From positions 1-47,959 of the forward strand of contig JBDKRC010000063.1 of NCBI GenBank assembly GCA_039683575.1: 47,959 bases of DNA, written 5' to 3'. Positions 1-47,959 of the stretch are shown here, piece by piece. The DNA comes from Armatimonadia bacterium (lineage in GTDB: Bacteria > Armatimonadota > Zipacnadia > Zipacnadales > UBA11051). The notes below the pieces were generated by a model. It was given only the letters and a program-made list of their open reading frames with translations, searched no databases and was not told the DNA's origin. The translations under genes were made by a program, and so were the position numbers. Position 1 is the first letter of the stretch. Every line of letters starts with the position of its first letter.

Positions 1-75
1 CCCTGACCCCTGACCCCTGACCCCTGACCCCTGACCCCTGACCCCTGACCCCTGACCCCTGACCCCTGACCCCTG
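1..75 (+). repeat. Perfect heptamer tandem repeat (CCCTGAC)x10 plus CCCTG, truncated by the window start
   Basis: Read directly from the sequence; same unit family as the degenerate NNCTGNN arrays elsewhere in the window. Confidence 0.98.
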
Positions 76-140
76 CCACTCCCGCCGTTCATCCTGCCCA
101 TCCTGAAGAGCTCTCTCTCTCTCCTCCCCCCAACACAAAC

Positions 141-167
141 AAAAGACGGCGCCTCTCAGCGCCGTCT
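141..167 (-). terminator. Intrinsic terminator of the 191-865 gene
   Basis: AGACGGCGC-6nt-GCGCCGTCT hairpin with a T-run on the minus strand, just past the stop codon. Confidence 0.7.
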
Positions 168-190
168 CTCATCTTTCGTCCTTAGCCGCC

Positions 191-865
191 TTACTTGGCA
201 GCAGGCACCGTCGCCACCATCCGCACCGACCGGTCTGCCACTGTATACAGCAGGTCGTTCGGATGCGCCTCGAGATCGGTCCTCAGCACATTGCCGAGAT
301 AGATCCCGTTATCCTTCGAATCCTCCAGCGCCAGTCCCCGGTTTTCCAGCGACAGCGCCACAGCCGTCTCGAGCATCTTGCGGAACTCTGTCTTGTTCTG
401 TCCGGATATCTGCCACGCCTGCGTCACCGTGCTCGTGGCCATCTCCGCTGGCGTCCACTTCCCCGGCGCTGGTTCGCACACCGACGTCGGGATCATGCAC
501 TGCGCCTGTGGCCCCAGCGTCGCCAGTATCGCATGGTCTACGATGGCATATAGCAGGTTATCGGGGTCTGCCAGGACCTCTCGCGCCACCATGCCCCCGA
601 TCTTCTGGCCCATGACGCGGTCATTCGGAAGCTGCAGCCCCCGGTTCGCGGACACCATTCCCACCATCTTCTGCACCATCATGGAGAACTCGTCCTGGTT
701 CTGCCCGCACAGTGCCCACGCCTGCGCCGCGGTATTGAGCACCGCCACATCCAGCCCCCACTTCGGCTGTGTAGCAGCCGCCTGGCCATAGGCCGCGCCC
801 ACCGTCAGAGTCCCCGCTATCAAGCAAGCCACCAACAGGCGGCAATCAACTGTCCTCATCTCCAT
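191..865 (-). CDS. Secreted hypothetical protein with an internally duplicated ~70-aa domain
   Basis: N-terminal signal peptide (AAYG-QA); two repeats T..QAW...GQN..EF..M........NRGL.L......G...G..........P..LLY...D; GGAGG upstream. Confidence 0.85.
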   Translation of the reverse strand: MEMRTVDCRLLVACLIAGTLTVGAAYGQAAATQPKWGLDVAVLNTAAQAWALCGQNQDEFSMMVQKMVGMVSANRGLQLPNDRVMGQKIGGMVAREVLADPDNLLYAIVDHAILATLGPQAQCMIPTSVCEPAPGKWTPAEMATSTVTQAWQISGQNKTEFRKMLETAVALSLENRGLALEDSKDNGIYLGNVLRTDLEAHPNDLLYTVADRSVRMVATVPAAK

Positions 866-883
866 CCTCCTCTCTCCAAGTCC

Positions 884-1046
884 CGTCTTGCGTCTGACGT
901 CTTACGTCTAGCCTCTGCCTCCGCAGGTCAGGCCCACTTCCCAGTTCCCCCTCCGGCCGTCCCAGCCGTATCTGGCCCCTGATCCCTGATCCCTGACCCC
1001 TGTCGTTCCCCCGCCGGATGTTTTCCGTTTTCTGTTTTCCGTTTTC
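884..1046 (+). repeat. Cluster of three 7-nt-period arrays: CGTCTNN x4 (884-911), NCTGNNN x5 (971-1005), GTTTTCN x4 (1020-1046)
   Basis: Read directly from the intergenic sequence. Confidence 0.85.
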
Positions 1047-1061
1047 GCCGTCCTCTCCCCC

Positions 1062-1421
1062 CTAGTCCCTCGTCCCCACATAGATCGCGCCGCCCGCGCC
1101 GCCGATCAACGCCCCTCCCAGCGCATCGCCAAGTCCGCCGCCGGTCAGCAGCCCTACGCCGCCGCCGATCATGGCCCCGGTTCGCGCATCACGCTTGGCA
1201 TGCTCGCCGCGCCGCCCGTGCTCGCCCAGCGCGCCTATCCCGCCGCCGATGGCCGCGCCCTTGATGATGCCGCCCAGGCCATCGCCAAATAGCAGCCCCA
1301 CGCCGCCGCCGATCAGTGCCCCCTTCTTCCACTTGTCCTGCGCCTGCGCTGGACCGCTGCTCAGCACCAGGGTCACGACAAGGGCCCCCAGTACCAGCAC
1401 CGCCAGAGTTGATTTGCTCAT
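1062..1421 (-). CDS. Secreted glycine-zipper (YMGG-like) protein
   Basis: Start MSKST preceded by GAAGGAG; signal peptide ending AQA; repeated GALIGGGVG motifs. Confidence 0.85.
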   Translation of the reverse strand: MSKSTLAVLVLGALVVTLVLSSGPAQAQDKWKKGALIGGGVGLLFGDGLGGIIKGAAIGGGIGALGEHGRRGEHAKRDARTGAMIGGGVGLLTGGGLGDALGGALIGGAGGAIYVGTRD

Positions 1422-1802
1422 GATACTCTCCTTCCACCGCGAAAAGACCTCGAGCCCACGGCCCCAAAGGCCTCGGGCCACTCGGCGGGACGATCCCACC
1501 ACCTGTACTTGACGCGCCCCCGCCGTGCCTGTTCACGGTAGAAGATCCTCCCCAGGCGCCCACCCCGCGCCCCCGGCCGTTCAGCCGTTCGGAGGGGCCG
1601 CGCGGAGACCGCTCACGGTCTCACAGCGGCCCGCCGTTATCCCCGACCAACCCTCATCCCGCCCCTATCCTGTCCATCCTGACCCCCTCAAATCTCCCCC
1701 CAAATCCCCCAAAAAAGTTGCTCAAGCTTTGCAGGTCTTCATCATCTTCCCGTCAAACTTACCGCTAAGCGTGTCCTAACCGCACTATGAGGGAGTCGAT
1801 CC

Positions 1803-4800
1803 ATGCGTTCGCACCTGCTGTACATCAGCCTCACTGCGATCATTTTGTCACTTCTGGTACCGGCGATCCTGCTGGCCTACCCGTCGCGTAGCGAGCTCTT
1901 TGCTACCGTCGCCGCCCAGGCCCCAATCCCCGGACAGCGCGTTGCCATAGACGTCTACGACCTGCAGACACACACCATGCGCCGCCTGACCGGCTACGCA
2001 AACAGCGCGATGTCATCCCCGGGTGCGCCGCAGGGACCGCAACTCATGCCTCCCCATCCTGATCTCCTCAAGGACCCTATCCTGCGTCAGCGCTTCAGAG
2101 ATCTCGAGCGCCGCATCAGTGCCCGAGGAATTGAGCGTCCTGGTTCGAATCCGGTTGAGATTCGGCGTCTCGCCAGCGGTTTCCGTCCCAGCCCGAAGGT
2201 CGGAACTTGGCGGGCCGTCGTCCTGCTCGTGGACTTTTCCGATAAGGCCCCGACCTACTATCCTGGCGCCGGCGCGGTGGCCCACTTCAACGACATGCTG
2301 TTTGAGGCGTCTCCCTACACCAACAGCATGCAGGACTACTACAAAGAAGCTTCCTTCGATCAACTGACTGTCACAGGTGAAGCCAATGGCGGTGCCTCGG
2401 GGTGGTTCAGGGCTCCGTCGACGATAGCCTACTATGCTAACGGCCAGTACGGTCTAGGCGGCGATACATACCCCTACAACTACCCCAACAACGCTCAGAA
2501 GCTTGTTGAAGACGTAGTCGCGCTGGCCGACCCCTACGTCAACTTCGCACAGTACGCCAACGATGGGAGCAGCTACATCAACTCGCTCTTCGTGGTTCAT
2601 GCTGGAAGAGGAGCCGAGGAGACCGGCAATACCAGTGATATCTGGTCGCACATGTGGGGGGTACATACTTCTGCCACCTATGATGGCAAGACACTCGCTG
2701 GCTATAGCATGGAACCGGAAGATGGGGACGTCGGTGTCTTCGCCCATGAGTACGGCCACGTGCTGGGTCTCCCTGATCTGTACGACTACGACTACGACTC
2801 CGCCGGAGTGGGCTATTGGAGCCTGATGGCCGGTGGCTCGTGGGGCGGTGGCGGTGCGCTGCCTGTTCAACCCGATCCCTACTGCCGCATTCAGCTAGGT
2901 TGGATGTCGCCAACCCTTGTTCCGACTTACTTGACCAGCGCGCCAGTCGATTCCATGGCAACCGCCGCTGCCGACCTCTACAAACTCTGGAGGGGTACTG
3001 TCGGCAAGGAATACTTCCTGGTGGAGAATCGGCAGCAGGTTGGCTTCGATGCCAGCCTCCCCGGAGCCGGCATGTGCATCTGGCACATCGACGAGAACAT
3101 GCCCAACAACAACACGCAGTGGTATCCTCCCCTCGATGCCGCTTTCGGCCACTATCGCGTCGCTCTCGAACAGGCGGATGGTCTCTACCAACTTGAACAC
3201 TACACTAGTACTGGCGACCCCAATGATACCTGGAAATCAAGCGTCGCTGGCTTCCATGCAGGCAGCAGTCCAAGCAGCGACAAGTATGTCGGCGGCGCGT
3301 CTTGGGTCCGCGTCCGCAGCATCAGCGCCTCCGGTACAAACATGACCGCTGATCTGATATCGGACCTCCCGCCCACGGCCCCGACCGTAGACATCAGCCC
3401 CGCCCCAACCGCCGCGCATAACGTCGACCTGACTGTTACGCACGGTACCTCCACTGACATCGAAGGCGACAGCATCACTTACTACGTCCAGTGGGCGGTT
3501 AAGCCCTCAGGCGGGTCATACGGAGCCTGGAGCAGTCCCAGCACCACGATGACCCTCCCGGCCTCCAGCACAACCACCGACGACACCTGGAAAGCCCGCG
3601 TCTATGCCAGTTCGGGTTCGCCCGCAATCAGCTCTAGCCCGGTCGAGACTTCCGAAGTACTGATCTTTGGCAACCCGCCCGCCCAGCCGACCCTCGTCAT
3701 CGCCCCCTCGCCCTGCACCACCCTGCAGGACCTGACAGCGACCGCCTCCGGCCAATCCGACCCCGATGGCGACCTTATCACCGCCGAAGAGTACCGCTGG
3801 TCCGAGAGTTCCACCTCCGGTGCCTCCTGGACCACCCTCGCCGGCCAGACCACCAACACCCTCTCCAACACCCTGACCACCAAGGGCCGCTGGTACCGCT
3901 GTGAATACCGCTATCAGGCCGGCGGTGACTGGACGACTTTGGTCGAAGCCATCTCCGTCTGCAATGACACCGGCCCCACCAAGCCCACCAGCGCCGTGCT
4001 GACGCCGGACCCGGCCGTCACCACCGACAACCTCACCGCCGTTGGTACCGGCTCCCAGGATGACGACAACGAAGCCATCACTTACCAGTACGAGTGGCGT
4101 CACGGCAGCACCATCGACCTGAGTGCCGAGGCCTGGGTCGCAGGCACCGACACCACCAACCAAAGTGCCACCCTTAAGGGCCAGTACTGGCAGTTCCGTG
4201 TCCGCGCTTCCTCCGGCTCGCCCACGCCCACCACCAGCGACTGGCAGCAGAGCAACGTGATCTTCATCGGCGATACCGCCCCCATCACCCCGAACAAGAT
4301 CACCTACACGCCCGCCAATCCCAAGACCCTCGACAACGTCGTCGCCGTCGCGTCGGGCAGCACTGACCCCGACTACACCGAGGGCGTGGACACACTCAAC
4401 TACAAATACCAGTGGCAGAAGCTCGTCCTCGGTATCTGGCAGGACCTAGGCGGAGCCACCACGGACACTCTGGACAATGCCCTGACCGAAAAGGGAGACA
4501 CCTTCCGCTGCGTAGCCATTGCTGAAGGCACCAACGGCTCGCTAACCGGCCAGAGCGCTCCGTTCAATGGCCTTGATCTCCCAATCGGCAACAGCAGTCC
4601 TGTCCTCCCCGCCAAGCCGACTATCGCTCCGGTGCCCCCGCTGGCCGGCGCTGACCTCACCGCCTCCTACGTTGCACCAACTCCGCAGGACCCTGACAGC
4701 GCTGACACGGTCAGCTACGTCTTCAAGTGGGCCCGCAGCCTCGACAAGGGCGGCACATGGGGCGCGTGGCAGGATGGCACCGGCACCAACGGCCAGACAC

Positions 4801-7694
4801 TGCCCGGTACCAGCACCGCCAAGGGGCAGTACTGGAAGGCCAAGTTGACCCTCACTGACAGTGACGCGACGCCGCTGTCGGTCACCATTGAGACCGACCC
4901 GGTCGAGATTATCGACCGCCCGCCCACTGGCACCGTCACCGTCACCGTCACACCCGCCACCCCCCGCACCGCTGACGCCCTCGCTGCGGCGGTCGAAGGC
5001 GGCAGCGACCCGGATGGCGACGCCCTGACCTACGAAATCCAGTGGGCCTACAGCGACAACAACGGCGGCGCCTGGAGCGCCTGGGGCAATGACGGCGACA
5101 CCATCAACGCTGACCTCACCACCAAGCACCAGCAGTGGAAGGCCCAGGCCCGCGCGGTCTCCGGCTTCCCGCTCAATCCCGGTGCCTGGTTCGAGAGCAA
5201 CGTCGTAACCATCGCCAACACCGCCCCGCCGGCTCCCGGCAGCGTGACCATCACGCCCGCGACGCCCGACATCACCCAGGACCTCACCGCTACCGCGGAG
5301 TTGGGAACTGACGCCGACGGCGATGCTCTCAGCCCGGTCATCCAGTGGTCCAAGTCGTCCGACAATGGCACGACCTGGTCCGCCTGGGGCCTCGACGGCG
5401 CCACCCTCAACAAGTCCAACCTGGTCAAGGGTGACCGCTGGCGAGCCCGCGCCGCCGCTGTCGATGGCGACGACGATGACGATGACGGCGACATCGATGC
5501 CGATGACCACGGTGTCTGGCGCGCCAGCGCCTCGGTCACGGTCATCAACCTCGCGCCGACCGCGCCCCAGGGCGTAGTCATCACACCGGCGCCGGCCTAC
5601 ACCGACTCCGTCCTCACCGCCCAGGCTACTGGCGGCGCGGATCCCGACGGCACCGCGACCCCGGCCTACGAGTACGAGTGGGCCGTCAGCACCGACGGCG
5701 GCACCACCTGGAGCGAATGGGACCATCCCGGCGCCTCGCTCCCCGCTTCCGCCACCACCAAGCTCGAGGTCTGGAAAGCGCGCGCCTTCACCTTCGACGG
5801 CACTGTCATGAGTGACACCGCAGTCGAGAGCGATCCGATCGCCATCCAGGACTCCCCGCCGACGCCGCCCACCGAGATCGTGGTGACGCCCTCCAGTCCC
5901 ACGGCTGGCGCCGCTCTGACCGCTGAGGCCTCCGGCTCCACCGATCCCGATGGCGACCCGATCACGGGGTACCTCTTCCGCTGGTCATCCCGCACGCCCA
6001 CAAACATGACTTGGACGCCATGGGTTGATGGGGCGACCATCCCCGCCGGTCAGACGGTTCGTGGCCAGCAGTGGCGAGTCCGCGCCCGCGCCTTGTCCGG
6101 CGGCGTACCGGGTTCGCCTTCGAAGGGGCTCAAGCCCGGCAACCTGGAGAGCTCCGAGTTCGCCATGCCCGGTGCCATTACCGTCGGCAACACGGCCCCC
6201 ACGGCTCCTGCTGCCTTCGCAATCTCACCGGCCTCGCCGCTGACCGACGATGCCCTGACCGTATCGCCGACCGGCTCCACGGATGTGGACGGCGACAGCC
6301 CCACTTACCAGGTACAGTGGTGCAAGAGCGTCGACGCCGGGCTGAGCTGGAGCGGATGGGGCTACACCGGTGAGACCCTCTCTGCCCTCCGCACCACCCG
6401 TGGTGAGCTCTGGAAGGCCCGTGCCCGCGCCTATGACAGACGCACCTACGGCGCCTTCACGATCTCCGAGCCGGTCACGATCGGCAATACCGCGCCGACC
6501 GACCCGCTTGAGGTCTCCCTGACCCCTGGCGACGGCAACCTTGCCGACCGTCTCTTCGCTTCGGCCGCCGGTTCAACTGACGCCGACGGAGACAGCATTC
6601 AGTACGGCTTCCACTGGGCCCGCAGCCTCGACGGCGGCGCCACGTGGAGTGACTGGAAGTGGGATGGTGCCGTCCTCCCGCCGAGCGTGGTCTCCATTGC
6701 CGACATGTGGAAGGTCCGCGCTCGCGCCTCTGACTCCACCAGCAAGTGCTCGAACTGGGTTGAGAGCGCGCCCCTGCAGTTGCACGTCCTGGCCCGCAAT
6801 ACCCGGCCACTGAATGCTTCTGTAAACATCCAGCGCGCGGCGCCTCTGGGCGTCTGCTTCTATCGCGCGGTCAACGAGGCCACAGCCGAAGCCAGGTTCA
6901 CCGTCCGGGCCACCGGCGGCGCCATCGTCCCGGGGACCTTCATGTGGACCTCCCCCGGCCGCTACATGCACTTCAGGCCGGACGCGCCTCTGGCTGCCTC
7001 CACGGCCTACACCGCCACAATCAGCCCCGGGGTTCAGTATGCAAGCGGTGCCGTGACCGATTGGAGCGAGTCCTTCTCCTTCACCACAGGCAATGAGCCC
7101 GTCGTGTCCTCCTACTCACCAGTGGGCACCGACGTCCCGCTGGCCTCTGGTATCAACGTCACCTTCGACCAGGACATGGACCGGGCGTCGGTCCGCCGGA
7201 ACTTCCTCGTACAGGGCCCCGGCGGAACGGCCGTTGCTGGCCGCTATGTATGGTTCGGCAACCGTCAGGTGACCTTCGACCCGACAGCGTCCCTGCTGCC
7301 GAGTACCACCTACAATGTTACTATCGGTCTGCGCTGTCTGAACCTTACCGGTTCGACCTCGCTGCGCCGCGACTACAACTGGACCTTCATCACCGGCGAC
7401 GGTAGCGCGGCGCCGGCCATGGCCACGGCCGTCGCGACCTCTACTGCCGCTGGTGCCCAGATCACCATCAACCTCACCGCTGCCGCCGATGTCAATGTAG
7501 CCATCTGCAACATCGCCGGACGCGTCGTCAGCGTCCTGCCGACGTCTACCTTGCCCTCCGGCACAACCACCCTGCTGTGGGATGGTCGCTCAAGCCTCGG
7601 CACGAAGGCCCCCGCTGGCCAGTACCTGGTCCAGATCGTGGTCCGCTCGGCCAATGGTGGCAGTGCTCGCACCGTCACCACCCTCCGCCGTTAG
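1803..7694 (+). CDS. M6-family (immune inhibitor A-like) secreted metalloprotease with about 12 tandem Ig-like repeats, two Big_5-like domains and a C-terminal FlgD-Ig-like domain
   Basis: Signal peptide; HEYGHVLGLPDLYD zinc motif; WSLMAGGSW; EYFLVENRQ; repeats NxAP..P...DPDGD...Y.YQW; terminal LLWDGR...APAGQYLV. Confidence 0.93.
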   Translation: MRSHLLYISLTAIILSLLVPAILLAYPSRSELFATVAAQAPIPGQRVAIDVYDLQTHTMRRLTGYANSAMSSPGAPQGPQLMPPHPDLLKDPILRQRFRDLERRISARGIERPGSNPVEIRRLASGFRPSPKVGTWRAVVLLVDFSDKAPTYYPGAGAVAHFNDMLFEASPYTNSMQDYYKEASFDQLTVTGEANGGASGWFRAPSTIAYYANGQYGLGGDTYPYNYPNNAQKLVEDVVALADPYVNFAQYANDGSSYINSLFVVHAGRGAEETGNTSDIWSHMWGVHTSATYDGKTLAGYSMEPEDGDVGVFAHEYGHVLGLPDLYDYDYDSAGVGYWSLMAGGSWGGGGALPVQPDPYCRIQLGWMSPTLVPTYLTSAPVDSMATAAADLYKLWRGTVGKEYFLVENRQQVGFDASLPGAGMCIWHIDENMPNNNTQWYPPLDAAFGHYRVALEQADGLYQLEHYTSTGDPNDTWKSSVAGFHAGSSPSSDKYVGGASWVRVRSISASGTNMTADLISDLPPTAPTVDISPAPTAAHNVDLTVTHGTSTDIEGDSITYYVQWAVKPSGGSYGAWSSPSTTMTLPASSTTTDDTWKARVYASSGSPAISSSPVETSEVLIFGNPPAQPTLVIAPSPCTTLQDLTATASGQSDPDGDLITAEEYRWSESSTSGASWTTLAGQTTNTLSNTLTTKGRWYRCEYRYQAGGDWTTLVEAISVCNDTGPTKPTSAVLTPDPAVTTDNLTAVGTGSQDDDNEAITYQYEWRHGSTIDLSAEAWVAGTDTTNQSATLKGQYWQFRVRASSGSPTPTTSDWQQSNVIFIGDTAPITPNKITYTPANPKTLDNVVAVASGSTDPDYTEGVDTLNYKYQWQKLVLGIWQDLGGATTDTLDNALTEKGDTFRCVAIAEGTNGSLTGQSAPFNGLDLPIGNSSPVLPAKPTIAPVPPLAGADLTASYVAPTPQDPDSADTVSYVFKWARSLDKGGTWGAWQDGTGTNGQTLPGTSTAKGQYWKAKLTLTDSDATPLSVTIETDPVEIIDRPPTGTVTVTVTPATPRTADALAAAVEGGSDPDGDALTYEIQWAYSDNNGGAWSAWGNDGDTINADLTTKHQQWKAQARAVSGFPLNPGAWFESNVVTIANTAPPAPGSVTITPATPDITQDLTATAELGTDADGDALSPVIQWSKSSDNGTTWSAWGLDGATLNKSNLVKGDRWRARAAAVDGDDDDDDGDIDADDHGVWRASASVTVINLAPTAPQGVVITPAPAYTDSVLTAQATGGADPDGTATPAYEYEWAVSTDGGTTWSEWDHPGASLPASATTKLEVWKARAFTFDGTVMSDTAVESDPIAIQDSPPTPPTEIVVTPSSPTAGAALTAEASGSTDPDGDPITGYLFRWSSRTPTNMTWTPWVDGATIPAGQTVRGQQWRVRARALSGGVPGSPSKGLKPGNLESSEFAMPGAITVGNTAPTAPAAFAISPASPLTDDALTVSPTGSTDVDGDSPTYQVQWCKSVDAGLSWSGWGYTGETLSALRTTRGELWKARARAYDRRTYGAFTISEPVTIGNTAPTDPLEVSLTPGDGNLADRLFASAAGSTDADGDSIQYGFHWARSLDGGATWSDWKWDGAVLPPSVVSIADMWKVRARASDSTSKCSNWVESAPLQLHVLARNTRPLNASVNIQRAAPLGVCFYRAVNEATAEARFTVRATGGAIVPGTFMWTSPGRYMHFRPDAPLAASTAYTATISPGVQYASGAVTDWSESFSFTTGNEPVVSSYSPVGTDVPLASGINVTFDQDMDRASVRRNFLVQGPGGTAVAGRYVWFGNRQVTFDPTASLLPSTTYNVTIGLRCLNLTGSTSLRRDYNWTFITGDGSAAPAMATAVATSTAAGAQITINLTAAADVNVAICNIAGRVVSVLPTSTLPSGTTTLLWDGRSSLGTKAPAGQYLVQIVVRSANGGSARTVTTLRR

Positions 7695-7708
7695 CCACCA
7701 AGCACCAA

Positions 7709-7753
7709 AAGAAGCCGGAGCCGGGATCGCAACGATCCCGGCTCCGGCTTCTT
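7709..7753 (+). terminator. Strong intrinsic terminator, possibly bidirectional
   Basis: AAGAAGCCGGAGCCGGGATCG-CAA-CGATCCCGGCTCCGGCTTCTT perfect hairpin. Confidence 0.9.
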
Positions 7754-7842
7754 CATTTTCCTCGTCTACGTCTTGAAGAACTCGTCCCGCCTGCGAACTA
7801 CCGCCCGCGGCCACCCGTCCATCTAGGTGGATCAGCACTAAG

Positions 7843-8952
7843 TTGGTGGTGGCTGTGTTGCAGGTATCATTGGTTTCGTTCGCCCAGTGCGGGGGCATTG
7901 TTCACTATAGTACGAGCCTTGCAAATGCACTTGCCCGGCATCTGCCGGTGCGCGTGCTCGTCCCGGACGGGGCAGACACCAGCGGATACGACCCTGACGT
8001 CGAGGTCGTCTATCTGCCGGTCCCCATGGACTGTTCGGCCCGCGAGATCTGCCGCGCTCCCAGCCGCATGATCCAGTTTCCGCGCGTTCTCCGGGCGCTC
8101 GAAGGCCCTCAGGACCACATCGTCCACTTCCTCAACCGGCATGAGTACCTCACTTTCGCCGCCCCGCTGGTCCGTAGCCGCCTCGTCGTAACCATGCACG
8201 ACCCCCGTCCGCACCGTGGCGAAGCCTCGCCACGCAAGCTTCTCGCCAACTGGACGCTGCGTCGCCAGGCGCGACGCATCTTCGTGTTTGGCAACATCCT
8301 CAAACAGCACCTCGTGGAGCAGGGCGTGCCCGAGGGGAGGATCACGGTCGTTCCCCATGGCAGCTTCTCGCGCTATGCCTGCGCGCCCCAGTCAGTGCCT
8401 GAGCAACCACCCATAGGCCTCTTCTTTGGCCGCATTCTGCCCTACAAAGGCGTCAATGTCCTGCTCCAGGCCGCCCCCCTCATCCGGGAGCAAGTGCCGG
8501 ACTTCCACCTGCTCATCGCCGGCGAGGGGGATGTACGGCCGTACCGCACGTTGCTCGACCGGGAACTGGCAACCGGCCACTGCGAACTGATCAACCGCTT
8601 CGTCTCTGACGAAGAGATGGGTACTCTCTTGGCCCGCTCGTCGGTAATCCTGCTCCCGTACCTCGAGGCGACACAATCCGGCGTGGTTCCGCTCGCCTAC
8701 GGCGCCCAACGCCCCGTCATCGCCACTGCCGTCGGGGCCATTCCCGAAATCATCGACAGTGGCCGGACCGGGCTGCTGGTGCCGCCCGATGACGCGCCCG
8801 CCCTGGCGGCGAGTACCGTAAAGCTCCTCAGCGACCCCAAGCTCGCCGGCGAAGTTGCCTGTGCCGGCAGGATATACGCCGAAGAACATCTCAGTTGGGA
8901 GGCTGTGGCCGAGAGTACCATACCCGTGTATGAGGAGATTGCGGCTCTGTAA
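7843..8952 (+). CDS. Glycosyltransferase family 4 (GT-B)
   Basis: GGI..Y; LFFGRILPYKG; LPYLEATQSGV...AYG..RPVIAT.VGAIPE motifs; exact start uncertain. Confidence 0.92.
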   Translation: MVVAVLQVSLVSFAQCGGIVHYSTSLANALARHLPVRVLVPDGADTSGYDPDVEVVYLPVPMDCSAREICRAPSRMIQFPRVLRALEGPQDHIVHFLNRHEYLTFAAPLVRSRLVVTMHDPRPHRGEASPRKLLANWTLRRQARRIFVFGNILKQHLVEQGVPEGRITVVPHGSFSRYACAPQSVPEQPPIGLFFGRILPYKGVNVLLQAAPLIREQVPDFHLLIAGEGDVRPYRTLLDRELATGHCELINRFVSDEEMGTLLARSSVILLPYLEATQSGVVPLAYGAQRPVIATAVGAIPEIIDSGRTGLLVPPDDAPALAASTVKLLSDPKLAGEVACAGRIYAEEHLSWEAVAESTIPVYEEIAAL

Positions 8953-8993
8953 CCGTCATTACTACGCGTTCCCTAGATCTGGAGCAGCAACAC

Positions 8994-9992
8994 ATGCTTC
9001 CTTCCGACCACGTAACGATAGTTGTCCCGACCTACAACGCCTGTCATGACCTGCGAGAGGCCGTGCTGTCGCTACTGGCGCAGGACTATCCCAGTCTCGA
9101 CGTGCTGGTTGTGGACAACAACTGCACCGATGGCACCTGCGAGATGCTGGACGATCTCGCACGCCGTGACGCGCGCGTGCGTCGTGTCCTCGAGACCGAG
9201 CAAAGCGTCACCTGTGCCCGCAATCGTGGCTGCCACGAGGCACAGGGCAACTATGTCGCCTTCTTGGACCATGACGAGATCGCGCCTCCGCACTGGCTCA
9301 GCACGCTCATGCAGTGCCACCGCGAAACCGGCGCTCCCGGCGTCGGCGGGCCCTACCAGCCCCTGTGGGAGGGTACTCCATCGCGCTGGCTGGCCCGCTC
9401 CACCTGTATGCAGGAAACGCTGAGCTTCATGGACTTCGGCCGGGTTCGCCGCCCGGTCGACTGGCTGCTCGGAGGCAATGTGCTCTACACCAGGGAAGCC
9501 CTGGAGCGCGTAAACTACTTCGGCAATTGGAAATCCTACACCAGCGGCCGTTGTCTGGTTGGGGGGGACGATATCGTAATGGGGGAGAGGATGCGGCGGG
9601 CCGGCCTGCAGATGCATTTCGAACCCGCCGCTGTTGTCAGTCACAAGGTCCCGCGCCGCCGTCAGCGCCTGTCCTACATTCTCCGCCGGGCCTTCTGGTC
9701 CGGCTATACCGACCTCGCCATCGGTCGTGAGTGGAAATTCGGCGCCAAAGGCGTCAGGGCCCTCAAACGTGGCCCCGACGCCATTGCCGTCGGAATGATG
9801 ATCTTGCCGGGGACGCTCTACGCGCGGCTACTGGTTCGCCTCGGCTATCTGCACCCGCTGTCTCCGACCGATGACGACAGCGCCCCGTGCCTGTACTCGG
9901 TGGTCGACGCTGAGGCTACCGCCGGTCAACCACAACCCGCTCAGGAGCCGAGCTCAGATACGGAGCTGCGTCGCCCGCGAGCCATAAACTGA
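8994..9992 (+). CDS. Glycosyltransferase family 2 (GT-A)
   Basis: IVVPTYN, VVDNNCTDGT, ARNRG, FLDHD (DxD) motifs. Confidence 0.92.
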   Translation: MLPSDHVTIVVPTYNACHDLREAVLSLLAQDYPSLDVLVVDNNCTDGTCEMLDDLARRDARVRRVLETEQSVTCARNRGCHEAQGNYVAFLDHDEIAPPHWLSTLMQCHRETGAPGVGGPYQPLWEGTPSRWLARSTCMQETLSFMDFGRVRRPVDWLLGGNVLYTREALERVNYFGNWKSYTSGRCLVGGDDIVMGERMRRAGLQMHFEPAAVVSHKVPRRRQRLSYILRRAFWSGYTDLAIGREWKFGAKGVRALKRGPDAIAVGMMILPGTLYARLLVRLGYLHPLSPTDDDSAPCLYSVVDAEATAGQPQPAQEPSSDTELRRPRAIN

Positions 9993-12900
9993 GATCCTGC
10001 AGGGGCTCCACGCGCAGCGCCCACACCTTTCCGGCCTCCTCGGGTCGCACGTCGATGGGGAGCTCCTCACCATTGAAGTTCCCGTCGCGGTCCAGCGCCA
10101 CTCGCCCTCCCGGGGCGGTTACAACCATCCGCGCCCCTTCCTCAGGCCCTCCGTCCCGCGCCCCAAGCTTGAAGCTTCGCGCTCCCTGCGGGACGTAGAA
10201 GAACCGTGTCAGCTTGCTGCAGTACAATCGCAGCGGAATCCCGGCCGTCGCCACCTCCGCCATCCCTCGCGGCCCGCCCTCCACGATCGCCGACCCGCTT
10301 CCGGGCTCCAACTCCAGGAAATGCGCCCCGGTCTGCGCTGCGATCCGGTCAATCGTTACCGACTGATCCACCGGCACCGACCCCTCCTGCACGACCTTCA
10401 GGTCCGGCCCCAGCAGCCGGAACTTCAGGCTGTTGGTATACTGCGTCACGCGCACATTGCGCACCAGCAGCTTCAGCGCCTCGCCCTCCTGGGCGTACAG
10501 CACCATTCGCCCGCTATTGCGCAGCGTCGCCGACTCCTCCGCCTTGGGCTTCGGCCAGGCAATATCCCCTGCCTGCAGCGGCAAGACCTTCGGCTGCCCG
10601 TTAACCGCCGCAAAGGCCACCAGCTTGGCCGCTCCCGGCGCATACTCGGCCTCCAGCTTCACCTGCCAGGTTCCCGCCGGCAGGTCGTCCGGCAGCCTCA
10701 TCTTCACCGTCGCTTGCTTGTTCGACAGCGGCGGCACCTCAACGGTCTGCGCCGCCGTCACTTGCCATCCCTGCGGCTGCTCGCATGTCAGCTTCACGCT
10801 GAGCGGGAATGGGGACCAGTTGCGCAGTAACACCTGCGCCTCAGTCTCTCGCCCTGCCACACCCGTGACCGCCAGATTCGGGCCCTGCAGCTCCATGGCC
10901 CGATTCGCGTCCATCTGCAGCAAGTCCGTCAGCACAAACGTCGCCCCCGCGCCCTTGACGTCCGCCGTCGCTATCACCGGCACCATCCGCTCCGCATACT
11001 GCGGATCAGTCACGGTCACCTGCCCCGCAGCGCCATTGCCGCGGCTCTCGGCCTTCACGCCAGTGCCAACCGCCGCCCACTTTGGTTGCGTGGGGCCGGC
11101 AGTCCCTGACGGCCAACTCTGGGCAGAGACCTCGGTCGTCAGCCCCGGCGCCAGCCAGTCATGCTCGCCAGTCGCCCACAGCCTCACCCCGGTCTGCCCG
11201 GTCACGAGCGCCTGCACCTGCCGGTGCAGCAACTCCAGCGCGGTCCCCGGCACCAGCGCCCCCGGCAGTTCACTCAGGCTCTGCTCGAGCCCCGGCAACT
11301 GTGCGCTGACGCCCGCCAGTCCCGCCGCGCTCGGCTTGGCCGACAGCGCCGCCACCGCTCGCACCAGCCCCGCCGCCTTCTCCCGGCTCTCAGCATCGGC
11401 CGTCTGCAATAGCTGGCCCAACCCCGCCGCCTCCGGCCTCGCATACCCGACTGCATACCGCCGCCCCGATGGTAGCCGGAGTTCACTCAGCGTCGCCAAC
11501 GGCTGCAGAACCTTCGCACTCCCGATCTCGGCCGCCGCAACTAGTCCCGGTTGCCCGAACTTCAGCGTCACGCCGCCCTCAACCACGCAGCTCAAATGCT
11601 GCTCATCGCCACTCAGTACCGTTACGAAACCCGGCCCCTCTACCCTCACCGGCAGTCGCCGCAACAGCAGGAACGGCTTCTCCTCGAACTTGCGCGGCAG
11701 CGCCTCTCCCTCCCGCAGCCTCGGCCGCAGCCCGTGCCGCGTCACCAGTTGACCAGCTTCATTGACCCACTTCGGCGTAGCCGCGGTACCCTCCGCCGCC
11801 ACCGCATTCGCCACGGGCCCGTCACTACAGGCCCACAGCGTCCCCGCGCCGCCCTTCAGCGACCCGAAGTCGCCATTCTCCACTGTCAGCAGCTCCCACG
11901 GCGTCTCGAGCAGCTTCTGCCCCTGCGATGCCCGGGCCACGTCGGTGGTCAGCACGTAGATGGCCACCCGTCGCACAGGAAGCGTCGTTTTCAGCACTCC
12001 GCTGGCCGGGATGACCTCGGGCTCCCGCGGCCACGTGCGCACCAGCCTGGCATCCTTCGGCAGGCCCAGCCGCTCCCGGTCGATCCGCAGCTCCACCGGC
12101 TGCTCCTGACCGGTTATGTTCACCATCACAATGCCCACATCACCGTCGCGCCGCCACGCCGAGGCAATCACCGCCGGTCCCCGCCAACTCCGCTCTCGCC
12201 CCGGCTGCGGGTCATAGCGCAGCTCATACGGCCGCGCCGCCAGTTCCAGCCCGGCCCCCCCTCCGCGTAGTGCGGGCGTCTCGCCCGCAGCCGTCACACC
12301 CGCCAGTTCGCGCGTCGCCATCCGCACCGCCTCGCCGCCTTGCAGGAACCTCATTCCAGCCACGTAGTACGCCTGTACTACGTCGCGCAGCATCTCAGAC
12401 TTCGGCTCCCCCGGCTGCGGGTCGGGCGCGATGCTGGCGGAGTTGAGCGGCTTCGCGCCCCACACCAGCATCTGGCCCATCTCCCATGCGAACCGCTCGG
12501 TTCCGAGCGACAGCACCGCATCGCAGCCGAAGTTGATCGTGTAGTCGTGATAGGCAATCGCAAACAGGGGATAGACCTGCGCGTTAGGCAGTGGCGTGAA
12601 GCGCAGGATGTCCAGTGTCAGGAAACCATCCATTGCGTCAATGACCCACTCGCCGCACTCCTCGGGGAAGAACGAGGCGCCGGGGTCCACCGCCCGCGTC
12701 TCGGCCCGCATCTGCAGCATCATCTGATGCTGCCCCATGCCGTAGTAGTTCCCGCCATGCAGAGTATGCCCATGCGACGCGTCATAGCATGGCTTGGAGC
12801 CCGTCGCTGTCAGGCAGTCCAGGTACACACCGCCCATGCCATGCTCGGCAATTTGCTTGTAGGCCGTCTCCGTAACCTCATCCCGCCACTTCTTGGCCCC

Positions 12901-14253
12901 CGGGCACATGTAGGCGTACAATTCCTTGTTGATGTCCCAGATCGGGATGTTCCCGGCCTCGTCCTTGGTCGCCGCCGCCGCGCCATTCTCGCTGATGTAC
13001 GACTGCGTATCCTGGTCCCAGATCACGCCGTTGGTGTACGGCAGCGGACGCACGCTCATGTCCTTGGCGTCCCGCACGCCGCTGATGTAATACGGGTCAG
13101 TCGGCAGCATCTCCGGGTAGTTGTCATCGAATACCGCAATCGTCCCCCGGTAGTAGTGCGATGCCATGGGCACCTGCAGCCACTTCGCATACGCCGCCCA
13201 CTCCGGCACGATCTTTGACGGCTCCTGGTAGTACTTCGCCCAGAACCCAACGTTGCGGAACCACGTCGGCGTCCACCGCGCCAGCTCCTTCGACCCCGCC
13301 GCCGGTGTCTGGGTCGGCCACTTGTCCTCCGGCCCGCGCGAGCACCAGAACTGCTTCTGCGCAAACTCCCGGTACATCCTCCCGGCCTCGAAAGCATCGC
13401 CCGTAAACGCGGCCACCACCACCTCATAGGGCATGGAGTAACTCACCTGCCGCAGTCCCTGCGCTGGTGTCAGCGGCCACTGTGCCAGCTCCGGCATATT
13501 CTCTATCCAGAGCCGCATCTGCCCGGGCGTCTCTTTGGTGTCATATCCCAACCGCTTGTAGTAGCACTGCCCATCCTCCGCCGCCATGTAGAGCCCCGTG
13601 GCATCCGTCCGGTCCGGCTGCCAGCCACTATCGGTAGACGCCGGCAGCTCCTGCTCACGTGAGTCCTTTGTGCCGTAGGTAGCCATGAACTGCATCGATA
13701 GGGGAGAGGGATAGCTCGCCACCGTCACCCTCGCCCGCTTAACCGGGTCGCGGTCCATCCGCCCGAAATACTGCGGGTACAGCAGCCGGTCCTCGCCGAC
13801 CGGTCGCAGATTGCTCAGTCGCGGGAAATCCACCAGCCACAAAGCCCCCGGCGCCTGGCCCGCCACCTTCAGGTGCCATAGCGACTTGGCCGCTTCCATC
13901 CGCACTGTCATCGTCACCGTCAGATTCGCCGGACAAGCCGCGCTGCCAACGCCCTGCCACACCACGGTCAGCTTCCCCGGTTCCGCCTTGTGCGTCACGC
14001 TCTTGGCGTCCTTCGCCCCCAGCGTCATCATCTGCAGCTTCTCATCCCTGATTGTGATGACCCAGGGCGACCGCTTTTCCTTCGGTGCCTTGGCGTCCAC
14101 GAAGTTGAAGTCATGCCCACGATGCACCAGCGCCGACAGCGCGTAGCCTTCCGTCTCCTCAAACCCCACCACCATCTTCTCACCAGAAAGCGTCACCGCG
14201 GCCCACGCCGAGCCGACCCAAACCATCGCCAGCAAAACCATCAACTTGCGCAT
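9916..14253 (-). CDS. Large secreted glycoside-hydrolase-like protein (DUF6259-like TIM barrel with accessory beta-sandwich domains)
   Basis: Signal peptide; PYTNG..WD, YMCP...W, GVYLD, CYD..HGH..HGG motifs; NEW3-like region near the C-terminus. Confidence 0.75.
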   Translation of the reverse strand: MRKLMVLLAMVWVGSAWAAVTLSGEKMVVGFEETEGYALSALVHRGHDFNFVDAKAPKEKRSPWVITIRDEKLQMMTLGAKDAKSVTHKAEPGKLTVVWQGVGSAACPANLTVTMTVRMEAAKSLWHLKVAGQAPGALWLVDFPRLSNLRPVGEDRLLYPQYFGRMDRDPVKRARVTVASYPSPLSMQFMATYGTKDSREQELPASTDSGWQPDRTDATGLYMAAEDGQCYYKRLGYDTKETPGQMRLWIENMPELAQWPLTPAQGLRQVSYSMPYEVVVAAFTGDAFEAGRMYREFAQKQFWCSRGPEDKWPTQTPAAGSKELARWTPTWFRNVGFWAKYYQEPSKIVPEWAAYAKWLQVPMASHYYRGTIAVFDDNYPEMLPTDPYYISGVRDAKDMSVRPLPYTNGVIWDQDTQSYISENGAAAATKDEAGNIPIWDINKELYAYMCPGAKKWRDEVTETAYKQIAEHGMGGVYLDCLTATGSKPCYDASHGHTLHGGNYYGMGQHQMMLQMRAETRAVDPGASFFPEECGEWVIDAMDGFLTLDILRFTPLPNAQVYPLFAIAYHDYTINFGCDAVLSLGTERFAWEMGQMLVWGAKPLNSASIAPDPQPGEPKSEMLRDVVQAYYVAGMRFLQGGEAVRMATRELAGVTAAGETPALRGGGAGLELAARPYELRYDPQPGRERSWRGPAVIASAWRRDGDVGIVMVNITGQEQPVELRIDRERLGLPKDARLVRTWPREPEVIPASGVLKTTLPVRRVAIYVLTTDVARASQGQKLLETPWELLTVENGDFGSLKGGAGTLWACSDGPVANAVAAEGTAATPKWVNEAGQLVTRHGLRPRLREGEALPRKFEEKPFLLLRRLPVRVEGPGFVTVLSGDEQHLSCVVEGGVTLKFGQPGLVAAAEIGSAKVLQPLATLSELRLPSGRRYAVGYARPEAAGLGQLLQTADAESREKAAGLVRAVAALSAKPSAAGLAGVSAQLPGLEQSLSELPGALVPGTALELLHRQVQALVTGQTGVRLWATGEHDWLAPGLTTEVSAQSWPSGTAGPTQPKWAAVGTGVKAESRGNGAAGQVTVTDPQYAERMVPVIATADVKGAGATFVLTDLLQMDANRAMELQGPNLAVTGVAGRETEAQVLLRNWSPFPLSVKLTCEQPQGWQVTAAQTVEVPPLSNKQATVKMRLPDDLPAGTWQVKLEAEYAPGAAKLVAFAAVNGQPKVLPLQAGDIAWPKPKAEESATLRNSGRMVLYAQEGEALKLLVRNVRVTQYTNSLKFRLLGPDLKVVQEGSVPVDQSVTIDRIAAQTGAHFLELEPGSGSAIVEGGPRGMAEVATAGIPLRLYCSKLTRFFYVPQGARSFKLGARDGGPEEGARMVVTAPGGRVALDRDGNFNGEELPIDVRPEEAGKVWALRVEPLQDLSLWLAGDAAPYLSSAPERVVVDRR

Positions 14254-14366
14254 CAGAGCACCTCAATCATCACATGGACAACAGACTAGAAGAAAGACAC
14301 CGTGGGCCGCCTCCTATGGACAGCCCACGGTGACCAGTGTTCCCTAACGTTCCCGTACTCCGCCGT

Positions 14367-16133
14367 CTACTTTCCGTTCAGCCACTCCACCGTCTGCAGG
14401 AACACCTGCCGCTCGGTCCCGCTGAGTTCCTGCTTGTACCCGTGGAACGGCCCGACGAACGCCACGCGGCCCTTGCCGACCTGTCCGAGCACATACACCG
14501 GGTCTCCGAAGGTATTCTCGACGACGGTCACGCCCTTGGCGCCCGGCTTGAAGATCATGTGGTCGCGGAACTCGGTCGGGAACTCAGTCCCCACCTTCAG
14601 CCCCGCCGTCGCCGCATGCTCCTGCTTGATCCGCAGGCTGGTATCCACCACATGCCGCTCCGCCTCCACGTTGTGCTGCGGCAGTGCCCGCGTCGCCACT
14701 TCGGGGAACGGGCTGTCCATGAACCACGCGGTATCATGGGCCAGCATGACGCTGCCGCCCTGCTCCACATACTGCCGCAGCGTCCGCGCAAACGGCGCGT
14801 CGAACTTCTGTGTCACGTTGTAGTTCTGCAGGATGATGACATCGAAGCACTTGAGATACTCAAGCTGTAGCCCCATCAACTCGTGGACTTCGAACTTGCC
14901 ATCCTTTTCGAGCATCTGCATCATATACGGCCGCGAGTCGAACACGCCCAGTTGCGGCTTGTCGGTCTTCTTCACGAAGGCCGCGGCATCACCGGGATCG
15001 GGCGTCTGGCGCGGCTGCTGCCACCACCTGCACGCCGTCCCATTGACAATCGCCCTGTTCGCCCGCCGGAACCACCGGAAGTAGTCGCGGTGCGTCGTCT
15101 TGTACTCCGGGCCCTCGTAGAAGACCCAGTAACCATCCGTCACGCACCCGCTCATCGCCGCATTACGCCCGGTGAACTCCGGATCGGCGCCCTTGACCAC
15201 GGGGTCCAGCCCGCCCGCATACATGAACGGCACATGCTTGGAGCGCGCGTACTTCATGTTCCGCACCATCAGTTCGCGGTTGGCCTCGAGAGCCTCTTTA
15301 TGGGGCATCAGCCCGGCTGGCCGCCCATAGATGCTCGCGTCGGCCCAGATCGTCGGCGCGGCCTTTGTGGACCACTCCGTCAGAGCCGCCTCGGTCATGA
15401 ACAGCGAGCCCGGCGCGGGGTAGACCATGAACTGGAAAGTCGGGTTGATGGCATCCACTTGCTGGCGCAGTTTCCGGCAACGCTCTCGCCAGCTATTGAT
15501 CTGGAACTTGCGGAAGGCCTGGTCCAGCTTGTTATCGCGCAGCCACTTGGCCCGCTCCGCGAACGGCAGCTTCGGCATCTCACACTTCTGCGCCGCCGCA
15601 AACTCGCCCATGATCTTGTCATCATACGAGAGTTCATAGACCGTGCCGGGGCCGACGGACGAGTAATTCTCATAGTCCAGGAAGACGCCGAACAGCGCCG
15701 GGCATTCGACACTGACCCGGGCGTAATTCAGAATCCATTCCGTCATCCACGCCCAGAGTTCGTCCGAGTTCGGACTCGCCAGATTCGATTCGGAGCCGTC
15801 TGCCCATACCATCTTGACGTCACCCTTGGGGATCATCGTCCCGCGCATCCAGGGCAGGTGGAAAATGCCATACTTGGCCGCCAGCCCGGCGATCTTGCGC
15901 ACCTCGTTCATATCCTCATTGCCCAGGCGTGGCGACACGACATTGAACCCCGCCTCTGCAATCTCCCGCACATGGTCGTCCGTCATGACCCACTTGTTGT
16001 CGGCCATGAGCACCTTGTCCACCAGTACTCGCAGCTTGTCCGTTCGCCCCAGGGCCTTCCGGTCCGCACCCCAGACACTCGTCATCATGAGCGCCATTCC
16101 GAGCAACAACGCCGTCTTCACGATCCGCAACAT
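14367..16133 (-). CDS. Secreted putative glycoside hydrolase with a C-terminal GATase-like (ThuA/trehalose-utilisation-like) domain
   Basis: Start MLRIVK after GGAGG; the upstream ORF extension is just translated REP repeats; GVFLDYENY; L..YVEQGG; GKGRV. Confidence 0.7.
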   Translation of the reverse strand: MLRIVKTALLLGMALMMTSVWGADRKALGRTDKLRVLVDKVLMADNKWVMTDDHVREIAEAGFNVVSPRLGNEDMNEVRKIAGLAAKYGIFHLPWMRGTMIPKGDVKMVWADGSESNLASPNSDELWAWMTEWILNYARVSVECPALFGVFLDYENYSSVGPGTVYELSYDDKIMGEFAAAQKCEMPKLPFAERAKWLRDNKLDQAFRKFQINSWRERCRKLRQQVDAINPTFQFMVYPAPGSLFMTEAALTEWSTKAAPTIWADASIYGRPAGLMPHKEALEANRELMVRNMKYARSKHVPFMYAGGLDPVVKGADPEFTGRNAAMSGCVTDGYWVFYEGPEYKTTHRDYFRWFRRANRAIVNGTACRWWQQPRQTPDPGDAAAFVKKTDKPQLGVFDSRPYMMQMLEKDGKFEVHELMGLQLEYLKCFDVIILQNYNVTQKFDAPFARTLRQYVEQGGSVMLAHDTAWFMDSPFPEVATRALPQHNVEAERHVVDTSLRIKQEHAATAGLKVGTEFPTEFRDHMIFKPGAKGVTVVENTFGDPVYVLGQVGKGRVAFVGPFHGYKQELSGTERQVFLQTVEWLNGK

Positions 16134-16176
16134 AACCTGACCTCCAGAATCCGTATCGTTTGCTGCCTCAAGATAA

Positions 16177-16470
16177 ACCGCGTAGTGCGGGGCGTCTCGC
16201 CCGCTTCGGGCCGTAGGGCGCACCGCGTAGTGCGGGGCGTCTCGCCCGCTTCGGGCCGTAGGGCGCACCGCGTAGTGCGGGGCGTCTCGCCCGCTTCGGG
16301 CTGTAGGGCGCACCGCGTAGTGCGGGGGCGTCTCGCCCGCTTCGGGCCGTAGGGCGCACCGCGTAGTGCGGGCGTCTCGCCCGCTTCGGGCTGTAGGGCG
16401 CACCGCGTAGTGCGGGCGTCCCGCCCGCTTCAGGCTGTAGGGCGTGGGCTTGTACCACGCCGGCCGTTAT
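16177..16470 (+). repeat. Tandem array of six ~45-nt REP units ending in a complete second-type REP
   Basis: Unit ACCGCGTAGTGCGG(G)GCGTCTCGCCCGCTTCGGGCYGTAGGGCGC at about 16177, 16222, 16267, 16312, 16358, 16402; then GTAGGGCGTGGGCTTGTACCACGCC. Confidence 0.95.
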
Positions 16471-16551
16471 CTACGACCCTAACCGCCCGTCCTATGTCCG
16501 CCAACAACAACCTTAGTTTCCCCACTACCTCCCCGGGTTCCTTCGGGCACC

Positions 16552-16579
16552 GCAGGCCAACCCTCAAACGTTGTAGAAT
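16552..16579 (+). promoter_or_regulatory. Sigma-H-like promoter (GCAGG-N16-GTAGAAT), 9 nt upstream of the ATG
   Basis: Matches the Bacillus sigma-H-type RNAGG-N16-NNNGAAT layout; the motif recurs in this window. Confidence 0.6.
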
Positions 16580-16588
16580 AGACACCCA

Positions 16589-17365
16589 ATGACCCTCGAC
16601 TTCACGCCCGAACTGCCTCCCGAATTCCACGAGCAGCCCCTGACGGCCCGCACGCTCGACGACTTCGCCCTCTGCCCGCGCAAGTTCCTCCTCGCCTTCT
16701 TCACCCCCCGCGAGCAGGAGCGCCGCTTCCGTGGCGGACCCGCAGCCCTGCATCAGGCGGTTCGTCAGGCCCTCCTAGACTGCTACAACCTCGGCGGCCC
16801 CGCCAAAGTCCCACTTCCCGCCCTGCTCGACGCCTTCGACACCCACTGGGAAGGCGACCTCTGCACGGATAGCCTCGAAGAGGAGCAGCTTCGTGATCAG
16901 GGCCTGCTCATGCTGACCGAGTACCACGTGGACCATGTGCACGACGCGCTAGAGGTTGTCGCCACCGATCTGCGCCTCGAGGGCAGCCTTGGCGATCAGG
17001 CTTTCGTCGCCGTCGCCGACCTCGCCCTGCAGTCCGGCGCGTGCCGCGACTATTACCGTTTCGCCACCTCCCGCCATCCCCTCACCGGCGGCGAACTCCA
17101 GAAAGACCTCTCCGCCCAGCTTATGTGGCTGCTGGCCCACGACCAGCCCGTGGAAGCCGGCACCAACCTCCGCGTCCTGTATTACGCCCTCCGCGCCCGC
17201 CGCGCGTACGAAGTGGTCCTCGACGCCGAGCAAGCCGAGTACGCCCGCCGCGACTTCGCCTCTCGCGCCGCCCGGCTCCACCGCGAAGTCGACTTCGCCC
17301 CCAACAAGGGCAAGCATTGCCGCTGGTGCCGCTCCAAATCGAGGTGTCCGGCATGGCGCCGCTGA
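16589..17365 (+). CDS. PD-(D/E)XK (RecB/AddB/Cas4-like) nuclease-family protein with a degenerate active site
   Basis: N-terminal F..CPRKF, G.ALH, C-terminal C.WC.....C Fe-S staple; the expected D-Y-K motif reads R-F-A. Confidence 0.85.
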   Translation: MTLDFTPELPPEFHEQPLTARTLDDFALCPRKFLLAFFTPREQERRFRGGPAALHQAVRQALLDCYNLGGPAKVPLPALLDAFDTHWEGDLCTDSLEEEQLRDQGLLMLTEYHVDHVHDALEVVATDLRLEGSLGDQAFVAVADLALQSGACRDYYRFATSRHPLTGGELQKDLSAQLMWLLAHDQPVEAGTNLRVLYYALRARRAYEVVLDAEQAEYARRDFASRAARLHREVDFAPNKGKHCRWCRSKSRCPAWRR

Positions 17366-18288
17366 GATACCTCTGCCTGCTGTTGGCCCTCACGCCCCTG
17401 TGGGCCCAACCCCTCGGCCGCTCGCGCGACAGCCTCACGGTCTACTACAGCCCCCAGGATGAAGTCGCCGCCGGAGTGGTCCTTGACGCCGCCTCGTCGG
17501 CGCTGCCCGTCCTCGAAAGCGCGCTCGGTCTCCACTACTCCCGCACTTCAGACCGCCCGCAGATCCGCATCGACATCGTGCGCTCCCAGGACGAGTTCAA
17601 CCGCCTCGTGGGCACCACTATGAAACCGTGGGTGCAGGGCGCGGCCCTTGGTGGGCAGCGCCGCATCGTGCTCAAATGTCTCCTCCCGCAAACGCTCCGT
17701 CTCGTCACCGTCCACGAACTCACCCACGTCCTGCTCGACGAACTCGCCACCGAACTGCACGCCGACCCGCCCCGCTGGCTGCACGAGGGCCTCGCTAAGT
17801 ATGCCGCTGACGACTTTAGCGAGGCTGATCGCGAAGTCCTGGGGCAGGCGGTCGTCCAGCGCCACCTGCTGACGATCGCGCAAGTGGAGCAGGCCTTCCA
17901 GGGCAAACGCGAGCAGGTGGAGCTCGCCTACGCCCAAAGCTACACGCTCGTCGATTACCTGCACGGCCTGCGATCTGACGGCGGCCTCAAGCGGTTTCTG
18001 GGGGAATTGGCGCTAACGGGGGACACGGATCGGGCACTGCTACGCACTTACGGCCGTACGCGCCCGGAAATCGAGACCGCCTGGCACCAGGGAATCCAGG
18101 AGATGTACCTCAGTCACGGCCTGCCATTCTTCACTGAGGGGATCATTCTGCTCATCATGGGCGTCCTTTTCTTGATCGTCCACGGTGTCAACACCCGCCG
18201 CCGCCGCCTGATCCGCGAGCGTTTGCAGGAAGAAGAGCGCTTGCGGCGAATGTTCCTACTCGACGATCGGTCACACCACGACTCCTGA
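17353..18288 (+). CDS. Peptidase MA-like gluzincin, exported, with a C-terminal membrane anchor
   Basis: Start MAPLR after GAGGT; signal peptide; HELTH...PRWLHEGLA; LAYAQS; C-terminal TM helix. Confidence 0.88.
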   Translation: MAPLRYLCLLLALTPLWAQPLGRSRDSLTVYYSPQDEVAAGVVLDAASSALPVLESALGLHYSRTSDRPQIRIDIVRSQDEFNRLVGTTMKPWVQGAALGGQRRIVLKCLLPQTLRLVTVHELTHVLLDELATELHADPPRWLHEGLAKYAADDFSEADREVLGQAVVQRHLLTIAQVEQAFQGKREQVELAYAQSYTLVDYLHGLRSDGGLKRFLGELALTGDTDRALLRTYGRTRPEIETAWHQGIQEMYLSHGLPFFTEGIILLIMGVLFLIVHGVNTRRRRLIRERLQEEERLRRMFLLDDRSHHDS

Positions 18289-18304
18289 AATCTGAGAACG
18301 CAAC

Positions 18305-18886
18305 ATGCTCGACTTCTTCGATACCTTTGCCACCCGCCTCTTCACTTCGGCCTTCTTCAACCGCCTGGCCTGGGCGGTAGCCATTGCGCTGGTCTTTGAG
18401 GTGCTGATCAGGCTGTCTGCCTGGCGCCTGCGCAAGGCTTTCGCGCCGATCCTGCAGCGCGACATCTACCTCGACGCCACCGAACGCGTCAAGCGGCGGA
18501 AGATCGTCCTCGGCCTGCCGCTGCTCATGGTCCGCAGCATACTCTTCTGCGTCGCCATCATCATCATTGTCCGCTACCTGGGCTTCAACACCCAGGCCGA
18601 GCTCATACCGCTACTGGTGGCGTTGCTCGCGGTGACTACGCTGATCTTCTGGCGTCCCCTCAAGGACGCGGCGGCCGGCTACTATATCATGTACGACAAC
18701 CTGTACGCCCCAGGCGAGCGCATCTCAGTGGGCGAGCACAGTGGCACGGTAGTCGAAGTAGGCCTCCGCCACACCCGCCTCCGCACCCCGGACGGTCGCG
18801 AGATAACCCTCGCCAACAGCGAAATCACGCAGGTAACGAACCACACCAGGGTGAGCGAACTGGAAAAGCGAGCCCCGCGAACCTAA
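18305..18886 (+). CDS. Small-conductance mechanosensitive channel (MscS-family) domain protein, short form
   Basis: Three TM segments; D...G..I..D..Y..GE.I......G.V.EVGLR.T.LRT.DG....L.N.EI..V.N. Confidence 0.88.
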   Translation: MLDFFDTFATRLFTSAFFNRLAWAVAIALVFEVLIRLSAWRLRKAFAPILQRDIYLDATERVKRRKIVLGLPLLMVRSILFCVAIIIIVRYLGFNTQAELIPLLVALLAVTTLIFWRPLKDAAAGYYIMYDNLYAPGERISVGEHSGTVVEVGLRHTRLRTPDGREITLANSEITQVTNHTRVSELEKRAPRT

Positions 18887-18911
18887 CCCACAGCGGTCCC
18901 CGCCTTCCAAT

Positions 18912-18937
18912 TGTCATCCTGAACGAAGTGAAGGATC
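18912..18937 (+). repeat. Isolated TGTCATCCTGA-type palindromic intergenic repeat
   Basis: TGTCATCCTGAACGAAGTGAAGGATC resembles the widespread TGTC/CGTC-class REP hairpin; single copy in this window. Confidence 0.5.
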
Positions 18938-18992
18938 AGTCACCGAACCTGCCCAGCCACGCTCACACCGCCCCGTCGCATAGCGCATCGGT

Positions 18993-19107
18993 GCTGTAGG
19001 GCGGTCCGGCTGTAGGGCGGGGGCTCGTACCCCGCCGGCCGTTATCACCGACCACCCTTCCCCGCGTAGTGCTGCTCCGGCCGTAGGTGCGCGGGCGTCC
19101 CGCCCGC
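18993..19107 (+). repeat. Composite REP element between convergent genes
   Basis: GTAGGGCGGTCCGGCTGTAGGGCGGGGGCTCGTACCCCGCCGGCCGTTATCACCGACCAC is nearly identical to 34328-34483 apart from the leader copy number; followed by a degenerate GCGGGCGTCCCGCCCGC hairpin. Confidence 0.9.
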
Positions 19108-19127
19108 TCCGGATTCGCTCCCTGCCA

Positions 19128-21608
19128 CTACGCCTGCGGCCCCCCTAACCCAAACAGCGGCCTCGCCACACCGTCGGCGCCTACCTCATACGGCAACCAT
19201 CCGAGCCCGAAAGCGGCGACCTCCAACTCGTTCTTGCGAGGCCTGATCCCCAGTTCCGCCACGACGTATTCCGCCGGAGACTGCCGTGCCTCGAACGCGG
19301 TGATTTCAGCCGCCAACTCATTTTCCAAAGCCGCCAACTCCGCCTGCTGCTCTTCGAGCGTACCCTCCGCCCGGCCCACCTCTCCCTTCTCCCGCATGGA
19401 ACGCCCCGCGCCGCGCAAGGAACTACCCGCGCGGCTGACGGTGCGCTGGCTGACCAGCTTCCTCCCAAACAGCGCTCCCACCAATGTGGTCCCCACCGAA
19501 AGCGTGGTCTGCAGTACCTGCTGCCCGTACTCGGCCTTCTCGCGCTCCAGCCGCTCTTCGGTCCGCCTGATGCGATCTTGGAGGGCCTCTACCTGCGCGG
19601 CGTACTTGTCGCGCAGCTTCTGCACCGCCAGGTCGCGCTGCTCGCGCGCCATGTGGTCCAGCCTGCCCCGGAAGGCCCCCTCATTCTCATCAGGCCGCGA
19701 GACCGCCTTCATGCTGGCGCACTGCCGCAGCACCAGCGGAGAGCGCTGGTAGACGAAATCCTCGAAGACCCCTTGCCATTTGGGATAGCTCGCCGCCGCT
19801 GCCAACTCCCCACTCACCGGTTCCAGGTCCGCCGGTCCTGATGGCGGTTGCGGCTGAAGGGTCGCGACCTGCAGGCTGAGCACCTGCGCGGCCTCCCACG
19901 ACGGCCCCTCTCCAGGGGGCGGGGGCTGCGCCGCCAGCACCAGCTCTCTCCAGAAATCCACGCCCGCCGTCACGCGGATGTAGTGCAGCCGGGCTGCACC
20001 CAGCATTGTGGGCTTGTATAGCAGCCGCGCCCCCGCTGAGACGGGAGAGGCCGCTGGTACAAAGAACTGGCGTACCTCAGGAGCCACGACCTGGGGCTTC
20101 GCAGGCGGCGGCGTTGGCACTGGAGCCGAGGCCGGAGCAACCTCCGCGGCGGTCGCAGGCGGGACCGCGGCGACAGGCGCTGCCTGGGGAGTCAGGCTGT
20201 GGATCTGGGCCAGGGTCAGCGGCCCGCGCAGGTACGATAGCGTCCAGCGCGTCTGGAACACCGCCGGCTGCTGTTCGTGGATGTTGTGCATGAGAAAGAC
20301 GCGCTTGCCCAGGCTGGATATGATCTGGTCAAGATGCTCCCGGCTGAACCCCAGTTGGGTTGATGCGGCAACGCCCTCCAGCCCGTCGAGCAGCCTCTGT
20401 TTGTCGCGGTCGGTCTGCAGGCGGCCAATGAACCATGTGCCCGCGTTCGCCAGCCCCTTGTAGTCGAGGTCAACCGGGTTCTGGGTAGCCAGCAGAATGC
20501 CGAGCCCATACGCGCGGGCCTGCTTGAGCAACGTGAGCATCGGTCGCTTGGCGGGCGGCGTCGCGATGGGCGGGAAGTACCCGTACACCTCGTCCATGTA
20601 CAGCACCGCCCGCAGGCTGGAGGTACCGGGCTGACGGCGCACCCAGGACAGCACCTCGTTGAGCAGTAGTGTCACAAAGAACATCCGCTCCGCGTCAGAC
20701 AGGTGGGCGAGTGAGAGCACCGAAATCCGCGCCCGGCCGTCCGGCGCGTAGAGCAGGCGCTGAGCGTCCAGTGGGTCACCGGTAAGCCAGGGGGCAAAGC
20801 CGGGCGAGGCCAGAAGATTGTTGAGACTGATGGCAAGTTCGAAGCGTTCTTTGGCCGGGTAGACGGCCTCGAGGTCGAGCACCCCGATCTTGTCGAAGGC
20901 GGGGGTTTGGATGCCTGCGATGAGCCCGGCCAGGTCCATGTTACGCCCCTGGCTCCACGCCTCGCGCAGGATGTTCGAGAGCAGGATGTGCTCGCGGCTG
21001 CGCACCGGGTCGGCCTCGATGCCCAGGAGCGCGAGCAGGCCGGAGACGGCAGACTCGATTCGGTCTCCCATCGCCTCAGCGTCCGCAGCCAGTTCCGGTG
21101 GAGGCGCATCGAAGGAGTGCAGCACATTCAGCGGCGTGCCGGAGGTACTGCCGGGGGTGTAGAGAACGACCTCGGCGGCAGCCCTCAGACGGGCAATGCG
21201 CTCCCCGTTTTGCCCCCACTCCGCCAACCCCTCGCGCCACTGCTGGGCGGTCTGCGCCGCAAACTCATCCGGCGTCACTCCCGCCCGCGCCGCCTCCTCC
21301 TCGTCCACCCACGGCCTGAAGTCCTCAGGTGCGAGGTTGGGAAAAGTCAGCAGCAGGTTGCCCAGATCGCCCTTGGGGTCGATCACGATGGAGGGAATGC
21401 CGTCAATCGCGGCTTCCTCGAGCAGCGCCACACACAGCCCGGTCTTGCCGCTACCCGTCATCCCCACGCAAACGCCGTGGGTGGTGAGGTCTGGGGCGTC
21501 GTACAGGAAGAGGTCGTCCAGGAGCTTGCGCTCCGGCAGGAGCTTGGGCTCCTGAAGGTCGTAGGTGCGACCGAGGTAAAATGAGCCCAGTTTCTCGAAA
21601 TCCTGCAT
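19128..21608 (-). CDS. HerA/FtsK-superfamily P-loop ATPase (DUF87/DUF853-like) with a C-terminal coiled coil
   Basis: HGVCVGMTGSGKT Walker A; IDPKGD; LYMDE Walker B; LLKQARAYG; LATQNP; start MQDFEK chosen by family pattern. Confidence 0.9.
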   Translation of the reverse strand: MQDFEKLGSFYLGRTYDLQEPKLLPERKLLDDLFLYDAPDLTTHGVCVGMTGSGKTGLCVALLEEAAIDGIPSIVIDPKGDLGNLLLTFPNLAPEDFRPWVDEEEAARAGVTPDEFAAQTAQQWREGLAEWGQNGERIARLRAAAEVVLYTPGSTSGTPLNVLHSFDAPPPELAADAEAMGDRIESAVSGLLALLGIEADPVRSREHILLSNILREAWSQGRNMDLAGLIAGIQTPAFDKIGVLDLEAVYPAKERFELAISLNNLLASPGFAPWLTGDPLDAQRLLYAPDGRARISVLSLAHLSDAERMFFVTLLLNEVLSWVRRQPGTSSLRAVLYMDEVYGYFPPIATPPAKRPMLTLLKQARAYGLGILLATQNPVDLDYKGLANAGTWFIGRLQTDRDKQRLLDGLEGVAASTQLGFSREHLDQIISSLGKRVFLMHNIHEQQPAVFQTRWTLSYLRGPLTLAQIHSLTPQAAPVAAVPPATAAEVAPASAPVPTPPPAKPQVVAPEVRQFFVPAASPVSAGARLLYKPTMLGAARLHYIRVTAGVDFWRELVLAAQPPPPGEGPSWEAAQVLSLQVATLQPQPPSGPADLEPVSGELAAAASYPKWQGVFEDFVYQRSPLVLRQCASMKAVSRPDENEGAFRGRLDHMAREQRDLAVQKLRDKYAAQVEALQDRIRRTEERLEREKAEYGQQVLQTTLSVGTTLVGALFGRKLVSQRTVSRAGSSLRGAGRSMREKGEVGRAEGTLEEQQAELAALENELAAEITAFEARQSPAEYVVAELGIRPRKNELEVAAFGLGWLPYEVGADGVARPLFGLGGPQA

Positions 21609-21746
21609 GCTTGAGCAGTCCTTCCGGTAAGGCTCGCGGATTTCAACCATTAGCGAGTCGGCGATACGCTCTCGCTCCGGCTAATTCGACGGACGAAATC
21701 ATGCGTCAGGGGTTCGACTTGGGGGCGCTATGGGGACGGCCTGCCA

Positions 21747-22400
21747 TCAAACACAGGTCTTGTAGACGAACGCGTTTCCCTTCTTCCCGACCTTCTCGAT
21801 CACTCCCATCGTCCGCAGGGCGTACGCCATCTTCCCGGCCAGCGCCTTCCGCACCCCACCTGTGACCAGATCCCGCACCGTAAACTCCTCAGGCAGCCCC
21901 TCGGGCAATAACCCCAGGAATTGCCGCGTCTCCTCGAACCGCTGCGCCTCGACCACCTCCACCAGCTCCCGCCCGACGAGTGACACGCCCTTGCGCCGCC
22001 AGCTCCCCGCCCCGTCATCGCAACGCAACTCCCGCTCCCGGGTCACGATCACCTCAATTGACAGCCGCTTGCGCGCCAGCAGGTCTGCCACCCGCAGCAC
22101 CTCACCAAACAAATCCGCCACCGCCCCCCGCTTCGGCGACCGCCGCGCCCGCAACTCCCGCCCCTCCGTATCCACATGCACGATGGTCTTCTCGCACGCC
22201 ACCGGGTACACCAACACCACCCGCCGGTGCCGGGTCAGCGCCTCCAGCTTCCGGCGGATCGCCCCAAACGACCCGGTCTGGATCTCGTAGATGACCCCCT
22301 CTCGCAGCACATCCGCACGATAGCCGCGCAGCGGCACCTCAACCTCCCCGTCATCTCCGGCGTAATACTGCTGCAAAGCTAAGTGCAATTCAGTCGGCAT
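21747..22400 (-). CDS. Conserved hypothetical protein with a PD-(D/E)XK-like fold (E..D..EIQT) and a C-terminal winged helix
   Basis: LH..L...Y, EV...GY.AD, YEIQT motifs; GKKGNAFVY tail. Confidence 0.8.
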   Translation of the reverse strand: MPTELHLALQQYYAGDDGEVEVPLRGYRADVLREGVIYEIQTGSFGAIRRKLEALTRHRRVVLVYPVACEKTIVHVDTEGRELRARRSPKRGAVADLFGEVLRVADLLARKRLSIEVIVTRERELRCDDGAGSWRRKGVSLVGRELVEVVEAQRFEETRQFLGLLPEGLPEEFTVRDLVTGGVRKALAGKMAYALRTMGVIEKVGKKGNAFVYKTCV

Positions 22401-22438
22401 GCCACAATATTCCCGCCGTACCCCGACACCCCCTCCCT

Positions 22439-22463
22439 CGCGTAGTGCGGGCGTCTCGCCCGC
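22439..22463 (+). repeat. REP copy (GTAGTGCGGGCGTCTCGCCCGC)
   Basis: Identical core to the copies at 12264, 30854 and 37108. Confidence 0.9.
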
Positions 22464-22472
22464 TCAGACCCT

Positions 22473-25109
22473 TCAGGACACACAAACCTCCTCCCGCGGC
22501 AAGTTCAGCAGCAACCCGTGCTTGGGCACCGTCACCAGCAGTTCCTTCGGATCAAGGTGGGGGAGAGCCCGCGCCAGCTTCGCGCAAAGCCTGCTACGGT
22601 GCGAGTACACCTGCGCCGGCTCCGCCAGCACCTCCCCGTCCCACATCCGGTCATACAGCCGCTCGTACCGCACGCACTTACCCGCGCTCTCGGCCAGCAC
22701 CCGCAGCAGCCGGAACTCCGCGGGCCGCAGGGACACTGCTGTCCCGTAGAAGAGCGCCCGGTCCGGCCGGTCGTCGCTAACCACCAGTGCCGGCCCGTCC
22801 TCCGCCACCTCCGGCGTCGCCTGCGCCGCCTCGGGCTTGCGGCACTCAGCCACCGCCGCGACAGGAGCTACCTCCTCCACACCCGCCACAGACCGTTCCC
22901 GCACCCGCTGTCGTCCCACGCCCGCGCACCGTTCCCAAAGCCCGCGCGCCGCCTCCTCCGAGACCACCTCAGCCAACCTCTCAAGCCCTGCCGCCATCAC
23001 CTCTGCCTTACTCGCGATACCCTCCCGCACCAACCGTCGCACATGGTCGCGCCCCACGCCGAAGGCCTTGAGCCGCCCCAGCGCCAGTTCCTCCGGCCTC
23101 AGCCCCAGCGCCTGGCACTCCGCCTGCACCCGCAACCGCCGGCACGCCTCCTGCGCCCACCCCAGTTCCGCCCCGATCTCGCTCAGCGTCTCCACCAGCC
23201 ATCCCACTGTCTCGCCCAGCGCCGCCAGCCGCGCCGCAGGCACCCGCACCGCCGCCTCGACCTCATGCGTCTCCTCCGGCCCCGTCCACCGCTGCAAGGC
23301 CATCGTCAGCCCCGCCGCCCGCTCCCGCGCCCGCCACTCAAGCTGCTCCGTCGTCAATAGCCCCTCCAGCAGCGCCCCCTCCTGGTTCAACTCCTCCGCC
23401 AGCGCCCGCACCGCCTCGAGGTTGCTTCCCCGGCCGCCCGTATACACCACTTCCTGGGCCTCCGCCGTCATGGCCGCCAGCAGCGTCGCCTCCAGGTTGG
23501 TCGGCGGCCTGTCCGCCTGTCGCGCCCACTCCAGCAGCCACGAGAACGTCTCAAACCGCACTCCGCTGCCCGCCGCCACTCGTCCCAACGCCGTCGTGCG
23601 CAGCGTCCCGTCCGCCAACTCCCGCATCAGCCCCCGCTGCAGGCACAGCTTCCGCGCCTGCTCGACCTCGGCCGGCAGTTCCGAGCCTCTAAGGTACGCT
23701 GTGAAGGTCTGCCCGTACACCTCCGCCAGCGTCCGTCCACTCCCGCTGTGTACCCCCGGCGCCAAGTTCAGCGCCATCTGCAGCGGCGGCACACCCTCCA
23801 GCGGCGGCTGCGGCGCCTCAAACTGCGCCTCCAGATACCGCGCCACCAGCGCGCTCCGCGCCAGCTCGCAATCCGCCAGCATTATCCCCCGACCAAACTC
23901 GTTGCGCACGTCGGCGTGCGCCTGCCCCAGCCTCCCCGCCCGCCCGACCCGGTTCTCAAACTCTCCGCGGCTGATGGGGGATAGGGCAGAGGGCGCCCCC
24001 GCAGTCTCCGCCTGCCACCCCTGCGGGTCAATGATGACATTCTGCGCGGGCAGGTTAACCCCCATCGCCAGGGTCGGCGTGCAGCAGAGCGCCTTGATCC
24101 GCCCCTCCGCAAACGCTCTCTCTACCGCCTTGCGGTCCTCAAACTGCAGGTCCGCCGTGTGCGCCGCCACGCCGCAGTTCATCAGCCGCCCCAACTGCTC
24201 CCGCATGGCCGTCGTCTCCAGCCCCTCCAACCCACCCACCTCCGCGCCCTCGCCCCCCAGCCCCTCCGCGATCATGCCCGCCAGCCGCATTGCCGCCGAC
24301 CGGTCGCGCACGAAGACAATCGTCGCTTCGCCCTTGCTCACAAAGTGCAGCGTCAGCCTCGCCGCCGCCTCCAGAAAGCTCTGCCCCTCTTCGGGGCCCC
24401 CGCCCTCAAAGCTCTCCTCCGCCCATCCGCCACTCTCGGTCCGGTAGCGAAATACATCGCCCACCAGTACACCCTTGCGCAGCTCCACTGGCCGCTGCAT
24501 CGTCTCCACCCACTCCGCGCCGAGATACTCCGCCAGCCGTGACGACGTCCCCAGACATGCCGACAGCCCCACGATCTGCACGCCCGCCATGCGCCGCAGC
24601 TCCGCCAGCACCAGCTCCAGGCAAGCCCCGCGTTCCGGCTCGCCGAGCGTCTGCAACTCGTCAACGACCGCCACACCCAGGAACTGTGACACCCCCGACC
24701 GCCCCCACAGCGCTCGCACCTTTTCCGGCACCGCCAGCGCGATGTCAAAGTCCCCGGAAGTGAACCGCCGGTCATCGGCCCGCCGGTCCCGCGTGCTCAC
24801 AATCACCCGCATCCCCAGCGGCTCATACAAACGCCGGAAATGCTCGTACTTGTCTTCGGCCAGCGCCTTGGTGGGCACCAGGTACAGCACCTTCCGCCCC
24901 GCCAGCGCCGCCCGTGTCGCCGCCATCTCCCCGATGAACGTCTTCCCGGAACTCGTCGGCGCCTGCACCACCACACTCTGGCCCGCCAGAATGCGATGCT
25001 GCACTACCGCACGTTCCTGCAGTGGCAGCAGTTCCTGACCATATTCCCGCTCCCACACCGCCAGCAATTCCCGCGGTACGCCGAACGCTTCCATCGAGCT
25101 GATGCGCAA
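22473..25109 (-). CDS. Ski2/Hel308-like SF2 DEAD/DEAH-box helicase fused to a C-terminal OmpR/PhoB-type winged HTH
   Basis: LLPLQ, APTSSGKT, VPTKALA, DELQ, GLSA, TPTLAMGVNLP, GRAGR; HhH GVGR..VRRL; tail L.PAEFRLL..LA...G......L...W...VYSH.SRL..KL....TVPKHG; TTG start chosen after GGGGAG. Confidence 0.9.
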   Translation of the reverse strand: MRISSMEAFGVPRELLAVWEREYGQELLPLQERAVVQHRILAGQSVVVQAPTSSGKTFIGEMAATRAALAGRKVLYLVPTKALAEDKYEHFRRLYEPLGMRVIVSTRDRRADDRRFTSGDFDIALAVPEKVRALWGRSGVSQFLGVAVVDELQTLGEPERGACLELVLAELRRMAGVQIVGLSACLGTSSRLAEYLGAEWVETMQRPVELRKGVLVGDVFRYRTESGGWAEESFEGGGPEEGQSFLEAAARLTLHFVSKGEATIVFVRDRSAAMRLAGMIAEGLGGEGAEVGGLEGLETTAMREQLGRLMNCGVAAHTADLQFEDRKAVERAFAEGRIKALCCTPTLAMGVNLPAQNVIIDPQGWQAETAGAPSALSPISRGEFENRVGRAGRLGQAHADVRNEFGRGIMLADCELARSALVARYLEAQFEAPQPPLEGVPPLQMALNLAPGVHSGSGRTLAEVYGQTFTAYLRGSELPAEVEQARKLCLQRGLMRELADGTLRTTALGRVAAGSGVRFETFSWLLEWARQADRPPTNLEATLLAAMTAEAQEVVYTGGRGSNLEAVRALAEELNQEGALLEGLLTTEQLEWRARERAAGLTMALQRWTGPEETHEVEAAVRVPAARLAALGETVGWLVETLSEIGAELGWAQEACRRLRVQAECQALGLRPEELALGRLKAFGVGRDHVRRLVREGIASKAEVMAAGLERLAEVVSEEAARGLWERCAGVGRQRVRERSVAGVEEVAPVAAVAECRKPEAAQATPEVAEDGPALVVSDDRPDRALFYGTAVSLRPAEFRLLRVLAESAGKCVRYERLYDRMWDGEVLAEPAQVYSHRSRLCAKLARALPHLDPKELLVTVPKHGLLLNLPREEVCVS

Positions 25110-25138
25110 AGTGATCTCTCCCCTCACAAAGCCTCCGC

Positions 25139-25168
25139 ATGATACTCGAACGCGCGTTCGAGATCAAC
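25139..25168 (-). promoter_or_regulatory. Sigma-70 promoter TTGATC-N17-TATCAT with a LexA (Cheo-type) box CGAAC-GCGC-GTTCG in the spacer
   Basis: Perfect 18-bp palindrome CTCGAACGCGCGTTCGAG at 25145-25162, between -35 and -10 hexamers at 17-nt spacing. Confidence 0.85.
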
Positions 25169-25409
25169 AAGAAGATGAAGCTTTTGCACTAATCTTGCGC
25201 CGCCCGTGACGCTTTTGCCGGGGTATTCACCGCACAATCGTGCCCTCAGGCAAACGCGCCATTCGCCTCCGGCCAGGGTAATCAAGAAAGTGACACGGTT
25301 CTCGCAGCATTGAGATGTCTTTGAGGAGATGTTGCGGCGGAGTTGCTAAGCGAAGTTTATATTGCCGCTGCCTCGGTGCTAGGTTTCTTCAAGCAACACA
25401 ACGGGGGCC

Positions 25410-25667
25410 GTGAAGATGGTTCATTGTGTTGAACGGCTTGTGAACAGGCTTGCCATTGAACTCGACGGATCGGCGAGCGATGTCCGCCGCACTCACGCGG
25501 ATTTCTGCGAGACCTTCGATGAAATGCTGTCCAGCCTCGAGAGAGTCCGCACCGAAGCCCACACTGAACAGGATTGCGCCTTCCATCTCTGGCAGGCAAG
25601 TCGCGCCGCATACGCCTCGCGGCGGTTGCTAGACCAGTTGATGACGGCGTGTGAGAGAATCTCCTGA
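25410..25667 (+). CDS. Small helical hypothetical protein
   Basis: 85-aa ORF in an otherwise empty gap, followed by a hairpin; no recognisable motif. Confidence 0.55.
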   Translation: MKMVHCVERLVNRLAIELDGSASDVRRTHADFCETFDEMLSSLERVRTEAHTEQDCAFHLWQASRAAYASRRLLDQLMTACERIS

Positions 25668-25692
25668 CAGCGGTCGGGGGAGGGTAAAGCGA

Positions 25693-25724
25693 AGAGCGGG
25701 GCCCCCTAGGTCAGGGCCCCGCTC
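25693..25724. terminator. Hairpin between convergent genes
   Basis: AGAGCGGGGCCC...GGGCCCCGCTCT. Confidence 0.7.
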
Positions 25725-25749
25725 TGCCATTTACTGCCATTGTGTCTGC

Positions 25750-25778
25750 CGCGTAGGTGGGTTCGTCCCCGAACCCAC
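25750..25778 (+). repeat. REP copy of a third family (GTAGGTGGGTTCGTC.CGAACCCAC)
   Basis: Same element as the copies at 26660-26772. Confidence 0.9.
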
Positions 25779-25783
25779 AACCG

Positions 25784-26641
25784 CTACCCCTCCGCCAACT
25801 CCGCCTTAACCCTCTTCAGATACTGATACGTCTGCGCCGCCAGCGCGTCAATCAGCTCCGGGATCATCTCCGCCTTCTTGAACATCCCCTCAAACCGCTC
25901 CACCACCACCGGCCCCTCAAACCCGTGCGGCTTCAGCGCTTCCAGCATCGCCTTGTGGTCCACATCCCCTGCTCCCGGCACCGGGAAGACCGGGTTGGCC
26001 CGCAGACCGACGTGGTCCTTGACGCAGATCGCCTTGACCATCTCCGCGCAGTCCTTGATATCCAGCGCCGGGTCGAGGCCTTCGTAGAAATGCACATTTC
26101 CGCCGTCGTAGCACACCTGCACCTGCGGCGACGCGACCCGCTCGATCGTCGCCCGCAGCACATTGCCGTACGCCGTCAGCCCTGTATGCGGCTTGAGTGT
26201 GATCAGCATCCCGATCTCCTCGGCCCGCTTCGCCACCGGCTTCATCGCCTCAAACCACTCGTCACACATCCCCCGCCACTGCGCCAGCCCGAACTTCTTC
26301 CCGGGCCACACTTCATACTCCCACGGCCCCCACGCCAGCACACACTCGGCCCCAAGCACCTTCGCCTCCTCCAGCCGCTTCATCCACAGGTCAGCCCCTC
26401 CCTCGACCGTGACCCCGCCACCCGGCATGAACATCATCACGGTCTGCAGCCCCGCCCCCTCAACCAGCCGCTTCACTTCCTGCAGTTCCGCCTCAGTCGA
26501 TTCCGGCCCCAAGACCTCCCCGCCCGCATGCTTCCCATACAAACAGACATACTCATACCCCGCCCGCGCAATCCCCTCCAAGGCCCGTGACAGCGGCAAT
26601 TCCGAGTACGGCAGCGTCTGACAACCAATCTTGAAGTTCAT
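25784..26641 (-). CDS. Sugar phosphate isomerase/epimerase (xylose-isomerase-like TIM barrel)
   Basis: KPH, YDGGN, CVKDH, PGAG.VD, GF.GP..VE motifs; start MNFKIG. Confidence 0.9.
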   Translation of the reverse strand: MNFKIGCQTLPYSELPLSRALEGIARAGYEYVCLYGKHAGGEVLGPESTEAELQEVKRLVEGAGLQTVMMFMPGGGVTVEGGADLWMKRLEEAKVLGAECVLAWGPWEYEVWPGKKFGLAQWRGMCDEWFEAMKPVAKRAEEIGMLITLKPHTGLTAYGNVLRATIERVASPQVQVCYDGGNVHFYEGLDPALDIKDCAEMVKAICVKDHVGLRANPVFPVPGAGDVDHKAMLEALKPHGFEGPVVVERFEGMFKKAEMIPELIDALAAQTYQYLKRVKAELAEG

Positions 26642-26659
26642 GCTAATCTCCCTCGATAT

Positions 26660-26772
26660 CGCGTAGGTGGGTTCGTCCCGAACCCACTCTTCATGCCACG
26701 CGTAGGTGGGTTCGTCTCGAACCCACATCACCGATCAAGCAGGTGTGGGTTCGAGACGAACCCACCTACGCG
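26660..26772. repeat. Three REP copies, two direct and one inverted, forming a REP doublet
   Basis: CGCGTAGGTGGGTTCGTCYCGAACCCAC at ~26660 and ~26699; reverse complement at ~26745-26772. Confidence 0.92.
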
Positions 26773-26780
26773 GCCTTTCC

Positions 26781-27758
26781 CTATAACTCCCCCGCCACCA
26801 CAACCTTCCCAGTCCGCATCGAGACCTTCGCCGCCTCCAACAGCGCCATCGTCCGCCGCACGTTCTTCCCCGACGCCTCCGGCTCGCGGCCCTCGCGTAT
26901 CGCCGCCCCGAACTCCGCGATCTGTTCCTTCATCCCGCCGCCCTCCGGCAGCGGCAGGTCAAACCGCTCCTCATTGAGCATCACCGCCTCAGTCGCGATG
27001 TTCAGCGCGCCCCCGGTTCCTGTGATGATGCAGTCCCACGCGCCCCACGGGCAGTTCAGAGTGTGAAGCTGCGTCGCGAATCCGCCGTTCGACAGCCCGA
27101 ACAGGATCGAGATCTCGTCGAAGTCCCTCCAATGCGGGTTGTTCATCTCCCCGCGCGCATACACCTCGGTCGCCTCCGACCCGGTCAGAAACAGTACCGT
27201 GTCCGCTTCATGTGACCCGAAGCCGTACAGCGTCCAGCCGCCCGCCTTCTTGGGGTCCGCCGACCACGGCGCGCGCGGGTACTCCGTGCACAGGCTGTAC
27301 CGCCGGCGGATGACCTGCTTCACTTCGCCGATGGCCCCGCTCGCGATAAGCTCCCGCGCCTTCAGGTTAGCAGGACGGAAGCGCAGCACCTGGCCGATCA
27401 TCAGCACTGTTCCCGCGGCCTCCGCCGCCGCGATCATTGCGTCCGCATCCTCCAGCGAGGTCGCCATCGGCTTTTCGCACAACACATGCACCCCGGCCTC
27501 GGCCGCAGCCGTCGCAGCCATCCGGTGCAGGTGGTGGGGGAGACAGACATCAACCGCATCTACACCGACCTTGAGGGTGTCGTGGCAGTCGTCGAACGCT
27601 TGAGGTACGCCATACTCCTGCGCTGCCGCCAGCGCCCGCGTCATGTCCACATCGCAGACCGCAACCAGCTCAAACTCCGGCAACTGCGCGATTGCCTTCA
27701 AGTGGCTCTGCGCAATCCCGCCGCAGCCGATCAAGCCCAACCTGATCCGTTCGGCCAT
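26781..27758 (-). CDS. Gfo/Idh/MocA family oxidoreductase
   Basis: GLIGCGGIA Rossmann motif; HVLCEKPMA; GG....GSHE.D; GGAGG upstream. Confidence 0.95.
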   Translation of the reverse strand: MAERIRLGLIGCGGIAQSHLKAIAQLPEFELVAVCDVDMTRALAAAQEYGVPQAFDDCHDTLKVGVDAVDVCLPHHLHRMAATAAAEAGVHVLCEKPMATSLEDADAMIAAAEAAGTVLMIGQVLRFRPANLKARELIASGAIGEVKQVIRRRYSLCTEYPRAPWSADPKKAGGWTLYGFGSHEADTVLFLTGSEATEVYARGEMNNPHWRDFDEISILFGLSNGGFATQLHTLNCPWGAWDCIITGTGGALNIATEAVMLNEERFDLPLPEGGGMKEQIAEFGAAIREGREPEASGKNVRRTMALLEAAKVSMRTGKVVVAGEL

Positions 27759-27922
27759 TCGAAACCTCCCTCTGCGCGTGGCAGGCATGCTCCGCATGCC
27801 GGAACATGTGACATGGAGGGGCCGAATACCGGCAGCCTCACCGCCGGTATCCGGCCCGCCGCTATGCCCTCACAAGGTCCGGATGCACGATACGGCCGTG
27901 CCTTCTGCCCCTCCGGTCTCTC

Positions 27923-29980
27923 CTACTGCACGTCCAGCCCCGCCACATAAGCCGCGATCTCAGCCTTCTTCGCCGCCTCCTGCGCCCGCAGCTCCGCAAT
28001 CTGCCCCCTCAGTGCCTCAAACTCCGTCTCCTGCTTCGTCAGCTTCTCCACATACTGCTTATACAGCTCGCTCGCCCGGTCCAACTCTTTCATGTTGGCC
28101 CTGATCCGGCTTTGCTCTTGCTCGATCTCCTTGATTCGCGTCTCCTTCTCCGCCCGTTGCTGCCCCAGCGCCGCCGCCTCGTCTTGCAGCGTCGCCAGCT
28201 TCTGCAGCGCCGCCCGCAGCTTCTCGCTCAGTTCGGTCTGCGCAATCCACAGCCGCGTCTGCGCCACGGACGTCGAGACGAGCGCTATCTCCTGGATCTG
28301 CGGCAGTTCCTCCACCACCGTCAGCTTCGCTGTCTTGCCCGCCTCCACCGGCACGCGGAACCTGTATGCCGACCGGCTTCGCTCGTCCGCTTCCTTGGGC
28401 TCGATCAGCTTCCAGTCCTGCCGCAGGGGATGCTCGATCAGCACCACGCGCTTCTCATCCGCCCCGTTCTTCAGGCTGTAGGTTGTCTCAATCCGCTGCT
28501 TGTACGTCAGTGTCATGAGGCCATTCACGATCTTCGCGGTCAGGAGCTTCTGCGGCTGTGAAGTTGACTGGGGCTCGACCTCCACCGGCAGGTCCATCGC
28601 ATACGTCAGCAGCCGCTGTTCGCCCGGCGCCATGTCCTCGATCAGCGCATCCCCGCCGTACGCCTCGCCGTCAAACACCGTGATCGGTCCGCCCATGAGG
28701 TGCAGCTTCGACGTGTTCTTGAGCATGATGCCATTCATCGGGTGCCGCGCATCTGCCGCCGCGTTGTACACCGACAGCTTTTCGCCCTCCACCCGGTCGC
28801 TGATGATCGGGATCATCGCCGACTGCTGTCGCGGAATGGTCACCGGCTGGGTGATCGCATACTGAAACAGCGTCCCGACCTTCCCGCCCGCCGCCATGGC
28901 GTCTGCGGCTCCCTGCGCCATCCTACGCATGGGGGCCGGCGGGGCTGGGGCCGCCGAGGGCATCGTCATGGCCGCTGGGGCACCGGGCGCGCCAGCCATG
29001 GCACCCCTGCCGCCGAACCCTCCACCTCCCCTCTCACCTTTGGCCATCGGTGCCGCCTCCACCATGTCCTGCGCCTCCGCCTTTCGCTCCATAGCGCCCT
29101 CATACACCCTCGGCCGCGCCGCCGCCGCCACTGTTACCGGCACCTCCGGCCGCGCCAGATACAGCGGCTCATACAGGTCCTGAATGAAGCTAACCGGCCG
29201 CCCCGACACCAGCGACAGGTTCACCCCATTCCAGTCGTCATCCGTCGTATTCTCCACAATCGCCCAGCCCTGCAGCAGGAACCCGTCCTTGTCGCTCACG
29301 AGCCGGTACGTCGTCTTCCACACCGGAGTCTCGAGCAGGTACCCCACCCGCACATCCCGGCTGCCCTGTCCCTGGAAGTCCAGCGTCACAGCCTTCCGGT
29401 CGCTCGCCCGCGCCTTATCAATCGCCTCCAGAGCCTTCTGGAGGTCGCTTTCCAGCTTCGGGTCCAGGATCTTGATGGACCGCACCTCGGATACCGCAAA
29501 CTGTACCAGCCCCTTGTCGGTCAGCAGGTTCAAGAACGCCACCCGCTGCACCTCATCGTCCACCTTCTTGTCCTGCCATTCCGTCCCAAACGCCGTCCCC
29601 TCCACCGTCTGGGCCGTGGTTACCCGCACCTTCGCCCCCTTGAGCCGCTCCCAGAGCTGCATCAGGGACGGATTGTCGGAGATGTCGAGCGCAAATGAGC
29701 CCAGCGTCCGCGCCAGCGGGTCCTGTGGCGCATAGGTTACCGGCGCGATCTTTCCGCCGCCGAAGTCCTGTAGCACCAGGGACTTCAGAATGTCGTTCAC
29801 CTGCGCCGTCCGGAAGGTCATCTCAACCGTAGCATTTCCCTCCACCTTTCCCTCGCGCTCAAAGTACCCCACGCCGCTCGAGAAGAGCTGCACGCGCGTC
29901 AACGGCAACTCCGCCGCACTCACCACTCCCGCCAAAACACCCACCAAAGCCACAATCACCATCAACCTGAACGCTTTCAT
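27923..29980 (-). CDS. DUF4139/DUF4140-like secreted protein with a C-terminal coiled coil
   Basis: LP...V.LFSSGVGYF, D.LKSL, PVWKTTYRL, VENTT.DDW.GV.LSLVSGRP; start MKAFRL after GAGGAGG. Confidence 0.85.
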   Translation of the reverse strand: MKAFRLMVIVALVGVLAGVVSAAELPLTRVQLFSSGVGYFEREGKVEGNATVEMTFRTAQVNDILKSLVLQDFGGGKIAPVTYAPQDPLARTLGSFALDISDNPSLMQLWERLKGAKVRVTTAQTVEGTAFGTEWQDKKVDDEVQRVAFLNLLTDKGLVQFAVSEVRSIKILDPKLESDLQKALEAIDKARASDRKAVTLDFQGQGSRDVRVGYLLETPVWKTTYRLVSDKDGFLLQGWAIVENTTDDDWNGVNLSLVSGRPVSFIQDLYEPLYLARPEVPVTVAAAARPRVYEGAMERKAEAQDMVEAAPMAKGERGGGGFGGRGAMAGAPGAPAAMTMPSAAPAPPAPMRRMAQGAADAMAAGGKVGTLFQYAITQPVTIPRQQSAMIPIISDRVEGEKLSVYNAAADARHPMNGIMLKNTSKLHLMGGPITVFDGEAYGGDALIEDMAPGEQRLLTYAMDLPVEVEPQSTSQPQKLLTAKIVNGLMTLTYKQRIETTYSLKNGADEKRVVLIEHPLRQDWKLIEPKEADERSRSAYRFRVPVEAGKTAKLTVVEELPQIQEIALVSTSVAQTRLWIAQTELSEKLRAALQKLATLQDEAAALGQQRAEKETRIKEIEQEQSRIRANMKELDRASELYKQYVEKLTKQETEFEALRGQIAELRAQEAAKKAEIAAYVAGLDVQ

Positions 29981-30054
29981 CTGGCGCCTCCTCAAAGCAG
30001 TCTCTACACTCTCAGCCTTCTTCATCATCTCCCCCCAAACCTGCCCAAAAACAA

Positions 30055-30087
30055 AGAGCCGGATGGTCGCAATGACCATCCGGCTCT
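30055..30087 (-). terminator. Intrinsic terminator of the transaldolase gene
   Basis: AGAGCCGGATGGTC-GCAAT-GACCATCCGGCTCT hairpin with a T-rich tail on the minus strand. Confidence 0.85.
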
Positions 30088-30093
30088 GTCTCT

Positions 30094-30128
30094 CAACTGA
30101 CTACTGCTAGCTGACTACTGTCAACTGA
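30094..30128. repeat. Five-unit 7-nt-period CTG array
   Basis: CAACTGA CTACTGC TAGCTGA CTACTGT CAACTGA. Confidence 0.85.
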
Positions 30129-30130
30129 CC

Positions 30131-30787
30131 TTACCCCATCATCTCCTGGTACTTCGCCCAGTCCTTCAAGAACCCGTCCAGGCCCTTGTCCCGCAGCGGG
30201 TGGTTGAACAGCTTGTCCATCACGTTGAAGGGCACGGTCGCGATATCGGCGCCCAGCATCGCTGACTCGATCACATGCGCCGGCGTCCGCACGCTCGCCA
30301 CGATGATCTCGGTCTCGAACAGGTAGTTCTGCATCATCGGCACGAGCTGGCGGACCAGTTCCATGCCGTCCTGGCCGATGTCGTCAATCCGCCCGACGAA
30401 GGGGGAGATGTAAGCCGCGCCGGCCTTGGCCGCGATGAGCCCGGCCGGGGCCGAGAAGATCAGCGTGCAGTTGATCTTGACGCCCTCTTGGGAGAGCACG
30501 TGGACAGCCTTCATGCCTTCCTTGAGGAACGGGATCTTCACGACGACATTGTCGGCCCACTTGACGAGGTCGCGGGCCTCTCTGATCATGCCCTCGGCAT
30601 CCACCGATACGACTTCAGCGCTCACCGGGCGGCCTTCGACGGCGTCACAGATCTCCTTGATCCGCGTCTCGAAGTCCACGCCTTCCTTGCCCACCAGCGT
30701 CGGGTTCGTCGTCACGCCGTCGCAAATGCCCCACGACATGACTTCCTTGATCTGCTCCAGATTGGCGGTATCCACGAAAAACTTCAT
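30131..30787 (-). CDS. tal: Transaldolase / fructose-6-phosphate aldolase (TalC/MipB type)
   Basis: [43 protein letters not shown]. Confidence 0.96.
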
Positions 30788-30853
30788 TGTGCTTCCCCTT
30801 ATCTCTTGTCGCTATTGCGTACTTTCCAAAACCAACCGCGAATTGCTTGTCTC

Positions 30854-30926
30854 CGCGTAGTGCGGGCGTCTCGCCCGCTGTCTTACCTTCTCACCCATGT
30901 ACGCCCGACATTCCTGTCGGGCTCTC
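30854..30926 (+). repeat. Two REP-like hairpins (GTAGTGCGGGCG... and CATGTACGCCCGACATTCCTGTCGGGC)
   Basis: The second hairpin recurs identically at about 32413-32443. Confidence 0.88.
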
Positions 30927-30940
30927 GCCGTCTCCGCCGG

Positions 30941-31996
30941 TCAATCCAACTCCGGCAATGGGTCATCCCACCGCCGCCGAAACGCCCTTATCTCCCCCTG
31001 GTCCACCAGAGCAAAGCTCCCGCCGTCGCGGCCCCACGACCCGCAGTTCGCATAGGTAAGCGTCGTTCCATCCGCTTCCCAGGCATAGCGGTCCACGTGG
31101 TGTACGTGCCCCATGATCAGGCCTCTGACCTGTGGCCCAAGCCGGTCGCGTACCTCTCGCATGCGGCACTTCGCCGCGCGCCGCCACGGCAGCGTTGAGT
31201 AATACCGCGCCCCCACCAACATGAACAACTCCAGCGCCTCGGGGGCAAGCTCCCCCTTGCCCTGCAGGTCCTTCACGGTCAGTCCCAACCGCTCGAGCAG
31301 GGCCATGATCTCCGCGTGTTTGAAGGGCAGGTCCTCATTGTCGGCCACGTCCCGGAACTCGTCGTCCAGGTGCTGGCTCATCACCGTCAGGCCCAGCCGC
31401 TTCTCATCATCCGTGAAACCCGTGTCCATCGCCCGCCACTGCAACGCCTCGTAGAGCGTCTCATGGACAAACGCCGTGGCCGGGGTAGAGGAGGGTAGCG
31501 GCTGGCATGGCCGCATGAAGTGCGCCATCGCCTGTGCGGGCGGAACCTCCGCCACCCTGGTCGTCCGGTGCTGCAGAAACGCCCACAGCCACGCGTCCAT
31601 CAGGTGACCGTGCTCAAGCCAGACATCAATGCCACCGCACCGGATGTCTACCCCCGGGTACACCAGTTCCAGGGGCGGATGTGACATCGCCACATCCAGG
31701 CCCATCAGCCCCGCATCGTGGTTGCCGACAATGTAATACACCTTGATGCCGGACTGCATGATGGCCCAGAGGTGCATCGTGATCTCGCGAAATCGTGGCA
31801 GGATCGGGGAATGGTCAAGCTGTGGCACGTCCAGCAGGTCCCCCACCACCGCAAAATGCTGGCACCCACTGTCGTCCCGAATCCACTTGAGGAATTCGAG
31901 AAATGCCTGCTTCTTGGCCTCGAAGGTCTCGGGACTCTGATCGCGCCAGGTGTCCAGATGCACATCGGATATGGCGATCAGTCTGCCCTCTTGCAC
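30941..31996 (-). CDS. Calcineurin-like metallophosphoesterase (LpxH-like motif set) with a large helical insertion
   Basis: SDVH, GDLLD, GNHD, EHGH, GHVH, N.GSW. Confidence 0.85.
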   Translation of the reverse strand: MQEGRLIAISDVHLDTWRDQSPETFEAKKQAFLEFLKWIRDDSGCQHFAVVGDLLDVPQLDHSPILPRFREITMHLWAIMQSGIKVYYIVGNHDAGLMGLDVAMSHPPLELVYPGVDIRCGGIDVWLEHGHLMDAWLWAFLQHRTTRVAEVPPAQAMAHFMRPCQPLPSSTPATAFVHETLYEALQWRAMDTGFTDDEKRLGLTVMSQHLDDEFRDVADNEDLPFKHAEIMALLERLGLTVKDLQGKGELAPEALELFMLVGARYYSTLPWRRAAKCRMREVRDRLGPQVRGLIMGHVHHVDRYAWEADGTTLTYANCGSWGRDGGSFALVDQGEIRAFRRRWDDPLPELD

Positions 31997-32086
31997 TGCT
32001 GCCTCACCTGATTACAGAGCGCGTGCGTCAGCACACGCAGATGATGCACTCGTCGGGGCAAAACCACCACCCGCGCAACCGCCTGT

Positions 32087-32109
32087 GTAGGGCGGACCAC
32101 GGTCCGCCC
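32087..32109 (+). repeat. GTAG-type REP hairpin
   Basis: GTAGGGCGGACCACGGTCCGCCC. Confidence 0.8.
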
Positions 32110-32137
32110 GAGCCTTATCTCTATAGCTTCCCCGCCG

Positions 32138-32380
32138 CTACTCCACTGCCTCTACGCCCGCGACCTCTGGGATCTGCTCCTTGAGCGTCCGCTCGATCAC
32201 CAGCGCCAGGGTCATCTGCGACATCGGGCACCCACGGCAGTGTCCCTGCAGCCGAAGCTGCACCTGCTTCTCGGGGGTAACATCCACAAGCTCAACGTCG
32301 CCGCCATCGGCCTGCAGCGCCGGCCGGATCGTGTCGAGTACTTCCTGAACTTTCGCCTTCATGTCCTCCATCCAGGTCAC
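32138..32380 (-). CDS. NifU/Nfu-like Fe-S cluster carrier
   Basis: IRPALQADGGDVELV...L.G.C.GCPMS..TL; start may be 32371. Confidence 0.95.
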   Translation of the reverse strand: MTWMEDMKAKVQEVLDTIRPALQADGGDVELVDVTPEKQVQLRLQGHCRGCPMSQMTLALVIERTLKEQIPEVAGVEAVE

Positions 32381-32470
32381 CCTTTCCTTATCTCAGAATG
32401 TGCGTAATAGATCATGTACGCCCGACATTCCTGTCGGGCTCTCTTTAGACGCCCCCGGACCCCCGGCGCC

Positions 32471-33430
32471 TCACGACTTCCAGTAATCCGGGTCCCTCTC
32501 CGCCAGGAAACCTAACGTGCACTCGAAGTCTCTGACCCCGGCCGTCGTTCCGATGCCGGTGGTGCAGAGCCCGCCGACAGCGTTCGCGAACTTCGTCGTC
32601 CGTTCCAGGTCCCAGCCTTCCAGCATCCCCCGCAAGAAGCCTGCCACGAACGCATCGCCTGCGCCGGTGCCGTCCAGCACTTCCATCTTGTATGCCGGCA
32701 CGCGCAATTCCTGCTCAGCCGTCCGCACGTAACTGCCGGCCTCGCCCATCTTCAGCGCGACGGTCTTGATGCCGCATGCGAGCAGCTTCTCGGCGATTGC
32801 CTCTGGCTTGGTCTCGCCGGTCAGTTTCTGCGCCTCGCCGATGGAGGGCAGGAAGACATCCGTATACTTCAAACACGGTGCCAGCTTGTCCATCCAGCCG
32901 CTCTTGTCATTGTATACAGTATCCAGAGCCGTGGTCACGCCCGCCTCCTGCGCCCGCCGCAGACACTCGGCCATCGGCTTCCCGTCAAAATCCCCCATGA
33001 CCAGCGCCCCGGCGCAGTGAAAGATCTTAGCACCGGTGAGGACGTCAAAATCGATGTCGCTGAGCTTCAGCCGGCCGTTCGCGCCCGGGTAGTGCAGGAA
33101 AGTCCGCTCGCCCTGCGAGTCGATCATGACCATCGTCGCCGAAGTTCCCGGCCGGTCATCGACCACCAGCCCGCTGATATCGGCCCCTGCCGACACGAGT
33201 GTTTCGCTGACAAAGCGCCCAAAACCGTCGTCGCCGACCTTGCCAATGATCGACGTATCCACCCCTAACCTGATCAAACACAACCCCGTGTTCGCCGCAC
33301 ACCCGCCAAGCCCGATCCCCATATCGTCCACGGTTGAGAGCCGCCCCCGCTCCGGCCACTCATCCACCGGCTTACCATATACATCGGCGACAAGGATGCC
33401 AAGACACACAACTTCAGGCACGGCGGTCAC
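32471..33430 (-). CDS. PfkB-family carbohydrate kinase
   Basis: GGCAAN, GKVGDDGFG, DGTGAGDAFVAGF signature. Confidence 0.95.
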   Translation of the reverse strand: MTAVPEVVCLGILVADVYGKPVDEWPERGRLSTVDDMGIGLGGCAANTGLCLIRLGVDTSIIGKVGDDGFGRFVSETLVSAGADISGLVVDDRPGTSATMVMIDSQGERTFLHYPGANGRLKLSDIDFDVLTGAKIFHCAGALVMGDFDGKPMAECLRRAQEAGVTTALDTVYNDKSGWMDKLAPCLKYTDVFLPSIGEAQKLTGETKPEAIAEKLLACGIKTVALKMGEAGSYVRTAEQELRVPAYKMEVLDGTGAGDAFVAGFLRGMLEGWDLERTTKFANAVGGLCTTGIGTTAGVRDFECTLGFLAERDPDYWKS

Positions 33431-33679
33431 TCCCCAAACTTACTGGCTGATATATGACTTGACGGTACAATACATGTTTTTGAGGGGGTTGCCAACCCCT
33501 TCTTCCACCTGTGGCATGACAGGAGGGCAGAGCCCTCAGCGGGCCCCTCCTGCCGTTGTCTCCCGTGGAGGGGCCGAGCTTCAGCCGGCCCAGTAGTTAC
33601 GCCCTGACCCGCTATTGCTCCGGGCCGTCCGCCGTTTCTGCCCCCTGGAACCTGTCCCCTGATCCGTGCCTTTTTCCGC

Positions 33680-33708
33680 TTGCCATGCCCGGGTCTATAT
33701 GCTATCAT
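33680..33708 (+). promoter_or_regulatory. Sigma-70 promoter of the tRNA cluster
   Basis: TTGCCA-N17-TATCAT with an extended TG, 12 nt upstream of tRNA-Ser. Confidence 0.75.
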
Positions 33709-33720
33709 TGTTGCCTCTGG

Positions 33721-33813
33721 GGAGAGGTGGCCGAGTGGTCGAAGGCGACCGCCTGCTAAGCGGTTACAGGGCTTATACCTCTGTCGCGGGTTCGAATCCC
33801 GCCCTCTCCGCCA
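33721..33813 (+). tRNA. tRNA-Ser(GCT)
   Basis: GGAGAGG/CCTCTCC acceptor stem; ACCGC-CTGCTAA-GCGGT; long variable arm; TTCGAATC; CCA. Confidence 0.97.
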
Positions 33814-33881
33814 GCTTCAGGCCACCCGATCAGGCCCCAGTCGTTTCTGAATCCTGATCCCTGTACCATGATATTCGTCTT

Positions 33882-33958
33882 GCGCCCGTAGCTCAGTGGA
33901 TTAGAGCACCGGCCTCCGGAGCCGGGTGTCGGCCGTTCGAATCGGCCCGGGCGTACCA
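33882..33958 (+). tRNA. tRNA-Arg(CCG)
   Basis: CCGGC-CTCCGGA-GCCGG anticodon arm; CCA end. Confidence 0.97.
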
Positions 33959-34041
33959 GTAGTTGATATTTCCGCCAGCCTGTCCGTGGGTCCCGGAGCT
34001 TCCGCACCCGGCAAACCCCAATCAGGCCTGTGGACCAGTGC

Positions 34042-34117
34042 GCGCTCGTAGCTCAGGGGATAGAGCACTTGCCTGCGGAGCAAGGGGTCGGCCGTTCGAA
34101 TCGGCCCGAGCGCGCCA
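34042..34117 (+). tRNA. tRNA-Arg(GCG)
   Basis: GCGCTCG/CGAGCGC acceptor stem; CTTGC-CTGCGGA-GCAAG anticodon arm; CCA. Confidence 0.96.
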
Positions 34118-34327
34118 TATTTTTATCTCGCCGCCGCAGACATGGCCTGGCATGAGATGCCCCTCAGCATATGTGGGAGGGCTCTCCAGAGCCCGCTGTC
34201 ACCGGCAGCATCGCGGCGACAAAGCGTCGCCGCCCCGGATCCGCTTTTCGCCATGTTAGCGCCACACGGGCGCCGCGGAGAGCGGTTTTTTTGACTGTGT
34301 GGCCGGGGTGCTCTGGCCGCGGGTTCG

Positions 34328-34548
34328 GTAGGGCGGTCCGGCTGTAGGGCGGGCTGTAGGGCGGGCTGTAGGGCGGGCTGTAGGGCGGGCTGTAGGGCGG
34401 GCTGTAGGGCGGGCTGTAGGGCGGGCTGTAGGGCGGGCTGTAGGGCGGGGGCTTGTACCCCGCCGGCCGTTATCACCGACCACGCCGCGCTCTCACCGGC
34501 GGCCCTGCCGTCATCGCCGACCCCGCGTAGTGCGGGCGTCCCGCCCGC
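34328..34548 (+). repeat. Composite REP element containing nine tandem 12-mers (GGCTGTAGGGCG, 34340-34447)
   Basis: Direct count; ends in the GGGGCTTGTACCCCGCC hairpin plus tail, then a GTAGTGCGGGCG REP at 34524-34548. Confidence 0.95.
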
Positions 34549-34584
34549 TCCCATCGCACATTCACAACCGGCCGGTCGGGTTGC

Positions 34585-34661
34585 GCCCCCGTAGCTCAGC
34601 AGGACAGAGCAGCAACCTCCTAAGTTGAAGGCCGGCCGTTCGAATCGGCCCGGGGGCGCCA
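34585..34661 (+). tRNA. tRNA-Arg(CCT)
   Basis: GCCCCCG/CGGGGGC acceptor stem; CAAC-CTCCTAA-GTTG; CCA. Confidence 0.96.
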
Positions 34662-34739
34662 AACTCAGTTACCATTTGACAGCGAACAGTTGTCAGTTGG
34701 CGGTCGTCTCACTTGGCGGCCCGCGTACCATGACAGGAC

Positions 34740-34832
34740 GGAGGGGTGGCAGAGCTCGGTTTATCGCGCACGACTCGAAATCGTGTAGTGGGTAACTCCC
34801 ACTCGGGGGTTCGAATCCCCCCCCCTCCGCCA
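34740..34832 (+). tRNA. tRNA-Ser(CGA)
   Basis: CACGA-CTCGAAA-TCGTG; long variable arm; CCA. Confidence 0.96.
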
Positions 34833-34837
34833 TCGAA

Positions 34838-34872
34838 CAGTTTCCAGTTGTCAGTAGTCAGTCTTCAGCAGC
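34838..34872. repeat. Five-unit 7-nt-period CAG array
   Basis: CAGTTTC CAGTTGT CAGTAGT CAGTCTT CAGCAGC. Confidence 0.85.
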
Positions 34873-34914
34873 GGCGAACCGCGCCGCCTCACGTGCACTT
34901 TGGCAAAACAGAGC

Positions 34915-35003
34915 GGAGAGATGACCGAGCGGCCGAAGGTGCGCGTCTGGAAAGCGCGTGTACCCAAAAGGTACCGTGGGTTCGAATCCCACTCTCTCCG
35001 CCA
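34915..35003 (+). tRNA. tRNA-Ser(GGA)
   Basis: CGCGT-CTGGAAA-GCGCG; long variable arm; CCA. Confidence 0.96.
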
Positions 35004-35006
35004 TCT

Positions 35007-35041
35007 ATCAGGTATCAGATGTCAGGCTCCAGGGATCAGAT
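35007..35041. repeat. Five-unit CAG heptamer array upstream of the four-helix-bundle gene
   Basis: ATCAGGT ATCAGAT GTCAGGC TCCAGGG ATCAGAT. Confidence 0.88.
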
Positions 35042-35062
35042 TCTGAGAAAGGCGGGGGAACC

Positions 35063-35434
35063 GTGGCTTCATTCGAGGAGTTGCTGGTCTGGCAGAAGGC
35101 TCATGCCCTGGTATTGCAGATCTACCCGTTGTGCAGCGGCCTGCCCTCACACGAGAAGTACGCCCTGGCCGACCAGCTTCGCCGTGCTGCCACCTCGGTT
35201 CCGACCAACATAGCAGAAGGCTACGGTACCGGCATGGACGGTCTTTTCCTGCGTCACATAGCCATAGCGCAGGGCTCTTTGGCCGAGACCCGCTACCTGC
35301 TTCTCCTATGTCGTGACTTGAGCTACGTTGGCATTGATGATTACGAGGCCGTTTCGGCCCTATCCGGCGAAGTCTCCCGCCTCCTAAGCAAATTCCGCCA
35401 GGCCATCCAAACCCGCCTCAACAACCGCTCCTGA
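35063..35434 (+). CDS. Four-helix-bundle protein (TIGR02436 / 23S-rRNA-IVS-protein family, Avd-like)
   Basis: F..L.VWQKA..L...IY......P..EKY.L.DQLRRAA.SVP.NIAEG......F...IA.GSL.E signature; GTG start after GGGGG. Confidence 0.95.
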   Translation: MASFEELLVWQKAHALVLQIYPLCSGLPSHEKYALADQLRRAATSVPTNIAEGYGTGMDGLFLRHIAIAQGSLAETRYLLLLCRDLSYVGIDDYEAVSALSGEVSRLLSKFRQAIQTRLNNRS

Positions 35435-35527
35435 GCTTTAGCCTTTGCCTTTGGCCTCTGCCGTCTCCGGACCCGCCGTTGCCTTTCGCCGTTTCTGACC
35501 CCTGATCCCTGAACCCTGACTCCTGCC
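35435..35527. repeat. Hexamer-period GCCNYT tract followed by a five-unit CTG heptamer array (35493-35527)
   Basis: GCCTTT GCCTTT ... GCCTCT GCCGTC ... GCCGTT GCCTTT; TTCTGAC CCCTGAT CCCTGAA CCCTGAC TCCTGCC. Confidence 0.85.
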
Positions 35528-35805
35528 TCACCGCTGTGCTAACCGGGGAACTGGCGGTTCCCTGTACTCACAATCCGCCTTAGTGAGGGCTAATCCCCCG
35601 CCCCCGGCCTCGTCATGTAGGGTCTGACCCCAGCGGGCAGCGTTGAAGGTTGGGTCCCGCGCAAGGCAATCTTGGTGAACCCCGCCAGGTCCGAGAGGAA
35701 GCAACGGTAACTGAGTAATTGTCTGTGCCGCGGATCACCTGACCCGAGCCAGCCACCGGGGTAACGCCTGGATGGCGTTGTCAAAGGTAGGGTGCACAGT
35801 GGTGA
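35528..35805 (+). ncRNA. ffs: Large (Alu-domain-containing) bacterial SRP RNA
   Basis: Helix 8 GAACCCCGCCAGGTCC-GAGA-GGAAGCAACGG; 5' TCACCGCTGTGC pairs with 3' GCACAGTGGTGA; Alu CCCTGTACTCACAATCCGC; lies upstream of dnaX. Confidence 0.93.
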
Positions 35806-35966
35806 ATCAGGGGTCAGGTTTCAGGGGTCAGGTTTCAGAAAGGACCCAGACGCACTCCTCCACGCTTTTCCCCATCTGGAAGGAATACTTCCTCAATACG
35901 TCGAACCGCACTGGGACAGATCCGAATCTGGACCTGATCCCTGACACCTGAGCCCTGAAACCTGCT
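35806..35966. repeat. Inverted pair of five-unit heptamer arrays (CAG 35806-35840; CTG 35932-35966) enclosing a putative promoter
   Basis: ATCAGGG GTCAGGT TTCAGGG GTCAGGT TTCAGAA ... ACCTGAT CCCTGAC ACCTGAG CCCTGAA ACCTGCT-ATG. Confidence 0.9.
35879..35906 (+). promoter_or_regulatory. Sigma-H-like promoter upstream of dnaX
   Basis: GAAGGAATA-N12-GTCGAAC. Confidence 0.65.
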
Positions 35967-38018
35967 ATGGCCTACCAGCCTTTTACCCTAAAATACCGCC
36001 CCCGCACCTTCGAAGACGTCATCGGCCAGGATCACGTCAGCCGCACCCTGCGCAATGCCATTGCCGCCGGGCGGCTTGTCCACGCCTACCTCTTCACCGG
36101 CCCCCGCGGCACCGGCAAGACCACCATGGCCCGCATCCTCGCCCGCGCCCTCAACTGCGTCAAGGGCATCACCCCCGACCCGTGTGGCGAATGCGACATG
36201 TGCCTCGCCGTGTCCGCCGGCCGCGCCCTCGACGTCATCGAGATCGATGCTGCCAGCCACACCGGCGTGGACGCCATTCGCGAGCTCCGCGAGCAAGTCA
36301 AGTACAGGCCCGGCGAGGGCCGCTGCAAGCTGTACATTCTTGACGAAGTCCACATGCTCAGCATCTCGGCCTTCAACGCGCTCCTCAAAACCCTCGAGGA
36401 GCCGCCCGCACACGCCTATTTCGCGCTGCTGACCACGGAGATGCATAGGGTCCCCGAGACCATCGTCTCGCGCTGCCAGCGCTTCGAATTCCGCCCCATC
36501 TCCATCCCCGAAGTCATCGGTGCCCTGCGCAAGATCGCCGACAACGAGGGCTTGCAGGTCCAGGACGCGGCCCTGCACGCCATCGCCACTGCCGCCGAGG
36601 GTGGCCTGCGCGATGCCCAGAGCATTCTGGAGCAGGTTGTGGCCTTCAGCGAGGGCGAGATCACCCTCGAGGTCGCCAACCAGGTCCTCGGTGTAACCGA
36701 CACCGAAACCCTCGCCCGCATTGCCGAAATAGTCGCCGCCCACGACCTCCCCGCCGCTTTCACGATGGTGGATCACCTCGTGGCGGAGGGCAAAGACCTC
36801 GGTCGCCTGATCGAGGACCTCACGCTCTTTTTCCGCGACCTCCTGCGCCTGGCGCTGGGGAGTGGGGGAGAGAACTGGCTGCAACTGGGCGCCGAGGGCC
36901 AGGAGCGCATGCGCGGCCTTGCCCAGACCATCGGCTCTGACGCACTCCTCGCCGCCGTCCACGAACTCGCCGAGCTGCGCGGCAAGATGAAGACCAGTTC
37001 CCAGCACGCACTGCTGCTGGAGTTGGCCCTCGCCGAGCTAACCCAGCCCCGGCAAGCTGCCGTTAGCCTGACCGCCGTTAGTCCGTCCCTGCCGGGCGCC
37101 CCTCAAGCGCGTAGTGCGGGCGTCTCGCCCGCCTCCGGCATGGCAGGCCTGCCGCCTTCGCCTCAACTTGGCCGGACGGGCGTCCCGCCCGTCGCTCCGC
37201 CCAGCATGGGTGCTCCTCCTCCGCGTACTGCGGGCGTCTCGCCCGCTCCGACAGCCGCCGCCGCGCAGGACGACACCGCGCCCGTGGAGAAGCCCACCGA
37301 ACCTGACGTCCCGGCCCAAAACGTCGTCGGCGACCTCACTTGCGCTGCGATCTACAGCCGCTGGCCGTTGCTGCTTGAGCAACTGAAGCGTATGAACTAT
37401 CAAAACGTTCGCGCCTTGCTCCTCAACGCGGTCCCGACCCGGGTCACTGCCGATTCAATCACGGTCAGCTTCCCGAGCCGCTGCCAGTTCCACCACAACC
37501 AGCTCAAATCATCGCATTGCGACACGGTCAGCAAGGCGCTGCACAAGCTATTCGGCCAGAACCTCCGTGTCGAATGCCGCCTCTGCCCGGCCGGCGAGGA
37601 GCCCGTCGTTCCGGCGGATGAGGCCGTGGCTTCTCCTCCGGTAGCAGTCGCTCCGATGCCGCCGCCTGCGGCCGTCGCTCCCGTTCCGGAGCCCGTGGCC
37701 ACCGCGCCCGCTCCCGAACCGGAGCCGGCGCTTGAGCCCGTACCCGCTCCGGAGCCCCCGCCGGCGCCTGAACCGCCGCCCCCTCCGGCCTCGTCGTTAG
37801 AACCCGACCCGGCCGACAGTGGGAGCGGTAACCAGACGGCGACCCTCACCGACCAGCCATCCGGTGTGCTTGCCTCGCCGGAACCATCCTCCCCGCCCCC
37901 GGCGTTGCAGGATGAACCCGAAACACCCGCGGCGGGCGGTCTCACTGCCGACGCCGTCGTTGAACAGACCCTTAGCCTTTTCGAGGGCAGCCAGGAAATC
38001 TTGCCCCCGAACCAGTAA
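35967..38018 (+). CDS. dnaX: DNA polymerase III subunit gamma/tau
   Basis: KYRP.TF.DVIGQ, GPRGTGKTT, C..C zinc site, EIDAAS, DEVHMLS..AFNALLKTLEEPP, SRC; Pro-rich linkers. Confidence 0.98.
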   Translation: MAYQPFTLKYRPRTFEDVIGQDHVSRTLRNAIAAGRLVHAYLFTGPRGTGKTTMARILARALNCVKGITPDPCGECDMCLAVSAGRALDVIEIDAASHTGVDAIRELREQVKYRPGEGRCKLYILDEVHMLSISAFNALLKTLEEPPAHAYFALLTTEMHRVPETIVSRCQRFEFRPISIPEVIGALRKIADNEGLQVQDAALHAIATAAEGGLRDAQSILEQVVAFSEGEITLEVANQVLGVTDTETLARIAEIVAAHDLPAAFTMVDHLVAEGKDLGRLIEDLTLFFRDLLRLALGSGGENWLQLGAEGQERMRGLAQTIGSDALLAAVHELAELRGKMKTSSQHALLLELALAELTQPRQAAVSLTAVSPSLPGAPQARSAGVSPASGMAGLPPSPQLGRTGVPPVAPPSMGAPPPRTAGVSPAPTAAAAQDDTAPVEKPTEPDVPAQNVVGDLTCAAIYSRWPLLLEQLKRMNYQNVRALLLNAVPTRVTADSITVSFPSRCQFHHNQLKSSHCDTVSKALHKLFGQNLRVECRLCPAGEEPVVPADEAVASPPVAVAPMPPPAAVAPVPEPVATAPAPEPEPALEPVPAPEPPPAPEPPPPPASSLEPDPADSGSGNQTATLTDQPSGVLASPEPSSPPPALQDEPETPAAGGLTADAVVEQTLSLFEGSQEILPPNQ

Positions 38019-38058
38019 CATGTATATGGAGTAGCGGCCCCTGCCCGCGCACAGTCAA

Positions 38059-38391
38059 ATGTTTGCCAACCCGTTCCAAAAACTCATCGAATCCCAGGTC
38101 GCCGGCATTCAGGAGAACATCCAGAAGGCCGTCCAGGAACTTGAGATAGCCACAGTGGAATCCAGCGTCGGTGGCGGTGTGGTCAAGTGTACCATGACCG
38201 GCGTCGGCCAGCTTATCGAGCTGAAGATCGACCCCAGCGTCGTCACACAGGATGACGTCGAGCTTCTCGAAGACCTCGTCACCGCTGCCGTGCGTGACTG
38301 CCAGGCCAAGGCCGCCGCCCTGAAGCGCGAGAAGATCGCCGGCGCCACTCCCCTCGGCGCCATGGGCATCGACCTTCCCGATGTTTTCTAG
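38059..38391 (+). CDS. ybaB: YbaB/EbfC nucleoid-associated protein
   Basis: GGG.V..TM.G......IDP......D.E.LEDL..AA; dnaX-ybaB-recR synteny. Confidence 0.95.
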   Translation: MFANPFQKLIESQVAGIQENIQKAVQELEIATVESSVGGGVVKCTMTGVGQLIELKIDPSVVTQDDVELLEDLVTAAVRDCQAKAAALKREKIAGATPLGAMGIDLPDVF

Positions 38392-38464
38392 TGCCGCCGT
38401 GCCCGTCTCCGGCCCCCTTCCCGAGACCGCCCGCGCTCTCACAGGAAGGGGCTGTGGTTAGGGC

Positions 38465-38528
38465 GGCGTTGCCTCTGCCGTTGCCGTCTCAGAACCTGAT
38501 CCCTGATCTCTGATTCCTGAACCCTGCT
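38465..38528. repeat. Hexamer GCCNYT tract plus five-unit CTG heptamer array (38494-38528) directly before recR
   Basis: GCCTCT GCCGTT GCCGTC; ACCTGAT CCCTGAT CTCTGAT TCCTGAA CCCTGCT. Confidence 0.88.
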
Positions 38529-38535
38529 TTATCCC

Positions 38536-39135
38536 ATGCGCTACGCCCGCCCCTTGCAGGAAGTCATAGACGAACTCTCGCGCCTCCCCGGCATTGGCCC
38601 GAAGAGCGCGCAGCGTCTCGCCTTCTGGCTCCTGCGCCGCAATCCCGCCGAAGTCCGCGCCCTCGGCCATGCCATCGCGGGCCTCCCCGACGCGATCCAG
38701 CGCTGTCGCGAGTGCTTCAACTACGCCGAAACCGACCTCTGCCCCGTCTGCAGCGACCCCTCCCGTGACGCCTCGATTCTCTGCATCGTCGCCGAAGCCG
38801 CCGACCTCATGGCCCTCGAACGCGCCAATGACTTCCGCGGCCTCTACCACGTCCTCGGCGGCCTGCTCTCACCCCTCGCGGGCGTCGGCCCGGACGATAT
38901 CACGATTCCGCAACTCCTCGAACGCCTCCGCCGCCTGCAGCCTCAGGAAATCATCATCGCCACGCCCCCCTCCGTCGAGGGCGACGCGACTGCCGAATAT
39001 CTCCGCCAGATCCTCAGCGCCGAAGGCTTCACCAGCATCACCCGCCCCGCCCTCGGCCTCCCCGTCGGCGCCGAACTCGACTACGCCGACCAGGTAACCC
39101 TCATCCGCGCCCTCCAGGGCCGCCGCCAGATGTAG
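38536..39135 (+). CDS. recR: Recombination mediator RecR
   Basis: LPGIGPKSAQRLA HhH; C..C...C..C; YHVLGG.LSP..G; EG.ATA.Y; G.ELDY.D..TL. Confidence 0.98.
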   Translation: MRYARPLQEVIDELSRLPGIGPKSAQRLAFWLLRRNPAEVRALGHAIAGLPDAIQRCRECFNYAETDLCPVCSDPSRDASILCIVAEAADLMALERANDFRGLYHVLGGLLSPLAGVGPDDITIPQLLERLRRLQPQEIIIATPPSVEGDATAEYLRQILSAEGFTSITRPALGLPVGAELDYADQVTLIRALQGRRQM

Positions 39136-39151
39136 TAAGAACAGACGATGG

Positions 39152-41887
39152 CTAGTTGGTCCGTGACGGCCGCAACGAATACGGGCGGCTCCGCACCACG
39201 AACGGTGCCTTCGTCCCATCGGCAAAAGTCATCGTCCCCACCGCCGCCACGCGGATGATCCCCGTCCACTTCGTCACGTTGATCCTCACCTCGGCGCTCT
39301 GGCCGAGGGCCGGTAGATCGTCAAGCTCCGTCAGTTTCTGCCCCGTCACATCCTCAAGCTGCAACTTCCCGGTCACCGCAGCCACCTGTTGCCGTTGCGA
39401 GCCGGGGCCGAGCATCTCGATCTTCATCGCCAGTTCACCACCCGCCACGAGGGTCTCCTTCCCATCAACATCCGCTGGAGATGTGAACTGGACCTGCGGT
39501 CCCTCATGCGGAATCACCGCTGGCTGGGAGGTGATTCCCTCGGCGAACTTGGGGAAGGCGTAGGTGGCGAGGTCCTCCACCCAGAGCACGAACCCATCGG
39601 CTCCGAGCCCCCGCGCGATCTCTATCTGCCCGACTGTCTGATCGTCGGGAATCTGCCACGCGCCGATGCCGGAGTACACTGGGATCGCACTGGCGGCCGC
39701 ATTCACGTGATTGCTGACTTGCGCTGCAAACCACGCGTCGTTGTCGGTGTAGCTCATCGGGCAGACGAAGTCCAGGTAATGCTGCTTGCACCACAGCACC
39801 CAGTCCTGCCCCACGGTGTACTTGGTCTGCGGGTAGTTCCAGAACACCGCCGCGGAGATCTTCAGGCCGGGCTTGAGCTTCCGCGCTCTTTCGGACACGG
39901 TCCTGACCAGTCTCGTGATGTTGTCGCAGCGAAATTGCATCCACTCTTCCTTCAGCGGTCCGCGACAATCCTGCGGCCAGTTCGCTACCCGCCTCCCCAG
40001 TCGCTCCTCAAACTGCTGGCGGCACCCGCTACAGTAGCACCCGTCATCGTGTGGGTAGCGGATGTAGTCGAAATGGATGCCGTCCACGTCGTAGTTGCTG
40101 ACGACTTCCAGCATAGTGTCAATCTCAAGCTGCAGATTGAGTGGGTTGGAGGGGCACAGTTCTCTCTCCATCTCCCCCTTGCCGTTCACCAGCAGCCGCC
40201 CCTCGGCGCGCATTCGGGCCTCGAACTCCGCCGGGGCGGCGGCGAGCTTCAGGTTGATCTTCCAGGCATGCACTTGGATGCCATACTTCTTGCCGGCCGC
40301 CACACACTGGGCAATCTGGTCGCCGCGCTGGTTGAAGGTGGCCGAATGTGGCAGGAGCTTGCTGTCATAGTCGGCCAGCCCGCCGGACCACAGGTTGGGT
40401 ATGACGGCGTGGAAATTGGCCTCCTTCAGGCGTCGCATGGCCTCGTCCCAGGTGGCGCTACCGCCCGTACCTGATGGGTCCCATGCCGCGCGGAATTCGG
40501 CGGTGCGGGGCTTGTGGGCCACAAAATACGCCTCGGCCAAGGAGTCGTGCAATTGCCGCGCGGCGGCTATGGACTTCGAGAACTGCCCATCGGCCAGCAA
40601 CTGCGTCGCCTGTGCGGAGGCAACCTCGGCCTGCGCGAGCGAGCCCTTCACCCTGTCTGCTAGAGCCTGGCCAAGGTTAGCCGACGCCAGGTATCGCTCC
40701 AGTTCCGCACGCTCCGTGTACGGTCCGACGCGCTCGGCCCGCTCAAGCGCCAGTCTGGCCGCCTCCTCCCAAACAGCGGGGACGAAATGCCCGACGAGGG
40801 CCAGCAGGAATGCCTGCTTGCCTGCTGGGTCAGCGCCAGTCAGCACGTGCCCCAAATAGGCGCCGTTGTCGCTGATGAGCAAGGCGTTGCCCTGCTTTTC
40901 GCCGGCGGCGTTCTGCCACTGGCCGGCTATACGCGCCTTGGGGCCGCTCGGATCGAACAGATTGGCGCCCCACGAGTGTTGCCCCATAGTCGGCAGTTCA
41001 GGCAATACGCCGGAGGACGCTACTTCCCTGAACTGATCACCAGGACTGGGCTGCCGGTACTGAAGGTTGGTCACGCCCAGCAATTTCGCCATTGGCTCAG
41101 GCAGGGCAAAGAAGAAGATAATCTTGCCACCGCCGTCTACGAAGTCCCGGATGCGCTCAAGCGCCTGCGGACTCAGGTCCGGATTCAGGGGGAAAATCGC
41201 CAGCTTCCGTCTGGCCAGAGCGCCACTTTCGACCTCCCGCTCCGTTAACCTGATGAATGGCACACCGGCCTTCCCCAGGTAGCCGGATGCCAACTCGGTG
41301 AAGGTGCGCACCATGAGAGCATTAGCGCCCGAACCCGTCCCGGCAATGAAGGCGATGCCGGTGTCGTCGGTGCGCGCTTGGAGGTTATCAAAGCCGCAGT
41401 AGGTGTTCAGCGGCTTCGCCCTATAGGCGCTGATGCGGACGATGTCAACTCTGTCCCAGCCTCCCGGCTGACCCTCGACGCCGAACGTGCCCTTTGGCAG
41501 GTTCAAATGCTGCCAGCCCTTCACCGGAGTGATCGGATGGCAATACCAGCCGTCGCCGCTGTGGAAGAAGATGGCGCAAGAGGTGAGTGCCGCTGGGTCA
41601 TCCACATAGAAGTCGAGGCTGATGGCGTCGGCACCCGTCAGGTCCAGGGCGACCTCGCGATCATAGGAGCAGCCCGCGAGTGCCGGGACGGTAGCGAAGG
41701 GACAGGTAATCCTGAGCGCGTCTTTGTTGCCGTGGGGCATGAAATCCGCCGGCGGCGTACCTGGCAGAGGTGCCCAGGCGTCACGCAACGCGGCGACCTC
41801 AGGATACCTGAAATCGTCAATGAGTTTCACCTCGGCGTGGCCCGCCGTCACCAGCAGCAGACACAGAACCGAAATATGTCGGCGCAT
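39152..41887 (-). CDS. Secreted family-10-like glycosyl hydrolase (GHL10/DUF187) with N-terminal CBM-like and GATase-like domains
   Basis: EFRAAW, G.QVHAW, LCPSNP, YDVDGIHFDYIRYP, ISAAVF, GQDW..W, DFVCPMSY. Confidence 0.88.
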   Translation of the reverse strand: MRRHISVLCLLLVTAGHAEVKLIDDFRYPEVAALRDAWAPLPGTPPADFMPHGNKDALRITCPFATVPALAGCSYDREVALDLTGADAISLDFYVDDPAALTSCAIFFHSGDGWYCHPITPVKGWQHLNLPKGTFGVEGQPGGWDRVDIVRISAYRAKPLNTYCGFDNLQARTDDTGIAFIAGTGSGANALMVRTFTELASGYLGKAGVPFIRLTEREVESGALARRKLAIFPLNPDLSPQALERIRDFVDGGGKIIFFFALPEPMAKLLGVTNLQYRQPSPGDQFREVASSGVLPELPTMGQHSWGANLFDPSGPKARIAGQWQNAAGEKQGNALLISDNGAYLGHVLTGADPAGKQAFLLALVGHFVPAVWEEAARLALERAERVGPYTERAELERYLASANLGQALADRVKGSLAQAEVASAQATQLLADGQFSKSIAAARQLHDSLAEAYFVAHKPRTAEFRAAWDPSGTGGSATWDEAMRRLKEANFHAVIPNLWSGGLADYDSKLLPHSATFNQRGDQIAQCVAAGKKYGIQVHAWKINLKLAAAPAEFEARMRAEGRLLVNGKGEMERELCPSNPLNLQLEIDTMLEVVSNYDVDGIHFDYIRYPHDDGCYCSGCRQQFEERLGRRVANWPQDCRGPLKEEWMQFRCDNITRLVRTVSERARKLKPGLKISAAVFWNYPQTKYTVGQDWVLWCKQHYLDFVCPMSYTDNDAWFAAQVSNHVNAAASAIPVYSGIGAWQIPDDQTVGQIEIARGLGADGFVLWVEDLATYAFPKFAEGITSQPAVIPHEGPQVQFTSPADVDGKETLVAGGELAMKIEMLGPGSQRQQVAAVTGKLQLEDVTGQKLTELDDLPALGQSAEVRINVTKWTGIIRVAAVGTMTFADGTKAPFVVRSRPYSLRPSRTN

Positions 41888-42021
41888 GTTCGCATACCCC
41901 CGTTATCGCTAATAGCCCACATGGGTGCCATTCGCACCATGCTGCCCCCGCTTGACCTCCAGATTCGTCATTGGTGCGGCCCTCTCCTTGGCCTTCTCGC
42001 GGGCGCTCACCTTCCCGCCTC

Positions 42022-42049
42022 GCAGGTCCCCCCGTCGCTTCCCCCGAAC
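42022..42049 (+). promoter_or_regulatory. Sigma-H-like promoter, 9 nt upstream of the ATG
   Basis: GCAGG-N16-CCCGAAC. Confidence 0.55.
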
Positions 42050-42058
42050 TAGGCCCCC

Positions 42059-44350
42059 ATGCACGAGATCATCCGCCCCATCGCCCGCACCCACTCCTGC
42101 GAACTCCTCGTCATCGGCTCGGGCGTCGCCGGGATGGCCGCCGCTCTCCAGGCCGCCCGCCTCGGCCTCGAAACCATCCTCCTCGAAAAGGAAGCCGTCC
42201 TCGGCGGTAACTCCGGCCCCCTGCTCGGCATCCACTGGGGCGGCGCTCACATCTACCACGACTACGCTGCCGAAACCGGCATCGTGATGGAACTTGAGGA
42301 GGAAATCGCCTGGCGCGGCGCCAAGCACCGCACCCCTGACCACCACTACAACATCTCCCGCCTCGCCGAAGCCCTCTGGCAGGAAAAGCTCGAGCAAGCC
42401 GGCGTCCGCGTCCTCAAGCGCCACCTCGCCCGCGAAGCCGTCACCGATCACCGCCGCCTAACCGCCGTCCTCGCCGACGACCTCGCCCTCGCTCAAACCG
42501 TCCGCTTCGACGTCTCCCACGCCGTCCTCGACGCCTCCGGTGACGGCCAGATCGCCTTCGCCGCCGGCGCCTCCTTTCGCATGGGCCGCGAAGCCCGCGC
42601 TGAACATGGCGAGCGCAATGCCCCTGAAGTTGCCGACGAACGCGTAGCCGGGGTCAGCCTCACCGCCCTCGTCAGGCGCAGCGAGAGTCCCATCCCGTTC
42701 ATCCCGCCCGACGATGTCTGGAGCGTCCAGCTCAACACCACACCCGGCGGCTGGCTCGGCGACAATGACAACGTTCGCATGCTCTGGCCCACCGAAACCG
42801 GCGGCACCGTGCTCAACCCCTTAACTGACGAGCACGAGATCTACGAGCGCCTGCTCAAGCAGTTCTACCACTACTGGGCCGCCCTCAAGGCAAACCCCGC
42901 CAACGCCAACTGGGAGCTGATCTGGGTCAGCCCCATCGCCGGCAAGCGCGAGACCCGCCGCTTTCTCGGCGACCATATTCTCACCCAGACCGACGTCGAA
43001 ACCCCCGTCACCCTCCCCGACCGCCTCGGCTACGGTGGCTTCACCATCGACCAGCACGAACAGGGCGCCGACGGGATCAACCGCATCTTCATGTACTCGG
43101 CCCCGCCGCTGTACGACACCTGCTATCGCATGACCTACAGCCGCGACTTCGACAACCTGTACCTCGCCGGACGCCTCATCAGCTCCACTCACCTGGCGCA
43201 CGGCTCAACCCGCATCATCAAAACCGGCGGCCTGCTCGCCCAGGGCACTGCCATCGCCATTGCCCTCGCCAAAGAGCACGCGTGCACCGCCCGCGACGTC
43301 CACGACCAACACCTCGCCACCCTCCAACAGGAGTTCCTCCGCCGCGACGGTTCCCTCATTGACCTACCCGCCGCCGACCCGCGCGACCTCGCCCGCCACG
43401 CAACCGTCACCGCCTCCAGCGAGTGGCTCTATGACGATTTCGACCTGCGCGACGAGCAGGACCTGTCCGTGCCCACTGGCAATCTCCTCCACGCCTGGCC
43501 GGATCACGTCTCCACCGTCCGCGCGCACGTCCGCAACCATTCCGACCGCGAGCAACCCCTGCGCCTCTCCCTGCTGCTCGCCCACGAACCCCCACCCGAA
43601 ATCCTCCCGCGCCCCACTGACGAGGAGGCCGGCTTCTTCCACCACCTGTTCAAGCTCGACAGCCGCCTCTCGGTCTTCGAGCCGCTCACCACCCTCGATG
43701 CCACCGTCCCCGCCTCGTTCAGCGGCTGGCTCGACCTCCCCCTGCCTGCGCCGCTGCCCCTCCCGCCGCGCTGCCGCGCCTACCGCTACCAGGCCCTCGC
43801 CGTCATTCTCGAGGGCAATAACCTCGCCGTCGCCTCCGACCCGTCCGCCTGTGACGTGGCACAGATCGTCAAGCGCCAGCCCTCCGAGCCCACCATCTCC
43901 GAGGGCCGCTGCGCCCTCACCCTCGACCAACCCGTCCCGCTTGGTGATGCCGCCAATATCATCAATGGCGTCAGCCGCCGCTGGGGCCGCGCTCCGCTCA
44001 ACATGTGGGTCTCCAAACCCGGCCAGCCCCTCCCGCAGTGGCTCGAACTCCGTTGGGCCGGGCCGCAGACCATCTCCCGCCTCACCCTGACTTTCGACGG
44101 CATCGGCTGCAAGTACACCGACATGCCCTTCAACAACGGCACCCGCGCTTTCGGGCCGATGGTCAAGGACTACCGCGTGGAGATCGAGGTGGGGGAGACC
44201 TGGCAGGAGCTACTGACCGAGACCGACAACTACCACCGCTTCCGCGTCCACGAATTCCCCCCGCAGACCGTGACCGCCCTCCGCCTCACAGTGGAGGCCG
44301 CCCACGACCCCCTGCAGGGAGCGCGGGTGGCCGAGATCCGCGTAGAATAG
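42059..44350 (+). CDS. FAD-dependent oxidoreductase (FAD_oxidored family) with a C-terminal discoidin/F5-8-like domain
   Basis: VIGSGVAG.AAA..AAR.G, LGGN, DASGDG, GKRE.RR..G, NL.LAGR.IS.THLA.GS.R. Confidence 0.92.
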   Translation: MHEIIRPIARTHSCELLVIGSGVAGMAAALQAARLGLETILLEKEAVLGGNSGPLLGIHWGGAHIYHDYAAETGIVMELEEEIAWRGAKHRTPDHHYNISRLAEALWQEKLEQAGVRVLKRHLAREAVTDHRRLTAVLADDLALAQTVRFDVSHAVLDASGDGQIAFAAGASFRMGREARAEHGERNAPEVADERVAGVSLTALVRRSESPIPFIPPDDVWSVQLNTTPGGWLGDNDNVRMLWPTETGGTVLNPLTDEHEIYERLLKQFYHYWAALKANPANANWELIWVSPIAGKRETRRFLGDHILTQTDVETPVTLPDRLGYGGFTIDQHEQGADGINRIFMYSAPPLYDTCYRMTYSRDFDNLYLAGRLISSTHLAHGSTRIIKTGGLLAQGTAIAIALAKEHACTARDVHDQHLATLQQEFLRRDGSLIDLPAADPRDLARHATVTASSEWLYDDFDLRDEQDLSVPTGNLLHAWPDHVSTVRAHVRNHSDREQPLRLSLLLAHEPPPEILPRPTDEEAGFFHHLFKLDSRLSVFEPLTTLDATVPASFSGWLDLPLPAPLPLPPRCRAYRYQALAVILEGNNLAVASDPSACDVAQIVKRQPSEPTISEGRCALTLDQPVPLGDAANIINGVSRRWGRAPLNMWVSKPGQPLPQWLELRWAGPQTISRLTLTFDGIGCKYTDMPFNNGTRAFGPMVKDYRVEIEVGETWQELLTETDNYHRFRVHEFPPQTVTALRLTVEAAHDPLQGARVAEIRVE

Positions 44351-44355
44351 AAACC

Positions 44356-44385
44356 AAAACGCCTCCCCGATTGGGGAGGCGTTTT
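44356..44385. terminator. Bidirectional intrinsic terminator
   Basis: AAAACGCCTCCCC-GATT-GGGGAGGCGTTTT between convergent genes. Confidence 0.92.
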
Positions 44386-44412
44386 CTGTCTGGCGCGTCT
44401 ATTCTATGTTGC

Positions 44413-45042
44413 CTAACGTTCGGACTTCCACAGCGCATTCAAGGCCACCGGCCCGAGCACGTTCTGCACCTTTACCCACTTAGCATGTCCGTCGCAGAAA
44501 GCGTAGTTATCGCCCTCATTGTGGATACCGGTCGGCGAGTAGCCGCCGATGGTGTTGCCATTTGCGATGACATACCCCATCGTGTTGGCGCCGCTGTCAC
44601 CGAGCATGATCGTCTCGCTCGGGCTGGTGATGCTCCCCATCGAGATACCGCCGCGCGTGTATCCGCCATATCCCGGGGCGGTGGTAGAGCCCCAGTTGTA
44701 GCACAGGTACACATAGTTCCAGCCATAGGCAGGATTTGTCCCCAGGGCGCTGACATGGGTGCTGTTGCTGGGGCACAGCAGTATCTGCGTATTCTTGATG
44801 TACGGCTGGAGCAGCAGATTCCATGTGCCCACTCCAGCGACGTAAGAGGGCGGCAGGGCCTCGTCATAGTCCTGTGCATAGGATAATACGGCTGTGGCCA
44901 ACTGCTTCGCATTGCTCAGACAACTTGACTGTCGCGCCTTCTCGCGAGCCTTGGCGAACACCGGGAACAAGATGGCCGCCAAAATAGCGATAATCGCGAT
45001 CACGACCAACAACTCGATGAGCGTAAAACCCCGTCTTTGCAC
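44413..45042 (-). CDS. Prepilin-type N-terminal cleavage/methylation protein with an H-X9-DG motif (DUF1559 family)
   Basis: [46 protein letters not shown]....[10 protein letters not shown]; start 45042 (GTG) or 45051. Confidence 0.95.
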
Positions 45043-45099
45043 GTGTATCACCCTTTCCTCATCAGCTTTGTAACCAAGAGAAGCATACCCTAATTATGC

Positions 45100-45127
45100 A
45101 TTCCAAACAACATGAATCTGTTCCTTC
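45100..45127 (-). promoter_or_regulatory. Sigma-H-like promoter upstream of the prepilin-like gene
   Basis: GAAGGAACA-N12-TTGGAAT on the minus strand. Confidence 0.65.
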
Positions 45128-45146
45128 ACAACCGATTTCACGCACG

Positions 45147-45182
45147 AAAAAAGGGTCTTCCGGCATCACCGGAAGGCCCTTT
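45147..45182 (-). terminator. Intrinsic terminator
   Basis: AAAAAAGGGTCTTCCGG-CATCA-CCGGAAGGCCCTTT. Confidence 0.8.
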
Positions 45183-45393
45183 ACTAACCAATATCGACTC
45201 TAGTTGCAGTCCCAGACCGACGCCTGACTGAGATAGCCCATGTTACAGGCCTTAGCGTGTCCGTCCACGAACGCGATGTTGGCCATGTCGTTGTGCCGCA
45301 CCTGGGGACCCCAACGGGGCCGCTCGCCCTTCTCCGCGTCCCGGAGGGACGCTCATTTCCAAGGCCGGGATTTCAATCCCGGACCGCGCTGTC

Positions 45394-46146
45394 TCACTCG
45401 GCTCCCCCAACCTCCCCCCAAACCCGCTCCACCACCGGCTTGATAACCTTCGTCCACTCCGCGTACATCTCCGGCTTCATATGCAGCATGTCGTCCTTGA
45501 AACACTCTGGCCGCACCTGCCCCTGCGCGTCGAGCAGCGTTGGTGTGATGTCCACGTATGTGAGCCGCTCGTCTGCGGCACAGAGCTCCTGCAGCGCCTT
45601 ATTCGAGGCCTGGTACTTGTCCCAGAGCTTCCACCGCGACGGGCTCGGCTTGTTGGATACGAAGATCAACCGTGTCTTGGCGTCCTGCTCCCACACCCTT
45701 CCCAGAAACAGCCGCACGTACTTCATGTAGTTCTCGATGGTCACATCCGCCTGCGGCATGTCATTGTCGCCGATGTATACCACGATCAGCTTCGGCCGCC
45801 GCGGCAGCACCGCGCGGTCTGCATACCACCAAAGCTGCGCCGAGTTCGACCCGCCAAACCCCCGGTTCACGACCGGCAGCGGCGCCATGTCGCTCTTGAC
45901 CGTGCTCCAGCCGGTGAACGTCGAACTGCCAGTGAAGACTATGATGCCCCTCCTGGGGTCGGTCAGGTCATCAGCCGCAAACTTTTCCATGTTCTTCTCA
46001 AACGCAAGCCCAAACGTGCGTCCCTCATGTGTCACCATCTTGTATCCCTTCGGGCTGTCAGAAAACGAAACCTCAGCCACCGGCGCCGACAGAGCCGCCG
46101 AAACTGCGACAATTGCCGTCAAGACTGCGTGCAGTCTGGTGTTCAT
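45394..46146 (-). CDS. Secreted GDSL/SGNH hydrolase
   Basis: FTGSST, NRGFGGS, YIGDND, D.LH blocks; start MNTRL after AAGGAG. Confidence 0.92.
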   Translation of the reverse strand: MNTRLHAVLTAIVAVSAALSAPVAEVSFSDSPKGYKMVTHEGRTFGLAFEKNMEKFAADDLTDPRRGIIVFTGSSTFTGWSTVKSDMAPLPVVNRGFGGSNSAQLWWYADRAVLPRRPKLIVVYIGDNDMPQADVTIENYMKYVRLFLGRVWEQDAKTRLIFVSNKPSPSRWKLWDKYQASNKALQELCAADERLTYVDITPTLLDAQGQVRPECFKDDMLHMKPEMYAEWTKVIKPVVERVWGEVGGAE

Positions 46147-46252
46147 TACACTCTCCTTCCTTGCCGCCAACACATGATCATGTTGCCGCAACCGATGCAG
46201 TGTTGTAAAATCCTGTGATAGTAATCCGAGGCTTCTATGAAAGGCATATGAC

Positions 46253-46708
46253 ATGACAGAACGCAAAGGCTGGACTTGTGACGTATGTGGCGAACGCATT
46301 GAGAGTGTGCAGGATGGTTGGGTCGAGTGGCTGGTCTCAAGGAACGCCGACGGGTCGTATACGCGCAGTAATCTTAGGCTTGTTCACAGCGCAACGTCAG
46401 GTCCGGCAACTTCAGCTTCTGGATGCCGGTCTGGAGGCGCGTGCAACACAGTGCAGGACAGGCCGCTAGAGTCCCTGCTCGGGCAAGATGGACTGATGCT
46501 TCTGCTGTCTTGGATACCACAATGGACGGATAGCACGGCTGTGGTAGAAATGATCAAACGTCTTCACGTGCCCAACTATGAGCATGCGCGCCACTACCTG
46601 CGGGAGGCTGTCGACTGCGGTGCTGTCGAGAGCAGGACCCTACCGACTTTCCCCAGTAAGCTGGAGATTGAAAACACCCTGCGGTACATGGATGAGGCAG
46701 ACCAATAG
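46253..46708 (+). CDS. Hypothetical protein with an N-terminal CxxC (possible Zn site)
   Basis: W.CDVCG..I....G.VEW; LVH...C; 151-aa ORF in lower-GC DNA. Confidence 0.7.
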   Translation: MTERKGWTCDVCGERIESVQDGWVEWLVSRNADGSYTRSNLRLVHSATSGPATSASGCRSGGACNTVQDRPLESLLGQDGLMLLLSWIPQWTDSTAVVEMIKRLHVPNYEHARHYLREAVDCGAVESRTLPTFPSKLEIENTLRYMDEADQ

Positions 46709-46759
46709 GCTGAGTGTGAGTGCGCGGGGCCCACAGGAGACGGTGAAATCCTTGCCGCT

Positions 46760-47890
46760 CTAAGGCGCGTAGTCTTGCATCAACTCCAACATTTCACGAC
46801 TCCCATCGTGTAAGGCGGCATCTAACGGCGTTTCACCATCTGGACCCTTGTGCTCCGGATCTCCACCCGCGCTTAGCAAGAACTTGGCGACTGCCACTCG
46901 GCCAAACATAGCCGCCAGATACAGTGGCGTCCAGCCATGATTGTTTTCGGCATCAACAACTGCTCCGGCGGCGAGAAGCATTCCCGCTGCTTCGCCGCAA
47001 TCTACAAGGGCTGCGTCATGTAGGGGAGTGGCACCATCAGTGCTAATTGCGTGAACATCCGCTCTCGCGGCTAACAGTGCACCCACGCAGTTCGTCTGCC
47101 TGTGCCGAACTGCGAGATGCAGCGGAGTTCGGCCATCAGCATCCTTCATGTTGGGGTCGGCTCCTCGGTCCATGAGCTGGCGAAGCATGATCTCGTGACC
47201 AGACCTGCTCGCAATGTGCACGGCCGATTGTCCACCCCACACCGGGTTCTTCTCGCTCAAACGTGCAGCGATGTTTGCTCCCCCATCTAGCAACTGCATA
47301 GCTGCGTCCGCGTGCCCCTGGGAGACAGCGAAATGCAGCGCCGTCCAGCCGTCCTCAGTTGTCGCGTTTGGGTCGGCGCCGGCATTCAGCTGCCGACGCA
47401 TCTCCTCCAGGTCGCCCCGTACTGAAGCGTCGTGCAGAAATCGACTTGCAGCCTCTAGAGCCTGTCTAGTGTCCTCGGCTCTCTGTACCGAGCGAAACTG
47501 AGACTGATCATCACAAGCTTGCAGTGGTTGTGCCTCGTTCGAGTCCGCCACGGATACTTGCAGGGAACCGCAACCGTAGATGCTACAGCCGCCATTGGCT
47601 GTCCAACAGTCTTCGTGATGAGGTGTATTACACGCCGCACACTTCACATACCGTGAAGCAGTCTTGATCATGATATGGCAGTAGGGACATGTCCCTGTAT
47701 GAATGCATTGCGGCTGTCTGTGTTTGGGTGATACGGCTTGCGGATGATCTGTGTATTCCAGCACTAGTGATATTTGCGGCTCATGCCAACCTGCTCTGAT
47801 GAGGGAATTGCGTATGCTCTCATCGGTTCTCCCCCTTCGCCGCATCTGGTCGACGTAACCCTTTGCCTGATTGATCGCCGCCTCGTGCAT
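46760..47890 (-). CDS. Prokaryotic RING-finger plus ankyrin-repeat protein
   Basis: CPYC-x11-C..C...HH..CW...GGC...GC (Prok-RING_1 pattern); six to seven G.TPLH.A ankyrin repeats; GGAGG upstream. Confidence 0.9.
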   Translation of the reverse strand: MHEAAINQAKGYVDQMRRRGRTDESIRNSLIRAGWHEPQISLVLEYTDHPQAVSPKHRQPQCIHTGTCPYCHIMIKTASRYVKCAACNTPHHEDCWTANGGCSIYGCGSLQVSVADSNEAQPLQACDDQSQFRSVQRAEDTRQALEAASRFLHDASVRGDLEEMRRQLNAGADPNATTEDGWTALHFAVSQGHADAAMQLLDGGANIAARLSEKNPVWGGQSAVHIASRSGHEIMLRQLMDRGADPNMKDADGRTPLHLAVRHRQTNCVGALLAARADVHAISTDGATPLHDAALVDCGEAAGMLLAAGAVVDAENNHGWTPLYLAAMFGRVAVAKFLLSAGGDPEHKGPDGETPLDAALHDGSREMLELMQDYAP

Positions 47891-47959
47891 GTCGCCCTCC
47901 GGACCTGCCCCGTGTGGATGAGCTTGCAGGTCTCCTAGAACAACCCCACCACATTCCCT

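Follow-up and report, generated by a model that had tools for sequence, protein, structure and literature searches.

A four-helix-bundle gene between inverted heptamer arms at a tRNA-Ser/SRP RNA junction: a patchily inherited cassette resembling ORF-bearing IVSs outside rRNA

The closest described system to the locus presented here is the intervening sequence (IVS) in helix 45 of the 23S rRNA of Coxiella burnetii, in which an S23p open reading frame (ORF) is accompanied by GACAGAT heptamers and a 28-bp stem, with RNase III cleavage at the first repeat (PMC4990558). ORF-bearing IVSs of this kind lie within 16S or 23S rRNA genes and are cut out by RNase III with no religation, and it was in rRNA IVSs that the four-helix family first came to notice. 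The family has also been noted in rRNA insertions of CPR (PMC11270868). Heptamer arrays are, in turn, known from intergenic positions. The GGGAATC arrays of Xanthomonas and Nostoc show a four-unit preference, which was linked to G-quadruplexes, and the same start/stop polarity as the arrays discussed below (Rehm 2015, PMC4692102); the supplement to that work places a four-unit array 6 nt after bccP, directly before XCC0516. The TAACTGA arrays of Beggiatoaceae end at start codons, and it was proposed that a repeat-binding protein could itself be a mobile element (MacGregor 2015, PMC4679880). Term searches found the four-helix protein named in neither main text, and these papers propose quadruplexes or unknown binding proteins, unlike the four-helix partner considered here. 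A literature search that covered few subscription journals returned no paper treating such a gene and its arms outside rRNA as a class; the parts are known.

Three further systems offer partial parallels. In TRAP attenuation, a ring protein reads periodic RNA motifs with one fixed motif and spacing, whereas motif and spacing vary among the cassettes described here. In REP/RAYT systems, dispersed intergenic repeats are tied to a gene that they flank, but the RAYT is a nuclease and the REPs are single palindromes, whereas no catalytic domain was found in the protein described here. Finally, in the cryo-EM preprint on Avd, a protein of diversity-generating retroelements (DGRs), five protomers bind an 11-bp stem-loop that has flipped bases (10.1101/2023.10.23.563531).

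The window, by which we mean the whole stretch of 47,959 nt that was analysed, is contig C63 of a draft genome of 6.2 Mb and 63.5% GC. It holds a TIGR02436/PF05635 four-helix-bundle gene, assigned by profile matches and a predicted structure (35063-35434; GTG start, 123 aa; features are on the forward strand unless stated), which, as the preliminary description had claimed, lies between tRNA-Ser(GGA) (34915-35003) and ffs, the gene for a large bacterial SRP RNA (RF01854, 165 bits; 35534-35799). The start position is the same as in the orthologues of two relatives (G002 and G030), and a G-run at 35054-35058 is its likely ribosome-binding site. The gene is bracketed, as that description also had it, by five CAG posts at a period of 7 nt upstream (arm A, 35009-35039, beginning 5 nt past the tRNA 3' end) and five complementary CTG posts downstream (arm B, 35495-35525, ending 8 nt short of ffs). 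From the stop codon to arm B, the sequence runs through loose 6-nt units resembling GCCTTT or GCCGTT (35436-35494), and similar words flank other genes of the family. Beyond ffs follow arm C (five CAG posts, 8 nt past ffs, 35808-35838) and arm D (five CTG posts, 35934-35964), which ends 2 nt before the dnaX ATG at 35967 and so leaves no room for a Shine-Dalgarno site; ybaB and recR come after dnaX. The full chain thus reads A-gene-B-ffs-C-gap-D-dnaX, with arms C and D forming a gene-less inverted pair (z -5.3).

Further arrays are scattered through the window. Solo five-post arrays stand 5 nt past tRNA-Ser(CGA) (CAG, 34838-34868) and 9 nt before the recR start (CTG, 38496-38526), and two on the reverse strand, both in the CAG form on the sense strand, lie 3 nt past the fsa stop codon (30097-30127) and beside a four-unit GAAAAC[A/G] array (972-1002). 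The array past tRNA-Arg(CCT) (34666-34696) has five posts, one of which is a CAT variant, so that exact matching scores three. Altogether the window has 12 arrays of at least three posts, 8 of them with five; the six further five-unit arrays listed in the preliminary description are all real, but its list omits four others, of 3, 3, 4 and 11 posts. The longest is a near-perfect CTGACCC array at the contig end (3-75), and because long arrays probably break assembly, the long classes counted below may be underestimated. Between tRNA-Arg(GCG) and tRNA-Arg(CCT) there is also a 12-nt tandem repeat of about nine copies (34341-34449), which a short different stretch replaces in one RNA run (X1). Spacer bases had been described as unconserved, a view that we reject: within five-post arrays, A follows CTG in 153 of 188 units and C is the last base in 124 of 188, and the spacers fall into two sub-words, CTGA[A/C/T]CC and CTGACAA.

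The product of the four-helix gene matches TIGR02436 at 110.4 bits (cut-off 24) and PF05635 at 114.6 bits (cut-off 33.8), and its structure model consists of four helices with a pLDDT of 95.6. The model matches Xanthomonas Xcc0516 (2GSC; TM 0.85, rmsd 0.7, 34% identity) and BT_0352 (2RLD; 25% identity), whose entries hold five chains each, as well as the Avd structures 8UB7 and 4DWL (TM 0.75-0.81), Avd being an RNA-binding pentameric barrel; the proposed sharing of a fold with solved pentamers therefore stands. Xcc0516 and BT_0352 lend the window protein a shape and no mechanism. When four copies, one short of a pentamer, were folded together, the self-binding score was 0.66 against 0.35 for the best control, with contacts agreeing at 82% or more and pLDDT of at least 85; among reference cases, 20 of 30 solved pairs and 1 of 23 single chains attain the mark, and the likeness to 2GSC may itself cause the pass. 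The window protein is thus predicted to be a ring oligomer like Xcc0516. Residue 56 is a threonine here and in the G002 orthologue, and an arginine in the other 12 aligned family members.

The label 'Avd-like' holds for the four-helix bundle and fails for Avd itself. The Avd model NF033474 scores 30.1 bits, below its cut-off of 80, identity to Avd is 13-14%, no reverse transcriptase adjoins the gene, and Avd binds a stem-loop rather than spaced triplets. None of seven true Avd genes carries arms, and we accordingly reject membership of a DGR. The only RVT_1 match of the genome is on contig C320, where it adjoins a true Avd (101 bits) in a DGR without heptamer arms (G000:C320:1-2481). In agreement with the preliminary description, the cassette contains no transposase, nor was a reverse transcriptase found inside it. 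The genome has three TIGR02436 genes in all, and the other two carry other words: GGGAATC, at a copy with an internal stop, and the irregular GCGGGAAC.

Folding predictions give the two arms of the gene different partners depending on how much of the transcript is considered. With 35004-35533 folded alone, arm A closes on arm B (z -1.9), so that the earlier suggestion of a transcript folding back around the ORF is borne out to a modest degree; in the full stretch, however, this pairing is out-competed, B being predicted to pair with C and A with D, and A-B appears only in a transcript ending by 35540. Calculated duplex energies are -35.6 kcal/mol for A-B, -66.5 for B-C, -57.8 for C-D and -41.0 for A-D, arm C being the best predicted partner of arm B. 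For the downstream arm, pairing across the SRP RNA is thus predicted to be more favourable than pairing around the gene. Arms B and C each lie 8 nt from the SRP RNA, and the prediction extends its terminal stem in register. Across relatives, ungapped pairing of the ffs flanks involves 14-19 of 20 positions in all five genomes that bear the gene at this site and in G028, with differing words, and at most 11 of 20 in 17 of the other 18 genomes.

Occupancy of the junction is patchy. Among 31 genomes, ffs scores above cut-off in 24, in 21 of which tRNA-Ser(GGA) lies no more than 1.5 kb upstream (another gene follows tRNA-Ser(GGA) in G001, and G003, G013 and G017 give no usable view of the junction). 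The presence/absence comparison that the preliminary description had proposed finds the four-helix gene in 5 of the 21, a gap of 57-135 nt in 10 and other content in 6, namely arms alone (G028), an arm with a HicA-type gene pair (G021), a possible remnant (G025) and three other inserts. In G021 (L008:775-1500), one repeat arm precedes the two genes; the second encodes a HicA-type toxin (PF07927), and the first has no convincing Pfam match. In G028, a four-helix gene stands between two tRNA-Arg genes of the same tRNA cluster, at a junction other than that of ffs (G028:C33:35400-39700), and the next two junctions of the cluster hold paired gene-less arms with the same word as those of the gene. 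A tree of the five genes at the site needs three changes and has open forks, and is compatible with one old insertion followed by losses as well as with several insertions.

Arms also change between close relatives. The G002 orthologue has kept five posts on both arms with changed spacers, whereas other genes at the orthologous site have periods near 9, 10 and 12, compared with about 7 in the window. A close strain, represented in two RNA runs of one sample (X3 and X4; 1 difference in 356 nt), diverges from the window at 35011, right after the first CAG of arm A, where a different CAG array takes over in register; this variant array has at least five posts, gives way to at least 450 unlike bases and was not found in the present assembly. 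Pieces of the four-helix gene are present in these two runs as well and show no differences, while other genes differ by about 3%. In a soil run from another study the junction is of the window type, at 17 differences in 396 nt. Contigs covering the four-helix gene in RNA libraries are no proof of its transcription.

The association of gene and arms extends across the family. A profile search gave 187 family genes, 167 without near-copies, of which 139 have 250 nt on both sides; arms were scored as inverted periodic arrays of at least three posts on both sides. They flank 87 of the 139 genes; the same scoring finds them in 1 of 139 shuffles and around 18 of 1500 ordinary genes from this genome. 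At the level of genomes, at least 30 array matches occur in 35 of 76 with the gene and in 3 of 75 without it, and the median number of matches per Mb is 1.0, 1.7, 8.5 and 20.9 for 0, 1, 2-3 and at least 4 gene copies (rho 0.59 between array density and copy number), with the limitation that kin among these 151 phylum genomes are not independent. The reversed pattern provides no negative control for the matches, since many words hold both patterns. The association between arrays and four-helix genes that had been anticipated is therefore present both gene by gene and genome by genome.

What the cassettes share is looser than a fixed motif. Among the 87, the period is 7 in 63, 8 in 14, 9 in 5 and another value in 5 (range 6 to 14), and the median arm complementarity across 86 of them is 0.84. 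The 63 cassettes of period 7 display 19 kinds of triplet, and the contention that triplet and period alone are conserved does not hold across the family. There is no TRAP-like constancy of triplet and spacing, only a loose core in common: [A/C]C[T/C], directional and on the downstream arm, is found in 57 of the 63 period-7 words (permutation mean 39, maximum 49) and holds 3.5 bits of information, against 2.3-2.8 in three nulls. The repeat word tracks protein identity, with six of seven letters agreeing in 1-3% of pairs below 50% identity and in half of those at 60-70%, a pattern that shared descent would explain as well as co-evolution.

Within this genome, the arms follow the boundaries of host genes. 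On the basis of our own gene calls (4711 CDS), 86 of 88 arrays with at least four posts are intergenic. Of the 78 with neighbours on both sides, 45 have their outer end (the 3' one when read as CTG) no more than 10 nt from a gene boundary, compared with a mean of 11.5 and a maximum of 22 in 10,000 random placements in the same gaps; the inner end comes as close in only 5 of 78. The excess at the outer end means that arrays in the CAG form come just after stop codons or the 3' ends of RNAs, and those in the CTG form just before starts, a polarity displayed by some 90 dispersed arms. The GAAAAC[A/G] family has the same polarity (20 of 32 within 20 nt, 4.3 expected); its roughly 43 arrays, such as that at 1020-1048 of the window, are mostly of four units with fixed flanks and stand just past stop codons. 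GGGAATC arrays and CTGATAA units are present as well. With the published GGGAATC and TAACTGA repeats these arrays share the intergenic location, the 7-nt unit, a length near four units, the polarity and the occurrence of some inverted pairs.

Direct inward-facing pairs of arms number only four in the genome, around the four-helix gene, the empty ffs-dnaX gap, an empty tRNA-Arg/tRNA-His gap and acpS. The last is a housekeeping gene with a four-post CAG/CTG array facing it on either side, resembling a cassette that carries host cargo (G000:C223:41605-42085). Bracketing of host genes as a rule was rejected, as ffs alone among 4758 features has both a 5' and a 3' arm, with 0.5 expected. Eight CTG/CAG arrays lie within 11 kb of the four-helix gene against 0.16 expected, but we do not generalize this to local spread in cis, because G002 shows no arrays beyond its two arms over 4.6 kb and because the arrays were themselves the reason for choosing the window.

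Taken together, the gene and its arms are a widespread, patchily inherited cassette, like an ORF-bearing IVS but not within rRNA. With the Coxiella IVS they share the protein family, heptamers beside the ORF, inverted repeats at the termini (which give the IVS a stem of about 28 bp) and a sporadic distribution, here at 5 of 21 sites. They differ in that the cassette lies between two separate RNA genes, at the tRNA-Ser/ffs junction, rather than within an rRNA helix, that the predicted partner of the downstream arm lies beyond the adjacent host RNA, and that about 90 related arms are scattered through the genome. We give a probability of roughly 0.55 to the reading that this is an IVS-type TIGR02436 cassette whose arms act as stems for RNase III and in this way prevent the insert from doing harm, and whose predicted pentamer is tied to the making or upkeep of the repeats. 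This reading draws on the arms of the family genes and the genome-level association, the partial occupancy of the junction, the gene-less arms of G028 and the array swap between strains, and also on the placement of array ends, the pairing of the ffs flanks, the precedent in Coxiella, the tracking of word and protein, and the presence of an RNase III gene in this genome. In mechanistic terms, arm A would pair with arm B during transcription; once ffs has been transcribed, B would pair with C, lengthening the SRP terminal stem, which could let the SRP RNA be cut from a longer transcript. RNase III would cleave the arm duplexes, and the four-helix protein may bind the repeats.

Several observations count against the IVS-type reading. 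Arms A and B are complementary at only 22 of 31 positions, most arms are solo and thus have no near partner to pair with, and the window protein is net neutral, with 12 K+R and 12 D+E. The largest repeat family of the genome, GAAAAC[A/G], has no matching four-helix gene in the assembly; G029 combines many arrays with no gene found, at 77% completeness; and G018, the exception among the genomes compared above, has an extended SRP stem (16 of 20 positions) without a four-helix gene. Furthermore, no RNA contig skips the cassette, there being no joint across 35004-35533 in five runs. A spliced-out cassette was rejected on the same ground, although the RNA data are assembled contigs, in which a missing joint says little and cut sites cannot be seen.

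The preliminary description had offered a different mechanism, a ring in which each subunit of a pentamer takes up one repeat of single-stranded RNA or DNA, in the manner of TRAP; selection would then fix the count at five. Its starting point is sound: genome-wide, CAG/CTG arrays of period 7 number 89, 30, 48, 5 and 1 for 3, 4, 5, 6 and 7 posts, whereas at other periods (4-6 and 8-14) counts decay steadily with post number, chance threes numbering about 70, so that the geometric distribution named in advance as evidence to the contrary is absent. The G002 orthologue is also in its favour, having kept five and five posts at 59% protein identity (pN 0.26, pS 0.69), as is the directional core in the period-7 words. 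A mode at five is, however, a matter of the register counted. Five CTG posts amount to four full periods and three bases, and in the [A/C]CT register, one base earlier, this genome has 42 fours and 18 fives. In 24 array-rich genomes, our own pick from 32 with at least 50 matches, the same register gives 1385, 784 and 489 arrays of 4, 5 and at least 6 units; exact fours outnumber fives in 22 of them, this genome included, and fives lead in 2. By best triplet, the 126 arms of the family divide into 20, 51, 34, 6 and 15 with 3, 4, 5, 6 and at least 7 posts, only 11 of 87 cassettes have exactly five on both arms, and the GAAAAC[A/G] and GGGAATC families of this genome peak at four. The expected mode thus appears for CTG/CAG posts, and for C[C/T] cores (23, 46 and 18 arms with four, five and six among 121, five having been dropped for fewer than three cores), and is four by [A/C]CT or best triplet.

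The C[C/T] count itself is inflated by C-rich flanks, an extra in-register core occurring at 0.30 against a background of 0.25 and at 0.37 against 0.35 in two of the three families counted here. Three further results speak for five. Four-post arms have an additional near-unit more often than five-post arms (15 of 41 versus 4 of 31, p 0.03); across 23 loci, longer periods bring no loss of units (p 0.63) while the span rises (p 0.04); and the drop after five is steeper than that after four in 15 of the 24 genomes. Against the ring stand array tails of more than 20 units in G017, the periods near 7, 9, 10 and 12 of genes at the orthologous site, the four-unit array upstream of Xcc0516 itself (PMC4692102) and the grip of Avd on a stem-loop through flipped bases (10.1101/2023.10.23.563531). 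A universal five is rejected as stated, one triplet per subunit is no general rule given the register-dependent mode, the 19 triplets and the periods of 6 to 14, and the ring with a selected count is, in our judgement, unlikely. What is firm is that arm length is peaked at 28-36 nt with a long tail, which fits a processing stem as well as it does a five-site ring.

The placement of arms at gene boundaries with fixed polarity could also reflect a post-transcriptional network of the host, in which a repeat-binding protein, that of the window or another from the host, or the repeats themselves, would tune translation start and stop and RNA decay, with the four-helix gene autoregulated through its own arms. 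Control of this kind was proposed for the TAACTGA repeats (MacGregor 2015, PMC4679880), and, by our own gene calls, a Shine-Dalgarno match is rarer in genes with a 5' arm (9 of 31) than overall (2443 of 4540, 54%). Words and sites nevertheless turn over among relatives, even between strains, and half of the 151 phylum genomes lack the gene, which makes such a network quite improbable. Least probable of all is that these are simple DNA-level repeats, arising by slippage, gene conversion or perhaps quadruplex words and tolerated only at gene boundaries, with the four-helix gene a passenger: long perfect arrays do exist, one family here has no matching gene, and the GGGAATC four-unit preference was linked to quadruplexes (Rehm 2015, PMC4692102), but most words here (CTGACAA, GAAAAC[A/G]) have no G-tracts, and slippage leaves the inverted arms, strand polarity, directional core and genome-level link unexplained.

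The IVS-type reading brings together three subjects: a large protein family with structures but no function, the S23p-type IVSs, and the heptamer arrays of Xanthomonas, Nostoc and Beggiatoaceae, which have had no protein partner. The contributions of this locus are a core motif common to the cassettes, an SRP RNA bridged in six genomes by a predicted stem and, at one base, the exchange of an arm between strains; the link between gene and arms makes the binding of each protein to its own arm directly testable. A bolder proposal, which we consider doubtful, gives each subunit of the TIGR02436 pentamer one [A/G]G core to read on the purine-rich arm, the five sites spanning four periods, and has the pentamer and a host enzyme add new arms at RNA boundaries such as stop codons, tRNA 3' ends and SRP RNA ends. 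If this were true, gene and arms would together form a mobile element without a transposase, one that surrounds host RNAs with processing stems of its own making, and arm-laying pentamers would account for the surplus of heptamer repeats long noted in bacterial genomes. Should the protein indeed drive the repeats, it would represent a new route by which selfish elements spread.
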